Of a DNA stretch of 64,000 nt, positions 1 through 64,000 are shown in pieces. A model generated the notes under the pieces. The model did not search any database. It was not told the origin of the DNA and saw only the letters and a program-made list of their open reading frames with translations. Source of the stretch: Anaerolineales bacterium UBA2200 (GTDB taxonomy: Bacteria; Chloroflexota; Anaerolineae; UBA2200); contig DCVA01000043.1 in the NCBI GenBank assembly GCA_002327925.1, positions 5,948 to 69,947 of the forward strand. The letters run 5' to 3'. The position numbers were made by a program, and so were the translations under genes. Each line of letters begins with the position of its first letter. The stretch's first letter is position 1.

Positions 1-326
1 TGATCCTCAACTTGGCCCTCAACTATGGCGGTCGGGCCGAAATCGTGGACGCCAGCCGAGCAGTGATGGCGGCCTGTCAGCACGGCGAACTCGATCCAGA
101 TGTGTTGGATGAAGCGACTTTTGGCCGCTACCTGTACACTGCCGGCCTGCCAGATCCCGACCTGGTCATTCGCACGGCCGGGGAAATGCGGCTGAGCAAT
201 TTCCTGATCTGGCAAGTGGTCGGCGCGCTCTTTTGGACCACTCCTGTCTGCTGGCCAGACTTTGAGAAGGAGCACTTGCTGCAGGCTATCAAGGATTATC
301 AAGAGATAGGGGGAGAAAGGCTGTGA
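1..326 (+). CDS. uppS: Undecaprenyl/polyprenyl diphosphate synthase (cis-prenyltransferase), 5'-truncated by the window edge
   Basis: Motifs LALNYGGRAEI, PDPDLVIRTAGEMRLSNFLIWQ and WPDF are the UppS C-terminal signature. The frame is open to the window start. Confidence 0.92.
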   Translation, partial: ILNLALNYGGRAEIVDASRAVMAACQHGELDPDVLDEATFGRYLYTAGLPDPDLVIRTAGEMRLSNFLIWQVVGALFWTTPVCWPDFEKEHLLQAIKDYQEIGGERL

Positions 327-1243
327 GTCCATGGGTTCGTCCGCCTCGAGTAGGGGTGGCTCTAAGCGGCGGTGGGTCACGGGGGCTCGCCCACATAGGC
401 GTCTTGAAAATGCTCGAGCGGGACGGTATCCCCGTGCACTTTCTGGCTGGTACCAGCATGGGAGGTGTAATCGCTGCAGGCTATGCCGCAGGATTGGGAG
501 TGGCCTACCTGGAAGAAGAGGCTCTGCGCATGGGCAAGTTGCGGAACCTAGCCAACCTGATCGACCGCTCTCTTCCCGGTCAGGGCCTGATGGGGGGGCA
601 GCGCATTCGGGAGTATTTCGCTCGTGAGTTGGGTGAAATCGCTTTTGCAGAACTGCGCATTCCTCTAGCTCTGGTTGCCGTCGACATTGTCCGCGGAGAA
701 GAAGTGGTGTTGAGGGACGGTTCCGTTGCGGATGCAGGGCGAGCAACCATCTCACTCCCCGGGGTATTCGCGCCCTTTCGCATGAAGGGACGCCTTCTGG
801 TTGACGGCGGTGTGCTCAATAACCTACCCGTGGATGTCGTGCGAGGCATGGGCGCGGATGTGGTGATCGCCGTGGATGTTTCCACTCGACCAGAGGGCTG
901 GCCGCAACTGACAAGAATGGAGAAACGACGGCTGTCACACATACAGGTTGGGTTGATGGTAGAGACTCTACAGCGAACGGTGGGTATCATGGGACGCCAG
1001 ATTGCGGCCCAGAAATTGCTGCTGGCACGGCCCGAGGTGTTAATCAGACCAGCGTTGGACAACGACATCAATCTGGTGTCCGGTTTCGCCAAAACGGGAA
1101 GCTGCATCGCTGCCGGAGAGAGCGCGACCATCTCAGCCCTTCCTGCGATCCGGCGGGCGTTGCGTACCCGCCCAGGCTTCCTTCACCCTCAGTTCTTGCG
1201 GCGACAGGCTCAGACATGCTCTGTTCAATTGCCAGAGAATTGA
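323..1243 (+). CDS. Patatin-like phospholipase (RssA/NTE family)
   Basis: Glycine-rich LSGGGSRGLAH, nucleophile elbow GTSMG and DGG catalytic motif. Confidence 0.92.
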   Translation: MSPWVRPPRVGVALSGGGSRGLAHIGVLKMLERDGIPVHFLAGTSMGGVIAAGYAAGLGVAYLEEEALRMGKLRNLANLIDRSLPGQGLMGGQRIREYFARELGEIAFAELRIPLALVAVDIVRGEEVVLRDGSVADAGRATISLPGVFAPFRMKGRLLVDGGVLNNLPVDVVRGMGADVVIAVDVSTRPEGWPQLTRMEKRRLSHIQVGLMVETLQRTVGIMGRQIAAQKLLLARPEVLIRPALDNDINLVSGFAKTGSCIAAGESATISALPAIRRALRTRPGFLHPQFLRRQAQTCSVQLPEN

Positions 1244-1497
1244 TCTCCCTGTACCTGGATCGTGAACTGCAGCCAGCACAGGCGACCGACCTGAGGAAGC
1301 ACGTGTACACCTGCACGGCTTGCCAGCACTACCAGGAGGCCATGGAGCACGCCGCGATGCTCCTCGCAGAGCCTCCTCTGGCTGTTCCGCCGGCCGACTT
1401 TGACCAGAGTCATGAGGCGCATCCACGACGAAAAGAGTATGGTTGGCAAGCGAGGGGAGGGCGTTCTCCCGAGAGAGAGCAGTCATGTGAGACATAG
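1216..1497 (+). CDS. zf-HC2 (ZAS-type anti-sigma zinc-finger) small protein, probably frameshifted near 1405
   Basis: C-x..LSLYLD.EL..H-x3-C-x2-C pattern (HVYTCTAC). After PPADF, a shifted frame reads TRVMRRI, which is typical of this family. Confidence 0.65.
   Translation: MLCSIARELISLYLDRELQPAQATDLRKHVYTCTACQHYQEAMEHAAMLLAEPPLAVPPADFDQSHEAHPRRKEYGWQARGGRSPEREQSCET
1462..1488 (+). repeat. 27-nt direct repeat, copy 1 (CGTTCTCCCGAGAGAGAGCAGTCATGT)
   Basis: 26/27 identical to 2906-2932, with weaker similarity extending into both flanks. Confidence 0.85.
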
Positions 1498-1553
1498 GTG
1501 TTCAGCCAGGCTGGCTCAGTTGTGGTGATGACCACCGATAGAGTAGCGATCGT

Positions 1554-2798
1554 ATGAAGAGAATCCTGATTCTGATGAGCGATACCGGTGGCGGGCACCG
1601 TGCAAGTGCCGATGCCCTGCGTGACGCTTTCAACGAACGATACGCGACGCAGTTGCACGTGGACATGGTAGACCTATGGCTGGATCACACGCCGCCGCCC
1701 TTGAATCGCGCCCCCATGGGCTATCGCTTCCTGGTGGACGACTTGCCCTGGCTCTACAAGTTCATCTATGCGGTGGGCGAGAATCCCCAGACCACGGAGC
1801 CCCTCCTAGCAACTGCATCGCGATTGCTCAGCAGGCCTATCAGTCGCGTCATCCGTCAATACAGCCCGGATCTGATCCTCTCGGTTCACCCGCTGATGCA
1901 GTGCATCCCGTGGCGCGTTCTAAAGCGGATGAAGCGTGACATTCCTTTCGTGACAGTTGTGACGGACTTGATCAACGTCCACCCGGTCTGGTACGACCGG
2001 AATGTCACGCTGTGCTTTGTTCCCAGCCAGGCGGCGTACAACCTGGCGCTCAAGGCAGGGCTACAGCCGGAGCAGTTGCGGCTACACGGGTTGCCAATCC
2101 GCCCGGCCTTTGGCAGGCCGCAGCGCCCCAAGGCAGAGATCAGACGGGAGCTGGGCATGCTTCCGGACGCGCCGGCGGTGCTCATCGTCAGCGGCGGCGA
2201 GGGCATGGGGAGAATTGGCGAGGTAGCACAGGCAGTGGACCAGCGTCTGGCCGTTGATGGGCAAGGACGCGGCAAGCCGGCCGGACAACAGGTCGTCGTA
2301 TGCGGCCGCAACCAGAGGCTGGAGGAGGACCTGCGAGCCTGGCCGTGGTCGATTCCGACCCTTGTCAAGGGCTACGTGAACAACATCTGGGACTGGATGG
2401 CGGCCTGTGATTGCGTTATCAGCAAGGCGGGCCCCGGCACTATTGCAGAGGCCCTGGCCCTGGGCCTGCCTGTCCTGGTCGTCGGGTACATACCTGGACA
2501 GGAGACCGCCAACGTCCTCTACGTCCTGAAGAATGGAGTAGGTGTCTACAACGACGACCCGCGACAAGTTGCCGAGATCATCAGCGGTTGGTTCGGTCCA
2601 GAACGTGACGTGATGGCTCAATTTGCGGAAAGGGCCAGGCATCTAGGTAGGTCAAACGCCACGTCCCAGATTGTGGATGACATTGCAGCGCTACTGCAGC
2701 AACAGGGGGATGCTCCCCGATGCTTCAGCGGACAAAACAGGCGGCGGCGCGCATCTGTTCATCCTGGTGCAGAAGCCGGAAGGTGGCAGAGCTCTTGA
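1554..2798 (+). CDS. GT28 glycosyltransferase, monogalactosyl/glucosyl-diacylglycerol synthase-like (MGD/UgtP family)
   Basis: N-terminal ILILMSDTGGGHRASA, plus VVTDL..H..W, SGGGEGMG and SKAGPGTIAEAL..GLP...PGQE.AN. Confidence 0.9.
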   Translation: MKRILILMSDTGGGHRASADALRDAFNERYATQLHVDMVDLWLDHTPPPLNRAPMGYRFLVDDLPWLYKFIYAVGENPQTTEPLLATASRLLSRPISRVIRQYSPDLILSVHPLMQCIPWRVLKRMKRDIPFVTVVTDLINVHPVWYDRNVTLCFVPSQAAYNLALKAGLQPEQLRLHGLPIRPAFGRPQRPKAEIRRELGMLPDAPAVLIVSGGEGMGRIGEVAQAVDQRLAVDGQGRGKPAGQQVVVCGRNQRLEEDLRAWPWSIPTLVKGYVNNIWDWMAACDCVISKAGPGTIAEALALGLPVLVVGYIPGQETANVLYVLKNGVGVYNDDPRQVAEIISGWFGPERDVMAQFAERARHLGRSNATSQIVDDIAALLQQQGDAPRCFSGQNRRRRASVHPGAEAGRWQSS

Positions 2799-2905
2799 GA
2801 TGGCTCGAGCAGATCACCGCAGTGGACGTGCAATCCGCGTGCAGGGAGGACCGAGTCACGAGACCCATCCGGGGCAAGAGCAGTACGGCCAGCGGGCGAG
2901 TGGTT

Positions 2906-2932
2906 CGTTCTCCCGAGACAGAGCAGTCATGT
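2906..2932 (+). repeat. 27-nt direct repeat, copy 2 (CGTTCTCCCGAGACAGAGCAGTCATGT), containing the ATG of the ABC1 gene
   Basis: 26/27 identical to 1462-1488. The ATG at 2929 lies inside it. Confidence 0.85.
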
Positions 2933-4599
2933 ACGGGATAGGGCGAGCGCGAAGGCATCTGCGGCGCTACCGCGACATCGTGGCTATCCTGGCCAAACAC
3001 GGGCTGGGTGCCCTGGTAGACCAGTTGAGCCTGGCGGCTTATCTAAGACTGCCAAAGCGGGCGTCACAACCAGAAGTGGCGGAACAGGAGAGGCTTACTA
3101 TCCCTCAGCGGCTGCGGATGGCTGTGGAGGAATTGGGGCCGACGTTCATCAAGTTTGCGCAGATTCTGAGCACACGACCAGACCTGATCCCCCCGGCCTA
3201 TCTGACGGAGTTAATCCGGCTGCAAGATACGGTACCACCAGCGCCATGGGAGCTGGTCAAGGCAAGGATTGAGGATGAACTTGGCCCTCTGGATCAGGTA
3301 TTTGCTTCCTTTGAAACCCAGCCTGTGGCGGCGGCCTCGCTAGGGCAGGTGTATTCGGCACGCCTGCAAAGCGGTGAAGAGGTAGTAGTCAAGGTTAGAC
3401 GGCCCGGGATCGAAGAGGTCGTTGATGTGGATCTGGAAATTCTACGCGACCTGGCGCAATGGGCGGCAAAGCATACTCCTCTGAGCGAGTTCTATGAACT
3501 GCCTGAGATTATCGAGGATTTCGCACACACGTTACGTAATGAGATGGACTACCTCTCCGAGGGCCAGAATGCTGATCGCTTCCGTCGGAACTTTGTCAAC
3601 GAAACTGCTCTATACGTGCCGAGAGTCTATTGGGACCATACAACGGAAAAGGTTCTGACTCTAGAGCGCATCAGCGGTATCAAAATCAATGACATCGTAG
3701 CCCTTGACGCGGCCAGGATTGACCGCCATCAGGTTGCGTTGAACAGTGCGCGCATTATCATCAAATCGATGCTGGAAGATGGGTTCTTCCATGCCGATCC
3801 CCATCCCGGCAACTTTTTCGTTATGGACAATGCCGTCATTGGGGCAATGGATTTCGGGATGGTGGGCTCCCTCAGCCCATGGGATAGGGAGCACCTGATT
3901 CGTCTCTACCTTGCGGCTGTGCAACTGGATGCGAGGGAGATTGTGGATGAGCTGATCTATGTAGGGGCAGCGCCGCCGCACATAGGTCGTGCGGGGATAG
4001 AGCGCGAGATGCAGAGGCTGTTGGTCAAGTACTACGGACGGTCATTGAAGGAGATCCAGGCGCGCCAGCTGGTGCATGAAGTGACTCCAATTGCCTTCCA
4101 GTACCATCTGCACCTTCCCAGTCAATGGTGGCTTCTGGGCAAGACGCTGGGCATGATGGAGGGGTTGGGGCTGCAATTGGATCCCGATTTTGACATCTTT
4201 GAGGTCAGCCAGCCATACGTGCGTAAGCTCCTCTGGCAGATGGTCTCCCCAAGAAAGTGGGCAGGGAAGATGGCACGGGGTATGCTGGATTGGAGTGACC
4301 TGTGGGCCGACTTGCCGCAACGTGGCTCTCGCCTGCTTGACCAGGTAGAGAAAGGCGAGTTGCAGTTCATGTTGAACCCCAGGGAATTGGACAAGATTCT
4401 AAATCACCTGGACCGGCGGTCTAATCGTGTGACGGTCAGCGTACTGGTAGCTGCGCTCATCATCAGCCTGGGCCTGCTGATAGCCGCCTCTGCGCCCGGT
4501 GAAGCCTGGGGTTCCAGGTTGAGCGTTGTCGGATTGGCGGTAGCTGCTGCACTCTGCCTGTGGTTGCTTCTGTCCATCCTGCGCTCCAATGGGCATTGA
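2929..4599 (+). CDS. ABC1/AarF/UbiB atypical kinase family protein with C-terminal TM helices (start could be 2800)
   Basis: EELGPTFIKFAQILSTRPDL, AAASLGQVY, VVVKVRRPG, GFFHADPHPGN and MDFGMVG. Confidence 0.93.
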   Translation: MYGIGRARRHLRRYRDIVAILAKHGLGALVDQLSLAAYLRLPKRASQPEVAEQERLTIPQRLRMAVEELGPTFIKFAQILSTRPDLIPPAYLTELIRLQDTVPPAPWELVKARIEDELGPLDQVFASFETQPVAAASLGQVYSARLQSGEEVVVKVRRPGIEEVVDVDLEILRDLAQWAAKHTPLSEFYELPEIIEDFAHTLRNEMDYLSEGQNADRFRRNFVNETALYVPRVYWDHTTEKVLTLERISGIKINDIVALDAARIDRHQVALNSARIIIKSMLEDGFFHADPHPGNFFVMDNAVIGAMDFGMVGSLSPWDREHLIRLYLAAVQLDAREIVDELIYVGAAPPHIGRAGIEREMQRLLVKYYGRSLKEIQARQLVHEVTPIAFQYHLHLPSQWWLLGKTLGMMEGLGLQLDPDFDIFEVSQPYVRKLLWQMVSPRKWAGKMARGMLDWSDLWADLPQRGSRLLDQVEKGELQFMLNPRELDKILNHLDRRSNRVTVSVLVAALIISLGLLIAASAPGEAWGSRLSVVGLAVAAALCLWLLLSILRSNGH

Positions 4600-4647
4600 T
4601 CTATCAAGGAAAAAGAGAAACCGGGCAGGTACGTCTTCTCGAGCAGA

Positions 4648-4947
4648 ATGCGCCTTGCGGCTCTTTCCATGCGCGATGTAAGCATTGCCTTGATAGCTGT
4701 TGTCACTGCTGCTGTCATCTATGTCCTGTGTCGAGTTGTAAATGATTGGCTGAATGAGGAACCTGGCCTGCCGCTAGAGGCTAGAATCGCTGTGGCGGGC
4801 GTCTTGTCAATACTGCTCTGGTATGGAGTGCAGTGCATCCAGAATTCGCTCGGGACACTCCGAACCTGTGGCAGAGCGACTGTGCGCCTGGTTCCGCTAT
4901 TCCTGTTGCTGTTAGCGTTGCTCTTCAGGCAGGCATCAAAGTACTAG
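4648..4947 (+). CDS. Small hypothetical membrane protein (about 3 hydrophobic segments)
   Basis: A 99-aa ORF that fills the gap on the operon strand and has three hydrophobic stretches. No family recognised. Confidence 0.45.
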   Translation: MRLAALSMRDVSIALIAVVTAAVIYVLCRVVNDWLNEEPGLPLEARIAVAGVLSILLWYGVQCIQNSLGTLRTCGRATVRLVPLFLLLLALLFRQASKY

Positions 4948-5009
4948 ACTCATGCCGCTGCAAGAGAACGCCATACTGAAACAGACTACAAGATGAGGAG
5001 GGTTATATA

Positions 5010-6155
5010 GTGAGGTACGCACGCATCGTAGGTTGGGGGAAGTACCTTCCAGAGAGGATTCTATCCAATCAAGATCTCGAGACCATGGTGGAAACTAGCG
5101 ACGAATGGATCTATTCCCGAACAGGTATCCGCGAGCGACGAATCGCAGCCTCCGACGAAACGGTGACCACGATGTCCGTCGCCGCCAGCAGGGCAGCGTT
5201 AGCGATCGCAGGGCTTGACGCTACTGAACTGGACCTGATCATCGTTGCCACATCCTCTCCAGATTACCTCCTTCCCGCCGCGGCGAGTATGATCCAGCAC
5301 GAGCTGGGAGCAGAGCACGCCGCCGCCTTCGACCTGCGAGCAGGTTGTTCAGGTTTTGTCTATGCTTTGGCCGTCGGCACGCAATTCATAGCTGGCGGCA
5401 TGTATCGCCACGTGTTAGTCATTGGTGCGGAGATCATCTCCAAGTTCATTGATTGGCAGGATCGTGACACGTGTGTCCTCTTCGGCGACGGAGCGGGGGC
5501 AGTAGTTCTGCAAGCCAGTGAAGAACCCACTGGTCTCCTCACCTGCTCCCTGGGGTCAAACGGGGCTGACTACGATGCGCTGTTCGTCCCGGGCGGGGGC
5601 AGCAAGCACCCCTTCAGTCAGGAAGTCCTGGATCGGGGTTGGCATCACATAAAGATGGATGGAAAGCGACTTTACCGGTTCGCGGTCAGAACCGCGCCCC
5701 AGGTTGCCCTCGAGGCGCTGGCTATGGCTGGCCTCTCTCCCGCGGACATCACGTTGTTGATACCGCATCAAGCCAATGCACGCATCGTGCAGTCCGCTTG
5801 CGAACGACTGGGGGTACCAGAGGAGAAGGTTTTTGTCAACATCCGAAAGTATGGCAACACCTCAGCCGCCTCGATACCGATTGCTCTGTGCGAAGCGGCG
5901 GAAGAGGGACGCATCAACTCAGGTGACCACGTTCTCCTGCTCGGCTTTGGCGCCGGACTGACCTGGGCTGCGGCTGTTGTGAGATGGGGCGTGCCCGAGT
6001 TATCCATCTCCTGGTTGTTCTCCTGGGACTCTATTCGCGAGCGTGTCCATGCCTCCGGAGCCACGGCTACAGCACGTAGGGCGCGAGCTGCGTTGCTCGC
6101 CGCTGCTGGTGTGCTGTTTATGACGACTTTTTCCAGGAGCGGAGGGCGAAAGTGA
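5010..6155 (+). CDS. fabH: Beta-ketoacyl-ACP synthase III with a roughly 55-aa C-terminal extension
   Basis: RTGIRERR, catalytic triad AGCSGF / IPHQAN / YGNTSAAS, and GFGAGLTW. SD GAGGAGG upstream. Confidence 0.93.
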   Translation: MRYARIVGWGKYLPERILSNQDLETMVETSDEWIYSRTGIRERRIAASDETVTTMSVAASRAALAIAGLDATELDLIIVATSSPDYLLPAAASMIQHELGAEHAAAFDLRAGCSGFVYALAVGTQFIAGGMYRHVLVIGAEIISKFIDWQDRDTCVLFGDGAGAVVLQASEEPTGLLTCSLGSNGADYDALFVPGGGSKHPFSQEVLDRGWHHIKMDGKRLYRFAVRTAPQVALEALAMAGLSPADITLLIPHQANARIVQSACERLGVPEEKVFVNIRKYGNTSAASIPIALCEAAEEGRINSGDHVLLLGFGAGLTWAAAVVRWGVPELSISWLFSWDSIRERVHASGATATARRARAALLAAAGVLFMTTFSRSGGRK

Positions 6156-6290
6156 ACCAAGGAACTCTCTCCAGCCGCACTCTACGGAAACAAACCTGCC
6201 TGAGAGAGAGCGGTGCCACCTGCAATATGCCGGGCCTGGGGCAATCGGCATAACTTGCCATGGAGAGGGACATTCGGAGGAGAGAAGAGC

Positions 6291-7304
6291 ATGCATACGG
6301 GGAATCTAGAAGCAACAGAAGTTCAAACCAAACGCGACCGCCACGAGATGGTTATGTTTCCGTGGACGGTGTACCGTGGTGACAAGAACTGGGTGCCGCC
6401 GATCATCCAGGAGCGCGAGAGGCTCCTGGATCCAGACCAGAATCATTTTTTCCTGCAGGCGGATGTGGCGCTGTGGGCAGCGCGCCGCGACGGGCGTGTT
6501 GTGGGCACTATTGCTGCCTTCATCGACCACCGCTTCAATGACTATCTCAAGCAGCAGGTGGGCTTCTTCGGCTTCTTTGAGGTACTAGACGATCATGAAG
6601 CCGCTGAAGTGCTGCTGGGTACAGCCAGGGACTGGGTGCAACAACATGGCATGAGCGAGCTGCACGGTCCCATCAACTTCCACCGCGACCGGGAACGTGG
6701 AATACTGCTGGAAGGCACGGATTGCCCACCACCCATGCTCTGTGGCCATTCACCTCCCTATTAGAAAGAGTTCGTTGAGGCCTTTGGCATGGTCAAGCTT
6801 GCCGACGACTTCTGCCGACGGCTGTGGGTCAAAGACCTGGTAGGGCCAGATGGCAGCCTGCCGCCCCGCTTGGCCCGCTTGGAGAAGGTGGCTCAGCGCC
6901 GCACGCACTTCAAGATCCGCCATGTCAACCTCCATGACTGGGACAGCGAAGTTCAGCTTGTGCGCGAATTGTATGATGCGACCATTGGACAACTGCCCGA
7001 TCACATTCCATGGAACGAAGAGGAAATCGCCGCCTTTGCGAAGGAATTGCGGCCTATTGTCGATCCGGACTTCGCCCTGTTTTGGGAGGCAGATGGCAAG
7101 ATGGTGGGCTGCCTGCTGGCGTTCCCGGATCTTAACCAAGTCCTCATCCACCTGAACGGGCGTATCGATGGCCTCCACAAGCTGCTGGCCTGGTGGCACA
7201 TGAGGCACATTGACGTGCTTAGCATGAAGGTCGCGGGAGTCTTGGACGAGTACCAGGGATGCGGCATCGAGGCACTGTTCTTCGTGGAACTGGCCAAAGG
7301 GTGA
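6291..7304 (+). pseudogene. YghO/bacterial ceramide synthase-like tandem GNAT, interrupted by in-frame TAG (6762-6764) and C-terminally truncated
   Basis: FPWTVY..DKNWVPP, GFFGFFEVLDD and PPY*KEFVEAFG, where the family normally reads PPYY. The two ORF pieces are in the same frame, and the protein ends at LAKG* without the usual last GNAT strands. Confidence 0.8.
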
Positions 7305-7480
7305 GCCGCCGATCCGCCTGCTTCCACCAACTGATTACGGGCAAGGGGCAGGTTAGCTTCCGATGCGGTGTTCATTCCTGACCGGGTACCCGGCAGAGTT
7401 GCCGCTCATCCCGCGGCTCCTCACCACCCCGCTTCGGCCCACGGTCCTTATCGCCTCCCCTCGGCACGTGGCAAGGCTAC

Positions 7481-7508
7481 TTGACACATACGAAGCGGGG
7501 CATACAAT
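7481..7508 (+). promoter_or_regulatory. Sigma70-type promoter TTGACA-16-TACAAT
   Basis: Near-consensus -35 (7481-7486) and -10 (7503-7508) hexamers in an intergenic region. Confidence 0.7.
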
Positions 7509-7512
7509 GACA

Positions 7513-7720
7513 ACCGGAACCGTCCTCTGCAGTTGTGGTGGGAATCCGGGGCACGCCCGGGGATGCTTGTTCGGGCGCCTTATGCCGCCCGAACAAGGTG
7601 ACGTGACCCCACGGCATCGGCAGCGCGGCAATCCGCAGGTGGAGGGTGAGGCATGACTGCGCGACCGGCTACCCCTTTTCCCTTCAGAGACCTGTCCGAA
7701 GGCATAGTTACCTCCCTTTC
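7513..7720 (+). ncRNA. Candidate structured sRNA or 5' leader of unknown family
   Basis: Starts just after the promoter. Perfect 12-bp hairpin CTTGTTCGGGCG/CGCCCGAACAAG (7566-7597), a long-range 9-bp helix GCAGTTGTG/CATGACTGC, further short hairpins and C/U-rich tracts. Confidence 0.4.
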
Positions 7721-7851
7721 CTCTGCCACCGCGGGCTCACACGACCGCTGTGCCGCCCCGGGGGGTGGTCCAAAAGCCGGCCGCACTTGAATGGTGGCTG
7801 TGGGCAATGTGAGGAGTGCTCTCGAGTTCGCCAGAAGAAAGGAGTCACCAG

Positions 7852-8412
7852 GTGCCCCTGATAACCGAAAAACAGAAGATGCTGGCCGCAGAACCCTACA
7901 ACTGCCTTGATCCCGACCTGCAGGCGGAGCGCGAAAAGACCAAGGAATTGCTGCGGGTCTACAATCTGACCGAAACCGAGCCTGAACGACAAGCCCTCCT
8001 GCGGCAATTGTTGGGGCACATCGGTCAGAATCCGATCATCTGGCCGCCTTTCTACTGTGTCTACGGCTACAACATACACCTGGGCGATCATGTCTTCCTG
8101 AACGTCCTGTGTACCATTCTGGACTGCAATGAGGTGCGCATCGGGCACCATGTCATGATCGGTCCTCACGTCCAGATCTACACGGCCGCCCATGACATCC
8201 AGGCCGAACGCCGGATCCGGGGCTGGGAAGTGGCCAAACCGATACTGATCGAGGACAATGTGTGGTTAGGGGGCGGTGCCATCCTCCTGCCAGGGGTGAC
8301 AATCGGCCGGAATGCCGTGGTGGGCGCGGGGGCAGTCGTCACCCGGAGCGTTCCGGCGAATACGGTCGTGGCGGGGAATCCGGCCAGGGTGATCAGAGAG
8401 ATCGAACAGTGA
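7852..8412 (+). CDS. maa: Sugar O-acetyltransferase (maltose O-acetyltransferase family, hexapeptide repeat)
   Basis: EKQKMLA..PY, PPFYCVYGYNIHLG, IGPHVQIYTAAH, I.IEDNVWLGGGAILLPGVTIG and VVAGNPARVIR. SD AAAGGAG before GTG 7852. Confidence 0.88.
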   Translation: MPLITEKQKMLAAEPYNCLDPDLQAEREKTKELLRVYNLTETEPERQALLRQLLGHIGQNPIIWPPFYCVYGYNIHLGDHVFLNVLCTILDCNEVRIGHHVMIGPHVQIYTAAHDIQAERRIRGWEVAKPILIEDNVWLGGGAILLPGVTIGRNAVVGAGAVVTRSVPANTVVAGNPARVIREIEQ

Positions 8413-9296
8413 GAGCCGGGTCGCAGGATTGAGTCCACTGCGGCGCCAGATCCCAGACGAACTTGTACGTTGCACTCCCGCCGAGCGGCAGTTCGTCGCT
8501 GCCCTTCAGCGCGCCACCCACCTGGACAAGGCATGATTTGTCTCTGTACAGGGTGAGTTGATTCAGGCCTAGCCACGGTAGAGTTTGCCGTGGCGATGGA
8601 AAGCTGCCCTGAGGGCAGGCGATGTTAACGCTCAGCGTTCGACCGACGGTGTTTGTGTCCACATAGGCCCGCTTGGATGGGCCATCGGTCGCCCCGGTCA
8701 GGATCGCCAACCCGCCCGAAGTATTGCCGGAGCTCAGCGTGGCACTGTCCGTTGCGTGACCCACACAGCCAATGTTGGTATTAATCACGTCGTACACGCG
8801 CTGCCACAGACCGTCCACGACCTTGAATCCTATCGCCGGGTAGGGGATCTCCGGGTGCGCCTGCTGCCGTTCCAAAACTACATTGGACACCTGCTGCACA
8901 TCGGTGAATGCTCCGATACTCTGGCCTGTGAACTCGAAGGATGCGGAGCCAGCATAGCGCCAGCAGCCCAGGTCGGATGCCTCGAGGGCGGGAGTGGTCC
9001 CCGGCGCGTTCACAGAATCACTAATGAGGTATTTACTGTAGCTGTAGAGGATCACCAGCTCCTCGAGTCGCTCCGCTTTGGCGTCGCGGCGAAAAGACAC
9101 GTAGGGCTTGCTTGTCCAGTGCTCCAGGACCCAGTCGGTCTGCCCTTCGACCTTGTACATCCAGTGGAAGCCAGGGCTTCACTCGGCCAGAAACGGGCCC
9201 GTCACGACCAACGAGCGGTATTGAGTAAGACAGTGCTGCAAGGATCAGGGTCAGGACGAGTCGCGCGGTGAGGTGGCGTAAGTGCCAGGACATCAT
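8393..9296 (-). pseudogene. Exported hypothetical protein, apparently split by a 1-nt frameshift at the GGG run 9174-9176
   Basis: A signal-peptide ORF (MMSWHLRHLTARLVLTLILAALSYS) and the 255-aa body are in different frames. Removing one C of CCC gives a continuous VKPGFHWMYKVEG. Confidence 0.5.
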
Positions 9297-9395
9297 GCGC
9301 CCTTGTGTCGGACTGAAGGGCGGTTCCTCCCCGGCGGATTCGCTTGTGCGTATCGGGTCGGCCCGGATGGCGGCAGCGCCGTGCTCCGCGAGCGG

Positions 9396-9893
9396 TTAAC
9401 CGCAGGTACCCCGTGTTTCTCTGGCCCTGCGCCGGCGTACCCGCTCTTCCTGCCGCTGCTTGCCTTCCACCATCCTTCGCTGCTCATCGGCCGTTTCGGC
9501 CAGCAGGGGCGGCACCTCCGCCGCTTCGCCGTTTTCGTCCTTGGCAACGTACACCAGATAGGCGGAGTTGGTGTGCGTGATCTCCCCTGTCAGCACGTCC
9601 TCGGCCTCCACCCGGACTCCGACCTCCATAGAGGTGCGCCCGACGTAGTTGAGCGAGGCCTTGACAGTGAGCAGGTTGCCGACAAAGATAGGGGAGTGGA
9701 AGGACATGGAGTCGATGGCCACGGTCACGACCGGCCGCCCGGCGTGACGGGAGGCGCAGATGCCACCCACCTCGTCCACGAGCCGCATGACCATTCCACC
9801 GTGGATGTTGCCGACCGGGTTCGCGTCGGCAAGGTGCATAAGCTGGCTGATCGTGGTCTGAGAATCGCGAATGTGTCTGGGCGCCAGGGTCAC
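9396..9893 (-). CDS. Acyl-CoA thioesterase (hotdog fold, YciA family)
   Basis: DANPVGNIHGG, VVTVAIDSMSF..PI.VG, GRTSMEVGVRVEAE and SAYLVYVA. GGAGG precedes GTG 9893. Confidence 0.92.
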   Translation of the reverse strand: MTLAPRHIRDSQTTISQLMHLADANPVGNIHGGMVMRLVDEVGGICASRHAGRPVVTVAIDSMSFHSPIFVGNLLTVKASLNYVGRTSMEVGVRVEAEDVLTGEITHTNSAYLVYVAKDENGEAAEVPPLLAETADEQRRMVEGKQRQEERVRRRRARETRGTCG

Positions 9894-10007
9894 CTCAGCC
9901 TCCAGCGTACAAGTTGGTGCGATTCTACTCCCGCTCCCAATGGAGTGCAAAGTGGTGGGGTTTTGAACCGGACTCCGCGGCCCTCCGTAGTAGAACTATG
10001 CCGCAGC

Positions 10008-10036
10008 TTTACCAGCTGCATCGAAGGGGCTACAAT
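10008..10036 (+). promoter_or_regulatory. Sigma70-type promoter TTTACC-17-TACAAT for moxR
   Basis: Hexamers with 17-nt spacing upstream of SD GGAGG and ATG 10084. Confidence 0.55.
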
Positions 10037-10083
10037 CTCTGCTGAGCTAGGGCCAGAGGTCGATCTTTTGCTCGGAGGAATGA

Positions 10084-11046
10084 ATGGCAGACGCGCGAGC
10101 TATCGCCAACCAGGTCATCGAGAACGTTGAGAAAGTCATCATCGGCAAACGCGATGTGATCGAGCACACAGTCATTTGCCTGTTGTGCCAGGGGCATCTC
10201 CTGATTGAAGACGTGCCAGGCGTGGGCAAGACCATGCTTGCCAAGTCTCTGGCGCGTTCGGTGGGTTGCACCTTCAAGCGTATCCAGTTCACCCCGGACC
10301 TTCTGCCCAGCGATGTGACCGGTGTGTCCGTGTTCAACGAAAAGACACGCGAGTTCGAGTACCGTGCGGGTCCCATCCTGTCGCAGATCGTCCTGACTGA
10401 CGAGATCAACCGGGCAACGCCCAAGACGCAATCCGCGCTTCTTGAGGCGATGGAGGAGCGGCAGGTGACCGTGGACGGAGTCTCCTATGCGACGCCCACC
10501 CCCTTCCTGGTCATGGCGACGCAGAACCCGATCGAATACGAGGGCACTTTTCCGCTGCCGGAGGCCCAGCTTGACCGCTTTATGATGCGCGTGCACCTGG
10601 GCCACCCAGAGCCAGCCGATGAAATCAAGATCCTTGAAGCTCAGCAGTACCAGCACCCGATCGAGGACATCGGTCAGGTGATCACTGCAGAGGAGCTGAA
10701 AGCGGCACAGGACGAGGTGAAGAAGGTCTACGTCGATCCACTCGTCAAGGAGTACATCGTGGACCTGGTCAACGCCAGCCGCAGGCATCCGGATGTCTAT
10801 CTTGGGGCAAGCCCTCGTGGGTCTCTGGCGCTTTTCAAGACGGCTCAGGCCAGAGCGCTGCTACAGGGCCGCGATTATGCGACGCCGGATGACGTGAAGG
10901 CGCTGGCTCAGGAGACCCTGGCCCATCGTCTGATCATCGGCCCTGCTGCTCGGATCAAGGATGTCGACCAGCGCGCGGTCCTCGACGAGCTGCTGCGGTC
11001 TGTGCCTGTTCCCGGTACACGAGTTCGGGCGGGGCGCGCATCGTGA
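10084..11046 (+). CDS. moxR: MoxR family AAA+ ATPase
   Basis: Walker [59 protein letters not shown] and GASPR. Confidence 0.96.
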
Positions 11047-12305
11047 AACGGGGCTGGCTGGTCGTTCTGGCCCTTCTGGCCGTGTCCTTTGTCGAGGCCA
11101 TGGCCACAGGTCGTGCCCTGTGGTTCAATCTGCTGTACCTGTTCACGGCGGTGCTGCTCGTCTCCTATGTCTGGGCCTGGTCCAACGTGAGCGGTTTGCA
11201 GCTGGTGCGACAGACACGCAGCCAGCGCAGCCAGGTGGGGGAGATCGTCGAGGAACGCTTCCTTGTGCGCAATCGTGGCCTGCTGCCCAAGCTGTGGGTG
11301 GAGGTTCGCGACCATTCCGATCTGCCGGAACACCATGCCTCCCGGGTCGTGAACTCGCTTGGCGGGCACCGATCGCGGGGCTGGGCCGTGAGCACCGTGT
11401 GTCGGCGCCGGGGTCGCTTCACTCTTGGGCCGGTCACCCTCACCAGCAGCGACCCTTTCGGCCTCTTTGAGAAGCGCAGAACGATCAGTGCCACCTCATC
11501 GATGGTGGTCTATCCCTTCACCGTGGAGCTCGAGCACTTTCGGCTGCCCAGCGGCGAGCTTCCGGGCGGAGGCGCGATGGGCCGTCGTACCCACTATGTG
11601 ACTACGAACGTGAGTGGCATTCGAGACTACTTTCCAGGAGACAGCTTTAACCGGATCCATTGGCCCTCCACCGCTCGGACCGGCCGGCTCATCGTAAAGG
11701 AGTTCGAGCTGGATCCGACCGCTGATGTGTACCTATTCCTGGACATGCAGGGGTCGGTGCAGGCGGACCGCCTCTGGGAGCCGCCGGCGGATGGTGTGCA
11801 GCCGCTGTGGCCTACACGCCCCCGCCTGGCACCATCGACGGAGGAGTACGGTGTGGCCATTGCGGCTTCGCTGGCGAGGCATTTCCTGGCGCACAACCGG
11901 GCGGTGGGATTCGTTTCCTACGGTCAGGGGAGAGAGGCCACACAGGCCGATCGTGGCGAACGGCAGTTGACCAAGCTGATGGAGACTCTGGCGGTGATCC
12001 GCGCCCTCGGCAAGGTTCCCATGGCACAGGTGCTCGCGGCAGAGGGCAAGGCTCTCGGACGCAACACGTCGGTAGTGGTGATCACTCCGTCGGATGACAT
12101 CAAGTGGGTCGACAGACTGCGCGACCTCAGGCGCCGAGGGATCCGCGGTCTCGGCATCGTACTCGACCCGGTCAGCTTTGGCCGTCCGGCAAACGTGGAT
12201 GGATTGTTAGCCGCTCTGCGGCAGAACGGTATACGCTCGTATCGGGTGCGGGAAGGCGATGCTCTGGCCGCAGCGCTTACGTCTCCGCCCGGCGACTGGG
12301 TTTGA
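11043..12305 (+). CDS. DUF58 domain-containing membrane protein (MoxR partner)
   Basis: N-terminal TM pair, RRGRFTLGP...[35 protein letters not shown]. Overlaps the moxR stop. Confidence 0.92.
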
Positions 12306-12325
12306 GTTGGGCGGTGCCGGGACGG

Positions 12326-12354
12326 TTGTACCGGTCGCACGTATGTGCTAAAAT
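12326..12354 (+). promoter_or_regulatory. Promoter TTGTAC-17-TAAAAT with extended -10; the predicted start coincides with ATG 12361 (leaderless)
   Basis: TG-n-TAAAAT ends 6 nt before the ATG and there is no SD. Confidence 0.55.
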
Positions 12355-12360
12355 GACCTC

Positions 12361-14007
12361 ATGCCAGAACTGAGTTCCGTACTGCAGCGCCTCGGAGTGC
12401 AAATCGGGACAAAGCGAATCTACTCCGCTGGCGGTGCAAGGCATGGACCGGGCGATACCGATCCGCGCCATAGCAGCGCGCCGGAGTGGATCTCCAGTCC
12501 GCCGCACCGGGTCCCCATCGAATCCGTGGTTCCGGGCGAGGTCGTCTCCACGCCGGTCGGGCCATGCTTCGTTTCCGAGTCTCGCTTCCCGCTCGACCAC
12601 ATTCATGCCGGACAACCGTTGTCTGTGCTGCAAGCTGGGGAGCATGCCTCTCGCCACCTGGTGCAGCTGTCCGGGGACGAGCGTCTGGGTGATCTCGACC
12701 TGCGCTCAGCCATCTTTTTCGATATTGAAACCACGGGACTGGGCATCGGCGCGGGCATGTATGCCTTCCTGGTGGGCTTTGGCACGTTTGAGGACGGCGA
12801 GTTCTGCCTGCGGCAGTACTTTATGCGCGACTATGGCGAGGAAGAGGCGTTGCTCTACTTGCTCGACGCGCAGATGCGCCGATTCGACGGCTGGGTCAGT
12901 TTCAACGGAAGGTGTTTCGATCTGCCCGTGCTGCAATCCCGTTTTGTTTGCGGACGCCGGGAGATGCCCCTGGCTCAGGCGCCGCATCTGGATCTGCTGT
13001 ATCCGGCGAGGAAACTCTGGCGCAAGAGGCTGACCTCCTGCCGCCTTTCCTCCCTGGAAGCGGGGGTGCTCGGTGCACCCCGGCTTGACGACGTTCCAGG
13101 CTGGGCGATTCCGGATCTCTACTTCGACTACGTGCGCTACGGGCAGGTGGAGCCGCTCAAGCCGGTCTTTCATCACAATGCACTTGACATCCTCTCGCTG
13201 GTCGCTCTGACTGCGAGGGCCAATGCCCTCCTCGGACTCCCCTCGAGCGAGGAAGTGGAGCACACGGAAGATCTGTACAGTCTGGCACTGGTGTACGACT
13301 CGCTGGGCGAGACGGAAGAGGCCCGGCAGGCTTATGAAGCAGCCCTGGCCAGGGGACTGGCTTCGAACCTGCAGGTGGAGGCCCTGAGGCGGCTTTCTGC
13401 CCTGTACAAGCGCACGGGTCGGGAGAATCGTGCAGCCCACATCTGGCGTACACTGCAGAAGGCAGGCGACATCGAGGCCTACCTCCAACTGGCGATCTAC
13501 CATGAGCATCACCTGCGCGATCCTCGCGGCGCAGCGACGTTGGTCGGTCAGGCCCTGGAGATGGGCATTGAGGCGCTGCCCAAGCGCGGTGAGTGCTCAC
13601 CCGAGTCGCTCAAGCGCCGGATGCGCCGCCTGCGAAAGAAGCTGGGCGAGGAGGGTCTACCGATGCCGCACATCGATTCATACTCCTTCGGCAGGATCAG
13701 CGTTGGCGGACGCTCGTACACGGCGGATCTGCTGATCGTGCCGGGCGGGGTTCGCCCAGGGTGGCGCAGGGCCAAGAGCCATGAGCTGTGCGAAGAGGAT
13801 CTATTGGAGGCGTTGGAGTCCAAACCCGCGGTGCTGGTGGTTGGCACAGGCAACATGGGGCGGATGTCCGTTCCCGAGGCCACGCTCAGCTACCTCGCGC
13901 AACATGGGATTCGTTTCGAGGCGCTGCCCACGGCTGCCGCGTGCCAGAGATACAACGAGCTGGCGCAGAAAGAGCAGGCAGCGGCGGCGCTGCACCTGAC
14001 TTGCTGA
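12361..14007 (+). CDS. YprB/MrfB-like DEDDh exonuclease (RNase H-like) plus TPR repeats, fused in frame to a C-terminal Mth938/DUF498 domain
   Basis: FFDIETTGL, SFNGRCFDLP and HNALDILSL, then helical TPR-like repeats. From M435 (13663): IDSYSFGRI.VGG..Y..DL, VLVVGTG..G.M and T..AC..YN.L..AALHLTC. Confidence 0.88.
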   Translation: MPELSSVLQRLGVQIGTKRIYSAGGARHGPGDTDPRHSSAPEWISSPPHRVPIESVVPGEVVSTPVGPCFVSESRFPLDHIHAGQPLSVLQAGEHASRHLVQLSGDERLGDLDLRSAIFFDIETTGLGIGAGMYAFLVGFGTFEDGEFCLRQYFMRDYGEEEALLYLLDAQMRRFDGWVSFNGRCFDLPVLQSRFVCGRREMPLAQAPHLDLLYPARKLWRKRLTSCRLSSLEAGVLGAPRLDDVPGWAIPDLYFDYVRYGQVEPLKPVFHHNALDILSLVALTARANALLGLPSSEEVEHTEDLYSLALVYDSLGETEEARQAYEAALARGLASNLQVEALRRLSALYKRTGRENRAAHIWRTLQKAGDIEAYLQLAIYHEHHLRDPRGAATLVGQALEMGIEALPKRGECSPESLKRRMRRLRKKLGEEGLPMPHIDSYSFGRISVGGRSYTADLLIVPGGVRPGWRRAKSHELCEEDLLEALESKPAVLVVGTGNMGRMSVPEATLSYLAQHGIRFEALPTAAACQRYNELAQKEQAAAALHLTC

Positions 14008-14082
14008 CGATGAAGCCGCGCGGGATCAAGTCCGCTCTGTCTCCCTCAGTCTCGCATTCTGAGGCACAGACCCGGCGAGCGG

Positions 14083-15405
14083 TTACTGCTTCATGCGCTC
14101 CATGTACTCCTGGATGACGGGGAGCGCAGTGAGCTTTTCGTAGAAAAAGTTGTTCACCAGGTTGATGACCTCGGCGCGGGCCGCTTCCCCCTCTGGCACC
14201 AGTGCCTCACCACTGCGCTGTTTGGTCAGGCTCTCACGCAGCCGCAGGAGGTAGCGCACGATTTCCTCTTCCTTCGGTCCCTCGAGGGTCTTGATGACTT
14301 CCAGTATCAGGTCGTCTGTCTGGTTGAGAACATAATCCATCGGGATGCTCGAGCCAGGGTGAGTGGCGTCGTCCACCGTGCGGATCAGCGACCACACCTG
14401 ATAGAGAACGGTGGTGGGTTCATCGAAAAGCTCGCGCAGGAAGGCTGCCTCAGGATAGCGACCGGTCAGGCGGAAGATGTTGTACATACGCTTGGCCACT
14501 TTGCCATAGTTGATGTCTTTGGTCAGGTACTTTTTGATTTCACGCTCGAGCGCCTTTACGTAATCGTCCATCGCATCGGCGGACACCTGCTTGGAGAGCT
14601 TGGCGAAGATGGGTACGGATGTAGCATCCAGGTACACCTCCTGGAAGTACGGGTCCAGATAGCCATCCAGGGGAGTGATCTTGCCGTCGGGAGCTTCCCA
14701 GGTGACGTCCAGCATATTGCTCGCGTTGGCCAGGTGCCGTCGGGCGGGGTCGGCAATGACCCAGTCGAGCTTGCACCAGCCTGGTTCCCTGGAGGCGTCC
14801 TCCCACGTGACTCTGGCCGCCGTGCCGTCCGGATGAAAACCGTCCAGATAACCCTTCTCGAGATCGGCGGCGGACCAGGCGATGGGCGAGCCAGCTTTGA
14901 GGGTGCGCCCCTCTTTGACCATATCAAAGGGGTAGGAGCCGAACTTGGCTTCGATGAACTGATAGGTCGGGCCGCGCAGTTTGCTCAGGGCTTTCTGACG
15001 CATGATTCTGGCCAGAATGGCGCAGGCCTCCTCGCGGGTCGGGGCAATGATGTTGACACGCTCGAAAAAGTCGGCATCGCCGGGATAGGACTGGATCTTG
15101 GACTGGGCTGCAGAACCGGAGAGGGCCAGGGCGGTCTCGACCACCCCTGGTTCGTCGTCGAACTCGACGATGCGGCCGACTTCGCGGAAGTGAGCCAGGT
15201 CCTGCGGGCTGAAATCGAGCATGACGATAGAGCTGCCAAAGACGCCGGTGCGCTCGTCGGTGGTGATCGCATCCATGCCCTCGGCGGCAGCCATGGCGGT
15301 CAGCCACTGCATGGCTTCCGCTTCGTCCAGCTCTATGCCCAGGCGCTTGGCCGAATCAATGATCTGGGACAGGTCGTTGGTGGGGGCGGTCTTCTCAGAG
15401 CTCAT
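14083..15405 (-). CDS. Hypothetical protein with a Pol-beta-superfamily nucleotidyltransferase signature
   Basis: 440 aa with SD AGGAGG and its own promoter. Motif ALSGS-x11-DAD (G97,S98,D110,D112) and a candidate third Asp in WCKLDW (D214), followed by a helical C-terminus. Confidence 0.75.
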   Translation of the reverse strand: MSSEKTAPTNDLSQIIDSAKRLGIELDEAEAMQWLTAMAAAEGMDAITTDERTGVFGSSIVMLDFSPQDLAHFREVGRIVEFDDEPGVVETALALSGSAAQSKIQSYPGDADFFERVNIIAPTREEACAILARIMRQKALSKLRGPTYQFIEAKFGSYPFDMVKEGRTLKAGSPIAWSAADLEKGYLDGFHPDGTAARVTWEDASREPGWCKLDWVIADPARRHLANASNMLDVTWEAPDGKITPLDGYLDPYFQEVYLDATSVPIFAKLSKQVSADAMDDYVKALEREIKKYLTKDINYGKVAKRMYNIFRLTGRYPEAAFLRELFDEPTTVLYQVWSLIRTVDDATHPGSSIPMDYVLNQTDDLILEVIKTLEGPKEEEIVRYLLRLRESLTKQRSGEALVPEGEAARAEVINLVNNFFYEKLTALPVIQEYMERMKQ

Positions 15406-15453
15406 ACGGTCCTCCTAGGGAAGGAATTCGGTCTAGCCTGCAGGTGCGGAATC

Positions 15454-15482
15454 ATTATAGCGCCCCACGGCGCGCGATGCAA
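15454..15482 (-). promoter_or_regulatory. Promoter TTGCAT-17-TATAAT for the nucleotidyltransferase-like gene
   Basis: The reverse strand reads TTGCAT cgcgcgccgtggggcgc TATAAT. Confidence 0.65.
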
Positions 15483-15488
15483 TCGGGT

Positions 15489-15517
15489 TTGACACTGCTG
15501 TGGTTAGCCGATATATT
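15489..15517 (+). promoter_or_regulatory. Divergent promoter TTGACA-17-TATATT for the HAD-GNAT operon
   Basis: Consensus -35 and near-consensus -10, back to back with the minus-strand promoter. Confidence 0.65.
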
Positions 15518-15563
15518 GACGCGCGACGCGGAGCGCGAGGTGCGTCATCCGGGAAGGAGAGCG

Positions 15564-17156
15564 ATGGTTCCAGAGCATGGCGTAAAGGCGCTGATCTTTG
15601 ACGTGGGCGGTGTGCTCATCCGCACCGAGTCACAGGAGCCAAGAAGGAAGCTGGCGGAGGGACTGGGCATCACGGTCGAGGAGCTCTACGCGCTGGTATT
15701 TGCGAGCGAGGAGAGCAGGCGGGTTCAGCTCGGTCAGGCTGGCTATGATGAGGCATGGGGGGGGCTGGCGCGGCACCTTGGCCTCGATCAACAGTCTCTG
15801 GCCGCAGTTCAACGCGAGATGTTCTCGGCAGATCGACTGGATTACGAGCTGGTCGACTTTATCAGGCGGCAGCGCGGGCAGGTCAAGACGGCGCTGCTGA
15901 GCAACGCCGGAAGTGCCTTGCGCGAGACTCTGCGGTCTGAGGGAATCGAGGATTGCTTTGACGAGGTGATCATCTCGGCCGAGGTTGGCCTGATGAAGCC
16001 GGACCCGGCCATCTTCCGCATCGCGCTCGACAGGCTGGGCGTGGCCCCTGAGGAGGCAGCGTTCGTCGACGACATGCAGGAGAATGTCGAAGCCGCAACT
16101 GAGCTGGGGCTGCTGGGCATCCACTTCACCAGCCGGGCGGCGGTGCTGCAGCAGTTGCAGGCAGTTCTGCATCCGGAAGGTCCCAAGAACAACAGCGCCG
16201 ATGAGCCGGCCGTTCAGCCGGATGTTCGAGGCTATCTTGCTGTTGATCTGCCCGCGCTGGCGCGGCTGATCAATCAGGCGGACCGTTTGGACGACGCTGG
16301 CTTTGCCACGACAGAGCAGGCGTTGGCCTACCGATTGGAGGCTCCTGAAACGGAGCCGGGCAAGAACCTGTTTGTGGCCGCTGTCGACGGCAGCCTGGCC
16401 GGGTACATCCTGGTCAACAGGCGGCCAGAACCAGAGCTTGAACGCATCGGGGCGGTTGGCATCGTGCACCCGGAGTGGCGACGCCGCGGAATCGGTACGG
16501 CCCTGATGCTCAGGGCGGAACAGAGGGCGCGGGAAATGGGTTCCGGCAAGCCGCTCTTTTTGGAGATGGTGGCGCGCGGGCGCGTTTCGGGTGCTGCGGA
16601 GCTGGCAGAAGCGTGCGGCCTGAGCGCGGTCCGCTACTTCTTCTACATGCACTGCGTCGAGCTGGACAACTTGCCGGAACCATGTTTCCCGGCGGGCATC
16701 CGCGTTCGTTCCATCGATCCGGAGCGAGACGCGGCGCGCTTTCTGGAGGCGGACAACGATGCATTCTCTGACCACTGGGGCTTTGTGGCCACCACGCCCG
16801 AGGAGGTCGAGCACTGGCTGCGGTCAACATCATTCCGCGCCGACGACGCGATACTGGCCGTAGACGAGCAGGACCGCATCGCTGGTTTCTGCCTGCTGAC
16901 CTTTCCAGAGGTGGAGGTAGAGATGCAGGCCAGCAACCCACCGCTGGTCGACGACCTTGGAGTCCTCCGCGCCTATCGCAGAAAAGGAATCGGGAGAGCT
17001 TTGCTCCTCGCCGGTATGCGGCGTGTGCATTCACTGGGGTTCAGCAAGGTCGCGCTGGCGGTCGATGCCGACAACCCGAACAAGGCCCTGCGCCTGTATG
17101 AGTCGGTTGGTTTTCAGTCCGTGTCTCGCAGCGCTGTCTTTCGAAAGGCCCTGTGA
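15564..17156 (+). CDS. HAD-IA phosphatase fused to a tandem GNAT (MshD-like) acetyltransferase
   Basis: LIFDVGGVL, LLSNA, SAEVGLMKPDPAIF and FVDD..ENV, then two acetyl-CoA motifs (VHPEWRRRGIG and VLRAYRRKGIG) and N..ALRLYESVGF. Confidence 0.9.
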   Translation: MVPEHGVKALIFDVGGVLIRTESQEPRRKLAEGLGITVEELYALVFASEESRRVQLGQAGYDEAWGGLARHLGLDQQSLAAVQREMFSADRLDYELVDFIRRQRGQVKTALLSNAGSALRETLRSEGIEDCFDEVIISAEVGLMKPDPAIFRIALDRLGVAPEEAAFVDDMQENVEAATELGLLGIHFTSRAAVLQQLQAVLHPEGPKNNSADEPAVQPDVRGYLAVDLPALARLINQADRLDDAGFATTEQALAYRLEAPETEPGKNLFVAAVDGSLAGYILVNRRPEPELERIGAVGIVHPEWRRRGIGTALMLRAEQRAREMGSGKPLFLEMVARGRVSGAAELAEACGLSAVRYFFYMHCVELDNLPEPCFPAGIRVRSIDPERDAARFLEADNDAFSDHWGFVATTPEEVEHWLRSTSFRADDAILAVDEQDRIAGFCLLTFPEVEVEMQASNPPLVDDLGVLRAYRRKGIGRALLLAGMRRVHSLGFSKVALAVDADNPNKALRLYESVGFQSVSRSAVFRKAL

Positions 17157-18166
17157 TGCCGGGAGGCGAACGCCCGTGCTTGAACGCTGCGCCCGAACTG
17201 GAGAGGGGAGGACCGGTGATCAGGGCAAGGATTCGTGACTTTCGTCGTTCCGATGCTCCCCGCCTGGCTCCGCTCGTCTATGCCTGCAACCGCGTCGACG
17301 GTTGGGCCTTCCGCGAGACGGTGGAGATCCTGACGCCCGACCAGGCCGACCCGAGTGTTCCGCCAGAGCAATACTGGCTCGTTGCGGAGAGCGGAGGGAA
17401 GCTGGTTGGCCTGGCCGGTCTGGGGCGGGAGACAGGCACCCGGCTGTACGCGCTGCTATGGGTGGCTCCCGATTGTCGGGGGGGACCCATTGAGGTGGAG
17501 CTGATTGAGGGCCTGTGCTCGAAGGCGAAGGGTCTCCCAGAACCCTATCTGGATGTTGCCGTCCGTCCCACTCAGTCGACCTACGCCGCCGCACTGGAAA
17601 GCGGGCAGGCTTTTACCGTGGTGCGCACATGGTACGTGATGCGCATCGAGCTGGATAGGGACCTGCCGCCGCCCTTCTATCCGCGGGGAGTGACCGTTCG
17701 TTCCTTTGCCGGCGCCCAGGATGAAGCGATGCTCACCACGCTGATCCACGACTGCTTCTGGGATCACTGGGGCGAAGGAACGCACACTCTTGAAGACACC
17801 CGTTACGGCGTGCAACTGCCCGGCTTCGACCCTCAATTGCTGCTGGTGGCCGAGCGTGACCGGCAGCCCCTGGGGTACGTCTGGAGCTGGACCAACGAGC
17901 CCCGCACGGCGGTGGCAGGCCGAAGTTGTGCCTACATAGGAGACCTTGGCGTTCGTGCCGCGTTTCGACGGCAGGGCCTGGGAAGGGCGCTGCTGTTGCA
18001 GTCGTTGCGTGATTTGAAGGCGCGAGGCATGGGCGCGGCAGAACTGGACATGGACGGTCCAAACGAAAACGCCAGGCGCCTGTACGAGTCGGTAGGGTTC
18101 TACCCCTATCAAGAGGTGCGCTGGTACCGCAGAGAGCTTCGCGACGAGACCGAGGGCAAGAAGTAG
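17153..18166 (+). CDS. Tandem GNAT N-acetyltransferase (MshD-like)
   Basis: YIGDLGVRAAFRRQGLGRALL and N.NARRLYESVGF. The N-terminal GNAT half is degenerate. Confidence 0.88.
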   Translation: MMPGGERPCLNAAPELERGGPVIRARIRDFRRSDAPRLAPLVYACNRVDGWAFRETVEILTPDQADPSVPPEQYWLVAESGGKLVGLAGLGRETGTRLYALLWVAPDCRGGPIEVELIEGLCSKAKGLPEPYLDVAVRPTQSTYAAALESGQAFTVVRTWYVMRIELDRDLPPPFYPRGVTVRSFAGAQDEAMLTTLIHDCFWDHWGEGTHTLEDTRYGVQLPGFDPQLLLVAERDRQPLGYVWSWTNEPRTAVAGRSCAYIGDLGVRAAFRRQGLGRALLLQSLRDLKARGMGAAELDMDGPNENARRLYESVGFYPYQEVRWYRRELRDETEGKK

Positions 18167-18213
18167 TTGCCACAGCATGCCCGGAGCGTGCTGGCGGATC
18201 TAGGCGCGCGTCG

Positions 18214-19737
18214 CTATTCCTCGAGGATCCATTGGGTGTACAGCTCATCCAGTTCCTGGCCCGACACCTGCTCAAAGACACGCAGCCAATCTTCCGGCGT
18301 AGATAGCTGGTACTTGCGGTCGACCAGATACGCGCGCATGGCGTCGAGGAACACCGTGTCTCCAAGTTCTGCCCGCACGTCCTGGAAGAACAGCGCCGCC
18401 TTGCCGTAGACGATGGCGCTGTACATTTCCGGACTGAAAGCCTCCACCGGCTGGTTGACGACCGCGTCCTGTCCGCTCTCGCGCAGCCGAACGTAGCGGC
18501 TGGCCACATAGTTGTCGAAGGCCAGCCTGGCCCGGTCTGAGCCGTACACGTACTCGTAATAGTACAGAGTGCTAAAGTTGGTCAGCCCTTCATCGAGCCA
18601 TGGCACAGTCACCTGGTCGTTGCCTACCAGGCTGTACCACCACTGGTGCGCTACCTCGTGCGCCGTGATGAATTCCAGATACTCACCTGCTGCCTCATAC
18701 TGCCGCGTGTCAATGAGTATCAGACCCGGGTACTCCATTCCTCCAGACACGGGTGCCTCGACCACGTCGAATTCCGCGAACGGGTAGGGGCCGAAGCTTT
18801 CCTGGTATGCCCGTAGACTATCGCGGGCGAAAGCGAGCATGGCGACGCCCGCGTCGCGATGCTGGGGCAGGAAGTAGGAGTTGACCCGGACATGACCCAG
18901 AGCGAGGGAAACAGATTCGAATCTCTCGCTGGCCACAAGCATCCAATCGCGCATCGGGCCGCTGACGAATTTCCAGGTGACCGTTCCGTCGCTGTTCTCT
19001 ACTCTGGAGATGCCAGAGCCGGAAGCCACGAGTTTGAGGTCTGTCGGCGCAGTGAACTCAACGCTGTAGAAGCTGGTTTCGGCGTAGACAGGGTCGCCGT
19101 AATCGGGCGCCAGGGCGAGATTCCATCCATCTGCCTCGTGGACCGCTACCATAGCGTAAAAGTTGGAGAGGAGCAGGATTCCATCCTGGTAGTTGTAGGT
19201 GCCATAGCCGCGTGCGTTTTCCACCGGCACAGTCACGTTGTACAGCATTTCGACGTCCACAGCTTCCCCCGCGCGCAGCGCCGTGGGCAGAATGATGCCG
19301 ACTGCCGTGCGCTCGGACTGGTAGTCCAGAGCTGCCTCCTGGCCGGCCACGGTCACACTGCCGAAGGCGAGCTCCGAGCCAAAACTAGGCTTGTTGGCAA
19401 AGAGTCGAAAGTAGACGCGATCCAGCGTCTGGGTGCTGCGGTTTGTGTAGCGCGTGGTCTGTTGCACCTGCAGGCGTGGCTGTGAAGCCCCCAGAAACAG
19501 GCGGGCGCGGATGTAATAGAAGGGAGGATCCGAGACGGCTATGACATCATCCGCCCATGCCGGCAGCATGGCCAGCCGGTAGGTGTCCGGTTGCTGCCAG
19601 GCCGGGGTGGGCGCTGGCATCTCTGTAGCGGTTGGGGTGGGAGTTGTTCTGGAGAGCACGGGGAGCCGGTCGCACGCTGGCGCGGCAAGACTCACCACGA
19701 GACAAAGTGCGAGCAATCGTTTCCTAGAGATCAGCAT
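18214..19737 (-). CDS. M1-family zinc aminopeptidase lipoprotein
   Basis: GGMEYPG, HEVAH-x18-E (WLDEG) and YGKAALFF. Lipobox LAAPAC followed by a PT-rich linker. Confidence 0.92.
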   Translation of the reverse strand: MLISRKRLLALCLVVSLAAPACDRLPVLSRTTPTPTATEMPAPTPAWQQPDTYRLAMLPAWADDVIAVSDPPFYYIRARLFLGASQPRLQVQQTTRYTNRSTQTLDRVYFRLFANKPSFGSELAFGSVTVAGQEAALDYQSERTAVGIILPTALRAGEAVDVEMLYNVTVPVENARGYGTYNYQDGILLLSNFYAMVAVHEADGWNLALAPDYGDPVYAETSFYSVEFTAPTDLKLVASGSGISRVENSDGTVTWKFVSGPMRDWMLVASERFESVSLALGHVRVNSYFLPQHRDAGVAMLAFARDSLRAYQESFGPYPFAEFDVVEAPVSGGMEYPGLILIDTRQYEAAGEYLEFITAHEVAHQWWYSLVGNDQVTVPWLDEGLTNFSTLYYYEYVYGSDRARLAFDNYVASRYVRLRESGQDAVVNQPVEAFSPEMYSAIVYGKAALFFQDVRAELGDTVFLDAMRAYLVDRKYQLSTPEDWLRVFEQVSGQELDELYTQWILEE

Positions 19738-19744
19738 GGGCGGC

Positions 19745-19773
19745 ATTATACGGATCGCCGGGGGGTGACGCAA
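19745..19773 (-). promoter_or_regulatory. Promoter TTGCGT-17-TATAAT; the predicted start coincides with ATG 19737 (leaderless)
   Basis: TATAAT lies 7 nt before the ATG and there is no SD. Confidence 0.6.
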
Positions 19774-19856
19774 GGGCAGTGAGCAGCGAAGGACTCCGGA
19801 CGGCGGTCCGGAGTCCTCGTCTGAGCTGGGCTGATTGGAGAGGCCTTGCAGATGAC

Positions 19857-21674
19857 CTATTGCACCGTGTGTTGCAGGCTGGCGACCACATCAGGCGTCT
19901 GGTCTGTGGCGTCGTGCTGGGCCATATAGCTCTTGACCAGCTCCGTATCGTCCCTGGCCAGGTCCATCGTCGAGCGGTAGGAGAGACTCTGGAAGAGCAC
20001 CTCGGCAGCCACCAGGAAGGGACCGCTGTGGCCCGTGACATTCACCCTGTAGGTCACCTGGTCAGACCCGCTATCGAAATTGGCGTCCGTGAACGCGCTG
20101 CCCATAACGGCAAAGTCCTTGCCGGCGGTGGCCTTGTCAAAGCCGGCGGGTAGTAGCCGGTTGTCCTTGACGTAGGACTGGCCGCGAAGCAGGGTGTAGG
20201 TCACCTGCTTCTCGCTATCGATCATCACCGACTCGTAGACCTGCACCTGGTCCTGGCCGGTGATCATGTCATAGTGTGCCTCGTAGGCGGAGGCGTCCTG
20301 GTCCGCGTCACAACCAGCGATACTGCCATCAGGCTGAGGCTTGCCCGATTCGAAGACAATGTTGCCTTTGCCGTCGGCCACGGTCAGATGGATCCAGGCT
20401 CTCCGGAGAGGGATTCCAGTGGGGAACTTGTGCCCAACCATCGAGTCGAGCTGCAGGCGGACGGAGAGCGCATCTCCTGCCAGGGCGGACTCTGCCACGG
20501 AGAGACTCAGTGTCCTATTGCCCAGCTGGTTCACTACTCTCTGCAGGGTTCCTTCCAGTTGCGCCTCAGAGCAGGTCAGCGAGAGTTGGTCGACATTATC
20601 CTGCAGCAACCGGATCATGAACGCATTGCCGCCGACAAAATGGTGCTCGGCAAAGGGCTGACGAGCGCTGATTCTGGGGGGCTTGGGCGAATTTGCGATC
20701 AGCACCTCGCCAAGTGCGTCAGGCATGTGGCACTTCTGGCAGACCATCCCCATGTCGCCATAGGCGCTGTGTTGCCATTCCAGGTAGGCTGTCTGCTCCG
20801 GGAACTCACCAGCCACGTTTCCTGCTGCGTCGAGGTAAGGGGTGTAGAGGGTGTGGCAGCTGGCGCACAGGCCGGCATCCAGCGTCTGCAGGCCAGGCGC
20901 TGGAGTGAAGCCGACGGAGCGGCGCATGGTGTCCTGGAACATATCCGGGAAGGGTCCGTAGGACATTCGGTCCGGCGGCTCGCTGGAGGTGTTGATCACA
21001 AAGTTGCCGCTGAATGACTCGGTTGTGCCCAGCCTGTCCTTCTCAATCTGATGGCATACGTTGCACGAGACGCCATCCATGGCCGCCTGGTGCAACTCAT
21101 TGTCCGCGCTCAAAAAGCCCGCATCAAGAATCGCTGTCGACGAGCCGCTCAAAGCAGCTTCCGTGAAGGCCATTGGCATGTGACACACGCTGCACTTGTC
21201 CTCGATCACCTGTTTGAGTGCAGGCGCGCGCTCCACTTCGGAGCTCACCTTGGCCAGATACACAGGGTCATGAGCCGCGTTGGCCATCATCACGGAGCGC
21301 CAGTGAACGTCGATGGAGACGTCGTTTCCTGCTGCGTCGGTCAGACGCGTATGGCAGATGCCGCAGGTGCCCGAACCGGTGAAATCAGCTCTCGTGAACA
21401 TGGTCAGCGGCTTGCCCTTGCTGCCCGCCTGAGTGGGGACGGCGGTGGGTGGCACGGCAGTGGGTGGCACCTGCGTGGGCGGGACGGCGGTGGCTGGCAC
21501 CTCAGTGGGAGGCGCCTCGGTAAGCGTGGGAGGCACCGCAGTTGGCCTCGGGGGCACAGCGGTCGCTGTGGGGGTGGGGCCCGAGCAGGACGCAATGAGA
21601 GCGGCGCCTGGCAGCACGACGAGGATCAACAGGCCTATCAGAAGGTAGGTCCGACTGAGCGATTGGGTCTTCAT
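19857..21674 (-). CDS. Pentaheme c-type cytochrome lipoprotein (cytochrome c554/c552-like multiheme domain plus a beta-rich C-terminus)
   Basis: Five CxxCH motifs: CGICH, CSVCH, CNVCH, CASCH and CQKCH. Lipobox LIASC. SD AGGAG before ATG 21674. Confidence 0.9.
   Translation of the reverse strand: MKTQSLSRTYLLIGLLILVVLPGAALIASCSGPTPTATAVPPRPTAVPPTLTEAPPTEVPATAVPPTQVPPTAVPPTAVPTQAGSKGKPLTMFTRADFTGSGTCGICHTRLTDAAGNDVSIDVHWRSVMMANAAHDPVYLAKVSSEVERAPALKQVIEDKCSVCHMPMAFTEAALSGSSTAILDAGFLSADNELHQAAMDGVSCNVCHQIEKDRLGTTESFSGNFVINTSSEPPDRMSYGPFPDMFQDTMRRSVGFTPAPGLQTLDAGLCASCHTLYTPYLDAAGNVAGEFPEQTAYLEWQHSAYGDMGMVCQKCHMPDALGEVLIANSPKPPRISARQPFAEHHFVGGNAFMIRLLQDNVDQLSLTCSEAQLEGTLQRVVNQLGNRTLSLSVAESALAGDALSVRLQLDSMVGHKFPTGIPLRRAWIHLTVADGKGNIVFESGKPQPDGSIAGCDADQDASAYEAHYDMITGQDQVQVYESVMIDSEKQVTYTLLRGQSYVKDNRLLPAGFDKATAGKDFAVMGSAFTDANFDSGSDQVTYRVNVTGHSGPFLVAAEVLFQSLSYRSTMDLARDDTELVKSYMAQHDATDQTPDVVASLQHTVQ
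21430..21580 (-). repeat. Degenerate 15-nt tandem repeat encoding a PTAVP-type Pro/Thr linker
   Basis: The translation PTAVPPTLTEAPPTEVPATAVPPTQVPPTAVPPTAVPT sits between the lipobox and the heme domain. Confidence 0.8.
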
Positions 21675-21762
21675 TGGCTCTCCTTCACCTCGGATGTGAG
21701 ATGACCACTCACGGCAATTATAGGACAGGTGGGCGGCGTTGGCAAGAGCCTGGTGCCATTCC

Positions 21763-22182
21763 TCAGCGGGCGCTGGATACCGCCTGCGCCACGGCCGCCG
21801 CATTGGGAACGCCCGTTTGTGCATAGACTTCGTGACCCTGGACGTTCAGTACCAGCGTGGTGGGTGTTGCGCGGATGCCGTATCGGCGCACGACGTCAAG
21901 GCCCGTTGCCGTTGCCGCGTTGATGCGAATGACGGCGGCCTGACCTTGCAGCTGACTTTCGATCCTGTCCACGACAGGCTTGGCGATGAGGCAGGACGGT
22001 CAGCCGTTGGAGAAGAAATAGACCACCGTCGGCTGTCCCGTGGCGATCAGTCGGTCAAAGTCCTCGGCTGATGCGAGTGGGGTGCCTTCGCTTCGAAGCA
22101 TCAGCCAGGCCAGCGGCAGCCCGATCACGATCAAAAGGGAGATCCAGTTCTCTCTGGCAAAGCGCAGCAATCTGTCAGCCAT
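21763..22182 (-). CDS. Membrane-anchored thioredoxin-like protein with in-frame TGA: putative selenoprotein (U-P-S-C)
   Basis: Track ORFs 22000-22206 and 21763-21972 are in one frame. Read through, it gives TVVYFFSNG-U-PSCLIAKPVVDRI...YGIRATPT, a UxxC plus cis-Pro motif. A CCTGTC-GTG-GACAGG hairpin lies 21 nt after the TGA. Confidence 0.85.
21964..21978 (-). promoter_or_regulatory. Putative bacterial SECIS hairpin of the Trx-like selenoprotein
   Basis: Perfect 6-bp stem with a GUG loop downstream of the in-frame UGA (22000-22002). Confidence 0.55.
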
Positions 22183-22253
22183 GAGTTCCAAGCATTCTCC
22201 TTTCACAGAAAACTACGTGATGACAAACACGAGCGAGTCGCCACGGCAACGGT

Positions 22254-23399
22254 CTACTCGCCGCCCAGCTGCTCGTCAATCTTGACCATCCAGTCGGCAA
22301 TGGGGATCTTCTGCGGGCAGAGCTCCTCGCACTTGTGGCACTGGATGCAGGCAGCTGCGCGCGTGTCCTCGCCGGGTCGACGCGGCTCATTGTAGCTCTT
22401 GCGTGCCTTCTCCATCTGGTTGTCCACGATGGCCCGGTTGTACAGGTCCAAATTGAAGGGGATCCACACCCCATTGGGGCAGGGCATGCAGTAGCGGCAG
22501 TCGGTACAGGGAATGGGGAAGAGACTGCGATACCTGGTCCGTGCCTCCTCGATCAACGCCAGGTCCTGTTTCGGCAGAGTACCTGGCCCCGAGTTGTCCG
22601 CACTGGCCAGGTTTTCTACTACCTGGGCCATGGTCGTCATTCCACTCAGGGCCAGGGACACTTCCGGCTGGTTCCAGACCCACTGCAGCGCCCAGTCAGC
22701 CTGTGAGCGTGACGTAGTTGCGCGTTCGAAGGCCTCCGCAATCTTGGCCGGAAGGTTAGCCAGTCTGCCTCCGCGTATAGGCTCCATCACGACCACGGGA
22801 ATGCCCCGCGACGAGGCGTACAACAAACCCTGGCGGCCAGCCTGGATGTCCTGATCGACATAGTTGTACTGAATCTGGCAGGGGCACCAGCCGGCATAGG
22901 CGTCGATGATCTCCTTGAAGACGTCGAATTTGTCGTGGAACGAGAATCCGAAATGACGGATCTTGCCCCGCGCCATGGCGCCCTCAGCCCAGCGCAATAT
23001 CCCCAGGTCCCGCATTTTGGGCCACTCGCGAGCGCTCAGGGCGTGAAGCAGGTAGAAGTCGACATGGTCCGTTTGCAGTCTCTGCAATTGTTCGTCCAGC
23101 AGGCGTTCCGGGTCCTCGGCCTTGTCGACCAGCCAGCACGGCAGCTTGGTCGTCAAGTGCACCCGGTCACGGTACCCGCCCTGCAGGGCACTGCCCAGCC
23201 ACTTCTCGCTGTTCCCGCCGTGGTATCCATAGGCCGTGTCAACATAGTTCACACCCTGATCGATGGCAAAGCGCAGGATGCGTGTGGCCTCCGGCTCATC
23301 GATGGCCGTCGAGTCGCTGCCGATGGTAGGAAGCCGCATGCAGCCAAATCCGAGCGCGGAAACCTGAATGTCGTATCTGCCGAATGGACGGTACTTCAT
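22254..23399 (-). CDS. Aldo/keto reductase with a C-terminal 4Fe-4S dicluster domain (COG1453-like)
   Basis: LGFGCMRLP, YVDTAYGYHGG.SE, QIQYNY and VMEPIRGGRL, plus CTDCRYCMPCP and CIQCHKCEELCP. Confidence 0.93.
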   Translation of the reverse strand: MKYRPFGRYDIQVSALGFGCMRLPTIGSDSTAIDEPEATRILRFAIDQGVNYVDTAYGYHGGNSEKWLGSALQGGYRDRVHLTTKLPCWLVDKAEDPERLLDEQLQRLQTDHVDFYLLHALSAREWPKMRDLGILRWAEGAMARGKIRHFGFSFHDKFDVFKEIIDAYAGWCPCQIQYNYVDQDIQAGRQGLLYASSRGIPVVVMEPIRGGRLANLPAKIAEAFERATTSRSQADWALQWVWNQPEVSLALSGMTTMAQVVENLASADNSGPGTLPKQDLALIEEARTRYRSLFPIPCTDCRYCMPCPNGVWIPFNLDLYNRAIVDNQMEKARKSYNEPRRPGEDTRAAACIQCHKCEELCPQKIPIADWMVKIDEQLGGE

Positions 23400-23499
23400 C
23401 GATATCCCCCCAGTCGTTTGCCCTGTTCCACGGCGAGGTATGCCTTCCCCTCAGACGGGCCCCGCCGACATAACGAAGAACTAAACACAGTAGAGATTG

Positions 23500-24561
23500 C
23501 TAAGGTCCTCCGAGAAAAGAGCGGCCGGTCGGAACCTGCAAGCGCATCGCCACTCGGAGCACGGCGCTCCCAAGGTCCGGGTAGCGGTAACGGTTCGCCT
23601 CCACAAGCGCGGCAACCGTGATGCCATGGGCCGCAGCGATTCGGCCCAGACTGTCGCCCGGCTGGACGACATAAAGCACCGAACCCCGCCTTGTCCGCGG
23701 ATGGAGGTGGCTCGTTGCGGGAACGGTCGAGTAACGCTCCATCATGGACCGAAAATCGGCTCCCTGGTGAAGCTCTGCGTGATATCGCGGAACAGCGGCC
23801 AACTGCTCCAGCCTCTGCACGGCACCGCCCTCGCCGTAGGTAATCAGTGCAGGATACAGAGCCGCGGCATCTTCTTTGTAGTTCACCGCGTTGAACGGCC
23901 AAACGTAGCCGACGGGATCGATCCCGCAGTGCTGGCGGATCGCCTCTTTGGAGTCGGCGAACTCGTGCAAGGCCTGCTCCCTGGTCAGACCGCCGTCTCG
24001 CCCGACCATCTGGTAGTTGTGCGAGACAGAGTGGGAGGCGAGCTCGTAGCCCAGGCTCTGCAGAAAGCGGATCTTGCGCCAATCCCACCCGCTCGCTTCC
24101 TCAGGGATGTCCCCAGTCACTACACCCAGGACCGCCTGGAAACCGTAGCGGCGAAACTCAGGGTACATCTGGAGCCAGAAAGTGGCGTAGGGACCGGCGA
24201 GGTTGCCTTCCCGGTCGCAGCACGCCTTGGCAGCGCCTATGTCGTCTACCGACAGAATCACTCGTCCCTGCGGCGTGGTCCCGTTCTCCAGGTGCCAGAT
24301 AAGCGCTCGGAAGGAAATGGTCCGCATCTTGAGCTGGTGAAGAATGTGCATCTGCTGGCGAAAGGCCTCGACCGTCCAGTCGTCGGTGAAGACAGGGTGA
24401 TAGGCCAGCACGGGAACGCCGCTCCAGACGGCAGCGTTGGCTCCGACCGGGCATATGGCCTGGATGGCGAGGCTCGCACCGAGGGTGGCCGTCCAGCGCA
24501 GGAACGAACGCCTCGAGAGCAGCCTGAGTTTGCCTGCCGCGGGATGGTCAGGCACCGTCAC
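23500..24561 (-). CDS. Tat-exported polysaccharide deacetylase (CE4/NodB-like) with a C-terminal LysM domain
   Basis: Twin-arginine SRRSFL, LSVDD, ELASHSVSH and YVWPF. LysM YVVQPGDSLGRIAAAHGITVAALVEAN. Confidence 0.85.
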   Translation of the reverse strand: MTVPDHPAAGKLRLLSRRSFLRWTATLGASLAIQAICPVGANAAVWSGVPVLAYHPVFTDDWTVEAFRQQMHILHQLKMRTISFRALIWHLENGTTPQGRVILSVDDIGAAKACCDREGNLAGPYATFWLQMYPEFRRYGFQAVLGVVTGDIPEEASGWDWRKIRFLQSLGYELASHSVSHNYQMVGRDGGLTREQALHEFADSKEAIRQHCGIDPVGYVWPFNAVNYKEDAAALYPALITYGEGGAVQRLEQLAAVPRYHAELHQGADFRSMMERYSTVPATSHLHPRTRRGSVLYVVQPGDSLGRIAAAHGITVAALVEANRYRYPDLGSAVLRVAMRLQVPTGRSFLGGP

Positions 24562-24567
24562 GTCACA

Positions 24568-25986
24568 TCACGCGTCAAAGTAGAGTTCCATCTCGTAGGG
24601 GTGAGGTCGATTGCGTACTGCGTAATGCTCCTCGAACTTGACCTTGCTCCATTCGGCAATCTGCCCCTCATCAAAGACCGACCCTGCCAGTAGGAACTCG
24701 TGGTCACGTTCGAGCGCTTCCAAAGCCTCTTGAAGGGAGCGTGGCAGCGGCTTGATCGCTTTGCGCTGTTCCTCGCTCCAGGCAAAGATGTTCTGGTCGA
24801 TGGGCCCGTAGCCGAGGTCCCGGGGGTCCATCTGCTGGCGAATGCCGTCCAAACCTGCCATGAGCTGTGCGGCCAGAGTGAGGTAGATGTTGCCTGTGGC
24901 GTCTGGCGGACGGAATTCGATGCGGGCCGTGTCCGGTTGGTCTGCGTACTTGGGCACGCGCACAGCGGCGCTGCGGTTGCCCAGACTGAAGAAGGCATTG
25001 ACCGGCGCCTCATAACCCGGAACCAGGCGACGGTACGAGTTGGTGGACGGATTGGTCAGGGCCAGCACTGAGGCGCCGTGGTGCAATAGTCCTCCAATGT
25101 ACCAGAGGGCCGCCTGGCTCAACTTGCCGTAGCCATCAGCGGCGTAGAAGACGTTGCGGCCTTGTTTGAACAGATGCTGGTGGAAATGCATGCCGCTTCC
25201 GGCCTCCCCGAAGAGTGGCTTGGGCATGAAGGTCGCCGTCTGGCCGCGTCGATGAGCCGCCATTTTGGCGACGTACTTGACCATCTGTGTGACATCCCCG
25301 GATCGCAAGAGGCCCATCATGGGAGTCTCTATCTCGCACTGGCCCGGTCCGCCGACTTCGTGATGGTGGTATTTGACCTCCACTCCGAGGTCACTCAGCA
25401 GGATCGAAATCTCGCTGCGGAGGTTATACAGTTGATCCTTTGGGGGAATCACATGATATCCGCCGTGACGTGGGATCAGGTGTCCGTGCCCACCTCGACT
25501 GCTTTGCCAGTCGGCCTCGCAGCTCTCCACTCGGTAGGAAGATGTATTGATCTCATTCTCAAAAGCGACTTGGTCAAAGACGTAGAACTCGAATTCCGGG
25601 CCCCAGCGACTCTCATCGGCGACACCCATCTCTCGCATATACTCCTCCGCGCGGAGGGCGATGTTGCGCGGATCACGGGCAAATGGCCGCTTGGTGTCGG
25701 CTTCGTAGGCTGAGGCGATGAAGCTCAGGGTCGTTCGCTCCCAAAAGGGATCGACAAACGCGGTTACCAGGTCAGGCAGAAGGATCATATCCCCCGCCTT
25801 CAGCGGCTTGAGCCCGAGAGCCGACGCGTCAAACCCGACCCCGTCACGCATCAGCGAATCATTGAACTGGCTGGCAGGCAGGGTGACGTGGTGCCAGCGC
25901 CCGGCAAGGTCGCTGAATTTGAGGTCGATCATGACGACCCGGGTTTCTTGAATATAGGATTGGGCTTCTTGCCAGTCCTTGAACAT
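24568..25986 (-). CDS. glnA: Glutamine synthetase type I
   Basis: FDASALG, GPEFEFYVFD, HHHEVGGPGQCEI, FMPKPLFGEAGSGMHFHQ, YRRLVPGYEAP, NRSAAVRVP, RIEFRPPD and PHPYEMELYF. SD GGGGAGGAG before ATG 25986. Confidence 0.97.
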   Translation of the reverse strand: MFKDWQEAQSYIQETRVVMIDLKFSDLAGRWHHVTLPASQFNDSLMRDGVGFDASALGLKPLKAGDMILLPDLVTAFVDPFWERTTLSFIASAYEADTKRPFARDPRNIALRAEEYMREMGVADESRWGPEFEFYVFDQVAFENEINTSSYRVESCEADWQSSRGGHGHLIPRHGGYHVIPPKDQLYNLRSEISILLSDLGVEVKYHHHEVGGPGQCEIETPMMGLLRSGDVTQMVKYVAKMAAHRRGQTATFMPKPLFGEAGSGMHFHQHLFKQGRNVFYAADGYGKLSQAALWYIGGLLHHGASVLALTNPSTNSYRRLVPGYEAPVNAFFSLGNRSAAVRVPKYADQPDTARIEFRPPDATGNIYLTLAAQLMAGLDGIRQQMDPRDLGYGPIDQNIFAWSEEQRKAIKPLPRSLQEALEALERDHEFLLAGSVFDEGQIAEWSKVKFEEHYAVRNRPHPYEMELYFDA

Positions 25987-26150
25987 CTCTCCTCCCCAAC
26001 TTCGTCGTTGAGCCGCACAACATCCCGGCGGAACTTGCGGTATTCTACCCGAGCTGGCTGACCCCTGCAAACAAGAGTCTCGAGTGCCCATTTCGCCAGT
26101 GATGGGAACGGAGTATAATAGCGACCATCTGTGCTCGGATTGGAGGACAA

Positions 26151-27458
26151 GTGCCAAGACGCCTGCTATGTGTTACGATCCTGCTGATTGTGCTTTCCCT
26201 GGCCGCCTGTTCGCAGAACACGGCGGCGCCCCCCACCGCAACGCGAGTCGGTCAGCCGACCGACACGCCCGTGCCGCCAACCGGCACACCCGGCGATGGT
26301 GAGGTGGAGATGGGATTCACCTCGGAGGGCTTTCCGTACAAAGGCAATGCGAATTCCCCGGTGACGCTCTGGGAGTTCTCAGAATTCCAGTGACCGTTTT
26401 GCGCCCGTCACGCCAACGAGACGGGCCCGCTTCTGTATGAAGCGTATGTCAAGACCGGCAAGGTAAAGATCGTCTTTGTGCAGTCGCCGCTGGAGTCGAT
26501 TCACCCGCAGGCACGTAAAGCGGGAGAAGCATCGCTCTGTGCTGCCCGGCAGGGCATCGAGTTCTTCTGGAGCATCCACGACCGGCTGTTTGCCGGCACG
26601 GGTGACTGGAGCGGCCTGGGAACCGCGACCGATGTCTTCAAGGGCTATGCATCAGAGCTGGGGCTGGATCTCGCCCGGTTCAGCGCTTGCCTGGATGCGG
26701 GCGAGACGACGGCTGAGCTGAACACCCAGATACAGTATGCCTACACCAACGGGGTGAGCGGAGTCCCCTACTTCCTGGTGAACGACTGGCCTGTCTCCGG
26801 GGCGCAGGCCTATAGCGTGTTCCAGAGCGCCATCGAGAAGGCACTGGCCGGCGAGCATCCACCGCCAACGCCCACACCCCTGCCCGAAGGCAAGAGCTGG
26901 CTCGACGTCAATCCGGACAAGCCCGGCTACACCTATGGCGGGGATGCGTACCGAGGTGAGGAAACGGCGCAAGTTGTGGTCTTCCAGTTCATCGACTTTG
27001 CCTCGGCCGACAACCGCACGGTTGTCGTGGAGACATGGCCAGAGCTGGAGAAGCAGTACCTGGAAAGCGGAAAGGTGCGCCTGGTAATCAAGCACCTGCC
27101 CCTTGCCAGTCAGCCCACGGCCGTGCTGGCCTCGGAGGTTGCTGAGTGCGCTGGCCAGCAGAATGCCTTCTGGCCGATGTATGGTCTGCTGTTCCAGAGT
27201 CAGAGCGAATGGAGTAGTCTGGAGGACGCGACGGCTGTCTTCAAGCGCTTTGCCTCAGAGCTCAAGCTGAACGACGCGGCCTTTGCCGCCTGTCTGCAGG
27301 ATGACGAAGCCAGAGCAAAGGTAGAGTCCGATATGGACATTGGCGTACAAAACGGCTTCCCTGCCGCACCCGTGTTCTTCATCTTCAAAGGCGACGAGGG
27401 TGGGTATGTGCAGACAGATCAACTGCGGACGGCAATCGACGAGTTCCTGACCGAGTAG
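26151..27458 (+). CDS. Two-domain DsbA/thioredoxin-fold lipoprotein with in-frame TGA: putative selenoprotein (U-P-F-C)
   Basis: Track ORFs 26151-26393 and 26478-27458 are in one frame. Read through, it gives WEFSEFQ-U-PFCARHANET...GKVKIVF. Lipobox LAAC, cis-Pro loop GVSGVP and SD GGAGG. Confidence 0.88.
26403..26426 (+). promoter_or_regulatory. Putative SECIS hairpin of the DsbA-like selenoprotein
   Basis: 7-bp stem GCCCGTC/GACGGGC beginning 9 nt after the UGA, with a small CG-CCAA-CG apical hairpin. Confidence 0.55.
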
Positions 27459-27480
27459 ACACTCGTCTAGCAGGACAATG

Positions 27481-27520
27481 AAACAGCCTCCCGCCGGCTC
27501 TGCCGGCGGGAGGCTGTTTT
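27481..27520. terminator. Bidirectional intrinsic terminator
   Basis: Perfect 18-bp inverted repeat AAACAGCCTCCCGCCGGC-TCT-GCCGGCGGGAGGCTGTTT between convergent genes. Confidence 0.9.
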
Positions 27521-27526
27521 CGTGGA

Positions 27527-28528
27527 CTACTCGGTGATGCTGAACGTGGCCAGGAGCAGATTGAACAACGGATCGTACTCGTGGCCCGAGGAGCTGAGCT
27601 GAATGCGGTACTCGCGCCTTCCGCTGATTGTGTAGATTACATCGTACGCACCATAGAATGGCTGGCCGGCGGTGTAGCGTATGCCAGGCCGGCCTCCAAC
27701 GACCACCGTGGCCTGTCTGTAGCCCATCTTGGCCAGGCTCTCCATTTCCGCAACGCTGGGCTGATCGGACACAGTGATCCACACCTCCGCATCCTTCTCC
27801 CCGGGCAACTGACCTGGAGTCTGCACCTGGTACGTGCTCAGCTTGGTTGCAGCGGGTGGCGCAGGCATGACTGAGCCCTGGTTGAGGTGCCAACTCGGGG
27901 GGTACCTCAGGGCAAAGCCATGTGTTGCATTGGTGAACGTCTGCCAGCCGTCCAGCTCGGGCGCGGCAACCAGCACCACAGGCGCGGTCACCAGACTGTT
28001 GGGCGATCCATCTTTGGGGCTGGGCTCATAGGCCTGCAGAGTGGCCTGAATCGGCACTGCCGGTGGGGGATAGAAGAGGTCGACCGCGAACTCGCCCCAC
28101 TCGGGAGCACCGGCGGAGGTGCGAACGTAACCAGTGGCCAGAATATCGCCTGCTGGTCCCACCAGCTCAACCACGAGCATTGCCTCGAATACCTGCGCCT
28201 TGCCCGCAACGCGCACGACACCAGGTGACAGTTCAGAGGGGCTGACCTGGCTTAGAATGATGCGTGCCTCTGGCGTCGGTTTGGCAGCCGGTGTCAAGGG
28301 CGGGGTGATCGTAACATCTGGTGAAGGAGTCGAGGTGGGCAGGGCCGTAGTGGGGATCGTGGTGACGGTCGCAGCCAGGGTGGCACTGGGAGGCGGTGTG
28401 GTCGGTGCGGGCAAGGTCAGAGTCGGTGAGACGGGCGTGGATACCGGCACGGTTGGCCGGGACCCACAGGCCGCTGCCAGCAGCAAAACAGAGACAGCCA
28501 GAGCGAGCAGTCGCAGGCGTTTTCTCAT
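27527..28528 (-). CDS. Lipoprotein with a Gmad2 immunoglobulin-like domain and a PsbP-like C-terminal domain
   Basis: Lipobox LAAAC and a PT-rich linker. V.GKAQVFEA...GAPEWGEF and SPKDGS, then WQTFTN..HGFALRYPPSW. SD AAGGAG before ATG 28528. Confidence 0.8.
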   Translation of the reverse strand: MRKRLRLLALAVSVLLLAAACGSRPTVPVSTPVSPTLTLPAPTTPPPSATLAATVTTIPTTALPTSTPSPDVTITPPLTPAAKPTPEARIILSQVSPSELSPGVVRVAGKAQVFEAMLVVELVGPAGDILATGYVRTSAGAPEWGEFAVDLFYPPPAVPIQATLQAYEPSPKDGSPNSLVTAPVVLVAAPELDGWQTFTNATHGFALRYPPSWHLNQGSVMPAPPAATKLSTYQVQTPGQLPGEKDAEVWITVSDQPSVAEMESLAKMGYRQATVVVGGRPGIRYTAGQPFYGAYDVIYTISGRREYRIQLSSSGHEYDPLFNLLLATFSITE

Positions 28529-28709
28529 TGGCGTTTCTCCTTGCCGCTGATTATACACCAGAGGGCACAAAATGCCTGAGCGAGCTTCCGCCATCGCTTC
28601 GCAGTGAGCCAGTCCTCTCTGCGACTCGCTGAGTGGAGGATGCCCACTCCACTCCCACGGGCAGGCGGACGATTCTCGCTCACGGACGAGGATATCCCGA
28701 TCCCTACGC

Positions 28710-28738
28710 TTGACCGCCTCGCGCGATGGCGCTACAAT
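28710..28738 (+). promoter_or_regulatory. rnpB promoter TTGACC-17-TACAAT
   Basis: Hexamers immediately upstream of the RNase P RNA. Confidence 0.75.
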
Positions 28739-28749
28739 GGTGTGGGTGT

Positions 28750-29159
28750 CCGAGCAGGCCGGGCAATCGCTCGTCCCCTTGTGGGACGGGAGGAAAGTCC
28801 GAGCTCCATAGAGCACGATGCTGGGTAACTCCCAGGCGGGGCGACCCGACGGCACAGTGCAACAGAAAGCAGGTCGTCCCGCAGCCCAAACCGCTGCGGG
28901 ATAAGAGTGCAACGGTGGTGTAAGAGACCACCAGCGGGTCAGGTGACTGGCCCGGCTAGGCAAACCCCATCGGGAGCAAGGTCGAACAGAGGGTGGTGTG
29001 CCGGCGGCAGTACCGCTGGCTCGCCCGGGGTGGCTCGCCTCGTTACCTTCGGGTAGACCGCTTGAGGCGGCGGGTAACCGTCGTCCCAGAGAGATGATTG
29101 CCGCCTTGCAGCGGCTTCGCCGGTGCAAGGCACAGAACTCGGCTTATAGGCCTGGTCGG
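28750..29159 (+). ncRNA. rnpB: RNase P RNA
   Basis: Universal motifs GAGGAAAGTCC, AGTGCAACAGAAA, GGCAAACCCC, GAGCAAG and ACAGAACTCGGCTTA. The 5' and 3' ends pair as P1. Confidence 0.97.
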
Positions 29160-29225
29160 CCCCATCCCTTGCCGCGACAAGGCATGTTCGAACCTTAAAA
29201 CCGGACCGTTTCCCCACCGCCGTAC

Positions 29226-29254
29226 TTTACAAAATCACCAAAGTGTGCTAGTAT
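29226..29254 (+). promoter_or_regulatory. dcw promoter TTTACA-17-TAGTAT (extended -10)
   Basis: Hexamers with a TG upstream of -10, ahead of mraZ. Confidence 0.65.
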
Positions 29255-29255
29255 C

Positions 29256-29281
29256 GTGGTGGAAAATGGAGCAGAGTGGAG
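29256..29281 (+). promoter_or_regulatory. MraZ binding repeats (3 x RTGGWG, 10-nt period)
   Basis: GTGGTG-N4-ATGGAG-N4-GTGGAG, matching the known GTGGAG-N4 MraZ operator layout. Confidence 0.7.
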
Positions 29282-29335
29282 TGATTGTTCACTGATCTGG
29301 CAGATTCCAGCGGCTCCAGTGGGGATGTGGAACAC

Positions 29336-29770
29336 ATGTTCTACGGTCGGTTCGGACACAGCATTGACGACAAGGGGCGACTCATTTTGCCGTCCAAGGT
29401 CAGAATCGACCTGGGCCTTGGAGTCTACGCGACCCGCGGAATAGATCACTGCCTCTACCTGTACCCTCGCGCAGAGTGGGAGCGTCTCTCGGACAAGATG
29501 CGCCAGCTTCCGCTCACCAACAAAGATGCCCGCCAGTTTCGTCGTTTCTTCTACGGAGAGGCGTCTGAGCTCGAAGTTGACAAGCAAGGACGCATTCTCA
29601 TTCCCGCTTACCTCCGCGAGTATGCCGGCTTGAAGACGGAGGTTGTACTCATCGGGGCCGAGGACCACCTTGAGGTCTGGAATGCGGAAGCTTATAAGCA
29701 GGAGAACACGGCCCTTGAGCAAGACCCGGAGGCTCTGGCGCAGAAACTGAGCGTTCTCGGGATCCTATGA
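29336..29770 (+). CDS. mraZ: Division/cell wall cluster transcriptional repressor MraZ
   Basis: [26 protein letters not shown] and [10 protein letters not shown]. Confidence 0.96.
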
Positions 29771-30735
29771 GTCGTCACCGGCGACGAGACGAACCATCCG
29801 CCGCCAGCGTTTCCGACTTGGCGACAGGGCGCGCGCATGAGCCAGTGCTCTACGACGAAGTGCTCGCGGCGCTCTTGCCCCGGGCTGGCGGTTGTTACGT
29901 CGACGGTACGATTGGCGGGGGTGGGCACGCCAGAGGCATCCTGGAGCGCTCCGCTCCTGACGGGCGCTTACTGGGCATTGACCGAGACGAGCAGGCACTG
30001 GCTGTGGCACGTGAAGAACTCGGCAGTTTCGGCGACCGCTTGACTCTCAAGCATGGCAACTTTGCCGCGATTGGGAGGCTGGTTCGCGAAGCTGGGTTCT
30101 TCCCTGCTGACGGCATCTTGCTGGATATCGGGGTCAGCTCGATGCAGCTATCCGCGGCCAACCGGGGTTTTTCTTTTATGCACGACGGGCCGCTCGATAT
30201 GCGCATGGATCTGCAGTCTGAGGTGACAGCTGAGTCACTCGTCAACAGGCTGTCGGAAAGCGAGCTGGCCGACCTGATCTATGAGTATGGGGAGGAGAGG
30301 CAGTCGAGGCGGATCGCGCGGGCGATCGTCATGGCGCGGCCCTTGCGCACGACGACTGAGTTGGCCGATGCTGTGGCCGGCGCAGTGCCGCGACGTGGAC
30401 GGCTGCACCCGGCGACTCGCACCTTCCAGGCCCTGCGGATTGCAGCGAATGATGAGCTCGAGGCACTCGCGGAGGGATTGCGCGGCGCGACGCAGGTTCT
30501 GGCTCCGGGGGCCAGGCTGGCTGTGATCAGTTTTCACAGCCTTGAAGACAGGCTAGTCAAGAACTACTTTCGCCAGGAATCGGTTGCGGCCGAGAATGGT
30601 CACGGCGAACCGTCCCTGCGGGTGATTACGCGCCACCCACTGCAGCCGACCAGAGAGGAGCAGGAGCGTAACCCGCGCAGCCGCAGCGCCAAGCTGAGGG
30701 TGGTGGAGCGGATCGGGTCAGCGGATACGGGCTGA
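29767..30735 (+). CDS. rsmH: 16S rRNA m4C1402 methyltransferase
   Basis: [52 protein letters not shown] and [10 protein letters not shown]. Confidence 0.97.
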
Positions 30736-30763
30736 TGTGACCGATGAATCGACGAGGTGAACC

Positions 30764-31240
30764 ATGTCTGGCGGTCCAATGACGGTGCGCAGCGATAGCG
30801 TGGTTGAACGAATCATGGCGCCCTGGTGGAAGAACCTGGGCGTCTGGGTCTACGCGCCCGTCATGATCATTGTCGTAAGCGTGCTTATCTTCATATATCT
30901 GATGCAGGCGAGCTATGTGGCCGGGCAAGCCGAGACCATGGCCGAGCTGGAGCAAGAACTGCACACGGTCAAACAGGCCATCAGTCAGACTCGCCTGAAG
31001 ATTGCAGCGCACGAGGGCGTGGAGCGCATCCGATCTGAAGCGCGCGCCATGGGACTTGGAGAGCCAGACCACATTGACTATATCGAAGTGTTGGTGGCCA
31101 GCGCACAGCCAGAAGACCAGGTTGCGTACGGGCCGGGATGGTCGCCGCAGGCCTCGTCCACTGAGGGTGGGTTGTTCTCTGCGGCCCTGCAGCAGTTCAG
31201 GAACTGGACTCGCCCTGCAGATGACGGGCAATCGCGTTAG
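30764..31240 (+). CDS. ftsL: FtsL-like cell division protein
   Basis: Single TM followed by a coiled coil (ELEQELHTVKQ...ERIRSEARAMGL), in the canonical position between rsmH and the PBP. Confidence 0.75.
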   Translation: MSGGPMTVRSDSVVERIMAPWWKNLGVWVYAPVMIIVVSVLIFIYLMQASYVAGQAETMAELEQELHTVKQAISQTRLKIAAHEGVERIRSEARAMGLGEPDHIDYIEVLVASAQPEDQVAYGPGWSPQASSTEGGLFSAALQQFRNWTRPADDGQSR

Positions 31241-31302
31241 CCGCCGCCTCGCTGCAGGCGAAGGCCGGCGATAGAGTCTATCGAGGAAAAGGGGATGCGC
31301 GG

Positions 31303-32988
31303 ATGAACTCCGCGAGACAGGCCCAACTATACCGTCGCATGCTGGCAGTGGGCGCATTCTTCCTTCTGATCGGAGGGTTGGCAGTCGCCAAGCTTGCATC
31401 GCTGCAAGGCCTGCCTGCGGTGCAGGCGCTGCCCGAAAGCGATGAGTCGCGCTCCTTTGAGCCGCAGCGTGGCAGCATATTCGACGCACATGGTTACCTT
31501 CTGGCTGTCTCGACAACAGTCTACGACCTGGCCGCCCTGCCTGCGAACATCACGGACACCCTCTCGACGGCTGGATTACTGTCCGAGGTACTTCATCGAC
31601 CCAGCCTGGATCTGCTGCAGCTGCTGCAACAGGGAAAGACCTACATTCGCATTCAGCGCGGGGTGAGTCAGGAGCAAGCCGACACGATACTGAGCTGGAA
31701 GCGATCTGGCCTGCAAGCCGAACCTCGCTCGACACGAGTGTACCCGAATGGGGCGCTGGCGGTTTGTGCGCTCGGCTTCGTTACCGAGTCCGGGGTCGCT
31801 TCCCATGGTATCGAGGCCAAGTACGACGATGAGCTGGGCGGGGAGCCCGGGTATCGGGTGCCAGACCGGGATTCGATGGGTGGATTGGTATACCGTTATT
31901 ACCCGCCTCACGACGGTGTGGACCTCTACCTTACACTGGATCGCAACATCCAGCACGTGGTTGAGCAGGCCCTCGAACGGGGCGTGAGGAGTACCATGGC
32001 GTCAAAAGGGATCGCCGTGGTAATGGATCCCCGGACCGGCGCAATTCTGGCCATGGCTGTCTTGCCGGACTATGACCCGAATACGCGGATTGTGTCAGAT
32101 GAGAGCATCTTTGTGAACAGTGCTGTGAGCGAAGCGTATGAGCCTGGATCGGTGTTCAAGGTGATCACGGTTGTGTCCGCCCTGGACGCGGGCACGATCA
32201 ATGCCTCGAGCACCTACTATGACAGCGGCGAGATACTGGTGGGCGGAAGGCCCATTCGCAACTCGGACCTGAAGGCACATGGAGAGACCAGTATACGTGA
32301 CCTGCTGGCCAAATCGCTGAATGTCGGTTCCGCTACCGTCAGCGGGCGGATGGGAGCGAAAAAGTTCTACGAGTATCTGAGCCGGTTCCGCTTCGGCCAA
32401 CTGACGGGTATTGACCTGGCGCTTGAGACTTCAGGCTGGGTGCGAATGCCAGGCAACCCGGAGTGGCATGAGAGCGACCTGGCAACCAACTCGTATGGTC
32501 AGGGCCTGGCGGTGACACCGCTGCAGATGATCAGCGCCATCGCTGCGGTCGCCAACCACGGGGTGATGATGCGCCCCTACGTAGTCGCGCGCCAGGTCGA
32601 CGGGAGCCAAGTCACGGAAGTGTCCCCTCAAGTACTGCGACAGGTCGTCTCCTCGGAGGCGGCGTCAGAGGTTACGGATATACTCGTCTATGCGGCTGAG
32701 ACGGTAGCCGACATCGTGGGCGTCTCCGGCTACAGCGTCGCGGGCAAGTCGGGGACTTCCGAAGTCTACACTTCGAGCGGGGGGGTCGATCCGAACGAGA
32801 CGGTGGCCTCCTTTGCAGGTTACGCTCCGGCCGACGATCCCAGGTTCGCCATACTGGTGGTGCTGGACCGGCCGCAGCTCGAGCACTATGGAACCCGCGC
32901 GGCGGGGCCTGTGTTCCAGGAGATAGCCGAGGAGATGCTGAGCCTCATGGGGGTGCCGCCAGACAACGTGCGCACCGGAAACCGCTAG
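31303..32988 (+). CDS. ftsI: Class B penicillin-binding protein (FtsI/PBP2-like)
   Basis: PQRGSIFD, YEPGSVFK (SxxK), SLN (SxN) and AGKSGT (KSG). Confidence 0.92.
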   Translation: MNSARQAQLYRRMLAVGAFFLLIGGLAVAKLASLQGLPAVQALPESDESRSFEPQRGSIFDAHGYLLAVSTTVYDLAALPANITDTLSTAGLLSEVLHRPSLDLLQLLQQGKTYIRIQRGVSQEQADTILSWKRSGLQAEPRSTRVYPNGALAVCALGFVTESGVASHGIEAKYDDELGGEPGYRVPDRDSMGGLVYRYYPPHDGVDLYLTLDRNIQHVVEQALERGVRSTMASKGIAVVMDPRTGAILAMAVLPDYDPNTRIVSDESIFVNSAVSEAYEPGSVFKVITVVSALDAGTINASSTYYDSGEILVGGRPIRNSDLKAHGETSIRDLLAKSLNVGSATVSGRMGAKKFYEYLSRFRFGQLTGIDLALETSGWVRMPGNPEWHESDLATNSYGQGLAVTPLQMISAIAAVANHGVMMRPYVVARQVDGSQVTEVSPQVLRQVVSSEAASEVTDILVYAAETVADIVGVSGYSVAGKSGTSEVYTSSGGVDPNETVASFAGYAPADDPRFAILVVLDRPQLEHYGTRAAGPVFQEIAEEMLSLMGVPPDNVRTGNR

Positions 32989-32998
32989 GCGCAGCGCC

Positions 32999-34477
32999 AT
33001 GCGCATGCATCTCGGGCACCTGTGGAGAGCTCTGGGTACGGGCATCTGGCCCTGGACGGATGGCCTGCATCCTCCGCTAACCGGAGTGGCGGTGGACTCG
33101 CGCCAGGTGGGGCGGGGAGATCTCTTTGTCGCGTTGCGCGGCGAACGGACCGATGGGCATCGCTTCGTCTGTGAGGCCTTTCGGCGCGGGGCCAGAGTGG
33201 CCCTTGTCGAGCGGGGTAACGAGGACTCTGCCGCCGGTGCTGTCGAGGCTGCTGCGACGGTGATCGACGCGGCGAAGGACCTGGCCGGGGGCGCGCCTCC
33301 GGAGATGCCGCTGTGCGTTCAAGTAACCAGCACGCTCACGGGTCTTCAGACACTGGCGGCAAGCTGGCGGGAGGCGCATCCGAACTGCCGCGTGGTCGGC
33401 GTGACCGGGAGCGTGGGCAAGACCACGACCACGCAACTGGTTGCAGCGGTGCTCGCCCAGCGCTTTGGCACGCGGTCAAGCCCGGAGAACTACAACAACG
33501 AGATAGGATTGCCACTCAGTGTGTTGCGGATTGAACCAGGAACAGAGTGGCTAGCTCAAGAGATGGCCATGTACGGTCTAGAAGAGATCCGGCGCCTGGC
33601 TGCCATTGCACGCCCGGAGGTTGGCGTTGTCACGAATGTCGGCCCGACTCATCTGGAGCGTCTGGGCACCATTGACCGAATCGCCGAGGCCAAGTCCGAG
33701 CTGGTTCAGACGCTGCCTCTCTATGGCCTTGCCGTGCTGAATGGCGATGACCCAAGGGTTCGGGCGATGTCCGAGCTTGCGACGGCGAGAAGGGTCCTCT
33801 ACTATGGCTTGGACGAGGGGAATGATCTCTGGGCCGACGAAGTGCAGGTGCTCGGGCTGGAGGGCACTGCTTTGCGTCTGCACTGGCGTGGCGAGTCCGT
33901 TCAAGTGCGGTTGCCGTTGATGGGCCGCCACATCGCCTATCCGGCTCTGGCAGCGGCGGCGGTTGGGCTCCACGCCGGACTCTCGTGGCCGGAGATCGCG
34001 GCCGGGCTGCAAGACCGCCAGGCCCAGGTAAGGTTACGCGCTCTGCCCGGCATTCGTGACACCACTGTCCTCGACGACAGTTACAATGCCAGCCCGATCT
34101 CCACAATCGCAGCGTTGGACCTGCTGGCTGAGATGCGGGGACGCAGGGTGGCCGTGCTGGGTGGCATGCTGGAGCTGGGATCCTATTCAGAAGAGGGCCA
34201 CAGGCTGGTGGGGCGGCGGGTTTCCGAGGCGGCCGATTTGCTCGTGGCAGTGGGTGACCTGGGGAGGTGGATCGCGGACGAAGCACTGCGGTGCGGGATG
34301 CGGGTTCATTCCGTGTACACGGTGGCGGACAACTCGGAGGCTTTGCGAACGCTCGAAAGAGTGCTGGAGAGTGGGGATTTCGTGCTGGTCAAGGGTTCCC
34401 GCGGCGTGGCTCTGGACGCGGTGGTCGACAGGCTGACTCAGCCCGGGTCGACCCCTCGGGCTGGCAGGGAGGCATAG
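32999..34477 (+). CDS. murF: UDP-MurNAc-tripeptide:D-Ala-D-Ala ligase
   Basis: GVTGSVGKTTT, NYNNEIGLP, NVGPTHLE, DDSYNASP, LGGMLELG and LVKGSRG. Confidence 0.95.
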   Translation: MRMHLGHLWRALGTGIWPWTDGLHPPLTGVAVDSRQVGRGDLFVALRGERTDGHRFVCEAFRRGARVALVERGNEDSAAGAVEAAATVIDAAKDLAGGAPPEMPLCVQVTSTLTGLQTLAASWREAHPNCRVVGVTGSVGKTTTTQLVAAVLAQRFGTRSSPENYNNEIGLPLSVLRIEPGTEWLAQEMAMYGLEEIRRLAAIARPEVGVVTNVGPTHLERLGTIDRIAEAKSELVQTLPLYGLAVLNGDDPRVRAMSELATARRVLYYGLDEGNDLWADEVQVLGLEGTALRLHWRGESVQVRLPLMGRHIAYPALAAAAVGLHAGLSWPEIAAGLQDRQAQVRLRALPGIRDTTVLDDSYNASPISTIAALDLLAEMRGRRVAVLGGMLELGSYSEEGHRLVGRRVSEAADLLVAVGDLGRWIADEALRCGMRVHSVYTVADNSEALRTLERVLESGDFVLVKGSRGVALDAVVDRLTQPGSTPRAGREA

Positions 34478-35433
34478 TGGCGCTGGCACTGCTGTGGGGG
34501 GTGGCATCGTTCTTGGTGGCGCTGCTGATAGGGAGTCCCCTGATCCGGGTGCTCAGGGAGCATCACCTGGGCAAGAACATCCGGCAAGATGGCCCTGCCT
34601 CGCACCTGGTGAAGCTGGGGACACCGACAATGGGTGGACTGATGATCCTCGCCCCTGTTGTTCTGTTCACGATGCTGGGTAATCTGGCAGGACGCCTGTC
34701 CATGCTGCTCCCGCTGGGAGTGATGCTCGCATTCGCAGTGCTCGGCCTGTACGACGACTGGACAGGGCTGCACGATAGAACCGGCGTCGGCATGATGGCC
34801 AGACTCAAGTTCCCGTGGCAGGTGTTTATCGGGGTGCTGGCCGCGGTCGGGTTGCGGGTCTACCTGGGGGTCGGGGTGACCGCCATTCCCGGACTTGACC
34901 GGACGGTGGACATCGGCTGGCTGTACGTCCCCGTGGCCACGTTTCTCATCGTTGGATGCGCGAATGCGGTGAACCTGACGGATGGGCTGGACGGCCTGGC
35001 TGGCGGAACGGGTGCCATCGCCTATCTGGCTTACGGTGTGATCGCCTATCTGCAGGAGCAGACCTTTCTGGCGGTGTTCTGCTTCACCGTGGTTGGCGCC
35101 CTGCTGGGGTTTCTGTGGTACAACGTACACCCGGCACAGGTATTCATGGGTGATGTGGGTGCCCTGTCGATTGGAGCGGCACTTGCCACAGTGGCGTTGA
35201 TGACTGGACAGTGGCTGCTTCTGGTGGTGGTCGGAGCGGTCTTTGTGGTTGAAACTTTGTCCGTGGCACTGCAGGTGAGCTATTTCAAGGCCACGCATGG
35301 ACTGCGGTTGTTCAGAATGGCACCCTTCCATCACCATCTTGAACTCTCCGGCTGGGAGGAGGTGCAGATCACGCAGCGTTTCTGGGTGATCGCCCTGGTT
35401 CTGGCGATGGCGGGGGTTGCCCTTGCCCTGTAG
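34477..35433 (+). CDS. mraY: Phospho-MurNAc-pentapeptide transferase
   Basis: K.GTPTMGG, GLYDD, NAVNLTDGLDGL, PAQVFMGDVG and MAPFHHHLEL.GW.E. Confidence 0.97.
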   Translation: MALALLWGVASFLVALLIGSPLIRVLREHHLGKNIRQDGPASHLVKLGTPTMGGLMILAPVVLFTMLGNLAGRLSMLLPLGVMLAFAVLGLYDDWTGLHDRTGVGMMARLKFPWQVFIGVLAAVGLRVYLGVGVTAIPGLDRTVDIGWLYVPVATFLIVGCANAVNLTDGLDGLAGGTGAIAYLAYGVIAYLQEQTFLAVFCFTVVGALLGFLWYNVHPAQVFMGDVGALSIGAALATVALMTGQWLLLVVVGAVFVVETLSVALQVSYFKATHGLRLFRMAPFHHHLELSGWEEVQITQRFWVIALVLAMAGVALAL

Positions 35434-35524
35434 TGAAGTCAGGGCGTGGTGGTGCGGAACAGGCGCGACTTGGCCCGGGGTGACCGGCTGAGTCCGAACC
35501 TGGCGTAGGGTTGGCTGGGTGGGA

Positions 35525-37006
35525 ATGGACGAATTCTCGGTTCAGGGAATCAACCTGCAGGGGAGAAAGATCACCGTTCTGGGCCTCGCCCGGGAAGGTA
35601 GTGCTGTGTCTCGCTTCTGCGCGGAGCATGGCGCGCTGGTCACTGCGACTGACCTGAAGGGCCCGGACGAACTGGGGCCGGTCCTGCGAGAGCTGGAAGG
35701 CCTGCCCGTGCGCTACTTGCTGGGAGGACACCCGCTCGAAGTTTCGGACTGCGACATGATGTTTGTCAGCCCCGGAGTGCCTCTCGATTCGCCAATTCTG
35801 ATTCAGGCGCGCCAGATGCGCTTGCCTCTGGGGAGTGAAGCCAGGCTCTTTTCCCGCCTGTGCCCGGCGCCCGTCGCGGGAATCACAGGGTCTAGCGGCA
35901 AGACCACAACCAGCACGCTGACCGCACGGATACTTGAGGCAGCGGGGATGCAGGTGCATCTCGGCGGGAACATAGGCTATCCCTTGCTGAGCCGCCTTTC
36001 ATCGATCCGGCCCTCGGATGCGGTGGTGATGGAGCTGTCGAGCTTCCAGCTGGACTTTTTCGCGGACGAACTGGACGCAGAGCCAGCCGGCTCGCTGGCC
36101 AGCCCCCTCTATCCGCCGGGAGGGTGGAGCCCGCATGTGGCGGCTGTCCTGAATGTGACGCCGAACCACCTGGATCGACACCCGACGATGGAATCGTACA
36201 TCGCGGCCAAGCGCAAGATCCTGCTCTATCAGCGCCCGGACGATGTGGCCGTCCTGGGATGGGATGACCCGGTGACCAAAGGATTTCGCCGTCACTGTTC
36301 GGGGAGCGTGGCCTTTTTCAGTGTTCACGAGAGAGTGCCGCAGGGGGCGTATCTGAGGGGTGACACGCTGGTGTTGGCGCAGCAGGGGCGCGAGGTTGAT
36401 ATCTGCAACAGACGCGACCTGCTCCTGCGGGGGACCCACAACGTGTGTAACGTTCTGGCAGCCTGCGCTGTCGCCGCGGTGATGGGCGTGCAGGCTGACC
36501 TGATGGCAAAGGTGGCACGTACATTCGCTGGCGTTGAGCATCGCCTGGAATTAGTGGGGGAGATCGACGGAGTTCGCTATTTCAATGACTCCATCGCCAC
36601 ATCACCGGAACGGGCAATCGCCGCGCTGGCGTCGTTCGATGAGCCAGTGCTTCTACTGGCAGGCGGCAGGGACAAGCACCTGCCGTGGGAAACATGGGCG
36701 CACCTGGTGCAACGCAAGGCGACGATGGTGATCACGTTCGGCGAGGCAGCAACGTTGGTCGAGCATGCACTGCGCCAGCTGGAGGGGGCAACGCCCCCGG
36801 TGCGGAGCGCCGGCAGCCTCGAGCGTGCTGTTGAGCTGGCCCACGATGCTGCCCGACCCGGACAGGTGGTGCTGTTCTCACCGGGCGGCACGTCATTTGA
36901 CGCGTACCGTGACTACGTGGATCGGGGCGAGGCGTTCAAGACCATGGTTGGTCGACTCAGGGATGCCCATGAACACAGCCCTGACGAGGGCCGAAATGAT
37001 CGCTAG
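35525..37006 (+). CDS. murD: UDP-MurNAc-L-Ala:D-Glu ligase
   Basis: VSPGVP, GITGSSGKTTT, ELSSFQL, NVTPNHLDRH, NDSIAT and FSPGGTSFD. Confidence 0.96.
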   Translation: MDEFSVQGINLQGRKITVLGLAREGSAVSRFCAEHGALVTATDLKGPDELGPVLRELEGLPVRYLLGGHPLEVSDCDMMFVSPGVPLDSPILIQARQMRLPLGSEARLFSRLCPAPVAGITGSSGKTTTSTLTARILEAAGMQVHLGGNIGYPLLSRLSSIRPSDAVVMELSSFQLDFFADELDAEPAGSLASPLYPPGGWSPHVAAVLNVTPNHLDRHPTMESYIAAKRKILLYQRPDDVAVLGWDDPVTKGFRRHCSGSVAFFSVHERVPQGAYLRGDTLVLAQQGREVDICNRRDLLLRGTHNVCNVLAACAVAAVMGVQADLMAKVARTFAGVEHRLELVGEIDGVRYFNDSIATSPERAIAALASFDEPVLLLAGGRDKHLPWETWAHLVQRKATMVITFGEAATLVEHALRQLEGATPPVRSAGSLERAVELAHDAARPGQVVLFSPGGTSFDAYRDYVDRGEAFKTMVGRLRDAHEHSPDEGRNDR

Positions 37007-38174
37007 GCGCAAGGCAACCAAGAGTCTGGACTACCCGCTAATGTTGTCGGTGGTGGTGCTGGTCATCTTTGGGATCATGATGATCTTTAGCGCTACTTTC
37101 ACTTGGAAGACATCCACCACTTTCGTGTTGAAACAGGTAGCTTTTGCCGTGGTCGGTTTCGGCGCCATGGCATTCATGTCGCTCATTGACCAGCACATCC
37201 TCAGGCGCTGGGCCCTGCCTATCATGGGAATCTGCGTGGTAGCACTTGTGGGCGTGCTCTTCATGGGCGGGGGCGGTACGTCGAGCTGGGTGAGTGGGGC
37301 TTCAGTGCAGCCGACCGAGTTCGTCAAGCTCGGCTTCATCATCTACATGGCTGCCTGGCTTGCTCCGCAGGGAGGAAGGATTCGAGACATTACCTATGGC
37401 TTGATTCCTTTTGCCGTGCTGCTCGGGGTGGTGTGCGGCTTGATCGTTCTGGAGCCAGACGTTGGTGCGGCAGTGCTTATTGCGGGCACAGCACTGGCGA
37501 TGTTCTTCATTGCCGGTGCGGACATCAAGCAGCTCCTTTTCAGCATCCTGCTTGGGGCGGCGGTGCTCTACATACTGGTTTCAGCCCTGCCCTACGCCGG
37601 GGATCGAGTGAGGGTCTTTATCGACCCCAGCAGCGACCCTTTGCGTACTGGTTACCAGATACAGCGCATTCTCACAGCGCTGCGCTCGGGAGGAATGTTT
37701 GGTCGTGGGCTTGGAAACGGTGAATTCAAACAGATGCTGCCCCTTCCGCATACAGATGCGATTTTCCCCGTGATCGGGGAAGAGCTCGGAATGGTGGGCT
37801 GCCTGGTGGTTCTCGGTGTATACGGCTTGATCGTGTGGAGAGGGATGAAGATCTCCATCAACGCCCCGGATGTGTTCAGCTCTTTGCTGGCGGCGGGCGT
37901 GTCGTGCTGGATAGCACTCCAGGCTCTGGTACACATCGCTGGAAATACGGCGGCGCTGCCTTACACAGGCGTCACCTTGCCGTTCGTCAGCTATGGCGGA
38001 TCGTCACTCATCATGACCCTGGCGGGCGCGGGTGTCTTGCTGGGTGTGTCACGCGTAAAGGTGGACAAGCAAGTTGCAGCCAGTACGACTTTCGCTTTCG
38101 GGCGGCGGAACCGGCGGACACGTGTATCCCGCACTGGCCGTCGTCGAGGAATGGAAGCGCATCGCAGACGCTGA
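36969..38174 (+). CDS. ftsW: SEDS peptidoglycan polymerase FtsW
   Basis: SVQPTEFVKL, LEPDVG, GYQ....AL.SGG.FGRG, LPHTDAIF.VIGEELG and LPFVSYGGSSL. Confidence 0.93.
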   Translation: MNTALTRAEMIARRKATKSLDYPLMLSVVVLVIFGIMMIFSATFTWKTSTTFVLKQVAFAVVGFGAMAFMSLIDQHILRRWALPIMGICVVALVGVLFMGGGGTSSWVSGASVQPTEFVKLGFIIYMAAWLAPQGGRIRDITYGLIPFAVLLGVVCGLIVLEPDVGAAVLIAGTALAMFFIAGADIKQLLFSILLGAAVLYILVSALPYAGDRVRVFIDPSSDPLRTGYQIQRILTALRSGGMFGRGLGNGEFKQMLPLPHTDAIFPVIGEELGMVGCLVVLGVYGLIVWRGMKISINAPDVFSSLLAAGVSCWIALQALVHIAGNTAALPYTGVTLPFVSYGGSSLIMTLAGAGVLLGVSRVKVDKQVAASTTFAFGRRNRRTRVSRTGRRRGMEAHRRR

Positions 38175-39207
38175 TCCCGACCTACCCAGACTGGCGGACG
38201 TGCTCTACATTGGGGCAGAGGGTGGCCTGGAGACAGGTATCGTTCCGCGTGCCGGCGTTCGCATGCTCACGGTCAAGGCCGGAGCGCTTCGCGGGGTGGG
38301 ACCCGTGCGGCTGGCGACCAACATCGTGTCGCTCCTGCGCGGATGTCTGCAGGCAGTCGCGATCCTGAGGCAGTATAGGCCCGATGTGCTCCTAGCGACG
38401 GGCGGATATGCATCCACGCCGGCGGCGGTTGCGGCGCGGTTGATCGGCTGCCCGGTGCTTGTATACCTGCCGGACATCCGGCCGGGTCTGGCGGTGCGCT
38501 TCCTGTCTCACCTGGCGCAGAGAGTTGCGGTATCGTTTGAAGCGGCCGTCGGCCACTTTCCGCCGCGCAAGGTAGTGCTGACCGGATACCCGGTACGGCC
38601 GGCCTTGTTTGGCAGGGATCGGGAGTCGGCGCGACAGCAGATGGGTTTGGACCCGGCGCGAAAGACCATCCTGGTTTTGGGTGGTAGTCGAGGCGCACGC
38701 AGCATCAATCGAGCGGTGGACGAGGCGCTGGAGGAGTTGCTGAGGGTGGCACAGGTAGTACACATGACAGGCGACAGCGACTATGCGGCCGCGATAAAGC
38801 GGCGGGAAATGCTCCCTCCGGCGGTCAGGGGCAGCTATCATGTCTTCTCCTACCTTTACGAAGAGATGGTGCCGGCCATGCTGTCGGCCGACATGGCCAT
38901 TGCGCGAGCCGGAGCGGCAACTATGGGCGAATTCGCCGCAGCGGGGCTCCCGAGTATTCTGGTGCCCTATCCCTATTCCGGCCAGCACCAGGAAGCGAAT
39001 GCCGAGTTCATGGCCAGCCAGGGAGCGGCGCGCCACATGCCTGAGAGCTCCCTATCTGGCGAGGCTCTTGCACGAGTTGTGGAGGCAATGTTGAAGGACG
39101 AGACTTCACTGGGTGCCATGTCGGACCGCGCCGCTCGACTGGCCCGGCGTAATGCGGCACGGGACATCGCCCGTGAGCTGGCACAACTGGCTGGAGGACA
39201 ATCATGA
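38074..39207 (+). CDS. murG: Undecaprenyl-PP-MurNAc-pentapeptide GlcNAc transferase
   Basis: GGGTGGHVYPAL, GGYAS, GYPVR, GGSRGA, RAGA.T..E and HQEANA. Confidence 0.95.
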   Translation: MQPVRLSLSGGGTGGHVYPALAVVEEWKRIADADPDLPRLADVLYIGAEGGLETGIVPRAGVRMLTVKAGALRGVGPVRLATNIVSLLRGCLQAVAILRQYRPDVLLATGGYASTPAAVAARLIGCPVLVYLPDIRPGLAVRFLSHLAQRVAVSFEAAVGHFPPRKVVLTGYPVRPALFGRDRESARQQMGLDPARKTILVLGGSRGARSINRAVDEALEELLRVAQVVHMTGDSDYAAAIKRREMLPPAVRGSYHVFSYLYEEMVPAMLSADMAIARAGAATMGEFAAAGLPSILVPYPYSGQHQEANAEFMASQGAARHMPESSLSGEALARVVEAMLKDETSLGAMSDRAARLARRNAARDIARELAQLAGGQS

Positions 39208-39863
39208 GTAGCCCCTTGACCCTGTTCGTTTCCTACGACCAGCTAGTCCTCCTGATCATGGCCCTGTTCATGTTCGTGGGAGTGATGAGAGGCTTTTCCC
39301 GGGAGGCTGTCACAACCGTCGGACTCGCCGTGCTTCTGGCACTGCTGGCCAAGCCGGCTCTGGCGGGGCCTCTTGTCAGCTACCTGTCGCGGCTGGTGCG
39401 ACTGATCATCGCATTCTTTGAATCAAGATTCTCGGTGGATCCGGATGTCTTGCTCAAGTACTATCAGGAAGCGGCAGTGCCCTTCAGTTCGCAGAATCCC
39501 TATCCCGTACTCATCGTCGTGATGGCTTTGTTCGTGATCCTGTCCTACGGTACCCGCGGACAGGACAAGGATACATCGGCACTGGGGCGGTTGCTGGGCG
39601 GAGGATTTGGCCTGTTGAATGGCTTTCTGGTGATCACGCTGTTCAAGGAATACGTGATTCGTTATTTGATGCAGCGGTCGCCGGCCGTTGCCGTCGCAGG
39701 CAAGCCCTCCCAGTTTTCAGTTGCCGTTCAGGGTCTGCCGGCGCAAGGGGCAACGTCGGGTGACTACTCGTGGCTCCTGCTCCTGGTGATCGCAGTCCTC
39801 GTCGCTTATCTGCTGGTACGAAATGGGCGGCGTAGCGCCAAGAGTCGAAAGGGTAGTGCGTGA
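39204..39863 (+). CDS. CvpA-like (colicin V production family) membrane protein
   Basis: G..RGF.RE at the N-terminus and RLLGGGFGLLNG, with 4-5 TM segments. Confidence 0.6.
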   Translation: MSSPLTLFVSYDQLVLLIMALFMFVGVMRGFSREAVTTVGLAVLLALLAKPALAGPLVSYLSRLVRLIIAFFESRFSVDPDVLLKYYQEAAVPFSSQNPYPVLIVVMALFVILSYGTRGQDKDTSALGRLLGGGFGLLNGFLVITLFKEYVIRYLMQRSPAVAVAGKPSQFSVAVQGLPAQGATSGDYSWLLLLVIAVLVAYLLVRNGRRSAKSRKGSA

Positions 39864-41284
39864 GCGGCTCAGTTCTGCTGGACGGAGGGCAGGTCAAGCA
39901 TATCCATTTCGTGGGTATTGCCGGCATCGGCCTGAGCGCCATCGCGCGAGTCTTGAGCGCGGATGGCTTTGTGGTGTCTGGATCCGACATCCAGAGCTCC
40001 GCATTGACGGAAGATCTGGCCAAGTTGGGCATCACTGTGGCGCTGGGACACAGACCCGAGAACGTGGCCGGGGCAGATCTGGTCGTGGTCTCATCGGCAG
40101 TCAAGGACGGCAACCAGGAGGTTGAGGCCGCTCGACTGGCGGGCGTACCGGTCGTCAAGCGCGAACGAGTACTGGGCGACATGATGGCCAGGAAGTTGGG
40201 AATTGCCGTGGCCGGTACGCATGGCAAGACCACTACGTCCGCCTTCATTGCCTACCTGCTTGCGGCACTGGGCTTGGATCCAACGTTCATTGTGGGCGGC
40301 GTCCTTCAGGATCATGGCACGAACGCCAGGTTCGGACGCGGCCAGCACTTTGTCGTCGAAGCGGATGAGTACGACCACATGTTCCTGGGCCTCTGCCCAA
40401 CGTTGGCCGTGATCACAGTAATTGAGATGGACCATCCAGACTGTTATGTGGGCATCGAGCAGATGACCGATGCTTTTAGCCGCTTTGCGCAGCGAATACC
40501 TGCCGGGGGCACGCTGATCGGTTGCGCCGATCAGCCTCGTGTGCTTGACCTCATGCGCCAAACGCAGCAGTCCGGGACGGTCGAAGTGGTCGGCTACGGG
40601 CTCCACTGCGGGCAATGGCAGGCGAGGAGCATCAGATCGAACAGTCTTGGTGGCAGCGATTTCGTCGTTATGCACAAAGGGCAGAAGGCGGCGGACGCCC
40701 GGATCGTTCTGCCCGGTCTGCACAACGTGACGAACTGTCTAGCAGTCCTGGCGGTGACGGATCGACTCGGGCTGGATCTGGCCAGCGTGATCGAGCTGCT
40801 GCCAGGGTTCCACGGGGTAAAGCGTCGCTTTGAGTTCAAAGGCGAGTGCGCTGGCATAACCGTTATCGATGACTACGCTCACCATCCAACGGAAATCTGC
40901 GCCACCCTGGCAGCGGCCAGGCGCCGATTTGGTGCACGGAGAATATGGGTATTCTTCCAGCCGCACACGTACACGCGGACCAAGGCATTGTTCTCCGAAT
41001 TCGCAACCAGCTTTGACCTGGCGGACCATGTACTGGTTGGCGAGATCTTTGCGGCGCGAGAGACGGACACGCTCGGGCTGTCGGGGCGAGACCTTGTGCA
41101 GAAGATGGCGCATTCGGACGCGCGCTTTGTCGGCTCGCTGCATGACGCCGCAGATGCCTTGTGTGCCGAGCTTCGCCCGGACGATGTGCTGGTGACCCTT
41201 GGGGCAGGTGATGGGTACAGGGTGGGAGAAGAGGTGCTGGCACGTCTGAGAGCACAGCAAGACTCTGCGGCGAGAAGGTCGTAG
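39860..41284 (+). CDS. murC: UDP-MurNAc:L-Ala ligase
   Basis: HFVGIAGIGLS, AGTHGKTTTS, EADEYD, DDYAHHPTEI, FQPHTYTRT and LGAGD. Confidence 0.97.
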   Translation: MSGSVLLDGGQVKHIHFVGIAGIGLSAIARVLSADGFVVSGSDIQSSALTEDLAKLGITVALGHRPENVAGADLVVVSSAVKDGNQEVEAARLAGVPVVKRERVLGDMMARKLGIAVAGTHGKTTTSAFIAYLLAALGLDPTFIVGGVLQDHGTNARFGRGQHFVVEADEYDHMFLGLCPTLAVITVIEMDHPDCYVGIEQMTDAFSRFAQRIPAGGTLIGCADQPRVLDLMRQTQQSGTVEVVGYGLHCGQWQARSIRSNSLGGSDFVVMHKGQKAADARIVLPGLHNVTNCLAVLAVTDRLGLDLASVIELLPGFHGVKRRFEFKGECAGITVIDDYAHHPTEICATLAAARRRFGARRIWVFFQPHTYTRTKALFSEFATSFDLADHVLVGEIFAARETDTLGLSGRDLVQKMAHSDARFVGSLHDAADALCAELRPDDVLVTLGAGDGYRVGEEVLARLRAQQDSAARRS

Positions 41285-41515
41285 GAGGCAATCCATGTGC
41301 GGTCGGCTGCGGAGAGGGTTCACGAATGTACTGCGGGCGAAGGCCGGTCAGCAGCCTCGTCGCGGCGCGCCACCGGCTGTGAATAGTCACGAGGAAGCCC
41401 ATGATCAGGCACTGTCTCCGGGATGGCAGCGTTTGCTCGGTTCAGTGGCGGCCTCCGGGACCGACAGGCGCTTGAAATAGTGAACTTGGGCATGGTCGGG
41501 GCAGGATTGCGTGCA

Positions 41516-42490
41516 ATGGCGGGAAAACGGAGCATCAGACGCCGTCCAACGCAGGGGCAACTGGTGGCTTTGGCAGGATTGAAGGAGAGGCTCGCGCCCG
41601 ATGTCATGGCCGACGAACCGCTCTCGAGGCACACGACATTCGGAATCGGCGGTCCCGCGGACCTCTTCGTGACGGCGAGGTCGCGTTTCCAACTGGAGGA
41701 GTTCGTGCGCCTGGCGTACGAGAGCGGGGTGCCGTACCTGGTGATCGGAAGCGGCGCCAACCTGCTGGTGGCAGATCGCGGCGTGCGCGGGCTGGTGGTG
41801 CAAAATGCGTGCAGTGATATAGAGGTAGCATCGTGCGAGCATCATCCTGGGCAGAGGGTGCAGGCCGATTCCGGGTGCCTGTTGAGGCAGGTTGCGGCGC
41901 ACACCATGGGGCTGGGGCTCGCGGGCTTGGAGTGGGCCGTGGATGTACCTGGTTCTGTGGGGGGAGCAGTAGTCGGCAATGCCGGCGCGTTTGGCGGCTA
42001 CACGGGCGACAGTTTGAGTCGAGCGTTGGTGTTCGAACCTGCCCTGGGAGAACGTTGGTGGCCCAAGGACGAGTTGCAGATGGAGTACCGAAGCAGCTAC
42101 TTCAAGCGGCGGTGTCCCACAGACGCGCCTGCGTCAGTGCTTCTCGCAGCCGAGTTCGTGCTGTTCCCCGGTGACCGGGTGGAGATAGAGGCTCGAGCGG
42201 AGAAGAACAGGATCCGGCGCCGCGAAACGCAACCCGCCGGTCTTTGCGCAGGCAGCGTCTTTAAGCGCACAGCAGAGCACGCGGCGGGGTACCTGATCGA
42301 GCAGGCGGGTCTGAAAGGCACCAGAGTTGGCGACGCAATCGTGTCCACCCAACATGCGAACTTTATCCTGAACCTAGGCACGGCGAGTGCGAGGGATGTG
42401 CGGGAGCTCATCGAGATAGTAAGGGGACGGGTGTGCGACCGCTTTCAGGTCCAGCTTGATCTGGAGATTGAACTGGTGGGTGAATGGTGA
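41516..42490 (+). CDS. murB: UDP-N-acetylenolpyruvoylglucosamine reductase (start uncertain)
   Basis: HTTFGIGGPAD, GSGANLLV.D, PGSVGGAVVGNAGA, AGSVFK, HANFILN and LDLEI. Confidence 0.95.
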   Translation: MAGKRSIRRRPTQGQLVALAGLKERLAPDVMADEPLSRHTTFGIGGPADLFVTARSRFQLEEFVRLAYESGVPYLVIGSGANLLVADRGVRGLVVQNACSDIEVASCEHHPGQRVQADSGCLLRQVAAHTMGLGLAGLEWAVDVPGSVGGAVVGNAGAFGGYTGDSLSRALVFEPALGERWWPKDELQMEYRSSYFKRRCPTDAPASVLLAAEFVLFPGDRVEIEARAEKNRIRRRETQPAGLCAGSVFKRTAEHAAGYLIEQAGLKGTRVGDAIVSTQHANFILNLGTASARDVRELIEIVRGRVCDRFQVQLDLEIELVGEW

Positions 42491-43605
42491 AGAAGATAAG
42501 GGTTGGCGTAGTGTTCGGGGGGCGCTCTGGCGAGCACGAGGTTTCATTACTCTCGGCCACGTCGGTGATGAGGGCTCTCGACCGCTCCAAATACGACATA
42601 ATCCCGATTGGGATCAGCAGAGAAGGCAGGTGGCTGACCGATGGGGATCCGATGGACGAACTCCAACGCCTGGTGAGCGGCAGGGAGGAGCCTTCCCTGG
42701 CCCCCCGACAGGCCCAACAGAACCGTGCGGTAGCGGCTGTGGGAGTGGACAGGAGAGAGCTGGTGCCCGGGGTGCGGGAAGGCGTTCCAGGGATCGACGT
42801 GCTCTTTCCGGTATTGCACGGTCCCTACGGGGAGGACGGTACGGTACAAGGACTGTTGGAGCTGGCCAACATACCCTATGTCGGCTCAGGAGTGCTTGGC
42901 TCTGCGCTGGCCATGGACAAAGCGGCGATGAAGGCGGTCTTTTCGGCTGCGGGCTTCCCGACGGCCGCGTCCCTGCTGGTGAGGCGATGGGAGTGGCAGC
43001 AGGCCAGCGACCAGGTGCGACGCAGTGTCAAAGAACGGATAGGGTACCCGTGCTTCGTCAAGCCGGTCAATCTGGGCTCGAGTGTGGGCGTTTCGAAGGT
43101 GCACGACGAAGACGAGCTCGGTGGCGCTCTCGAGCTGGCAGCTCGCTACGACCGCAGGTTGTTGGTGGAACAGGCCATCAATGCGCGGGAGATCGAGTGC
43201 AGCGTCCTTGGCAACGATCAGCCGATGGCCTCCCTTCCTGGCGAGGTGATCCCCAAACGTGAGTTCTACGACTATCAGGCCAAGTACCTCGACGACGACA
43301 CTGAGCTGATCGTTCCGGCGGACCTGCCGGCGGCCACCGTGAGCACCATACAGGATCTGGCGGTGCGCGCGTTCTTGGCTCTGGATTGCGCCGGAATGGC
43401 GCGGGCCGACTTCTTTGTCGACCGGGTTACTGGGCTTGTGTATATCAACGAGTTGAACACGATCCCCGGCTTCACCGCAGTCAGCATGTACCCTCGGATG
43501 TGGGAAGCGAGCGGGCTGCCCTATCCCGAGTTGCTGGATCGGCTTATCCAGCTGGCTTTCGACCGGCATGATGAGAGAAGCCGGATGTCTACCTCCAACA
43601 GGTGA
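42484..43605 (+). CDS. ddl: D-alanine--D-alanine ligase
   Basis: FGGRSGEHEVS, LHGPYGEDG, GSSVG, FYDYQAKY and NELNTIPGFT. Confidence 0.97.
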   Translation: MVKKIRVGVVFGGRSGEHEVSLLSATSVMRALDRSKYDIIPIGISREGRWLTDGDPMDELQRLVSGREEPSLAPRQAQQNRAVAAVGVDRRELVPGVREGVPGIDVLFPVLHGPYGEDGTVQGLLELANIPYVGSGVLGSALAMDKAAMKAVFSAAGFPTAASLLVRRWEWQQASDQVRRSVKERIGYPCFVKPVNLGSSVGVSKVHDEDELGGALELAARYDRRLLVEQAINAREIECSVLGNDQPMASLPGEVIPKREFYDYQAKYLDDDTELIVPADLPAATVSTIQDLAVRAFLALDCAGMARADFFVDRVTGLVYINELNTIPGFTAVSMYPRMWEASGLPYPELLDRLIQLAFDRHDERSRMSTSNR

Positions 43606-44423
43606 CAATGATGAAGACAACATCGAACCTTGGCTCAAGACGAGTAGTCCGCAATCCCAGGCGCACGCGACGCAGCTACAAGCGATACAACTACGCAGCC
43701 ACGGGGGTCTTGCCCAACGTCGGGATTCGCGGTGCTTCTGCCCATCCCAGTCGCGTGGTGGCTCTGGCTATGGCCTGTCTGATGATCGGACTAATCATCT
43801 GGTTTGCCGCTGATCTGCGCTTTTACGTCTTTGCCGCTCAGGTGCAGGGTTCGTCGCTGGCCAGCGCAGATGAGATCTTCAGGGCGGCAGGCCTGAACGG
43901 GATGAGCATATTCCACATCAACCCTGGCAAGGTGGCCAGCGACATCCGGGCGCGGATTCCCGGCGTGGAGCAGGTGAGCGTGCAACTGGCGCTGCCTGAC
44001 GCAGTAGAATTGCTGGTTCGTGAAGGCGATGCTCGATTCGTGTGGCGCTCGCTTGATGTCTCCTATCTGGTTGACGGCGACGGTCGGGTGCTGGGCAGTG
44101 GCGGATCGGTTGCCAACAGCTGGGTGACGATCAACGACCTGGATGGGCATCCGGTCCTGCTCGGGGGCTCTGTGCACAAGGATGCCTGCAACGCCGCGAG
44201 CCAGCTGCAGAGTCTGCTGCCAGAGGTGCGCTCTTTTGACTATTCCGAGGCGAAGGGAATCAGTCTGCTGGATATGCGTGGCTGGCGAGTCTACTTCGGC
44301 GATGCACAGGATATTGCCCACAAGGTAGCCGTCTGGCAGGGTATTGTGCAAAAGCTGGATGCGGAGGGTCAGCAGGCATCGGTCATCGATGTGCGGTTCC
44401 CGGATGCGGCTTACTACAGGTGA
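43602..44423 (+). CDS. ftsQ: Cell division protein FtsQ/DivIB
   Basis: Basic N-terminal tail, one TM, a POTRA-like domain and a C-terminal IDVRFP. Lies directly before ftsA. Confidence 0.85.
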   Translation: MTMMKTTSNLGSRRVVRNPRRTRRSYKRYNYAATGVLPNVGIRGASAHPSRVVALAMACLMIGLIIWFAADLRFYVFAAQVQGSSLASADEIFRAAGLNGMSIFHINPGKVASDIRARIPGVEQVSVQLALPDAVELLVREGDARFVWRSLDVSYLVDGDGRVLGSGGSVANSWVTINDLDGHPVLLGGSVHKDACNAASQLQSLLPEVRSFDYSEAKGISLLDMRGWRVYFGDAQDIAHKVAVWQGIVQKLDAEGQQASVIDVRFPDAAYYR

Positions 44424-44486
44424 TGTCGTCAGGAGCAGGTGGTCGATGAATCAGCGCCGGGCATCACTCGGAGGGCGGAGGTAAGG

Positions 44487-45722
44487 TTGGAGCGAACCAT
44501 AGTCGGCATTGACGTGGGCACTACGAAGGTCTGCACGTTGATCGGTGAGGTCGATGAGGGGGGGCAGGTTTGTGTGGTCGGCGTCGGAGTTGCCCCCTCA
44601 CAAGGGTTGACAAAGGGCGTTGTGGTCAACGTGGAGGACGCAACCAAGTCCGTCGCTGCCTCCATAGAGAAGGCCGAGCGGGTGTCGGGCTACAGCATCG
44701 AGGCGGCCTACCTCGGCCTCGCCGGCAAGCATATTGCCTCCGTCAACAGCCGGGGTGTGGTTGCTGTGGGGCGAGGGGAAAGGTACATTACCGAGGACGA
44801 CGTGGCGCGCGCTATCGAGGCAGCGCAGGCCATCGCCGTGCCTCACAGCCGCGAAATCGTGCATGTGCTGCCTCGGAGTTATATCCTCGACGGGCAAGAG
44901 GGCGTTCGGGACCCGGTGGGCATGATGGGGTTTCGACTTGAGGTCGAGGCCCATATCGTCACGGGGGCGGTGCCGTCAATTCGCAACCTGGTGCAATGTC
45001 TCGAGAACGCGCACGTCGAGGTGAATGAGCTGGTGTTGCAGCCGCTCGCGTCCGCAGAAGCGGTCCTTACTCTGGACGAGCGTGAGACGGGGGTTGCACT
45101 GGTGGATGCGGGAGGCGGCACGACCGACGTGGCAATTCTGGCCGAAGGGGCCATCGGTCACAGTGTGGTGCTGCCCGTCGGTGGGAACAACCTGACCAAT
45201 GACCTCGCTGTTGGGCTGCGAACGCCGTTCAGCGTAGCTGAACAGCTCAAGATCCGTTACGGTCACGCCCTTCCAGAAATGGTCGACCCGGCGGAAATGA
45301 TCGATGTGACTGCCTTTGGCGAGGCAGAGATCAAGACCCTGCCACGTCGTGAGCTGGTAGAGATACTGGAAGCGCGTTGCGAGGAGATATGCGCGATGGT
45401 GCAGGAAGAGATCAGGCGCTCCGGCTTTGAAGGGCTGCTCCCGGCCGGTGTGGTGCTGACCGGCGGGACTGCTGACCTCCCGGGGTTCAAGGAGCTCGCC
45501 GCTGAGATGCTGCAGATGCCCGTACGCGTGGGACGTGCGCGCAACGTGGGCGGCCTGGCTGATGCGGTCAGCAACCCTGCCTACGCTACAGCGGTTGGCC
45601 TGCTGCAATGGGGGTTGCGCAACGGGTCGCCGGAGAAGCGAACCCCGAAGAGGGGCGAAAGCGCTTGGTCAGAGTTGTTCATCAAGTTCAAGGAAGGTCT
45701 CAGGGCGCTGTTGCCGCGCTAG
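44487..45722 (+). CDS. ftsA: Cell division protein FtsA
   Basis: GIDVGTTKV, VDAGGGTTD, AEQLKIRYG, LTGGTA and a C-terminal amphipathic helix. Confidence 0.97.
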   Translation: MERTIVGIDVGTTKVCTLIGEVDEGGQVCVVGVGVAPSQGLTKGVVVNVEDATKSVAASIEKAERVSGYSIEAAYLGLAGKHIASVNSRGVVAVGRGERYITEDDVARAIEAAQAIAVPHSREIVHVLPRSYILDGQEGVRDPVGMMGFRLEVEAHIVTGAVPSIRNLVQCLENAHVEVNELVLQPLASAEAVLTLDERETGVALVDAGGGTTDVAILAEGAIGHSVVLPVGGNNLTNDLAVGLRTPFSVAEQLKIRYGHALPEMVDPAEMIDVTAFGEAEIKTLPRRELVEILEARCEEICAMVQEEIRRSGFEGLLPAGVVLTGGTADLPGFKELAAEMLQMPVRVGRARNVGGLADAVSNPAYATAVGLLQWGLRNGSPEKRTPKRGESAWSELFIKFKEGLRALLPR

Positions 45723-45786
45723 TGCGTACCCGTGGAGAGCGGCTATCGCTCGCCCGGCGCCAGACAGGTAGGAAAGGAGTCATAGA

Positions 45787-46875
45787 ATGAAAGAACGTGA
45801 ACTCGAACGGCATGCACCGAGCTTTGCACGAATCCTGGTTGTGGGCGTCGGTGGAGGCGGCGGGAACGCAGTCAATCGCATGATCGACGCGGGATTGAGA
45901 GGCGTCGAGTTTGTGGCCATCAATACGGATGGCCAGTCGCTCCTGCTTTCAAAGGCGCCAACACGTCTGCGGATCGGCGACAAGCTGACCAAGGGTCTCG
46001 GCTCTGGTGGCAATCCGGCCGTCGGCGCCAAGGCGGCCGAAGAGTCGCACGAGGAACTGCGACAGGTCCTCGACGGCGCCGACATGGTCTTTGTCACAGC
46101 TGGAATGGGCGGGGGCACTGGCACGGGGGCCAGCCCGGTTATTGCCGGACTCGCGAAGGAAGCCGGTGCATTGACCGTGGGCGTGGTGACTCGGCCGTTT
46201 AGCTTCGAGGGCATGCGCAGAGCCAAGGCTGCCGATGACGGGATCGTACAACTCAAAGAGAAAGCCCACACCGTTATCGTCGTGCCGAATGATCGGCTGC
46301 TGCAGATCGTAGACAAGAAGGCGTCCATCGAGCAGGCATTCCGGGCTGCTGACGATGTGCTGCGCCAGGGCGTTCAGGGGGTCTCCGAGGTCATCACCGA
46401 GCCGGGTCTTATCAATGTGGACTTTGCCGATGTGCGCAACGTGATGTCCGAGGGCGGCTCGGCGCTGATGGGCATCGGCAGGGCCAGTGGTGAGAATCGG
46501 GCTGGTGAGGCCGCCAAACAGGCGATTTCGAGCCCGTTGCTGGATGTGACAATTGATGGGGCCAGAGGAGTGCTCTTCAACATCTGTGGCGGGCAGAGCC
46601 TCACCCTCCACGAAGCCAACGAAGCGGCTGAGATTATCCGCGAGCGGGCAGATGCCGACGCCAACATCCGTTTCGGCGCAGTCCTCAATGAGGAGATGGG
46701 CGACGAGGTCCAGATCACGGTCATTGCTACCGGCTTTAACGCCGACGGGCGAATACAGAGCAGACCGTTTGTGGTCAGTCCGCGCAAGACGCTGGACTTT
46801 CCCGTTCGCTCCTTTGAGGGAGAGGATCTGGATATTCCATCGTTCCTGAGGCGTAAACAGCGTCCACCGCAATAA
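45787..46875 (+). CDS. ftsZ: Cell division protein FtsZ
   Basis: [32 protein letters not shown] and the C-terminal DLDIPSFLR. Confidence 0.98.
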
Positions 46876-46915
46876 ACGTCGGGGCTGCGAATCTGGGTCT
46901 GTGTATGAAGACATG

Positions 46916-46949
46916 AGAGGCCAGCCTCCGGCGCAGGGGACTGGCCTCT
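46916..46949 (+). terminator. Probable terminator after ftsZ
   Basis: AGAGGCCAG/CTGGCCTCT stem with a weak downstream T-tract. Confidence 0.5.
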
Positions 46950-47003
46950 GGCCGTTTTGACGGAACGAAGCTTAAAATTAGGCCCGATTTAACAGACCTA
47001 GCC

Positions 47004-47032
47004 TTGTCACGGTCAGTGATGTATGCTATACT
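47004..47032 (+). promoter_or_regulatory. nrdR-nrdD promoter TTGTCA-17-TATACT (extended -10)
   Basis: Hexamers with TG-n before -10. Confidence 0.7.
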
Positions 47033-47039
47033 TGCTCTG

Positions 47040-47087
47040 CTACTACGGGTAGCCCCTCCTCGATCCAGGAGGTACTAGATACAGTGG
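47040..47087. promoter_or_regulatory. Tandem NrdR boxes (47040-47055 and 47072-47087)
   Basis: Cores CTA-cggg-TAG and CTA-gata-CAG resemble the CWA-N4-TWG core of the NrdR box and are 32 bp apart, just downstream of the promoter. Confidence 0.55.
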
Positions 47088-47277
47088 TCGACCAGAGTTG
47101 GTGTCGAGTGACGCCGCGCGGCTGCATCGGACCGCTCACCACTGTCGCTCACTGGGCACTAGAGCCCAACCTGTCTGGCTACCCGCAACTCCCATGGCTG
47201 CGGAATCCGCTCAAGGACGTACTGTCCCATTGCGGTGGCGCAGGCGTCGCCCTAGTTCGCCGCATGGAGGAGAGCTG

Positions 47278-47766
47278 ATGCACTGTCCCTACTGCCAGGA
47301 AGGAGACTCGCACGTAATCGATACTCGCACCGTCGGCGACAGCATCCGGCGACGTCGCGAGTGTCCACGGTGTGGGCAACGCTTCACCACCTACGAACGA
47401 TTGGCGCCGGTCAGCCTTTTCGTGGCGAAACGGGATGGCCGACGTGAGCCTTTCGATCGCGAAAAGCTGTATGCCGGGATCTACCATGCCTGCGCCAAGC
47501 GACCGATTTCCGATGACCAGATACAGACTGTTGTTGGCCATGTGGAAAATGACCTCTACGCCCTCGGCAAGGCCGAGGTGGAGAGTCAGGTGATCGGCCA
47601 GATGGTCATGCAGGAGTTGCGCGGCCTGGACGATGTCGCTTATGTGCGTTTTGCCTCTGTGTACAAGTCCTTCAAAGACATCAATGGTCTTGTTGAAGAG
47701 ATCAAAAAGTTCAAGCGCTGGAAGACGGGTGATCCGCAGGAGGAGCCTGTGGAGGCCGATCACTAG
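47278..47766 (+). CDS. nrdR: Transcriptional repressor NrdR
   Basis: MHCPYC...VIDTR, RRRRECPRCGQRFTTYE, an ATP cone and VAYVRFASVY. Confidence 0.97.
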   Translation: MHCPYCQEGDSHVIDTRTVGDSIRRRRECPRCGQRFTTYERLAPVSLFVAKRDGRREPFDREKLYAGIYHACAKRPISDDQIQTVVGHVENDLYALGKAEVESQVIGQMVMQELRGLDDVAYVRFASVYKSFKDINGLVEEIKKFKRWKTGDPQEEPVEADH

Positions 47767-47785
47767 GTTCTGGGAGAGGCTAGCT

Positions 47786-49855
47786 ATGGACGCTCTTAAC
47801 ACGGCCCAGCAGCAGAAACTGCGGACAGCGGTCGCCATCGCTTCTGTTCAGAAGCGAGATGGTCGAGTTGTGGCGTTCGACCAGAAGCGAATCGATGCAG
47901 CCATTTTGAGAGCCTTTGTAGCGGTCGGCCTGGGCGAGCCGGCCGACCGAGCTCACGCGCTTTCGGAGCGAGTGGTGGACCTGCTCGTGCAGCGTTACGG
48001 CGCGCAGGGCTGTGCCCTGGTGGAGCAGATCCAGGACGCGGTGGAAGAGGTGCTGATTCGCGCAGGCGAGGTGAAGGTCGCCAAGGCCTATATCCTCTAC
48101 CGGGCTCAACGCTCCGAGGTGCGCGACACGACCAGGCTCATGCTGGACGGGATGAAGCTGGTCGACGACTATATCGACAGGGCTGATTGGCGTGTCAGCG
48201 AGAACGCTAACATGAACTACTCGCTGCAGGGCCTGAACTTTTACGTCGCCTCGAGCATCGCGGCCAAGTACTGGCTCAACAAGATCTACCCGGCTGAGGT
48301 GTGCCTGGCACACCAAGAGGGAGATTTTCATATTCACGACCTGGGCATGCTGGCGACCTACTGCTGCGGCTGGGATCTACGTGACTTGCTGGTGCGCGGC
48401 TTTGGTGGAGTGCGGGCCAAGCTCGAGAGCAGGCCGCCTCGACACCTGCGCACGGCTCTGGGACAGCTCGTCAACTTTTTCTACACCGTTCAGGGCGAGT
48501 CTGCAGGGGCGCAGGCCATCTCCAACTTTGACACGCTCCTGGCGCCTTTCGTCCGGTACGATGGCCTAAACTACGCGGGCGTGAAGCAGGCGTTGCAGGA
48601 GTTCGTCTTTAACATCAATGTGCCAACGCGGGTAGGCTTTCAGACGCCGTTTACCAACGTTACCATGGACCTGACGCCGCCCTCTACTCTGGCCGAGGAA
48701 GGGGTCATCGCCGGCGGAAAGCTCCAGCAAGACACGTATGGCGACTTTCAGCCGGAGATGGATCTCATAAACCGGGCGTTCGCCGAGGTGTTGTTGGAGG
48801 GTGATGCTCGCGGCCGGGTGTTTACCTTCCCCATTCCCACCTACAATGTCACCAGCGACTTTGACTGGGATAACCCGGTTCTGGAGCCTCTCTGGAGAGT
48901 GACCGCCAAGTATGGCATCCCCTATTTCGCCAACTACATTAATAGCGACCTGCGCCCCGAGGATGCACGTTCCATGTGCTGCCGATTACGACTGGACAAT
49001 CGAGAGCTTCGTAAGCGAGGTGGCGGACTGTTTGGCGCCAACCCGCTCACTGGCAGCATAGGGGTAGTTACCATCAATCTGCCACGTGTGGGGTTCCGCG
49101 CCACGAGTGAGGATGACTACTATTTCCGCCTGAGCCAGACCATGGACGTGGCCAGGACGTCCCTCGAGATCAAGCGCAAGGTCCTCGAACGCCACACGGA
49201 GGAGGGGCTGTACCCTTACAGCCGCCACTATCTCCGTTCAGTCTACGAGTGCTTTGGCTCGCACTGGGCCAACCATTTCTCGACCATCGGCATTGTTGGG
49301 ATGAACGAGTGCTGCGAGAACTTTCTCGGAGTTGGCATAGCTCACCCGCAGGGCAAGGATTTTGCCGGTGCGGTCCTGCAGTTCATGCGACGCAAGCTGC
49401 AGGACTATCAGGATGAGACAGGCCATCTCTACAATCTGGAAGCGACTCCGGCGGAGAGCGCCAACTATCGCCTGGCGAAGGCGGATCGGAAGCAGTACCC
49501 GGGAATCGCGACTGCAGGGACCCCCGACACGCCATACTACACCAATTCCACGCACCTTCCAGTGGGCTGCACGGACGACCTGTTTGCTGCGCTTGAACAT
49601 CAGGATGAACTGCAGACCCTCTACACGGGAGGGACTGTATTTCACGCCTTCTTGGGTGAGCAGGTTGACGACTGGAGGCAGGCACGCCTGCTCGTTCGGC
49701 GCATATCAGAGCGCTTCCATCTGCCCTACTTTACGCTGACGCCGACGTTCAGCATCTGCCCGGTTCATGGTTACCTGAATGGTCGGCACAGCTATTGCCC
49801 CTACGATCACACGCCCGAGGAGTTGGCGCGTTTTGGCTCGGCTGCCTCGGCATAA
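47786..49855 (+). CDS. nrdD: Class III anaerobic ribonucleoside-triphosphate reductase, catalytic part lacking the glycyl-radical C-terminus
   Basis: N-terminal ATP cone (VQKRDGRVV.FD), ENAN, GESAGAQA, finger loop SMCCRL, YNLEATPAES and YTGGTVFH. It ends after the metal site CPVH...CPYDH with no RxxGY motif. Confidence 0.93.
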   Translation: MDALNTAQQQKLRTAVAIASVQKRDGRVVAFDQKRIDAAILRAFVAVGLGEPADRAHALSERVVDLLVQRYGAQGCALVEQIQDAVEEVLIRAGEVKVAKAYILYRAQRSEVRDTTRLMLDGMKLVDDYIDRADWRVSENANMNYSLQGLNFYVASSIAAKYWLNKIYPAEVCLAHQEGDFHIHDLGMLATYCCGWDLRDLLVRGFGGVRAKLESRPPRHLRTALGQLVNFFYTVQGESAGAQAISNFDTLLAPFVRYDGLNYAGVKQALQEFVFNINVPTRVGFQTPFTNVTMDLTPPSTLAEEGVIAGGKLQQDTYGDFQPEMDLINRAFAEVLLEGDARGRVFTFPIPTYNVTSDFDWDNPVLEPLWRVTAKYGIPYFANYINSDLRPEDARSMCCRLRLDNRELRKRGGGLFGANPLTGSIGVVTINLPRVGFRATSEDDYYFRLSQTMDVARTSLEIKRKVLERHTEEGLYPYSRHYLRSVYECFGSHWANHFSTIGIVGMNECCENFLGVGIAHPQGKDFAGAVLQFMRRKLQDYQDETGHLYNLEATPAESANYRLAKADRKQYPGIATAGTPDTPYYTNSTHLPVGCTDDLFAALEHQDELQTLYTGGTVFHAFLGEQVDDWRQARLLVRRISERFHLPYFTLTPTFSICPVHGYLNGRHSYCPYDHTPEELARFGSAASA

Positions 49856-49897
49856 GTGAATGCTCAGAAGCTTCTAGATTCGGAGGACGGTGCGAAC

Positions 49898-50101
49898 ATG
49901 ACAAGTGTCGACGAGAAGCAGGTGATCAGTGACGCCCAGGCGGGGCCGAGGGAAAAGAAGGTGGCGTGCGAGGTCTATTCGCGCATTGTTGGATACCTTC
50001 GCCCGGTAGCCGACTGGAACCGCGGCAAGCAGCAGGAGTTTTCGGAGCGCAAGACATACGGTGTCCCGCAGTCCGAGAGATCCGATACCTCCTCGAACTA
50101 G
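49898..50101 (+). CDS. Stand-alone NrdD C-terminal glycyl-radical domain (about 67 aa)
   Basis: CEVYSRIVGYLRPVADWNRGKQQEFSER is the NrdD glycyl-radical motif. It has its own GGAGG SD and is in frame with nrdD behind a TAA. Confidence 0.85.
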   Translation: MTSVDEKQVISDAQAGPREKKVACEVYSRIVGYLRPVADWNRGKQQEFSERKTYGVPQSERSDTSSN

Positions 50102-50169
50102 GATTGAGATTGCACTGAGAGCTAGGACACTCCGCACTCGGCTCCCGTGCGCAGAGGCGGCCGTGGTGG

Positions 50170-50994
50170 TTGATCCTAGCTTCCCCCGGTTCGTCCTGGC
50201 TGCGGATCCCTTATCCGCGCGGGGTTTCTGTGCTGTGTAAGAGCGTGTTGCGCACCTCGGTGATTGAGTTCCCCGGTCATATCGCGGATGTGGTGTTTGT
50301 CGGCGGATGCAACTTCCGCTGCCCGTACTGCTATAACCGTGATCTAGTGCTGAACCCCGGCCTGCTTCCGGACCTTCCGGCCGAGCTAGTCTTCGAGGAC
50401 GTCAAGGGACGCCGGTGCTTTGTGGATGGCATCGTGATTACAGGGGGGGAGCCCAGCCTGCAACCGGAGCTGGACGCCTTTCTGACCCGGGCGCGCGAAG
50501 CGAACTTGCTGACCAAGCTCGATACAAACGGCTACCGACCTGATGTGCTTCGGCGTTGCCTGGAAAAGCACCTGGTGAGCTACATTGCGATGGATGTCAA
50601 GACCAGCCTGCCGCGCTATCGGAGCGTTGCAGGCCTGGATGTGGATCACCGGCTTCTGCTGGAGTCCATCTCACTGATCCTGTCGTCGGGAGTCGAACAC
50701 GAGTTTCGGACCACGGTTGTGCCGGGGTTGGTCGAGCTGAGTGATGTCGAGGCCATCTCGCGGGAGATCCGCGGAGCACAGCAATACTACCTCCAGGCGT
50801 TTCGCCCATCTCCGACAGTAGGATGGGGCAACGAAGTGCCCGTTGGCTCCCCGGATCCGGAATTGATGCAGCAGATGGCGCGGGTAGCGTCACGGAACGT
50901 CCATCACGTCGGAGTTCGAGGCCTCGTACAGGGTGATGGAACGACTTCTCGGGAGGCGATCCGGATTGACAGTCAGGAGGCCCTGACCAGCTGA
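50170..50994 (+). CDS. nrdG: Anaerobic RNR activating enzyme (radical SAM); start uncertain
   Basis: GCNFRCPYCYN (CxxxCxxC), ITGGEPSL, KLDTNG and EFRTT. Confidence 0.92.
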   Translation: MILASPGSSWLRIPYPRGVSVLCKSVLRTSVIEFPGHIADVVFVGGCNFRCPYCYNRDLVLNPGLLPDLPAELVFEDVKGRRCFVDGIVITGGEPSLQPELDAFLTRAREANLLTKLDTNGYRPDVLRRCLEKHLVSYIAMDVKTSLPRYRSVAGLDVDHRLLLESISLILSSGVEHEFRTTVVPGLVELSDVEAISREIRGAQQYYLQAFRPSPTVGWGNEVPVGSPDPELMQQMARVASRNVHHVGVRGLVQGDGTTSREAIRIDSQEALTS

Positions 50995-51025
50995 CCATGG
51001 TGCAAGGCACTACAACGGAGGGAGC

Positions 51026-51952
51026 ATGAGAATGCGCATACGACGGGATGTTCAGCAAGTCATTCGCGAGGGCGGCGCCGCTGTGGCACTCGAATCGACT
51101 CTGATCACTCACGGGCTGCCATACCCAGATAATCTGCGCGTCGCCCAGCAGATGGAACAGGCGGTGCGCGACGAAGGTGCCGTTCCGGCGACTGTGGCTG
51201 TTCTGGCTGGAGTGCCCACGATTGGGATTGACAGCGTTCAGCTGGAGTACCTTGCCCAGGCCAAAAACGTGCGCAAGTGCAGCAGAAGGGACCTGCCCAT
51301 CGTGCTGGCGACCCAGTCTGATGGCGCTACGACGATCTGCGGCACGCTGATCCTGGCACACCTGGCTGGAGTCCGTGTGTTTGCCACGGGTGGTCTGGGC
51401 GGAGTTCACCGTGGCAAGGTGTTCGACGTCTCGGCAGACCTCGACGAACTGGCCCGCACGCCAATGATTGTGGTCTGTTCGGGGCCCAAGGCGCTGCTGG
51501 ACCAGGAGGCGACTCGCGAAAGGCTTGAGACGCTGGGCGTACCCATCCTCGGGTACGGCACGGACCGTGTTCCCGCCTTCTACTCGCGTGAGAGCGACCT
51601 GGCGGTGGACCTGCGGGTGGAGAGCCCGGATGAGGTCGCCGGCGTTGCCATGGCGCGCGACAAGCTTGGCCTGATGGCTGCGGTCGTGGTCGGCGTTCCA
51701 GTTCCTGTCGCCGACGAACTCCCTCGTGCACAGGCCGAAGAGGCGATTCGCCTGGCCCTGCATATGGCCGAGGAGCAGGCGATTCGCGGTGAGGCGGTCA
51801 CACCCTTCTTGCTCCCTCGCATTACCGAGCTCACCGAAGGGCGCAGTCTTGTTGCCAACCGCAGTCTGCTGATCAACAACGCGCGGGTGGCAGCGCGTGT
51901 GGCACATTCATTGGCGCTGGCGAGGCAGAGGGAGCGCAGGCCGACCATTTAG
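51026..51952 (+). CDS. psuG: Pseudouridine-5'-phosphate glycosidase family (IndA-like)
   Basis: VALESTLITHGLPYP, GATTI, FATGGLGGVHRG, DVSADLDEL, V.SGPKALLD, VTPFLL and N..L..NNA. Confidence 0.93.
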   Translation: MRMRIRRDVQQVIREGGAAVALESTLITHGLPYPDNLRVAQQMEQAVRDEGAVPATVAVLAGVPTIGIDSVQLEYLAQAKNVRKCSRRDLPIVLATQSDGATTICGTLILAHLAGVRVFATGGLGGVHRGKVFDVSADLDELARTPMIVVCSGPKALLDQEATRERLETLGVPILGYGTDRVPAFYSRESDLAVDLRVESPDEVAGVAMARDKLGLMAAVVVGVPVPVADELPRAQAEEAIRLALHMAEEQAIRGEAVTPFLLPRITELTEGRSLVANRSLLINNARVAARVAHSLALARQRERRPTI

Positions 51953-52032
51953 CGATGGGGGCGGCCGCTATCGGGACAGGGGCGGTCGTGGTTGAGGTCG
52001 TGTCCACTTCATTCGTTCTTCCCGGAGGGTCT

Positions 52033-53184
52033 ATGGCCTACACACCCACACCGATGGATGACCAGATCCTGAGCCTGCCGGATCTGATGTCGGAGTGCCT
52101 GCCGGCGTTCACGGCAGACATCAGGACCCTCATCGGTCCGGCGCTGGCAGGCGACCTGCGTCAGGTATACATCATTGGGTGCGGGGATTCGCACATGGCG
52201 GCCGTCGGCTGCGAACTGGCGTTCTGCAGTCTCGCCGGAGTGCCGTGTCGGGCCATGGCAGCACTGCACTTTGCGCGCTACACTGCACCGTTTCTGGCGG
52301 ATCCACAGGGCACTCTGGTCATTGGCGTATCCACATCCGGAGAGGTGGCGCGTACGCTGGAAGGATTGCGCCTGGCGCACCGGGCCGGAGCAAGAACCGT
52401 CGCGCTGACTGCAAACCCATCGAGTCGACTTGCTCTGTCTGCGCACTACGTGCTTTCTGCGAAGATATCCCCCTCCAAAGATCCATCCCCTGCTCCGGGG
52501 GTTCGCTCCTACATGGCTTCCTTGCTGGCTCTTGATCTGGCGGCCGTTCGGATAGGCGAGGCAAGCGGCTTTCTCAGCCGTGAGGCGGCTCTGTTGGCAC
52601 GTGACGAGTTGCGTTCTCTGTCGGAGGCACTGGCGGCGGCCGCAGAGACAGGCTTCGACCGCACGGAGCGCTGGGTGGAGTCGAGCATGGACGTTGGCGA
52701 GTTTGTTTTCCTGGGCGGGGGGCCTGCCTATGGCACGGCTCTGTATGGTGCCGCCAAGATGTTCGAGGCCAGCGGCGACTCGGCTGATGGACAGGACCTG
52801 GAGGAGTGGGCGCATCTGCAGTATTTCGCCCGGGAGGTTGCCACGCCGACCGTCATCATCGATTGCCGCGGGCGCAGCTACGGTCGCGCGTGTGAGGTAG
52901 CAGACGCGGCACGAGCAATTGGGCGGCGCGTCCTCGGAGTCCTGCCGGAGAACGAGACACACATTGCCTCAAGGGCGGAGCTGGTGTTCCCGTTGTCCGC
53001 TGCGATTCGCGAAGCTTTCGCTCCCCTGTTGTATAGTGTGCCGGTCATGTGTCTGGCCAGCGAGCGGGCCAAGGTACTCGGTGAGACCCCTTACCGTGGG
53101 TTCGCTGGAGGCCGCAGTCGAAGCGAAGGTGGCGGTGTCAGCCGCGTTCAGAGCAGCGCCCTGACGGAGGAGGCAGAAGGATGA
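52033..53184 (+). CDS. Double SIS-domain sugar-phosphate isomerase/deglycase (GlmS-C/FrlB/AgaS-like)
   Basis: IGCGDSHMAA, VSTSGEVART, GVRSYMAS and GGGPAYGTALYGAAKMFE...EEWAH. Confidence 0.85.
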   Translation: MAYTPTPMDDQILSLPDLMSECLPAFTADIRTLIGPALAGDLRQVYIIGCGDSHMAAVGCELAFCSLAGVPCRAMAALHFARYTAPFLADPQGTLVIGVSTSGEVARTLEGLRLAHRAGARTVALTANPSSRLALSAHYVLSAKISPSKDPSPAPGVRSYMASLLALDLAAVRIGEASGFLSREAALLARDELRSLSEALAAAAETGFDRTERWVESSMDVGEFVFLGGGPAYGTALYGAAKMFEASGDSADGQDLEEWAHLQYFAREVATPTVIIDCRGRSYGRACEVADAARAIGRRVLGVLPENETHIASRAELVFPLSAAIREAFAPLLYSVPVMCLASERAKVLGETPYRGFAGGRSRSEGGGVSRVQSSALTEEAEG

Positions 53185-53990
53185 CGACACTGACCGTGCG
53201 TGGCAGAGCGGTGCGCACCGTCGCTGCGCTCCACCTGCCCGCCATGCCCTCGGCGGCGCAGCCAGGCGCCCGCTCTCTCTCTGAGGTGGAAGACTATGCC
53301 CTGCGCAATGCCCGCATTGCATTCGAGAATGGCATTGAAGCGCTGTACATCCAAGACCTGGGTGACTCGCCTGTGGCGCCGAGCGCTACGCCGCACACCA
53401 TCGCCAGGATCACTGCGGTGGGCAGTGCACTACGACGGTCCTTCCCCGATGCGCCGCTGGGGGTCTGCCTGATGGCACATGGAGCCGAGGCCCCGCTCGC
53501 GGTGGCGCAGGCCATGGATGCTGACTTTGTCCGGCTCAAGGTTTACCTCGGTGCCATGGTGAAGGCGGAGGGTGTGCTGCAGGGCTGTGCCTGGGAGGCA
53601 ATCCAGTATCGAGCGGCAATTAGAGCGGAAGAGGTCCGAATCCTGGCCGACGTCTACGACCGCACAGGTATACCCCTGGCGCCCTTGCCCATCCGAGAGG
53701 CGGTGAGGCAGGCCACCACCTACGGCCACGCCGATGGAGTTGTCCTGACCGGGGCCGACTTGGGGGAGACGCTGCGAATGGTCAGTGAGGTGCGCGGTGC
53801 CGAGCAGGGAGTGCCCTTGATCGCTGGTGGCGGGGTCACGGTAGAGACTGTGGCTCGGGCTCTCGGAACCGCCGATGCAGTGATTGTCAGCACCGCTCTC
53901 AAGCGAGTGGCCTCGTGGAGCCCAGCTGGACTCGAGTCTGACTGGGACCCGCAGCAGGTGCGTGCTTTCGTGCTCGCTGCCGCCCTGTAG
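53181..53990 (+). CDS. BtpA/SgcQ family TIM-barrel protein
   Basis: ALHLPAMP, D.P, PLGV.L, DFVR...GAMV..EGVLQG, ADGVVLTG, GGGVT and IVSTALK. Confidence 0.85.
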   Translation: MTTLTVRGRAVRTVAALHLPAMPSAAQPGARSLSEVEDYALRNARIAFENGIEALYIQDLGDSPVAPSATPHTIARITAVGSALRRSFPDAPLGVCLMAHGAEAPLAVAQAMDADFVRLKVYLGAMVKAEGVLQGCAWEAIQYRAAIRAEEVRILADVYDRTGIPLAPLPIREAVRQATTYGHADGVVLTGADLGETLRMVSEVRGAEQGVPLIAGGGVTVETVARALGTADAVIVSTALKRVASWSPAGLESDWDPQQVRAFVLAAAL

Positions 53991-54036
53991 AGTCGCCTCC
54001 ATCGTTGAGAGCAGAACATCGAGGGGGTACTGGACG

Positions 54037-55032
54037 ATGACCCCTGAGTACCTGACTTCGGGCGGATTACGCATTGACTTTGTGATCACGGCGGACGGGC
54101 AAGTTCACCTCCGTGAGATGGGGGGTAACGCCATCTACTCCGCTGTGGGGGCACGCGTCTGGGCGGCGGATGTGGGCATCTTGTCGCGAATTGGGGCGAA
54201 CTATCCTCATGAGTGGCTGCAGAGGCTCGAGAACGCAGGAATCAGAACGGAGGGTATCCTTCGCGTTCCCGGCTGGCAGGACATGCGGACTTTCTACGCC
54301 TACCGCGATATGGACCGACGAGAGGACACGGACCCGGCAGGTCATTTCGCTGAACTCGGCCTGTCTCTCCCGCAGGACCTGGTCGGCTATGTAGACTCCA
54401 CTCCCGGCCAGGCCAGCGAACAGTACATCGCGGTCTCACCACGGCCGGAGGACATACCTCTCTCGTTTGGCAGCGTCAAAGCGGCGCACCTGGCTCCGCT
54501 GGAGCTGCAAGCTCACCGCTCTCTGTCTGCCGCTCTGGGCTCCTCCGGGATTCGCCTTACTCTCGATCCCGGTGAGCGCTACATGAAGCCAGAGCTGTAC
54601 GAAGATGTGCTGGCCATTCTGCGACACGTAGATGCCTTCCTGCCCAGCGAGCAGGAGGTAAGATCCCTGCTCGGACCCATCGATTTCTGGTCTGCTGCGT
54701 GCCGCTTCGCAGAGACGGGCCTCGAAGCAGTCGTGATTAAGGTTGGTAGTCGCGGAGCTATGGTGTATGACTGCCTGGATCGCAGACGATGGCTTGTCCC
54801 GGCGTTCCCAACGCACGTGGTTGACGTAACCGGCGCGGGAGATGCCTTCTGCGGAGGGTTCCTGGTGGGATTCCAGGAGACGGCGGACGCCGTGCTGGCT
54901 GCCTGCTATGGAACGGTCTCCGCTTCGTTTGTGCTTGAAGGTTTTGGAGCTCTTTACGCGACACGCTTTCGGCGCGGGGAGGCAGAGGTACGTCTCTCGC
55001 AGGTCAAGGCTCAGGTGCAGCCGATTGCGTGA
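54037..55032 (+). CDS. PfkB-family carbohydrate/nucleoside kinase (PsuK- or FrlD-like candidate)
   Basis: GGNAIYSAVGA, FLPSEQE, KVGSRGA and the PfkB signature VDVTGAGDAFCGGF. Confidence 0.9.
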   Translation: MTPEYLTSGGLRIDFVITADGQVHLREMGGNAIYSAVGARVWAADVGILSRIGANYPHEWLQRLENAGIRTEGILRVPGWQDMRTFYAYRDMDRREDTDPAGHFAELGLSLPQDLVGYVDSTPGQASEQYIAVSPRPEDIPLSFGSVKAAHLAPLELQAHRSLSAALGSSGIRLTLDPGERYMKPELYEDVLAILRHVDAFLPSEQEVRSLLGPIDFWSAACRFAETGLEAVVIKVGSRGAMVYDCLDRRRWLVPAFPTHVVDVTGAGDAFCGGFLVGFQETADAVLAACYGTVSASFVLEGFGALYATRFRRGEAEVRLSQVKAQVQPIA

Positions 55033-55156
55033 TCGGAGGAAGGCGCATTTACGGCTGCACCCGCCTTCTGCCACGGCTCCAGAGGCAAAGTAGAAGCCCG
55101 CCCTGCGACATGATGCAGCAGGCAAAGGTCACGTTGGTGCGTGAAGGAGGACCGAA

Positions 55157-56128
55157 TTGCCGTCTAAAGTAATCCCCTTGGCCCAGGCGGCCGCCCTGGT
55201 ACCAGATGGCGCCACCCTCTCTCTTGGCGGCTTTACCACTCAGCGTCACCCGATGGCTTTTGTCTACGAACTGATCAGGCTCAGGCGACGCAATCTCTAC
55301 CTGTTTGGGCACTCTCCGGGCGGCGACTGGGACATCTTGATCGGTGCCGGCTGCGTGAAGCGTGTGGAACTGGCCTATGAGGCAGACGAGGCTTTTGCCA
55401 CCATAGGCCCGCGCTGGCGACTCGCTGCGGAGCGCGGGCAAATCGAGTGGGAGGACTATTCCAACTTTTCGATGGTGGCAAGGTTCACGGCAGGAGCTAT
55501 GGGTATTCCCTTCATGCCTCTGCGTAGTCTGCTGGGCAGCGATGTGCTGGCGCGGGGGGGTCTGAGCGCAGAGGCTCGTGCTGCCGATCCCCGAACGTCG
55601 GCACTCAAGCTCTTTGAGATGCAGTCTCCCTTTGACCCCCGCGACCGGGTGGTGCTGGTTCCTGCCATACACACAGACTTTGCCATACTTCATGTGCAGA
55701 AGGCGACGGCAAACGGAATCGTGCGCATCGAGGGGCAAACGTTCGCAGATGTCCAGCAGGCCCTCTGTGCCGAAACAGTGATCGTCACTTGCGAGGAGAT
55801 TGTGGCTGAGGAATCACTGCGCAGCGAGCCGGAACGGAACCTGATCCCGATGTTCGCTGTGCACTATGTGTGCCCCGTACCGTGGGGCGCGCACCCCTAT
55901 GCCGTGTTCAACTGCTACGACTATGACCCCCGCCAACTGAAGAGGTACCATGGGTGTGCGGAAAGCGATGCGGGTTTTCAGACCTATCTTGATCAGTACG
56001 TACTTGGCGTCAAGACCCATGTCGAGTACTTGAACGCGATTGGGGGCGCTGAGCGCCTGGAATCGCTCGCGGCGGACCCGGCCTATGGCTATCGCCCCGA
56101 CCTGCAGCGGAGGAGGTTGGACGAATGA
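55157..56128 (+). CDS. Family I CoA-transferase subunit A (glutaconate CoA-transferase GctA-like)
   Basis: LGGFTTQRHPMAFV.ELIR, RF.AGAMGIPFMP, D.AILHVQKA..NG and PWGAHP. Confidence 0.9.
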   Translation: MPSKVIPLAQAAALVPDGATLSLGGFTTQRHPMAFVYELIRLRRRNLYLFGHSPGGDWDILIGAGCVKRVELAYEADEAFATIGPRWRLAAERGQIEWEDYSNFSMVARFTAGAMGIPFMPLRSLLGSDVLARGGLSAEARAADPRTSALKLFEMQSPFDPRDRVVLVPAIHTDFAILHVQKATANGIVRIEGQTFADVQQALCAETVIVTCEEIVAEESLRSEPERNLIPMFAVHYVCPVPWGAHPYAVFNCYDYDPRQLKRYHGCAESDAGFQTYLDQYVLGVKTHVEYLNAIGGAERLESLAADPAYGYRPDLQRRRLDE

Positions 56129-56889
56129 GCGACTACACATTGACTGAGCTCATGGCAGTGACAGCTGCCCATGAGATTCAGGAGGGTGAGGTGGTGTTCG
56201 CCGGCACAGGTCTGCCGATGCTGGGCGCCATGCTGGCGCAGAGAACTCACGCACCGGGCTGCTGTATCATCTTTGAGGCGGGGACAGTGGCGAGCCAACT
56301 TGCGCACCTGCCCATGTCGGTCGGTGATCCGCGGGCGATGCGAGGAGCAGCCACGGCAGCCGGACTGAGTGAGGTATTTTCGTACGTACTGCAGGCCGGG
56401 CGCGTGGATGTGGGCTTTCTCAGCGGCGCCCAGATCGACCGGTATGGCAACATCAACAGCACCTCCATCGGGTTGGACCCGGGTCACCCTCAGGTTCGCT
56501 TCTCCGGGAGCGGTGGCGCCTGCGATATTGCCTGCCTGGCCAGGCGAACCGTGATCATTGCACTTCACGAGAAGAGGCGCTTTCCGGACAAGATCCACTA
56601 TGTGACCAGCCCCGGATGGCTGGAAGGGGGAGAAAGCCGCGAGAGGGCGGGGTTGGTTCGTGGCGGTCCGGATGTGGTGGTAACGACCAAAGGAGTGATG
56701 CGCTTTCGCCCTGATACCAAGGCGATGTACCTGGCCAGCTACCATCCCGGCCTGACTGCCCTTGACGTGGCGCAGGACACGGGTTTTCCACTCGATGTGA
56801 GTGAGGCGGTACAGACGCCTTCCCCGGATCCCCAGGAGCTGCGCATTTTACGCGAGGTGGTGGATCCTGAGAGGGTGTTCCGCAAGTAG
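56125..56889 (+). CDS. Family I CoA-transferase subunit B (GctB-like)
   Basis: VFAGTGLP, IFEAG (catalytic Glu position), VGFLSGAQIDRYGNIN, GSGGACD and YVTSPG. Confidence 0.9.
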   Translation: MSDYTLTELMAVTAAHEIQEGEVVFAGTGLPMLGAMLAQRTHAPGCCIIFEAGTVASQLAHLPMSVGDPRAMRGAATAAGLSEVFSYVLQAGRVDVGFLSGAQIDRYGNINSTSIGLDPGHPQVRFSGSGGACDIACLARRTVIIALHEKRRFPDKIHYVTSPGWLEGGESRERAGLVRGGPDVVVTTKGVMRFRPDTKAMYLASYHPGLTALDVAQDTGFPLDVSEAVQTPSPDPQELRILREVVDPERVFRK

Positions 56890-56915
56890 GTGAGTTTGCA
56901 CTCGCTCTGGCTGAT

Positions 56916-57311
56916 CTAGGCGGCCCACATGGTTTGAATGTGGCGTATCGCCTGTGTGCTGGTGCGGCGGTATCGCGCACCATCCGCCACCAGCAGCGCC
57001 AGGATCAGCTCCTCCTGATCAACGTGAAAGAAGCGGCAAACGAGCCGGGAGCGATTCCGGTCGTAGAGGCTCACTTCGTCAAGCTCCCCCATGCCCAGTT
57101 CTGAGCGCGCGTCCTTGCTGACCTTGCGCAGCATCGCCACCATAGCCGCAGTGAGCTGCGCATCGAGCGAGGAGGGTGACGTGGCGATGGGGAGGCCATC
57201 GCTGGTAGCCAGAATGGCAGCCTGAAACGAACCCTGACGACTGAGCTCAGTAAGCACCTCTTCGAACCGGGTCGGGGCTGGCGTCTGCGCGGTGCTGTGC
57301 TCTGGTTGCAT
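56916..57311 (-). CDS. Roadblock/LC7 domain protein
   Basis: F..VL..L...G.FQAAILATSDGLPIA and AAMVA, consistent with the roadblock topology. Confidence 0.85.
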   Translation of the reverse strand: MQPEHSTAQTPAPTRFEEVLTELSRQGSFQAAILATSDGLPIATSPSSLDAQLTAAMVAMLRKVSKDARSELGMGELDEVSLYDRNRSRLVCRFFHVDQEELILALLVADGARYRRTSTQAIRHIQTMWAA

Positions 57312-57378
57312 GGCTTGTATGCCTCCATTCTGACTCGTTTGTCTCGGCATGGTGTTTCCTGGTCGATTGGCTCGTTAG

Positions 57379-57861
57379 CTAGCGTCCGAATGTCTTGAGA
57401 AAACCATTAAGGCCCCGCGCCTTGGCCGGAGTCGTCTCTTCCGAAGTCGGGGCAGCCTGTGGCTGGGGAGGTTCGGGTCTGAATGCAGGTACTGTCGGCA
57501 CCTCAGGACGGTTCTTCAGTGCGGCCTGAAGCTTGGGAATGGCGACGTCGGCTGTGAGGTTGAGCAACGGGATGCTAATGCGCGGCTCGCAGACGATGCA
57601 CAGGCATCCCCCCTGGAGCGGCTTGAGGATGACTCTGCCTCCGGTGTAGACGAGGTCGACATCGACCTTCTTGCGCTTGGATGCACGCAGGCCTGCAATA
57701 GCCTGCGCTGCGGTGTGCCCGACGACAGACAACGCATGATCGCGGGGCAGGGTGCGCAGAGAGTGCGCCAGTATGTCGCCCGTCTCATCGCAGACAAAGC
57801 AGCCATTCACTCCTACCACGTTGCTGATAGTCCGCAGGACGTCTTCCATATCCCACCCCAT
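57379..57861 (-). CDS. Roadblock/LC7 (MglC-like) protein with a Pro-rich linker and amphipathic tail
   Basis: L..I..VVGVNGCFVCDETG.ILA, DLVYTGGRVIL and NL..D (MglC-like). C-terminal GLNGFLKTFGR. Confidence 0.75.
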   Translation of the reverse strand: MGWDMEDVLRTISNVVGVNGCFVCDETGDILAHSLRTLPRDHALSVVGHTAAQAIAGLRASKRKKVDVDLVYTGGRVILKPLQGGCLCIVCEPRISIPLLNLTADVAIPKLQAALKNRPEVPTVPAFRPEPPQPQAAPTSEETTPAKARGLNGFLKTFGR

Positions 57862-57863
57862 TC

Positions 57864-58550
57864 TTATCGAAGGATGCTCGCTATTTTGGCGGCGACCAGA
57901 GCTGGAGAGGCCCTCTCTGCCAGCAGGAGCCCTACATAGAAATCCGGTCTCTCGACAATAAGGAGTCTTGCCTTTGTACCCAATGTCTCCACAACACCGC
58001 GCTCGAATGGGCCTAGGCCGAGACTTTCCCCGATCTGCGAAGCTGCGCTGCCCACAAAGACCGCAACTGCACCCTCCTTCTCAGGATCGGCTGCCATCTC
58101 AGCGGCGATGACGTTACCATCGCGGGCCACGAGAACCACGCCTGTCACGCCGTCGACTGAGCGCAACCTTGCGGCATGGTTATCGGCCTCGGTGGCAGGC
58201 ACGTCGGGCTCCAGGTCTTCTGGGAGTCCGGCAAGCTCAGTGCTTCTCTCATCGACACGCTGCATGCCTTCAAGAAGCAGCGTCGACCAGGGAGTTTGCA
58301 CCGTCTGACGAGGGGCGGGAATGCCCGGCTCCAGCTCAAACTCACCGTCTTCCCAGGCGAGCAGTTCGTGGATCACCTCGTCGCCTTCCATGTCGCCGAG
58401 TGTCATGTGGACGATGTTACCTTCGGCGAAGAAGATGACGGCCTCCTGATCATTGTGCCACACCTCAAGTCGGGCCTGGTTCATCTCGTTGCAGTTCACC
58501 GAAATGAGACTGGCCAGGCTGATATCCTTGAGTTTGCCCCTCACCGCCAT
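57864..58550 (-). CDS. DUF4388 (PatA-N-like) domain fused to a roadblock domain
   Basis: RGKLKDISLASLI, IFFAEGNIVH, LLAWEDGEFE and LLLEGMQRVDE, then LRSVDGVTGVVLVARDG. Confidence 0.85.
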   Translation of the reverse strand: MAVRGKLKDISLASLISVNCNEMNQARLEVWHNDQEAVIFFAEGNIVHMTLGDMEGDEVIHELLAWEDGEFELEPGIPAPRQTVQTPWSTLLLEGMQRVDERSTELAGLPEDLEPDVPATEADNHAARLRSVDGVTGVVLVARDGNVIAAEMAADPEKEGAVAVFVGSAASQIGESLGLGPFERGVVETLGTKARLLIVERPDFYVGLLLAERASPALVAAKIASILR

Positions 58551-58570
58551 CGGGTCACCCTCCATTCGAG

Positions 58571-59146
58571 CTACTGCAGTCTTGACGTGAGTATGCCTAT
58601 GATCGCCTTCAGTGTGTCCAATACGCCGATCCCTTGCGTCGCCACGGCCGGAAAGCACCGTGCCCCGTTGCTTCCCAGAAGACCTCGAAGAGTATCCGGC
58701 GGCAATGCCCCAGGCAGATCCTGCTTGTTGAACTGCACTACCATGGGAAAATCATCCACCCTGTGACCCATCCTGGCAACCAGCTTCTGCAGCTCAATCC
58801 AGGTCCTGAGATTGTCCGGCAAACGGTTACGTTGTGAGTCAACGACCAGTACAATCCCGTCTGCGCCCTGCAATACCAGCTTGCGCGTCGAAGCGTAGTG
58901 GACCTGGCCAGGTACCGTGTAAAGGCTGAACCTCGGCCGCAACCCCCTGATCTCTCCGAGATCCAGCTGCAGGTAGTCAAAGAAAAGAGTTCGGTCCGCG
59001 CGTGTCTTGAGTGAGATCAACTCGCTGCGCATACCCGGATTGGTACGGGCGTGGATGTACTGCAGGTTGGTTGTCTTCCCACTCAGAGCCGAGCCGTAAT
59101 AGACGATCTTGAGATTCAGTTCGTGCTGCCTGGAGTTGATGAACAT
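58571..59146 (-). CDS. mglA: MglA-family small Ras-like GTPase
   Basis: LKIVYYGSALSGKTTNL, RTLFFD, YTVPGQVHY, LVLQGADG, QFNKQDL and AVATQGIGV. Confidence 0.95.
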   Translation of the reverse strand: MFINSRQHELNLKIVYYGSALSGKTTNLQYIHARTNPGMRSELISLKTRADRTLFFDYLQLDLGEIRGLRPRFSLYTVPGQVHYASTRKLVLQGADGIVLVVDSQRNRLPDNLRTWIELQKLVARMGHRVDDFPMVVQFNKQDLPGALPPDTLRGLLGSNGARCFPAVATQGIGVLDTLKAIIGILTSRLQ

Positions 59147-59231
59147 GAATGTTCAGTATGCTAGGGCGACACGGGGCACACGCAGACCAGTGCACCCGCG
59201 TCCCACTCACGACTGCCAGGCAGCTCGACGT

Positions 59232-60200
59232 TCACCTTCGCCCGTTCGTGGGAGTGGCATCGAACAGGCTATCCAATTGCGCTTGGACCTCGGTTGTCAG
59301 GTCGCTACCCAGATCTACCGATTCTGACTCGCCAAACTGTTGGGTGCCCAGCACTGCTGCTGCCCTCTTGGCGAAGATCCATACCGCGCCGGCCTGGCTC
59401 TCGTCTCCGAAAACGGTAGCCAATAGCAGATCCCTGGTGACCTCATAGGTATATATGTGGCAATCGGGACCCTGGTGGTGGCTGGCACGGAAGTCAGAAG
59501 CGTTGCCAAGCTGCTTGGCCAGCTCTGCTGCGGCGGCGAAGGTTGCGGCGATGAGGGCGCCCAGGGTCGGTAGGTGCAGACCAAAAGTCTGACCCACCGA
59601 GTCGACAGGATAGCCGGCCGCGGTTATGAGAAGGACACACCGCGCGCGCGTGTCACTCAAAAGTCGCTCGAGGATGCCATGACCCGTTGACACGGGGATC
59701 GGCGCAGGCACTTCACCTGACCCAATTTGCTGCTCTGCCGAGCGACTGCCGCCTCGAGCGGCGACAGGCAGGACATCCGCATCGCCGGCCACCGAGATGT
59801 CCGGTGCAGCCTTCCCGGTGCGAGGCCTGGTGGCACTAACCACCTCCATCATTGCTCGGACGGTGATCGGTTTGGCGAGATATCCGTCCAGCTTCCATCG
59901 CTGCGCTGTGTCGCGCAGGTCGGTGGCGCTGGAGCGGCCGATCACCAGGACCCTTGCCCCTGGGGAGGTGCTGTGGGCCGCTCTGGCGAACTCTGCGATG
60001 GCCAGTCCCGGCGTCTCCGCGTCGACCAGCAGAAGCGAGAACGTTCCGCGACGCAACATGGACCAGGCGTGTCGCCCGTCACCGGCCCACTCAACCGTGA
60101 AGCCGTTGCCACAGCTCTGAAGAGCTTCCATTACTGCAACTCTGGTCAAGGGTTCGGTATCAACAACCAGTACGGGTTTCGGCTCGTTTCGCTCTGCCAT
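59232..60200 (-). CDS. Response-regulator receiver domain fused to an MglB-like roadblock (GAP) domain
   Basis: N-terminal VLVVD..., LLLVD(AE) and LAKP. C-terminal VLLITAAGYP, LGALIAATFAAAAELAKQLG, HQG, LATVF and G.V. Confidence 0.85.
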   Translation of the reverse strand: MAERNEPKPVLVVDTEPLTRVAVMEALQSCGNGFTVEWAGDGRHAWSMLRRGTFSLLLVDAETPGLAIAEFARAAHSTSPGARVLVIGRSSATDLRDTAQRWKLDGYLAKPITVRAMMEVVSATRPRTGKAAPDISVAGDADVLPVAARGGSRSAEQQIGSGEVPAPIPVSTGHGILERLLSDTRARCVLLITAAGYPVDSVGQTFGLHLPTLGALIAATFAAAAELAKQLGNASDFRASHHQGPDCHIYTYEVTRDLLLATVFGDESQAGAVWIFAKRAAAVLGTQQFGESESVDLGSDLTTEVQAQLDSLFDATPTNGRR

Positions 60201-60374
60201 TAGCCCTCCCTGCATTGCCTTGCGCCTCTCATTAGGCTACACGCGGGTTCTGCCTGACTGCAGAACTGCAATACCGCCGGGACGTACAATCACTGACGCG
60301 CCACGGGCGCAGACGTCACGCCAGAGACCCGCGAAGCACTCCTCAACTGTTAGGACGTAGATCATCGCGTGTGG

Positions 60375-60403
60375 ATTCTATCCCATGAGAAAGTAGCTGT
60401 CAA
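60375..60403 (-). promoter_or_regulatory. Promoter TTGACA-17-TAGAAT for the mgl/roadblock operon
   Basis: The reverse strand reads TTGACA gctactttctcatggga TAGAAT. Confidence 0.75.
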
Positions 60404-60443
60404 GTCACTGATGGGTAGCCGATAGGTAACCTGCTCTAGCGAC

Positions 60444-60472
60444 TTGACCCAGGGCACGAACACGGATATGAT
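60444..60472 (+). promoter_or_regulatory. Divergent promoter TTGACC-17-TATGAT for the hybrid kinase
   Basis: Hexamers 17 nt apart, upstream of ATG 60505. Confidence 0.7.
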
Positions 60473-60504
60473 TGCAAAACAACCTTTGCTCGGACGGGGG
60501 TAAC

Positions 60505-63500
60505 ATGGTGCTCCAGAATGCCTCCTACCTGCTGCTCTTGAGTGCGGTTCTGTCGCTTGGTCTCGCGCTTCTTGCGGCGCGGCGGCGGCCCCTGCTGTCA
60601 ACTCCCGCGCCGATCTCACTCGCTTCTGCTGCCGGGCTCTGGGCGGTGGCGGAATTCCTCTCTCGCACCAGCAGCAGTTTTGAACTCGCCTCGTTCTGGC
60701 TCGCGCTCGGCACTCTCGCGGCTTCGATCGTTCCGGTGGCGGCCGTTACTCTGACGTTGCAGTACATCGGGCGGGGCCGGCTCTTGACCCGCTGGGCGCG
60801 AATGCTCTTGCTGGTTGAGCCGGTGCTCACGGCTGTGGCCGTATGGACCAACGCCTCCACGCGATGGATGTGGATGAGGCTGGAGATGGCTGGGGAGACC
60901 AGTTCGAGTCTGGTCGCCACGCCTGGTGTATGGGGCATGGTGCACGGTGTGTACGGCTATTCACTCTGTGCGGCGGCCACGGTGCTATTCCTGAGCTGGC
61001 TGCTGCGGTCCAAGCGCTCCATCTATGGTTCTCGATTTGTCTTGCTCGTCGCTGCTCTCCTCCCATGGATCGCCAAAGGAGTGACCGCTCTGCGTTTGGA
61101 GCCGCCTGGGGCGGTGGAACTCACGCCGGTTGGGCTCTTTCTCTCGTGCGCACTCCTTTTTCTCGCACAAGCTCGGAGCCGATTGCCGGGGCTACTCGCG
61201 ACTGCCGCTCAGGCCGTGTTCGGCGGGTCATCTGACCTGGTCATCGTGCTCGACTCGTCGGATCGGCTGGCGCATCTCAACCCGGCAGCGGAGCGCGCCA
61301 CGGCTCTGGTCTCCAGGAATGTCTCCGGCCGCGCAATTGCCGATGTCATGCCCGATTCGGACCTTGTACATGCGCTGGCTGGCGGACGTCCGGCGGGAGC
61401 GCCCGTCACGATTGGCAGTGGACCTGCTTCGCGCTCCTACGACTTGCACCTGGTTCCCCTGTATGGTGCCAGCGGTCGGGCGGCTGGCCGGATGCTGATG
61501 CTGCGCGATGCGACGGCGAGAAGACGCACTGATGAGGTCATGGCGGCACTGGCCCGAACGGAGAGGCTATACATGGCGGCGCGCTCCCTCATCACCCCCA
61601 ATCAGCCCCATGAGGTGCTCCAGGTTACCGCAGAGACCGTATCTCGAGCGTTGCCAGCCAGCCGCGTTGAGGTTGTGGCATTCAACAGTGATGTGACGCG
61701 CATCGTTGACTGGGCACAGGCGCCAGCTTCTGCTGCGGGGGAGACAGAGCCAGCCATCGAAGAGACGAAGACCGGTTTGACAGGTTGGGTGATCGAGCGG
61801 AACCAGCCAATTCTGACACTCAAGGGGGTTCCTGATTCGCGGGAGACCACTGAGGAGCAGCGCAGGCGTCTGGAGAATGATACCGGATCGCAGATCATCG
61901 CTCCACTGGCGGTGGACGGACGCGTAGTGGGTCTACTTGTGGCAACTAACCGGCGCAGCGAGCGGGATTTCGCCAGGGCCGATATGCACCTCGTGACCGG
62001 ACTGGCCAATCAGGCTGTCTTTGCCTACGAGCGGGCTTGTGCAGTCTCGTCGCTGGGTGAGCAGCTATCCCTCTACAAGGATGTGGTACGGGACCAGGAT
62101 GAGCTCGTCTGTCGCCGCCAGGCTGACGGAACGATCAGTTTCGCCAATGAGGCATATTGCGCCTTTTATGGCCAACGTGCGGATGAGGTTGTTTCCTGCC
62201 TCTACTACCCATCCACGCCTCCTGAAGAGCAGACGAATTTGCAGGAGGAACTGGCGATGCTGAGTCCGGATAACCCGGAAATCAGCCTAGAATCTCGCGT
62301 GCTGGCGCCGGACGGCTCGGTTCGCTGGATGCGCTCCAGAGTGCGAGGCACGTTCGACGCGCAAGGTTGCCTTGTTTCGAGTCAAGAAGTGTCGACGGAA
62401 GTAACGCATCAGAAGGAAGACGAGAAGACGCTGCGCGAGAGCGAACTCAAACACAGAGTGCTGCTGGACAGCATTGCCAGCCCACTACTGGCGCTTCGCC
62501 CTGATTCGACCATACTGTACTGTAATGACGCATTCGCCGCCATGACCGGACGGTCGGCGTCGGATCTGAGCTCCCAGAACGTGCTGGAGGTCCTGCCGGC
62601 GCTGGCAGAGAGCACGCTATGGGAAACGTTTCGCCGGGCTCAAGAAACGGGCACAGCCGGAGAGGTTGAAGGTGAGTTGGCCGGCCGATTCTGGTATGCC
62701 AGGGTCAACCCGACGCCGTGGGGTGTCCTGGCTGCTGCAGAGGACATTACGGAGCTCGTTCAGGCTCGTGACAAGGCACTCGACGCTTCGCGTCTCAAGT
62801 CCGAATTTCTGGCCACAATGAGTCACGAGGTGCGCACCCCGATGAACGCGATCGTCGGCATGACTGAGCTGCTCCTTGACATGCCTCTGAACCCGGAGCA
62901 GCGTGACTTTGCCCATGTTGTGCTGGAGCAGACGAATAGCCTTCTGCTGATGATCGAAAACATCCTGGACTACTCCAAGATGGAAGCCGGCAGGTTGGAG
63001 TTGGAGCCCAAGGACTTTCAGTTGCTCGAGTTGGTCAGGGGAGTGATTGACCTTCTCGCGCCGATGCTTCGCGACAAAGACGTGCGGATCCTGACGCAGA
63101 TCGCTCCGGAAATCCCTTCATGGCTTCGTGGCGACTCGCTCCGGCTGAAGCAGGTCCTGGTCAACCTGGTCGGCAATGCCTGCAAATTCACGGAAAAGGG
63201 GCAGATCTTTATCCATGCAGCGCTTGAGAGCCAGGGGGCGCAACACGCCACCATTCGTTTCGAGGTAAGCGACACAGGCGTCGGTATTCCGGCTGCCGCG
63301 CTCGGCCGTCTCTTTGAGCCCTTCACTCAGGCAGACAGCTCTTCCACGCGGAAGTACGGTGGAGCAGGACTGGGATTGGCCATATCCAGACGACTCGTTG
63401 AGCTCATGGGCGGCCAGATAGAGTTGACAAGCGAGGTGGGCAAGGGCACAAGCGTGTGGTTCACTGCCACCTTCCAGCCGTCTGCTGCGCCGGATCTGGC

Positions 63501-64000
63501 AGTCCTGGAGCCAGACCTTCAGGGGTTACGTGTGCTGATCGTTGACAGTGCGCCGGACGAAGCACAAATGCTGGCCGGCCACCTCAGCTCCTGGGGAATG
63601 CAGACAGAGTCGGCGGATGGCCATGAGCTGGCGCTGCAACTTCTCGGTGACGCGGCCAGCGCAGGTCGACCCTACGACGCGGTACTGGTCGCTCACGACC
63701 CTCCTGCTGTGGACTCTTTTGTCCTCCAGAGGGGATTGGCAGAGTCGGCATCACTGGCCTCAACGAGCGTCGTTCTGCTGGCGGGACCTAGCGTTACGAC
63801 TCCAGCCGGGGCTCCGCCGCAGGACCTGTTCGAGGCCGTACTACCAACTCCGATCGAGCCGCCTGCCCTGTTCAACGCGCTCGTCGATGTGACGCTTGGC
63901 CTTCCGAGGGTCAGAACGACCCGATTGCCCAGTTCCACCAGAGGCCAGGCCCCGCGACTCATATTGCTGGCAGAGGACAACCCGACTACTCAGACCATGG
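60505..64000 (+). CDS. Hybrid sensor histidine kinase (HisKA_7TM - PAS - GAF - PAS - PAS - HisKA - HATPase - pseudo-REC - REC), 3'-truncated by the window edge; missing from the ORF track
   Basis: My translation of frame +1 from ATG 60505 gives a hydrophobic N-terminus. The H-box [54 protein letters not shown] and the terminal ILLAEDNP are all in that frame. I spot-checked the frame rather than checking every codon. Confidence 0.92.
   Translation, partial: [1165 protein letters not shown]

Follow-up and report, generated by a model that had tools for sequence, protein, structure and literature searches.

A recurrent SIS-BtpA-PfkB gene triad, probably linked to nucleoside-type catabolism, accompanies psuG in an Anaerolineae-type genome

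Several described systems share components with the locus analyzed here. Pairs of psuG with a PfkB-family kinase gene, such as psuK-psuG (yeiC-yeiN) in E. coli, are reportedly the layout of the pseudouridine pathway. In the frl systems of E. coli and B. subtilis (FrlD, FrlB and FrlR) and the fra system of Salmonella (FraD and FraB), a PfkB kinase is combined with an enzyme that carries two SIS domains. The E. coli sgc operon contains sgcQ, a member of the BtpA family, together with the Rpe-like sgcE, the M42 peptidase gene sgcX and PTS genes; to our knowledge it includes no SIS or PfkB partner, unlike the triad described below. In the archaeal pentose bisphosphate pathways, a nucleoside phosphorylase is followed by a PfkB-type ribose-1-phosphate kinase and an R15P isomerase, and then by RuBisCO or an aldolase.

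The window, that is the whole stretch of 64,000 nucleotides that was analyzed, was found to carry the following genes around positions 51026-56889:

47278..50994, plus strand: nrdR, nrdD (split) and nrdG (TIGR00244, NF006126 and TIGR02495, all above cut-offs)
51026..51952, plus strand: psuG, predicted pseudouridine-5'-phosphate glycosidase, Indigoidine_A family (PF04227, 379 bits, cut-off 25.2)
52033..53184, plus strand: double-SIS protein, GlmS isomerase domain/FrlB-like (PF01380); ORF opens at 51955
53181..53990, plus strand: BtpA/SgcQ-family phosphate-binding (beta/alpha)8 barrel (PF03437, 129 bits, cut-off 30)
54037..55032, plus strand: divergent PfkB-family kinase from a clade that accompanies BtpA, here PfkB_W (PF00294, 78.7 bits, cut-off 25.8)
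55157..56128, plus strand: GctA-like CoA-transferase alpha subunit (CoA_trans subunit A; 1poi_A, 217 bits), a neighbor very probably outside the module
56125..56889, plus strand: GctB-like CoA-transferase beta subunit (CoA_trans subunit B; 1poi_B, 234 bits), likewise a probable outside neighbor

Family-model scoring gave strong matches for all six genes from psuG onwards, all on the plus strand, and bore out the gene identities, the common orientation and the start 31 nt after nrdG (stop at 50994) that had been put forward in the original prediction. The stop and start codons said there to overlap at several junctions do so at only two, SIS/BtpA and between the CoA-transferase subunits (4 nt each); the other junctions are gaps of 2 or 80 nt (psuG-SIS), 46 nt (BtpA-PfkB) and 124 nt (PfkB to the alpha subunit). 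The true start of the SIS gene seems more likely to be ATG 52033 than the ORF opening, because this ATG is preceded by a GGAGGG Shine-Dalgarno sequence and the resulting product of 383 aa matches the length of homologues; for pfkB, ATG 54037 replaced TTG 53884 as the start. A weak consensus scan detected no terminator-like site between the genes from nrdR to the beta subunit; the one plus-strand site of this kind lies inside nrdD (49617-49633), and the sole sigma-70-like promoter (47004-47032) is upstream of nrdR. The host is an nrdDG-bearing Anaerolineae-type bacterium.

Comparison with 79 BtpA loci, sampled at species level in Chloroflexota, Clostridia and Alphaproteobacteria, using a neighborhood of 10 kb, showed that a SIS gene and a PfkB gene are each found within 10 kb of BtpA in 74 loci, and on the same strand within 3.5 kb in 71 loci. 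At least one of the nucleoside genes IUNH (IU-nucleoside hydrolase), PsuG, PNP (phosphorylase), Bmp (PnrA/Bmp binding protein) or TudS was present within 10 kb in 52/79 loci (IUNH in 35, PsuG in 12). BtpA, SIS and PfkB therefore do form a conserved unit, as had been predicted, and this triad is probably a module functionally tied to nucleoside-type catabolism, which provides BtpA with a testable context. SIS-BtpA-PfkB represents a real, widespread and recurrent but uncharacterized module, whose substrate and chemistry we infer. In the lineage of the window, the nucleoside partner gene of the triad is psuG. The order psuG-SIS-btpA-pfkB is repeated in independent genomes (L001, L002, L087 and L110, as well as L033, where SIS_T scores better as the SIS reference), and L024/L111 carry the same four genes with two IUNH genes inserted between psuG and SIS; chance alone thus does not account for the arrangement. 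The gene order in Alphaproteobacteria is GntR-(PfkB)-SIS-BtpA-Bmp/PnrA ABC-IUNH, while Anaerolineae super-operons contain an MtaD-like deaminase, a TrpF-like protein, five PfkB kinases and two IUNH. PfkB paralogues in the nucleoside islands gave sub-threshold matches to R1P-kinase models. In the remaining 27/79 loci, some of them on short contigs, the 10 kb neighborhood is free of explicit nucleoside genes. Loci of this type were found to carry GntR/UTRA regulators, as well as ECF transporters and ring amidohydrolases of the pyrimidine type, and the latter two could point to a glycoside of a non-nucleoside N-heterocycle.

Further comparison within the same family identified a nucleoside island of about 25 genes directly behind nrdRDG in the genome G008, with the order nrdRDG-TudS-PfkB-BtpA2-GntR-PurD-like-M42-Bmp ABC-ADPRGH-PfkB-PsuG-IUNHx2-SIS-BtpA-PfkB_W-PfkB_e-PNPx2, in which TudS is a 2-thiouracil desulfurase-family gene. 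Only four genes of this island (psuG, SIS, btpA and pfkB) are retained in the window, and these would be what is left there of the nucleoside-scavenging island of this Anaerolineae family. The nrdR-nrdD-nrdG order upstream is shared with L001, L087, L110 and L112, and synteny with the nrd genes was seen only in this family (the window, L001, L087, G001 (L110) and G008). On balance, two unrelated units are favored here, such an island remnant at 51026-55032 and the GctAB-like pair at 55157-56889. The presence of an M42 peptidase in the G008 island is also a point of resemblance to the sgc operon, in addition to the membership of both SgcQ and the BtpA of the window in PF03437.

The PsuG of the window looks canonical. 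It matched the E. coli PsuG structure 4gij at an orthologue level (267 bits, residues 3-294 aligned), and the single K to A difference between 4gij and 4gim marks a lysine that aligns with the lysine of CSGPKALLD in the query, so the catalytic Schiff-base lysine (E. coli Lys166) is kept. The stretches ALESTLI, FDVSADL and NNA, which we take to have functional roles in PsuG, are also kept. The enzyme, encoded by a single-copy gene in this genome, would thus be expected to cleave pseudouridine 5'-phosphate to uracil and ribose 5-phosphate. With a PfkB kinase in the same co-directional cluster, as in the E. coli gene pair, the locus could be read as plain pseudouridine catabolism, in which this kinase would act as the pseudouridine kinase for PsuG and SIS and BtpA would be passengers. 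This reading is very unlikely, however, since PfkB_W was rejected as a PsuK (20.6 bits to NF007355, cut-off 540, and 23 bits to the PsuK structure 7vkp), a point against the original prediction, and a PsuK-like gene (191 bits) is found unlinked on another contig (C52:177887-178750), which by sequence is the better candidate for PsuK. SIS and BtpA, moreover, separate PsuG from the kinase in the window, overlap each other and, as the 71 close same-strand loci indicate, stay together, and the PfkB_W clade travels with them also in genomes where PsuG is not nearby.

PfkB_W itself carries the motif DVTGAGDAF (DTxGAGD type), in which D263, T265, G266, G268 and D269 are at least 95% conserved across 20 members of the clade, and has SEQE in place of the NxxE motif. 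Its top model matches were ribokinase and IolC (64 bits), and its matches to solved PfkB kinases were confined to the C-terminal half. In Ktedonobacteria and Clostridia, too, kinases of this clade are encoded next to SIS and BtpA.

Among solved structures, the best relative of the SIS protein was 1moq, the isomerase domain of GlmS (E = 1e-15). The positions of GlmS K485, E488 and H504 are taken here by K268, E271 and H287, which are at least 95% conserved across 70 homologues; no conserved lysine corresponding to GlmS Lys603 was seen in the C-terminal tail in the homologue alignment. The protein was rejected as a GlmS transaminase, as it lacks the N-terminal glutaminase domain and scored 89-90 bits against cut-offs of 381-418. 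The catalytic Glu and His of the FrlB/FraB deglycases are exactly 16 residues apart (PMC10285752), and E271 and H287 show the same spacing. Together with the frl/fra-like layout of kinase, double-SIS enzyme and, at triad loci of other phyla, a GntR/UTRA regulator, and with the lack of a Lys603 counterpart, this spacing is consistent with deglycation of fructosamine-like compounds (Amadori or N-glycosylamine type). PfkB would then be FrlD/FraD-like, SIS FrlB/FraB-like and BtpA a FrlC-like epimerase or rearrangement enzyme, and an amine or ureide would be released from a phosphorylated sugar adduct; the substrates would be sugar adducts of N-heterocycles or ring-opened pyrimidine nucleosides rather than the sugars of ordinary nucleosides. 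Some loci also encode TRZ/ATZ deaminases, a hydantoin-racemase-like protein, a dihydropyrimidinase (405 bits to TIGR02033, above cut-off) and an enzyme resembling allantoinase (425 bits to TIGR03178), and a TrpF-like (Amadori-type) gene occurs in 31/79 loci. Nevertheless, deglycation is unlikely. The FrlB equivalog NF008481 gave a score of 20 bits (cut-off 430), compared with 90 bits for GlmS, and the phosphate loop (S126-T-S128-G129-E-V131-A-R133) has Val131 and Arg133 where FrlB carries Thr96 and Glu98 (PMC10285752), so that SIS was rejected as a FrlB. Unlike frl and fra, the triad has a nucleoside-type context and a BtpA without a counterpart in those systems; the transporters are of nucleoside (Bmp/PnrA) or ECF type, none of amino-acid or opine type, and the cluster of the window has no amidohydrolase.

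BtpA matched its family, and its score to TIGR00259 was 130 bits, below the cut-off of 153. A PDB sequence search with BtpA gave no match at E <= 1. An AlphaFold2 model (pLDDT 85) had Rpe, TrpA, TrpF, KGPDC and KDPG aldolase as its nearest folds (TM about 0.55-0.6), and the phosphate-binding glycines are present according to the model and homologue conservation; BtpA thus models as a ribulose-phosphate-type barrel without a close solved relative. An assignment as the cyanobacterial photosystem I biogenesis protein (NF045918) was rejected (118 bits, cut-off 400, without photosystem context). A literature search on SgcQ/BtpA found no paper that gives SgcQ a function.

As an outline of the chemistry, the triad would process a sugar, or a sugar-bearing fragment, freed from nucleoside-like compounds. 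The divergent PfkB kinase would add a phosphate handle, the GlmS/FrlB-like SIS would catalyze a 1,2-proton shift with its Glu271/His287 dyad, perhaps an aldose-ketose isomerization with possible loss of a C1 or C2 substituent, and BtpA, which we read from its overlap as translationally coupled to SIS, would act as an epimerase, aldolase or isomerase that turns the ketose phosphate towards central metabolism. Both the sequence of these steps and the reactions assigned to them are tentative. They resemble the archaeal pentose bisphosphate pathways, where a nucleoside-derived pentose is also phosphorylated by a PfkB enzyme, isomerized and then cleaved or converted, but the isomerase here is of the SIS type and the third enzyme is BtpA; no homologue of R15P isomerase or RuBisCO was found in any cluster examined. 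As RpiA and Rpe are both encoded in the genome, an extra isomerase or epimerase is not needed for plain ribose 5-phosphate, a point that weighs against the outline. Taking into consideration the TudS-family gene in the family island and the dihydropyrimidinase- and allantoinase-like genes beside the triad elsewhere, a modified nucleoside is a reasonable idea for the substrate. A more specific and rather improbable version is that the triad forms a hitherto undescribed pathway, with no need for oxygen, by which the sugar moiety of modified ribonucleosides from RNA turnover is used. For 2-O-methylribose, the kinase would form the 5-phosphate and the GlmS/NagB-II-like SIS would expel methanol via an enol-ether to give ribulose 5-phosphate; another possible substrate is the ribosyl-ureide that would remain after ring opening of dihydrouridine. 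With either substrate, BtpA would represent a ketopentose-phosphate enzyme of a new class. What becomes of 2'-O-methylribose is described as largely unexplored in PMC12709175, and the sole demethylase reported in that paper requires O2.

The original prediction had placed all six genes in one pathway, in which a modified nucleoside or C-glycoside with a carboxyl group would be processed by the kinase, SIS, BtpA and PsuG, and its acidic aglycone would be turned into a CoA thioester by the GctAB-like transferase. The genes are co-directional, no terminator was recognizable in the 124 nt behind pfkB, so that read-through is possible, and the pair also adjoins the cluster in L087 and the same-genus G001 (L110). 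There, however, it lies 0.8-1.0 kb from pfkB with a minus-strand ORF between, in L001 the cluster stops after pfkB without the pair, and it was found in 0/79 related BtpA loci, so that the predicted joint conservation of the gene set fails for these two genes. Close homologues (76-79% identical) stand alone as two-gene pairs in unrelated contexts, alpha-subunit homologues (75-85% identical) occur in many such contexts, and a paralogous pair is located on contig C12. The CoA-transferase is therefore very probably not part of the pathway, and a six-gene pathway can hardly be credited; the pair presumably serves a separate function and is a neighbor by chance. Both putative subunits match the glutaconate CoA-transferase GctAB of Acidaminococcus fermentans (family I, PF01144) over their full length, in the same two-subunit layout, but they have no link to the nucleoside module. 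Glu51 of the beta subunit, in a FEAG motif, is near what we take to be the position of the catalytic Glu of GctB.

Family-model matches in the window identified nrdR, nrdD and nrdG followed by six co-directional genes, and the coordinates confirmed both this set of six and the 31 nt gap between nrdG and psuG described in the original prediction. A 436-aa ORF antisense to psuG was found to be spurious, and homology-anchored gene calling was used instead. The six genes are as follows:

51026-51952, plus strand: psuG (PF04227, 379 bits)
ORF open from 51955, plus strand: double-SIS gene; ATG 52033, with a GGAGGG ribosome-binding site, is the likely start (383 aa from this ATG, typical of homologues)
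53181-53990, plus strand: btpA (PF03437, 129 bits)
true start at ATG 54037, plus strand: pfkB, encoding the PfkB kinase PfkB_W
55157-56128 and 56125-56889, plus strand: two CoA-transferase subunit genes (CoA_trans family)

The stop/start overlaps proposed for several of these genes hold only at the SIS/BtpA junction and between the two CoA-transferase genes (4 nt each); pfkB is separated from the first CoA-transferase gene by 124 nt. In consensus scans, a single sigma-70-like promoter was placed upstream of nrdR, and terminator-like sites were lacking between genes from nrdR through the last CoA-transferase gene, the one plus-strand site being located inside nrdD; both observations are weak evidence for either reading of the cluster. 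An NrdR-box consensus gave 0 matches within the window, a result that says little on regulation.

BtpA homologues were collected as 80 species-representative loci from GTDB genomes, in 79 of which BtpA was called, and neighboring genes were assigned through their homology to references taken from the window and a Thermanaerothrix locus. The SIS-BtpA-PfkB triad is conserved across this set; SIS and PfkB genes were each found within 10 kb of BtpA in 74 of the 79 loci and within 3.5 kb on the same strand in 71. The triad is also repeatedly placed with genes for nucleoside uptake and cleavage. At least one of IU-nucleoside hydrolase (IUNH), PsuG, PNP, Bmp (the nucleoside-type binding protein of an ABC transporter) and TudS was near BtpA in 52/79 loci, with IUNH present in 35 and PsuG in 12. 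Three types of context were distinguished. In Anaerolineae, the triad represents the last genes of a long nucleoside operon (i.e., ADP-ribosylglycohydrolase, MtaD-like deaminase, TrpF-like protein, two PfkB, YjbQ, two IUNH, two PfkB, SIS, BtpA and PfkB). In Alphaproteobacteria, the order is GntR-(PfkB)-SIS-BtpA-Bmp/PnrA ABC transporter-IUNH. In Ktedonobacteria and Clostridia, the triad comes after genes for a GntR/UTRA-type regulator and for an ECF transporter, and is accompanied by one or more of a dihydropyrimidinase (scoring above its NCBIfam cut-off), an allantoinase-like enzyme, TRZ/ATZ deaminases, an FAA-hydrolase, a hydantoin-racemase-like protein and a metallo-beta-lactamase-fold protein. 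The ECF S-components of these loci gave only a sub-threshold QueT match and no NCBIfam match. A TrpF-like (PRAI) paralogue was observed near BtpA in 31/79 loci (e.g., positions 1990-2673 of locus L003), often adjoining PfkB or divergent from psuG, with every match to TrpF models below the cut-off; no homologue of this protein was found at E ≤ 1e-5 in the window's own genome.

A BtpA-containing, nucleoside-linked and undescribed pathway, as originally proposed, is supported, but CoA activation of an acidic aglycone and a PsuK role for the kinase are not. Over their full length, both CoA-transferase subunits are similar to the glutaconate CoA-transferase of Acidaminococcus (1poi). CoA-transferase genes were found near BtpA in 0/79 loci. 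In the close relative L087 and the same-genus genome G001, the pair lies 0.8-1.0 kb past pfkB with a minus-strand ORF in between, and it is absent from another relative, L001. The pair is a stand-alone two-gene unit in two unrelated genomes, and a second GctAB-like pair, 37-47% identical to that of the window, is encoded elsewhere in the same genome (C12:108489-110196). We conclude that the pair is a neighbor and not a member of the pathway. Homologues of the pair are 75-85% identical across many metagenomes, a stronger conservation than that of BtpA, for which the closest homologue shows 70% identity. Dropping these genes from the model means that no experiments need be built around an unsupported acidic aglycone. 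In G001, the GctA-like gene (L110 12680-13550) reads as two overlapping ORFs of 165 and 136 aa, which points to a frameshift or pseudogene, or else to an error of assembly.

The alignment of the window's PsuG with its E. coli counterpart scores 267 bits, and the Lys that is mutated in the K166A entry 4gim is retained. PfkB_W, the divergent BtpA-associated kinase, was rejected as PsuK, as its scores were only 20.6 bits for the PsuK model and 23 bits for PsuK structures, with its C-terminal half alone resembling solved PfkB kinases, and as a better candidate is found on contig C52. This PfkB gene (C52:177887-178750), which is unlinked to the single psuG, has pseudouridine kinase (PsuK, NF007355) as its best family, at 191 bits, below the cut-off. 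A ribokinase-like gene is located on C36 (289 bits).

The SIS protein is closest to the isomerase domain of GlmS, and its catalytic residues are retained; K268, E271 and H287 correspond to GlmS K485, E488 and H504 in the alignment, each with 95% or greater conservation among 70 homologues. The Glu-16-His spacing is a hallmark common to GlmS and the FrlB/FraB deglycases (PMC10285752). The score of the SIS protein is below both the GlmS and the FrlB cut-offs, no conserved equivalent of GlmS Lys603 was seen, and its phosphate loop carries Val131 and Arg133, whereas FrlB has Thr96 and Glu98.

PF03437 (BtpA/SgcQ) is a large family without an assigned reaction and, by sequence search, without a solved structure; BtpA gave no PDB match at E ≤ 1. 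A literature search returned no publication on the function of this family or on its nucleoside, Amadori or kinase links. The AlphaFold2 model of BtpA is a (beta/alpha)8 barrel (pLDDT 85, pTM 0.87), for which Foldseek matched only remote barrels (TM 0.5-0.6, 11-17% identity), the nearest being ribulose-phosphate 3-epimerase (Rpe), TrpA, TrpF, KGPDC and KDPG aldolase, besides PcrB and ThiE; no reaction could be assigned from these folds. In the predicted structure, conserved glycines after strands 6 and 7 are consistent with the usual phosphate site. R118, D185, G131 and F116 do not vary even among distant paralogues; Q58, K120, D157 and D160-G163 distinguish the SIS-linked clade.

PsuG would convert pseudouridine 5'-phosphate to uracil and ribose 5-phosphate, and the triad may phosphorylate a nucleoside-derived sugar or sugar adduct, catalyze a Glu/His-mediated 1,2-proton shift (an isomerization in which a substituent at C1 or C2 may also be lost) and hand the resulting ketose phosphate to BtpA. 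The possibility that SIS and BtpA substitute for missing pentose-phosphate enzymes was rejected, as both RpiA (C7, 201 bits) and Rpe (C9, 254 bits) are encoded and only RpiB is absent from the genome; because both genes are present, the triad is also unlikely to supply mere spare RpiA/Rpe activities. The substrate of the triad may be a modified ribose, a pyrimidine riboside with an opened ring or an adduct of the Amadori type. BtpA is now tied to a GlmS/FrlB-like SIS and a divergent PfkB in nucleoside-scavenging islands of several phyla, which leaves few candidate substrates, namely ribose derivatives, modified pyrimidine nucleosides and the products of their ring opening, along with a small set of proteins suited to expression. 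What becomes of 2'-O-methylribose is a recognized gap (PMC12709175; PMC6278475). If the module processes modified-nucleoside sugars, it would fill a gap in RNA recycling by anaerobes.

The order ftsQAZ-nrdRDG-psuG-SIS-btpA-pfkB is kept in L001, L087 and G001. The same-family genome G008 carries a nucleoside island of about 25 genes behind nrdRDG (L112 8354-19017; L111 3809-14198). Following nrdRDG, this island contains a 2-thiouracil desulfurase-family gene, PfkB, a second BtpA paralogue, GntR (GntR/UTRA), a PurD-like ATP-grasp ligase, an M42 peptidase (also found in the E. coli sgc operon), a Bmp ABC transporter, ADP-ribosylglycohydrolase and PfkB, and ends with PsuG, two IUNH, SIS, BtpA, two PfkB and two PNP/UDP-type phosphorylases. 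Since G008 shows this fuller state, the four genes of the window look like a trimmed remnant of such an island, which in this genome is cut to a minimal set including PsuG. The genome, which is 88% complete, encodes one PsuG, one BtpA and no IUNH, with a Bmp ABC transporter on C13 and a phosphorylase on C39. In 40 same-class relatives, close BtpA matches were patchy, which fits an accessory module. The class also has a second, distant clade of BtpA (27-32% identical; L099, L100, L102-L104 and L112 9951-10715), which adjoins ribokinase-like PfkB genes or sits between two IUNH genes, without SIS; therefore, the pairing of BtpA with a kinase predates the SIS link.

Two further observations concern neighboring genes. 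The nrdD gene (47633-50101) stops at an in-frame TAA (49853-49855), and a short ORF of about 67 aa in the same frame (ATG 49899, GGAGGA ribosome-binding site) carries the glycyl-radical motif (SRIVGYL...WNRGK). In L001 and L087, too, an NRDD-domain ORF of 59-66 aa is called separately; the class III reductase therefore seems to be divided between a large subunit and a small peptide that bears the radical. Downstream, a convergent operon on the minus strand (56916-60215) encodes Roadblock/LC7 proteins, a DUF4388 protein, a small Arf/MglA-like GTPase and a receiver-Roadblock fusion, and is followed from 60472 onwards by a large 7TM-PAS-GAF histidine kinase.

Follow-up and report, generated by a model that had tools for sequence, protein, structure and literature searches.

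The window, a 64,000-nucleotide stretch of DNA from Anaerolineales bacterium UBA2200, carries five consecutive genes on the minus strand that surround a small GTPase. These are REC-MglB (59232..60200), the group 1 small GTPase MglA (58571..59146; 191 aa), the DUF4388-roadblock fusion PATAN-Robl, or RoblP (57864..58550; 228 aa), the divergent roadblock domain protein Robl4 (57379..57849), and the small roadblock/LC7 protein Robl5 (56916..57350). The intergenic gaps, in gene order from REC-MglB to Robl5, are 85, 20, 14, and 28 nt, and that between PATAN-Robl and Robl4 shrinks from 14 to 2 nt if Robl4 starts at the alternative ATG at 57861. Mutual identity among the four roadblock-domain proteins is 12 to 19%. 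The preliminary description of this DNA had proposed that MglA shares an operon with four different roadblock-domain proteins and that the host belongs to Chloroflexota, and both parts hold, the nearest named relatives being Anaerolineales MAGs. All five families are single copy in the source genome (G000) and are found in this operon only.

One strong sigma-70-type promoter-like site, TTGACA-17-TAGAAT (11/12 consensus), lies upstream of REC-MglB on the minus strand (60375..60403), consistent with the single promoter suggested earlier. A divergent promoter-like site, on the plus strand at 60444-60472, precedes a histidine kinase gene. These sites are consensus matches only, with 3 found versus 0.9 expected in shuffled sequences. 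The kinase is a hybrid protein of 1,304 aa, encoded on the plus strand at 60472..64000 and on to 64386 beyond the window, divergently from the operon. Its domains are HisKA_7TM-PAS-GAF-PAS-PAS-HisKA-HATPase, with one or more putative receiver regions assigned from the sequence. We consider it a candidate for the signal input of the MglA system. Its adjacency to the operon is kept in a genome of the same genus (G001) and not in one of the same family (G002), so that it is conserved within the genus only. No Hpt protein was seen, and two-component genes recur beside the module in other loci.

Conservation and larger versions of the operon

The preliminary description had staked its reading in advance on conservation of the operon, which was indeed observed. 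Gene order is identical in the same-genus genome, as are both flanks, and all five families occur in 25 of the 32 Chloroflexota loci of at least 12 kb with PATAN-Robl. The same-family genome G002 has the same families plus a canonical solo MglB. In two Anaerolineales MAG loci, REC-MglB, MglA, PATAN-Robl, and Robl5 are ordered as in the source operon, at 32 to 62% identity, with an unclassified, weakly MglB-like gene at the place of Robl4; no match to the Robl4 family was found in either locus. Of the 10 genomes of the family, 5 have MglA, and precisely these 5 have PATAN. Because the order is the same in the same-genus genome and many Chloroflexota loci have the five families together, the sequence comparisons indicate that these genes form a genuine conserved operon around the polarity GTPase MglA rather than a chance arrangement.

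Some pairings within this set are especially constant. Across Chloroflexota loci, an MglB-type gene stands directly before MglA in 54 of 60 cases, Robl5 directly after MglA in 41 of 56, and PATAN-Robl has Robl4 as the next gene of the module in 43 of 49. Judged by gene order, the loci thus contain two apparent sub-modules, MglB–MglA–Robl5 and PATAN-Robl–Robl4. A larger Chloroflexota cassette comprises a kinase, an OmpR-type regulator, REC-MglB, (REC-)PATAN-Robl, Robl4/DUF8082 copies, an output-less CHASE3/HAMP sensor, MglB, MglA, and Robl5, and so has the same five families and the same pairings (PATAN-Robl then Robl4, and MglB-MglA then Robl5) as the source operon. Compared with it, the source operon is the most compact version: it lacks the HAMP sensor, a DUF2226/PATAN-like protein, and the solo MglB, its Robl4 has lost DUF8082 and instead has a Pro-rich tail that ends in a short conserved motif, and its PATAN-Robl-Robl4 pair sits between MglA and Robl5. 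The system was first described as elaborate, but the arrangement is less unusual than was implied, as richer cassettes of this kind are widespread, both in Chloroflexota and in other phyla.

REC-MglB fusions, PATAN genes in the neighborhoods of mglA of groups 1 and 5, and systems with a 1:2 MglA:MglB ratio have already been described (Wuichet & Søgaard-Andersen 2014, PMC4316618), and the same catalogue features are also attributed to Makarova et al. 2006, as cited in PMC4316618. All of the catalogued features are present here, namely, a Response_reg-MglB fusion, PATAN by group 1 mglA, and more than one roadblock gene per mglA. Those reports, the earlier one as it is cited in the later, are at catalogue level and give the features separately, whereas the source operon combines all three in five genes. 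Beyond the PMC4316618 catalogue are the four roadblock families, the fusion of PATAN to a roadblock domain, and the loss of the canonical solo MglB. The source operon is a compact version of a cassette that is known from comparative genomics and has never been studied experimentally.

MglA and the receiver-fused MglB

MglA, present in one copy in the source genome, matches the solved M. xanthus and T. thermophilus MglA (6hjh/3t12) over its full length (residues 2-189; E = 4e-55) and is 50 to 55% identical to characterized MglA proteins. Its motifs include the P-loop GSALSGKT (GxxxxGKT), an intrinsic Arg in DRT, TVPGQ at G3, and NKQD; the segments LYTVPGQ and TRADRTLFFD align with the equivalent residues of solved MglA. 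Group 1 MglA has been defined as a single domain of <240 aa with TVPGQ, an Arg finger in G2, and mglB within four genes (Wuichet & Søgaard-Andersen 2014), and in TVPGQ a Thr replaces the Asp of Ras (PMC4316618). The protein studied here has 191 aa, TVPGQ, and the Arg, and REC-MglB ends 85 nt upstream. By sequence and location it is a group 1 enzyme that carries its own catalytic Arg and Gln.

REC-MglB starts at ATG 60200, with a GGGAGGG Shine-Dalgarno sequence ahead of it; an alternative ATG lies at 60215. An N-terminal receiver (Pfam Response_reg, residues 15-126, E = 6.6e-11) is joined by a low-complexity linker of ~45 residues to an MglB-type roadblock domain (Pfam Robl_LC7, residues 182-268, E = 1e-6, above the cutoff) with a conserved C-terminal helix. 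The match to the NCBIfam MglB model has an E value of 2.3e-12 and reaches model position 160 of 161, although the threshold of the equivalog NF052242 (MglB) is missed, at 47.3 bits versus a cutoff of 200. Solved MglB structures match at E values of ~1e-8 to 1e-9, with MglB of Thermus and Myxococcus in the PDB at 2e-9 over ~112 residues. After the roadblock core, a DLxxQxEAQLDxLFD segment is conserved across 16 homologs, and in general the MglB domain and C-terminal helix are conserved far above the receiver. REC-MglB is the sole MglB-type protein in the source genome. It falls in a tree clade (100/100) of six REC-MglB proteins, each directly upstream of MglA, and this clade stands apart from the canonical MglB found ahead of MglA in most loci. 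The tree thus places it as a diverged, receiver-fused MglB paralog in a clade of its own. A GAP role is assumed for it by analogy with characterized MglB.

The receiver retains some and lacks other hallmarks of phosphorylation. In an alignment with RR468, LLLVD-AETPG falls on D53 and YLAKP on the conserved Lys. Among 16 homologs, 14 have the phospho-Asp, and the Lys-Pro is invariant. The acidic pair is D-T and not D-D, with Ser in close kin and Asp in distant kin, and a Gly occupies the Thr/Ser switch position. Phospho-control of this receiver is plausible from its sequence; however, given the degenerate acidic pair, the Gly switch, and the two homologs without the phospho-Asp, it may be weak or lost.

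The three further roadblock proteins

PATAN-Robl starts at ATG 58550 and not at GTG 58658, as its homologs begin at the same MAV(R/Q)G. Pfam DUF4388/PatA_N (PF14332) matches residues 40-138 of the long open reading frame (E = 1.5e-20; 73.9 bits versus a cutoff of 25). The PATAN domain is of a short form without the helical insertion, with ~99 residues on model positions 1-121, while the long form in relatives of the class spans ~157 residues; it is modeled as compact, with five β-strands and three helices. Robl_LC7 is subthreshold by sequence (E = 6e-4). In the structural model (pLDDT 76), the C-terminal half is predicted to have a roadblock fold, with Foldseek TM scores of ~0.7 to Asgard roadblocks, MglB, and LAMTOR, and a disordered linker joins it to PATAN. 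The family has >276 clusters, and its close relatives include REC-PATAN-Robl. PATAN is likewise joined to a signaling or partner domain in the cyanobacterial PatA-type proteins (PATAN-REC: PatA, PixG, PixE, and TaxP). PATAN-Robl differs from these in its domain order, in the roadblock that replaces or joins REC, in its short PATAN, and in a host without a PilB1 or PilC target.

In Robl4, a disordered Pro-rich linker connects the roadblock domain (residues 1-115) to a C-terminal RGLNGFLKTFGR motif that is conserved; most of its relatives have a DUF8082 domain in the place of the Pro-rich tail. Robl_LC7 matches it at an E value of only 0.019. The core of its AlphaFold model (pLDDT ~90) has the canonical α-β-β-α-β-β-β-α roadblock fold, and the best Foldseek matches of the model are LAMTOR2/p14, an Asgard roadblock, and MglB, with TM scores of 0.75 to 0.83 to LAMTOR2/p14 and Asgard roadblocks at only 15 to 20% identity. 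On the model, Robl4 is a generic roadblock fold, closest to LAMTOR2. Robl5 matches Robl_LC7 at E = 1e-7 and Asgard roadblocks at 1e-3. The fourth gene had been labeled MglC-like, and this label was not upheld: sequence and profile searches of the PDB returned no MglC match to Robl4 or Robl5 at E values up to 10, nor was MglC, whose fold is set apart by a shifted α2 helix, among the top 50 Foldseek PDB matches of the Robl4 model. As MglB and MglC are themselves reported to be <9% identical, a distant kinship of Robl4 or Robl5 with MglC is possible.

Among the four roadblock families, hhalign found RoblP and Robl4 to be the closest pair (94.5%, E = 8e-8), followed by Robl4-Robl5 (74.5%) and MglB-Robl5 (73%). 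Probabilities beyond the first pair are modest. Adjacency and paralogy in sequence suggest the roadblock pairs PATAN-Robl/Robl4 and MglB/Robl5; since MglB-Robl5 is inseparable from Robl4-Robl5 in these scores, the latter pairing rests on gene adjacency and not on paralogy.

What the module may control

MglA is the best-understood bacterial Ras-like polarity switch, and nearly all that is known of it was learned in Myxococcus, Thermus, and Bdellovibrio, in which type IV pili or gliding are under its control. The source operon shares with the Myxococcus/Thermus module, which in Myxococcus also includes MglC, RomR/RomX, and RomY, the group 1 catalytic motifs and an MglB-type gene immediately upstream. 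It also has extra roadblock-fold accessory proteins, as Myxococcus has MglC, and a receiver-domain signaling link like that of RomR and the Frz system. Unlike that module, its MglB is receiver fused, a PATAN-roadblock fusion lies inside the operon, none of its three further roadblock families is detectably MglC related, and the host genomes are without type IVa pili and the Agl-Glt gliding context; untargeted searches identified no RomR, RomX, or RomY.

It is possible to read the operon as a module of the Myxococcus/Thermus style that sorts the type IVa motors PilB and PilT to the cell pole for twitching. The identity of MglA to characterized proteins would agree with this, as would literature reports of PATAN binding to PilB1 and PilC in Synechocystis and of MglA/MglB genes that often adjoin PATAN genes, and PilB and PilT are both present in one of the MglA-positive relatives (G025). 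However, the source genome, the same-genus genome, and the ten family genomes yielded neither PilT nor flagellin nor a full-length PilB-type ATPase; the only such ATPase there is of the CpaF/TadA type, carried by MglA-negative relatives too. The source genome is 88% complete, so that a missing pilus gene is possible for it alone; the sister genome, at 95%, agrees, as does the family. The absence of motility genes near the operon, noted at the outset, was borne out, and the phylogenetic profile against pili that had been proposed points the same way. Over 301 genomes of the class, the occurrence of MglA is independent of that of PilT (MglA in 41, PilT in 22, and both in 3 versus 3.0 expected; P = 1), and 38 of the 41 MglA-positive genomes are without PilT. 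Because the lineage is without those machines, the output is neither type IVa twitching nor flagellar motility, and we regard the twitching module as very improbable. Control of the Tad/Flp pilus, the only surface appendage encoded, through PATAN-Robl or MglA-GTP acting on CpaF or REC-ParA (CpaE/TadZ-like), would be compatible with a spatial switch as one specific output of it. The genome has a complete Tad locus (TadE-like, RcpC/CpaB, REC-ParA, prepilin peptidase, TadB, TadC, a TPR protein, and CpaF), and CpaF is homologous to PilB, a known PATAN partner. Yet this locus is on a different contig, Tad genes are absent from every module locus examined, and CpaF-type ATPases occur in 36 of 41 relatives irrespective of MglA, and hence do not co-vary with the module. 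A Tad output therefore seems to us improbable.

Alternatively, the module could, together with the kinase, be a membrane-associated signaling hub without a link to polarity that acts on gene expression or metabolism, in line with proposals for the actinobacterial CvnA-D conservons and for eukaryotic Rag-Ragulator. The large sensor kinase divergently adjacent, the REC-GAF kinase, OmpR-type regulator, and output-less CHASE3/HAMP sensor of richer cassettes, the lack of any motility machine that co-varies with the module, and roadblock folds most like LAMTOR2 are what such a hub might predict, and as in Ragulator-Rag (LAMTOR2/3, LAMTOR4/5, and RagA/C), several roadblock proteins surround one small GTPase. 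The resemblance of Robl4 to LAMTOR2 is at fold level only, however, MglA is single domain where Rag has its own C-terminal roadblock domain, and the operon has no LAMTOR1-like anchor. The conservon GTPase is of group 2, with GTPGQ and no Arg finger, unlike MglA with its TVPGQ and intrinsic Arg; a domain search gave no CvnC/DUF742 match among the five operon proteins, and no DNA-binding protein is among them. The PATAN proteins studied experimentally all act on spatial organization, whether of pili or of the divisome, which PatA touches in Anabaena. We consider a hub of this kind unlikely. A polarity or positioning switch, as first proposed, stays the best reading, although the phylogenetic profile disfavors type IVa pili and flagella as its output.

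The module is thus probably a self-contained MglA/MglB-type GTPase switch with two roadblock sub-modules and a nonpilus spatial output. In such a switch, a REC-MglB dimer would act as the GAP and reposition the intrinsic Arg and Gln of MglA in the manner of Thermus and Myxococcus MglB, with the conserved C-terminal helix contacting MglA. The receiver may tune GAP activity or localization once phosphorylated by a histidine kinase, for which the divergent 7TM-PAS-GAF hybrid kinase is a candidate, or, in view of its degenerate acidic pocket, it may be a pseudo-receiver that serves as an interaction domain. Robl5 would partner MglB and MglA, either as a co-regulator or as a platform that competes, and PATAN-Robl would pair with Robl4, its nearest paralog and constant neighbor, through roadblock-roadblock dimerization. 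From the sequences, we infer heteromeric roadblock complexes around MglA, and MglB/MglC/RomY roadblock complexes have been reported in the literature; MglC is described as binding an MglB dimer, in a 2:4 complex, while having no GAP activity. The PATAN domain would relay the state of the GTPase to a target, either a machine or a place in the cell. The output would be a spatial or positioning decision, for which the Tad/Flp pilus, a gliding device of another kind, and the septal or polar organization of a filament are candidates.

A bolder and rather doubtful version of this switch is a Ragulator-like platform, in which a PATAN-Robl/Robl4 heterodimer stacked on REC-MglB and Robl5 would keep MglA in place at septa or poles in a nontwitching, filamentous cell of the Anaerolineae and steer a nonmotility process. 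If true, it could act on cell-cell junctions, division-site choice, or filament polarity, and would be a bacterial counterpart of the eukaryotic and Asgard multi-roadblock GTPase scaffolds, which to our knowledge have so far been found only in those two groups.

Taken together, we observe a complete and compact MglA module in a family without PilB, PilT, or flagellin, which points either to an unrecognized target in Chloroflexota or to a nonmotility spatial process. The main question it raises is what MglA acts on in cells that have no twitching machinery. The five-gene set is small and tractable for biochemical work on the sharing of one GTPase among several roadblock proteins, on a possible signal-gated GAP function of receiver-fused MglB, and on the partner of PATAN where there is no PilB.

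The MglA operon and its products

Five ORFs, all in the same direction on the minus strand, occupy positions 56916-60215 and are separated by gaps of 85, 20, 14, and 28 nt, the third of which shrinks to 2 nt if Robl4 begins at 57861 instead. Upstream, at 60403..60375, is a near-consensus promoter-like site (TTGACA-17-TAGAAT), and a second, oppositely oriented one points toward a large histidine kinase gene. The first ORF encodes REC-MglB (60200..59232; 322-327 aa), with Pfam Response_reg at residues 15-126 and Robl_LC7 at residues 182-268. Residues 181-318 match the NCBIfam model for Thermus MglB with an E value of 2.3e-12 and a score far below the equivalog cut-off, and the protein matches the solved MglB structures of Thermus and Myxococcus at E ~2e-9. 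MglA (59146..58571; 191 aa) aligns over its full length with solved MglA (E 4e-55) and is marked as group 1 by TVPGQ and by an intrinsic Arg in DRT.

The third ORF, as called, starts at a GTG that overlaps mglA. Because homologues begin at MAV(R/Q)G and a GGAGGG sits upstream of the ATG at 58550, we take its product, PATAN-Robl (58550..57864), to be 228 aa. DUF4388/PATAN makes up the N-terminal domain (E 1.5e-20), and neither of the PilZ-like c-di-GMP receptor motifs RxxxR and DxSxxG is evident in it. The C-terminal half, RoblP, scores below the Pfam cut-off for Robl_LC7 by sequence; its AlphaFold model (pLDDT 76) is a roadblock fold, with Foldseek TM scores of ~0.7 to Asgard roadblocks, MglB, and LAMTOR. 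Robl4 (57849..57379) reaches Robl_LC7 at E 0.019 by sequence, and its core, modelled at pLDDT ~90, has the canonical alpha-beta-beta-alpha-beta-beta-beta-alpha roadblock fold. Robl5 (57350..56916) is a clear Robl_LC7 protein (E 1e-7). The ORFs, the Pfam, NCBIfam, and PDB matches, and the models bear out the preliminary description of a five-gene MglA operon with four roadblock-fold proteins.

The window genome is a 2.8-Mb MAG, 88% complete, whose nearest named relatives are Anaerolineales MAGs. HMMs built for each of the five families were searched against six-frame ORFs of the whole genome, and each gave a single match, every one in this operon. As genome searches with the Pfam roadblock and PATAN models agree, the module is single-copy and self-contained.

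Conservation and sub-module structure

The same five genes, likewise flanked by a CoA-transferase and a kinase, are found in the same-genus sister genome. The same-family genome G002 carries REC-MglB, MglA, a canonical solo MglB, a Robl5 homologue, PATAN-Robl, and a Robl4 homologue whose C-terminal domain is longer, followed by a HAMP protein. The additional solo MglB matches Robl_LC7 at E 3.5e-13. Its ORF (L014:7890-8483) starts with MAVQSNLRDMSLSS, copying the first residues of PATAN-Robl, MAVRGNLRDMSLAS, and the PATAN-Robl gene whose N-terminal residues it shares lies 1.2 kb downstream. The shared start has the look of a 5' fragment that was duplicated during the rearrangement by which the window-type and G002-type gene orders came to differ. 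In two Anaerolineales MAG loci (L025 and L026), REC-MglB, MglA, PATAN-Robl, and Robl5 keep their order at 32-62% identity, and the gene in fourth position is weakly MglB-like and falls outside the Robl4 class.

A profile-based scan of GTDB genomes added 78 further loci, nearly all from Chloroflexota. These were annotated with custom HMMs, on which the census rests; a homologue search with full-length REC-MglB gave at least 17 matches and was dominated by the receiver. Among loci of at least 12 kb containing PATAN-Robl, MglA, an MglB type, Robl4, and Robl5 accompany it in 25 of 32. Together with the identical operon of the sister genome, this establishes the module as conserved, and a random cluster or mis-called ORFs are ruled out by that conservation and by the family-specific HMM matches.

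Gene order is also regular. The next module gene after PATAN-Robl is Robl4 in 43 of 49 cases, Robl5 directly follows MglA in 41 of 56, and an MglB-type gene directly precedes MglA in 54 of 60. Profile-profile comparison shows that the four roadblock families diverged long ago as paralogues and now share 12-19% identity. RoblP and Robl4 are the closest pair (probability 94.5%), with Robl4-Robl5 (74.5%) and MglB-Robl5 (73%) roughly equal. We therefore distinguish two sub-modules, MglB-MglA-Robl5 and PATAN-Robl-Robl4, on the basis of adjacency and, for the second, also of paralogy. In the window, the PATAN-Robl-Robl4 pair is inserted between MglA and Robl5.

REC-MglB and possible two-component input

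A maximum-likelihood tree of 101 MglB-type domains resolved four groups: canonical solo MglB directly upstream of MglA (64 entries; support 99/89), REC-MglB upstream of PATAN genes (11 entries), solo MglB of ~200 aa upstream of PATAN-Robl, and six REC-MglB directly upstream of MglA (support 100/100), which include the window protein. Canonical MglB is kept in G002 and absent from the window genus. If the system has a GAP, REC-MglB is the sole MglB-type candidate.

The window receiver was aligned with solved receivers and 15 homologues. Its phospho-acceptor Asp, Lys-Pro pair, and first acidic residue are all retained; Thr replaces the second acidic residue, and Gly stands in the place of the Thr/Ser switch residue. 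Close kin have Ser at the second acidic position and distant kin Asp; the phospho-Asp is kept in 14 of the 16 receivers. The receiver is much less conserved than the MglB domain and the C-terminal DLxxQxEAQLDxLFD segment. Given this residue pattern and conservation, phospho-control of REC-MglB is plausible, not secure; alternatively, the domain may be a pseudo-receiver serving in interaction.

The divergently transcribed neighbor encodes a 1304-aa kinase (HisKA_7TM-PAS-GAF-PAS-PAS-HisKA-HATPase) with one or more receiver regions predicted from its sequence. It adjoins the operon within the genus only, being present there in the sister genome and not in G002. A REC-GAF kinase and an OmpR-type regulator immediately precede other versions of the Chloroflexota cassette, so two-component input looks like a general theme of the cassette.

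Robl4 and the MglC label

The fourth gene had been labeled MglC-like, a description for which we find no support. Robl4, a 45-sequence Robl4 profile, and Robl5 all failed to match MglC in the PDB at E values up to 10, and MglC was absent from the top 50 Foldseek matches of the Robl4 model, a list headed by LAMTOR2/p14, an Asgard roadblock, and MglB. We have accordingly dropped MglC kinship for both Robl4 and Robl5; since MglB and MglC themselves share <9% identity, a remote relationship is still conceivable.

Robl4 belongs to an Anaerolineae family in which a C-terminal DUF8082 domain is usual. The window genus has, in place of DUF8082, a variable Pro-rich linker and then, at the very end, the conserved motif RGLNGFL[KR]x[FL]GR. 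The last 12 residues of the window protein (57382-57417) are RGLNGFLKTFGR, and homologues at 57-79% identity share the motif. This end has the appearance of either an amphipathic anchor or a short linear motif on a tether. Robl4 homologues of 385-430 aa at L048:10707-11864 and about ten similar loci bear a ~260-residue C-terminal extension that the window protein is missing.

Candidate outputs

Nine of 41 relatives have strong group-1 MglA; PilT and full-length PilB-type ATPases are found in only three, and flagellin in one. Genome searches found no PilT, full-length PilB-type ATPase, or flagellin in the window genome, its sister, or any of the ten family genomes. Within the family, PATAN and MglA presence coincide exactly (5 of 10 genomes). 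The phylogenetic profile against pili proposed in the preliminary description was extended to 301 genomes of the class, each at least 85% complete, with the MglA and PilT searches assumed, from their consistent handles, to cover the same genomes. MglA occurs in 41 of these (28 of 169 genera) and PilT in 22; they occur together in 3 genomes versus 3.0 expected (odds ratio 1.0, p = 1), giving no class-wide association. On the whole-genome searches of the 41 relatives and the 301 class genomes, we reject type IVa pili and flagella as the probable output.

Tad/Flp is the sole system of pilus or flagellum type that turned up in the window genome. A complete locus lies outside the window, on contig C7:176014-184565, with genes for a TadE-like protein, RcpC/CpaB, REC-ParA (CpaE/TadZ-like), a prepilin peptidase, TadB, TadC, a TPR protein, and CpaF. 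As CpaF/TadA-type ATPases are nearly universal among the 41 relatives, a co-variation profile is uninformative for Tad, and we set it aside as a co-varying output.

We also clustered all flanking ORFs of 56 module loci and found no recurrent motility machine among them. Only three kinds of flanker recur, all of them signaling or adaptor genes and all missing from the window operon: an output-less CHASE3/HAMP sensor, a DUF2226/PATAN-like protein, and a HEAT-repeat protein. No conserved effector emerged. The sensor, found at 22 loci (among them L074:13054-13854, L080:13027-13827, and L033:8287-9066), is a membrane protein whose periplasmic part is CHASE3/4HB-like; it has HAMP and no output domain. 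In the larger cassette it sits between the PATAN/Robl4 genes and MglB, and the G002 copy follows Robl4.

Related architectures

Five Response_reg-MglB fusions have been reported, as have PATAN genes near group-1 and group-5 mglA (Wuichet and Søgaard-Andersen, PMC4316618), the latter consistent with Makarova et al. 2006 as cited there. The PATAN-REC regulators of Synechocystis bind PilB1 and PilC, two pilus motor proteins; in Anabaena, PatA contacts the divisome; and in Myxococcus, MglB-MglC roadblock-roadblock complexes and the co-GAP RomY are established. Our literature search found no paper on a Chloroflexota MglA-roadblock-PATAN system.

Other arrangements also occur. A long-form PATAN gene (~157-residue domain) adjoining a weakly MglA-like small GTPase, about 30% identical to window MglA, is common in the class (e.g., G018:C144:2703-4005; also G011, G012, G016, G019, G021, G023, G025-G029, G032, G038, and G040) and absent from the window genome; the pair resembles the "group 5" MglB-PATAN-MglA triads. 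PATAN-MglB or REC-PATAN-MglB fusions immediately upstream of MglA (L090:10001-10840, L098:8528-9340, and L110:8095-9400) occur in MAGs of Thermodesulfobacteriota and Deltaproteobacteria and in one from Anaerolineae; here PATAN has been joined to a roadblock domain independently. One MglA homologue in a class relative (G236:C48:2097-2651) has an in-frame TGA, which may reflect a pseudogene, a sequencing error, or recoding.

Proposed mechanism

Three other accounts of the operon were weighed. Classical control of type IVa pili is contradicted by gene content and is very improbable. Specific control of the Tad pilus would be compatible with the mechanism we propose below; no co-variation speaks for it, and we regard it as unlikely. 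A conservon- or Ragulator-like signaling hub without a spatial role seems slightly less unlikely, though still doubtful.

We favor, as probable overall, a mechanism in which REC-MglB dimers would serve as the GAP for MglA-GTP, their activity or location being tuned by the receiver. Robl5 would be a partner of the MglB-MglA unit. PATAN-Robl and Robl4 would pair, and the PATAN domain would couple a target to the nucleotide state of MglA. We are much more confident of the identity of the parts than of this mechanism as a whole, and less confident of each of its steps. In the window, the operon represents a compact, lineage-specific version of a known, experimentally untouched kind, and its outcome would be a spatial decision that has nothing to do with type IVa pili or flagella.

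Follow-up and report, generated by a model that had tools for sequence, protein, structure and literature searches.

The window, by which we mean the whole 64,000-nucleotide stretch of DNA that was analysed, contains a gene whose product joins an N-terminal receiver (REC) domain to a C-terminal Roadblock/LC7 domain of the MglB type. Among bacterial Ras-like polarity switches, the MglA/MglB pair is the one understood best. The fusion gene, referred to here as REC-MglB and its product as the query, heads a tight operon of five minus-strand genes that includes mglA, and the other strand carries, at a distance of 256 bp, a divergently oriented gene for a hybrid histidine kinase (Table 1). The start codons in the operon were placed from orthologues; in the case of REC-MglB the orthologues begin at Met6 of the longest open reading frame (59232-60215, minus strand, 327 aa), which puts the start of the gene at 60200. 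Residue numbers throughout are nevertheless those of the 327-aa frame. The source assembly, from a member of the Anaerolineae (Chloroflexota), is a 2.8-Mb metagenome-assembled draft with a completeness of 88%, and genes for a further MglB or for an Hpt protein may have escaped it.

Table 1. Features of the REC-MglB locus, in coordinates of the window; residue numbers of REC-MglB follow the 327-aa reading frame.
Feature	Coordinates	Strand	Details
REC-MglB fusion gene	59232..60200	-	322 aa counted from Met6
Receiver (REC) domain	59829..60179	-	residues 13-129; Pfam, AlphaFold2
Linker, disordered, poorly conserved	59685..59828	-	residues ~130-177; pLDDT <50
MglB-type Roadblock/LC7 domain	59331..59684	-	residues 178-295; Pfam, PDB search, Foldseek
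C-terminal helix, predicted	59262..59303	-	residues 305-318 (DLTTEVQAQLDSLF); AlphaFold2
MglA GTPase, group-1	58571..59146	-	191 aa
PATAN (DUF4388) + Roadblock protein	57864..58550	-	start Met37 by orthologues, 228 aa
Protein without Pfam match	57379..57849	-	~156-160 aa; predicted Roadblock fold, then disordered tail
Stand-alone generic Roadblock/LC7 protein	56916..57311	-	~131 aa; longest ORF to 57350
Hybrid histidine kinase	60472..64000	+	1304 aa; full gene ends 386 bases past the window

A first-pass annotation of this DNA had proposed that a receiver is fused here to an MglB-like domain, and Pfam, a sequence search of the PDB, AlphaFold2 and Foldseek all confirmed the three-part layout. 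Pfam placed Response_reg at residues 15-126 (42.8 bits against a cut-off of 30.2) and Robl_LC7 at residues 182-268 (28.8 bits against a cut-off of 23). The AlphaFold2 model, made from 15 input sequences, had a (beta-alpha)5 REC domain with a pLDDT of about 90, disorder at 132-175, and the Roadblock/LC7 topology alpha-beta-beta-alpha-beta-beta-beta-alpha over residues 178-295. The linker had been described as a low-complexity stretch of roughly 60 aa; it is indeed disordered, but its length is closer to 45-48 residues, and the linker alignment showed no apparent Met or conserved start from which a free MglB could be made. Because the AlphaFold2 model gave no confident contact between REC and the Roadblock domain (pTM 0.48, with the linker disordered), an autoinhibitory interface cannot be proposed from it. 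Some orthologues bear the annotation 'response regulator [Anaerolineae bacterium]' and others belong to 'Chloroflexi bacterium ADurb.Bin180'. Peptide patterns from REC-MglB, when scanned over genome contigs, returned no relatives.

The C-terminal half found its best PDB sequence matches in the MglB proteins of Thermus thermophilus and Myxococcus xanthus (E 6e-9), and when the predicted structure was compared with the PDB by Foldseek the top 30 matches were all MglB, at target-normalised TM-scores of 0.70-0.86. Rag/Gtr GTPases, which have a G domain and a Roadblock domain, came up as a whole-chain match and were dismissed with an rmsd of about 18 Å. The top NCBIfam family for this half was Thermus MglB (NF052242, 47.3 bits, residues 181-318), a family built on stand-alone, Thermus-type MglB whose equivalog cut-off of 200 bits REC-MglB does not reach. 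An invariant Glu is found throughout the query clade at the position aligned to G68 of M. xanthus MglB (A72 in Thermus), which we take to be on the MglA interface. Beyond the Roadblock domain, the predicted C-terminal helix has a modest pLDDT and terminates in a motif of the [DE]xLF type; the orthologues have in common an acidic motif with LF or LL at its end. Its position is that of the Ct-helix of M. xanthus MglB, which lies beyond the Roadblock core and binds MglA (PMC6785124). By homology, REC-MglB would be expected to dimerise, to bind MglA and to act as its GAP.

The partner of such a GAP is encoded next door. The neighbouring GTPase scored 189 bits against both crystallised MglAs (those of M. 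xanthus and T. thermophilus) and has the motifs DRTLFFD, with the intrinsic Arg of switch I, and TVPGQ, with Thr for the Asp of DxxGQ followed by the catalytic Gln. Judged by its sequence it is a genuine group-1 MglA, and the assembly has no other mglA gene. REC-MglB is likewise the only MglB-type protein there. With REC-MglB included, the operon encodes four Roadblock-fold proteins, and MglB sequence similarity is absent from the other three: the stand-alone Roadblock/LC7 protein is not of the MglB type by sequence, and the protein of about 156-160 aa, which gave no significant result against Roadblock profiles in hhalign, was recognised as a Roadblock fold only through AlphaFold2 and Foldseek.

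The same gene order, namely REC-MglB, MglA, PATAN, Roadblock-fold, (membrane protein) and Roadblock, recurs in four family genomes (G001, G002, G004 and G007) and on independent metagenome contigs (L023-L027), and at every orthologous locus examined mglA is immediately preceded by REC-MglB. MglA and the fusion are inherited together: five of the ten family genomes have both and the other five have neither, a match in ten of ten. A role in the regulation of MglA is well founded because the fusion adjoins MglA, is the sole MglB-type protein and co-occurs with MglA perfectly, and the identification of REC-MglB as the cognate Roadblock regulator of MglA is well supported.

The abundance of Roadblock folds in the operon allows a different division of labour, in which the fusion would be a scaffold or adaptor like MglC or RomR. 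Its Roadblock domain would pair with that of one of the other three such proteins, and MglA would be regulated by this mixed assembly or by another member of the assembly. Roadblock hetero-dimers are common (Ragulator, which was present among the Foldseek matches, is an example), but it is only in the fused domain of this operon that similarity to MglB can be seen at the sequence level, and the fusion has kept a predicted MglB-like C-terminal helix. The Glu aligned to G68/A72 would suit an adaptor, as would the separate stand-alone MglB that sits beside the fusion in two genomes (G002 and G025), whereas most genomes of the query clade have no MglB-type protein other than the fusion. On balance, we regard a scaffolding role as markedly improbable.

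The receiver departs from the canonical pattern. Its catalytic positions were read from an alignment with CheY that included the receiver of every fused representative. D65 and K115 stand for the phospho-acceptor Asp (CheY D57) and the Lys (CheY K109), which are thus kept; the second metal-binding Asp of the DD pair (CheY D12, D13) is T20, and the conserved Thr/Ser (CheY T87) is Gly93, a Gly that is found in genus-level relatives too. The quintet of the query is D19-T20 / D65 / G93 / K115 (D-T-D-G-K), with two of the five catalytic residues missing, and that of the genus-level relatives is D-S-D-G-K. All the residues that had been named from the sequence are present (D65 in LLLVD, K115-P116 in LAKP and D19-T20-E21 in VDTE), and T20 bears out the imperfect acidic pocket noted by the first-pass annotation; the loss of the Thr/Ser had been missed, so that the site lacks two residues, not one. 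Further afield, Asp or Ala replaces the conserved Thr in sister lineages, and four sister representatives have a substitution at the phospho-Asp itself (Glu in three, Ala in one). D65, K115, D19 and the switch residue Tyr112 are common to the query and the four cluster representatives nearest to it, as is a conserved acidic residue, E21, beside the missing Asp; this E21 might partly rebuild the metal site.

A perspective published in 2025 defines a receiver without any one of the five residues as a pseudo-receiver, and adds that a pseudo-receiver with its Asp intact may still function, if inefficiently, since the chemistry of phosphotransfer can survive substitutions at DD, T or K (PMC12632262). 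As the second Asp and the Thr/Ser are missing, the REC of the query is by that definition a pseudo-receiver, though one with its Asp in place. With two of the five catalytic residues gone, it is doubtful that this REC forms a simple switch gated by a kinase.

Fusions of this kind are not new. It was remarked by Wuichet and Søgaard-Andersen in 2014 that Pfam lists Response_reg + Robl_LC7 architectures, and the published REC + Robl_LC7 fusions comprise five proteins in which similarity to MglB is confined to the C-terminal region (PMC4316618). A HMMER search of 1.84 billion cluster representatives with the MglB half yielded 601 matches. Among the best 150 of the 601 (50%-identity clusters), at least 85, and about 88-90, are fused to REC, with a recognisable receiver ahead of an MglB-like region that begins near residue 145-190, and 55 of the approximately 88 fused representatives among these best 150 have a canonical DD-D-T/S-K receiver. 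Kinase genes adjoin some of the REC-MglB genes of this wider family (L018 and L021). The architecture has thus been catalogued since 2014 and is widespread, and the query is a further member of a catalogued family; no experimental study of any REC-MglB member was found in the literature.

In a tree of the MglB domain the fused proteins, with which the query groups, form large clades apart from a basal group of stand-alone MglB. In the query clade (P0001-P0023) the REC is degenerate in all representatives except one, and the degenerate group is a single terminal clade nested among canonical lineages, from which it follows that the erosion of the REC is derived.

Erosion of the active site did not extend to the domain as a whole. 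The Roadblock domain is the best-conserved part of the protein, with identities to orthologues of 61-84%, as compared to 32-75% for REC and 3-26% for the linker. Among the nearest relatives dN was 0.16 for REC, 0.12-0.14 for the Roadblock domain and 0.9-1.4 for the linker, and over larger distances REC diverges faster than the Roadblock domain. These are comparisons of dN alone, as dS was about 2 or undefined and its saturation made the dN/dS ratio unusable. The substitution pattern indicates that REC is under purifying selection and is not decaying. An eroded receiver in a metagenome-assembled draft could otherwise have been put down to a decaying or non-functional gene, or to an artefact of assembly or annotation. 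However, the reading frame is intact, independent assemblies from several sources have the identical architecture, dN is low in both domains, and AlphaFold2 folds both REC and Roadblock with confidence; the conservation data effectively refute decay or artefact, which we find hardly credible.

The first-pass annotation had envisaged a direct wire from two-component signalling to a Ras-like switch, with the divergent hybrid kinase as the obvious phosphate donor. The switch end of this wire stands, in that REC-MglB adjoins MglA; the signalling end is weakened by a REC without the canonical residues at the positions of T20 and G93, and the choice of donor is weakened as well. The kinase has the domains 7TM, PAS, GAF, PAS, PAS, HisKA, HATPase, a weak first receiver and a final REC, the last of which is canonical. 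It adjoins REC-MglB only in G000, G001 and contig L023, and these count as one observation because the whole flanking gene order is common to them; in other members of the clade unrelated genes flank the Mgl operon. A search with the sensor half of the kinase found an orthologue (61% identity) in the same genus only, and other family genomes, with or without the Mgl operon, have paralogues of 25-33% identity or none. The kinase has no Hpt domain, and Hpt (PF01627) had no match in the whole assembly (88% complete), which implies the absence of CheA as well. Twelve other HisKA-type kinase matches are present in the genome. Phosphotransfer directly from the HisKA histidine to REC is possible, and the case for this kinase as the donor is weak, nothing beyond proximity singling it out.

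It is against this background that a working phospho-acceptor has to be weighed. Were the REC one, the divergent kinase would phosphorylate D65, either directly from its HisKA histidine or via an undetected Hpt, and would switch the GAP activity or the localisation of MglB, so that an environmental sensor would feed into the MglA switch. The query and its nearest relatives do keep D65, K115, D19 and Tyr112 and the REC is under selection, but the second metal-binding Asp and the Thr/Ser have become Thr and Gly, and sister lineages with Glu or Ala for the phospho-Asp have no kinase nearby. Nor does the kinase follow the operon: G001 and L023 have the divergent layout too, yet the orthologue is confined to the genus and conservation of the operon reaches much further. 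Canonical receivers predominate in the wider family, some of them with adjacent kinases, and a pseudo-receiver with its Asp could be inefficient and still functional; set against this are a hybrid kinase without Hpt in a genome where none was detected, and the dozen other HisKA-type kinase matches in that genome. We judge a phospho-acceptor of this kind to be unlikely, though deserving of real weight.

The reading that we favour, with a confidence only slightly above even, is that REC-MglB is the cognate MglB-type regulator of MglA and that its REC is independent of phosphorylation, or at best an inefficient phospho-acceptor. A Roadblock dimer would bind MglA-GTP, as in Thermus and Myxococcus, and once bound would reposition the Arg and Gln of MglA itself and so stimulate hydrolysis, with the C-terminal helix of REC-MglB docking on MglA. 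The REC, tethered by about 48 flexible residues, would most likely be a phosphorylation-independent module for interaction or targeting, and it is unlikely to work as a clean on/off switch under the control of the hybrid kinase next door. The probable function of the operon as a whole is to set the polarity of the cell for surface motility.

What machinery this polarity might act upon is suggested by the rest of the genome. There is one T2SSE-type ATPase, and it lies within a Tad locus that encodes TadE, RcpC/CpaB, a REC-ParA protein (TadZ/CpaE-like), TadB, TadC, a TPR protein and CpaF. Neither PilB nor PilT was found in the genome, where the pilus ATPase is of the Tad type only. As the only pilus system in the genome, the Tad (type IVc) pilus is a candidate output, and in a single neighbourhood (L024) the Mgl operon directly follows the orthologous tadC-TPR-cpaF genes. 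A phyletic link between Tad and MglA was considered and rejected, the Tad ATPase being present in all ten family genomes and MglA in five. A link from the Mgl operon to the pilus motor, through which it would act on the Tad pilus, is speculative.

A more far-reaching history can be imagined, in which, in this Anaerolineae clade, an ancestral, phospho-regulated REC-MglB replaced the stand-alone MglB, its REC becoming independent of phosphorylation in the process, and the MglA/PATAN/multi-Roadblock module came to steer the Tad pilus. The Asp-to-Glu changes that recur in sister lineages would then be 'locked-on' substitutions. We consider this history distinctly unlikely as a whole. If it were true, the MglA polarity switch would have gained a new output in the Tad (type IVc) pilus, in place of the type IVa pilus, and the family would be a natural series in which the loss of a two-component input from a GTPase regulator could be followed.

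REC-MglB fusions are natural test cases for signal input to the MglA/MglB switch, as they have a signal receiver and a GTPase regulator on one chain. The query is probably not the best member of the family for a test of phosphorylation gating, because its REC is degenerate. Together with its canonical relatives, it makes up a graded series that starts with DD-D-T-K, passes to D-T-D-G-K and ends with a phospho-site of Glu or Ala, and this series could reveal the effect of a tethered receiver on GAP activity with and without phosphorylation. The query is also a case of an MglA module in an organism that has the Tad pilus and no other pilus system.

Among characterised proteins, the MglB of T. 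thermophilus and M. xanthus (3T12, 1J3W, 6H5B, 6IZW and 6HJM) is the best match of the query in both sequence and structure, with the Roadblock fold, a group-1 MglA as neighbour and, by prediction, a C-terminal helix in common; the query differs in its additional REC and disordered linker and in its Glu in place of G68 (M. xanthus) or A72 (Thermus), and the identity is only about 26-34%. The fusions noted in 2014 have, like the query, an N-terminal receiver and a C-terminal MglB region. The query stands apart from them in its terminal Anaerolineae clade, its degenerate REC and its position as the sole MglB-type protein beside mglA. The PATAN-Roadblock gene right after mglA also has precedent, since PATAN proteins are known to occur beside MglA/MglB where the MglA is of group 1 or group 5 (PMC4316618, where Makarova et al. 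2006 is cited for PATAN proteins adjoining MglA/MglB), and PATAN response regulators of Synechocystis bind the type IV pilus motor (bioRxiv 10.1101/2021.06.11.447907).

Receivers, pseudo-receivers among them, are also found in the MglA polarity network of Myxococcus. FrzS is a protein of that network with an incomplete catalytic site in a receiver fold; it is without the phospho-Asp and does not bind Mg2+ (PMC1974792), whereas the query keeps its Asp and Lys. The output of FrzS is a coiled coil, where that of the query is a Roadblock domain. RomR consists of a REC, a disordered region and a Glu-rich C-terminal helix that binds MglC (PMC10329633). It resembles the query in having a REC followed by a disordered region and in its tie to the MglA/MglB switch, and the earlier suggestion that the fusion merges RomR-like and MglB roles comes down to this layout alone: the C-terminus of the query is a Roadblock domain, not a Glu-rich helix, and searches of REC-MglB against NCBIfam and PDB sequences gave no RomR-specific similarity. 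RomR and the Frz response regulators FrzX/FrzZ of M. xanthus are, moreover, separate proteins that work in trans on MglB/MglC, while the receiver of the query is tethered covalently to its Roadblock domain.

In the clade of the query, three of the representatives of clusters at 50% identity had Glu, and one had Ala, in place of the phospho-acceptor Asp in the receiver of the REC-MglB fusion. A change to Glu at this position is the classic phosphomimetic. On the kinase side, the segment of the divergent hybrid kinase between the HATPase and the canonical C-terminal receiver gave a weak match of 22 bits, below the cut-off, to PF24896, the "first receiver" of plant cytokinin receptors, and this segment appears to be an additional, degenerate receiver. 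The query assembly contained 13 HisKA-type kinase matches and at least one hybrid kinase. An Hpt domain (PF01627) was undetected across the whole of this assembly, which is 88% complete, and a CheA-type chemosensory kinase would accordingly be absent from it as well.

Features of the Mgl operon, its relatives and the associated signalling and Tad genes
Feature	Location	Strand	Remarks
REC-MglB gene	window, longest ORF 59232-60215	-	start by orthologues Met6 (60200)
MglA	window 58571-59146		group-1 GTPase downstream of REC-MglB
PATAN gene	window, longest ORF 57864-58658		start by orthologues Met37 (58550)
About 156-aa protein	window 57379-57849	-	predicted Roadblock fold, disordered Pro/Ala-rich tail
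Roadblock gene	window, longest ORF 56916-57350		start by orthologues Met14 (57311)
Extra receiver of hybrid kinase (putative)	window 63530-64000 and beyond	+	kinase residues about 1020-1150
Asp-replaced receivers	P0007, P0013, P0022, P0023 (cluster representatives); locus L014 1311-2438
Free MglB-like genes	L016 8890-9483 (G002); L019 5277-5870 (G025); L020 88-597 (G028)		about 170-197 aa
Multi-pass membrane protein	L024 7883-8536; L025 11891-12544; L027 7723-8385		about 217 aa; relatives' operons
Mgl operon next to tad genes	L024 184-9002		JGI metagenome contig
ParA-type ATPase of Tad locus (TadZ/CpaE-like)	G000 (query assembly) contig C7 177740-178948		N-terminal receiver domain, 86 bits

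Comparison with orthologues placed the true starts of the PATAN, Roadblock and REC-MglB genes inside the longest-ORF calls, and the 88-base overlap of PATAN and mglA is only apparent, since the orthologue-based starts remove it. The protein of about 156 residues had no match in Pfam, NCBIfam or PDB sequences, and when it is counted the operon is predicted to encode four Roadblock-fold proteins. In three related loci, the 160-aa Roadblock-fold gene and the final Roadblock gene flanked a gene for a multi-pass membrane protein, for which a family search gave no match; this membrane-protein gene was missing from the window and from the related genome G001.

The MglA module and Tad pili were joined by one gene-neighbourhood link, on L024, where tadC, a TPR gene, cpaF and a DUF192 gene lie directly upstream of the REC-MglB/MglA/PATAN operon. 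These tad-side genes are orthologous to the Tad locus on contig C7 of the query assembly, with TadC and CpaF at 69-77% identity. The receiver on the ParA-type ATPase of that locus could be a second entry of two-component signalling into the pilus system.

In most genomes of the query's clade the fusion was found without a free MglB; certain genomes in the class combine a REC-MglB fusion with a free MglB-like gene close to mglA. Whether the partner was a fused or a free MglB, the P-loop of every Anaerolineae MglA compared (that of the window and those of loci L013-L027) carried Ala, in the motif G[SP]A[LQM][SA]GKT. The same position is Gly in MglA of M. xanthus and T. thermophilus, a residue numbered G21 and the counterpart of Ras G12.
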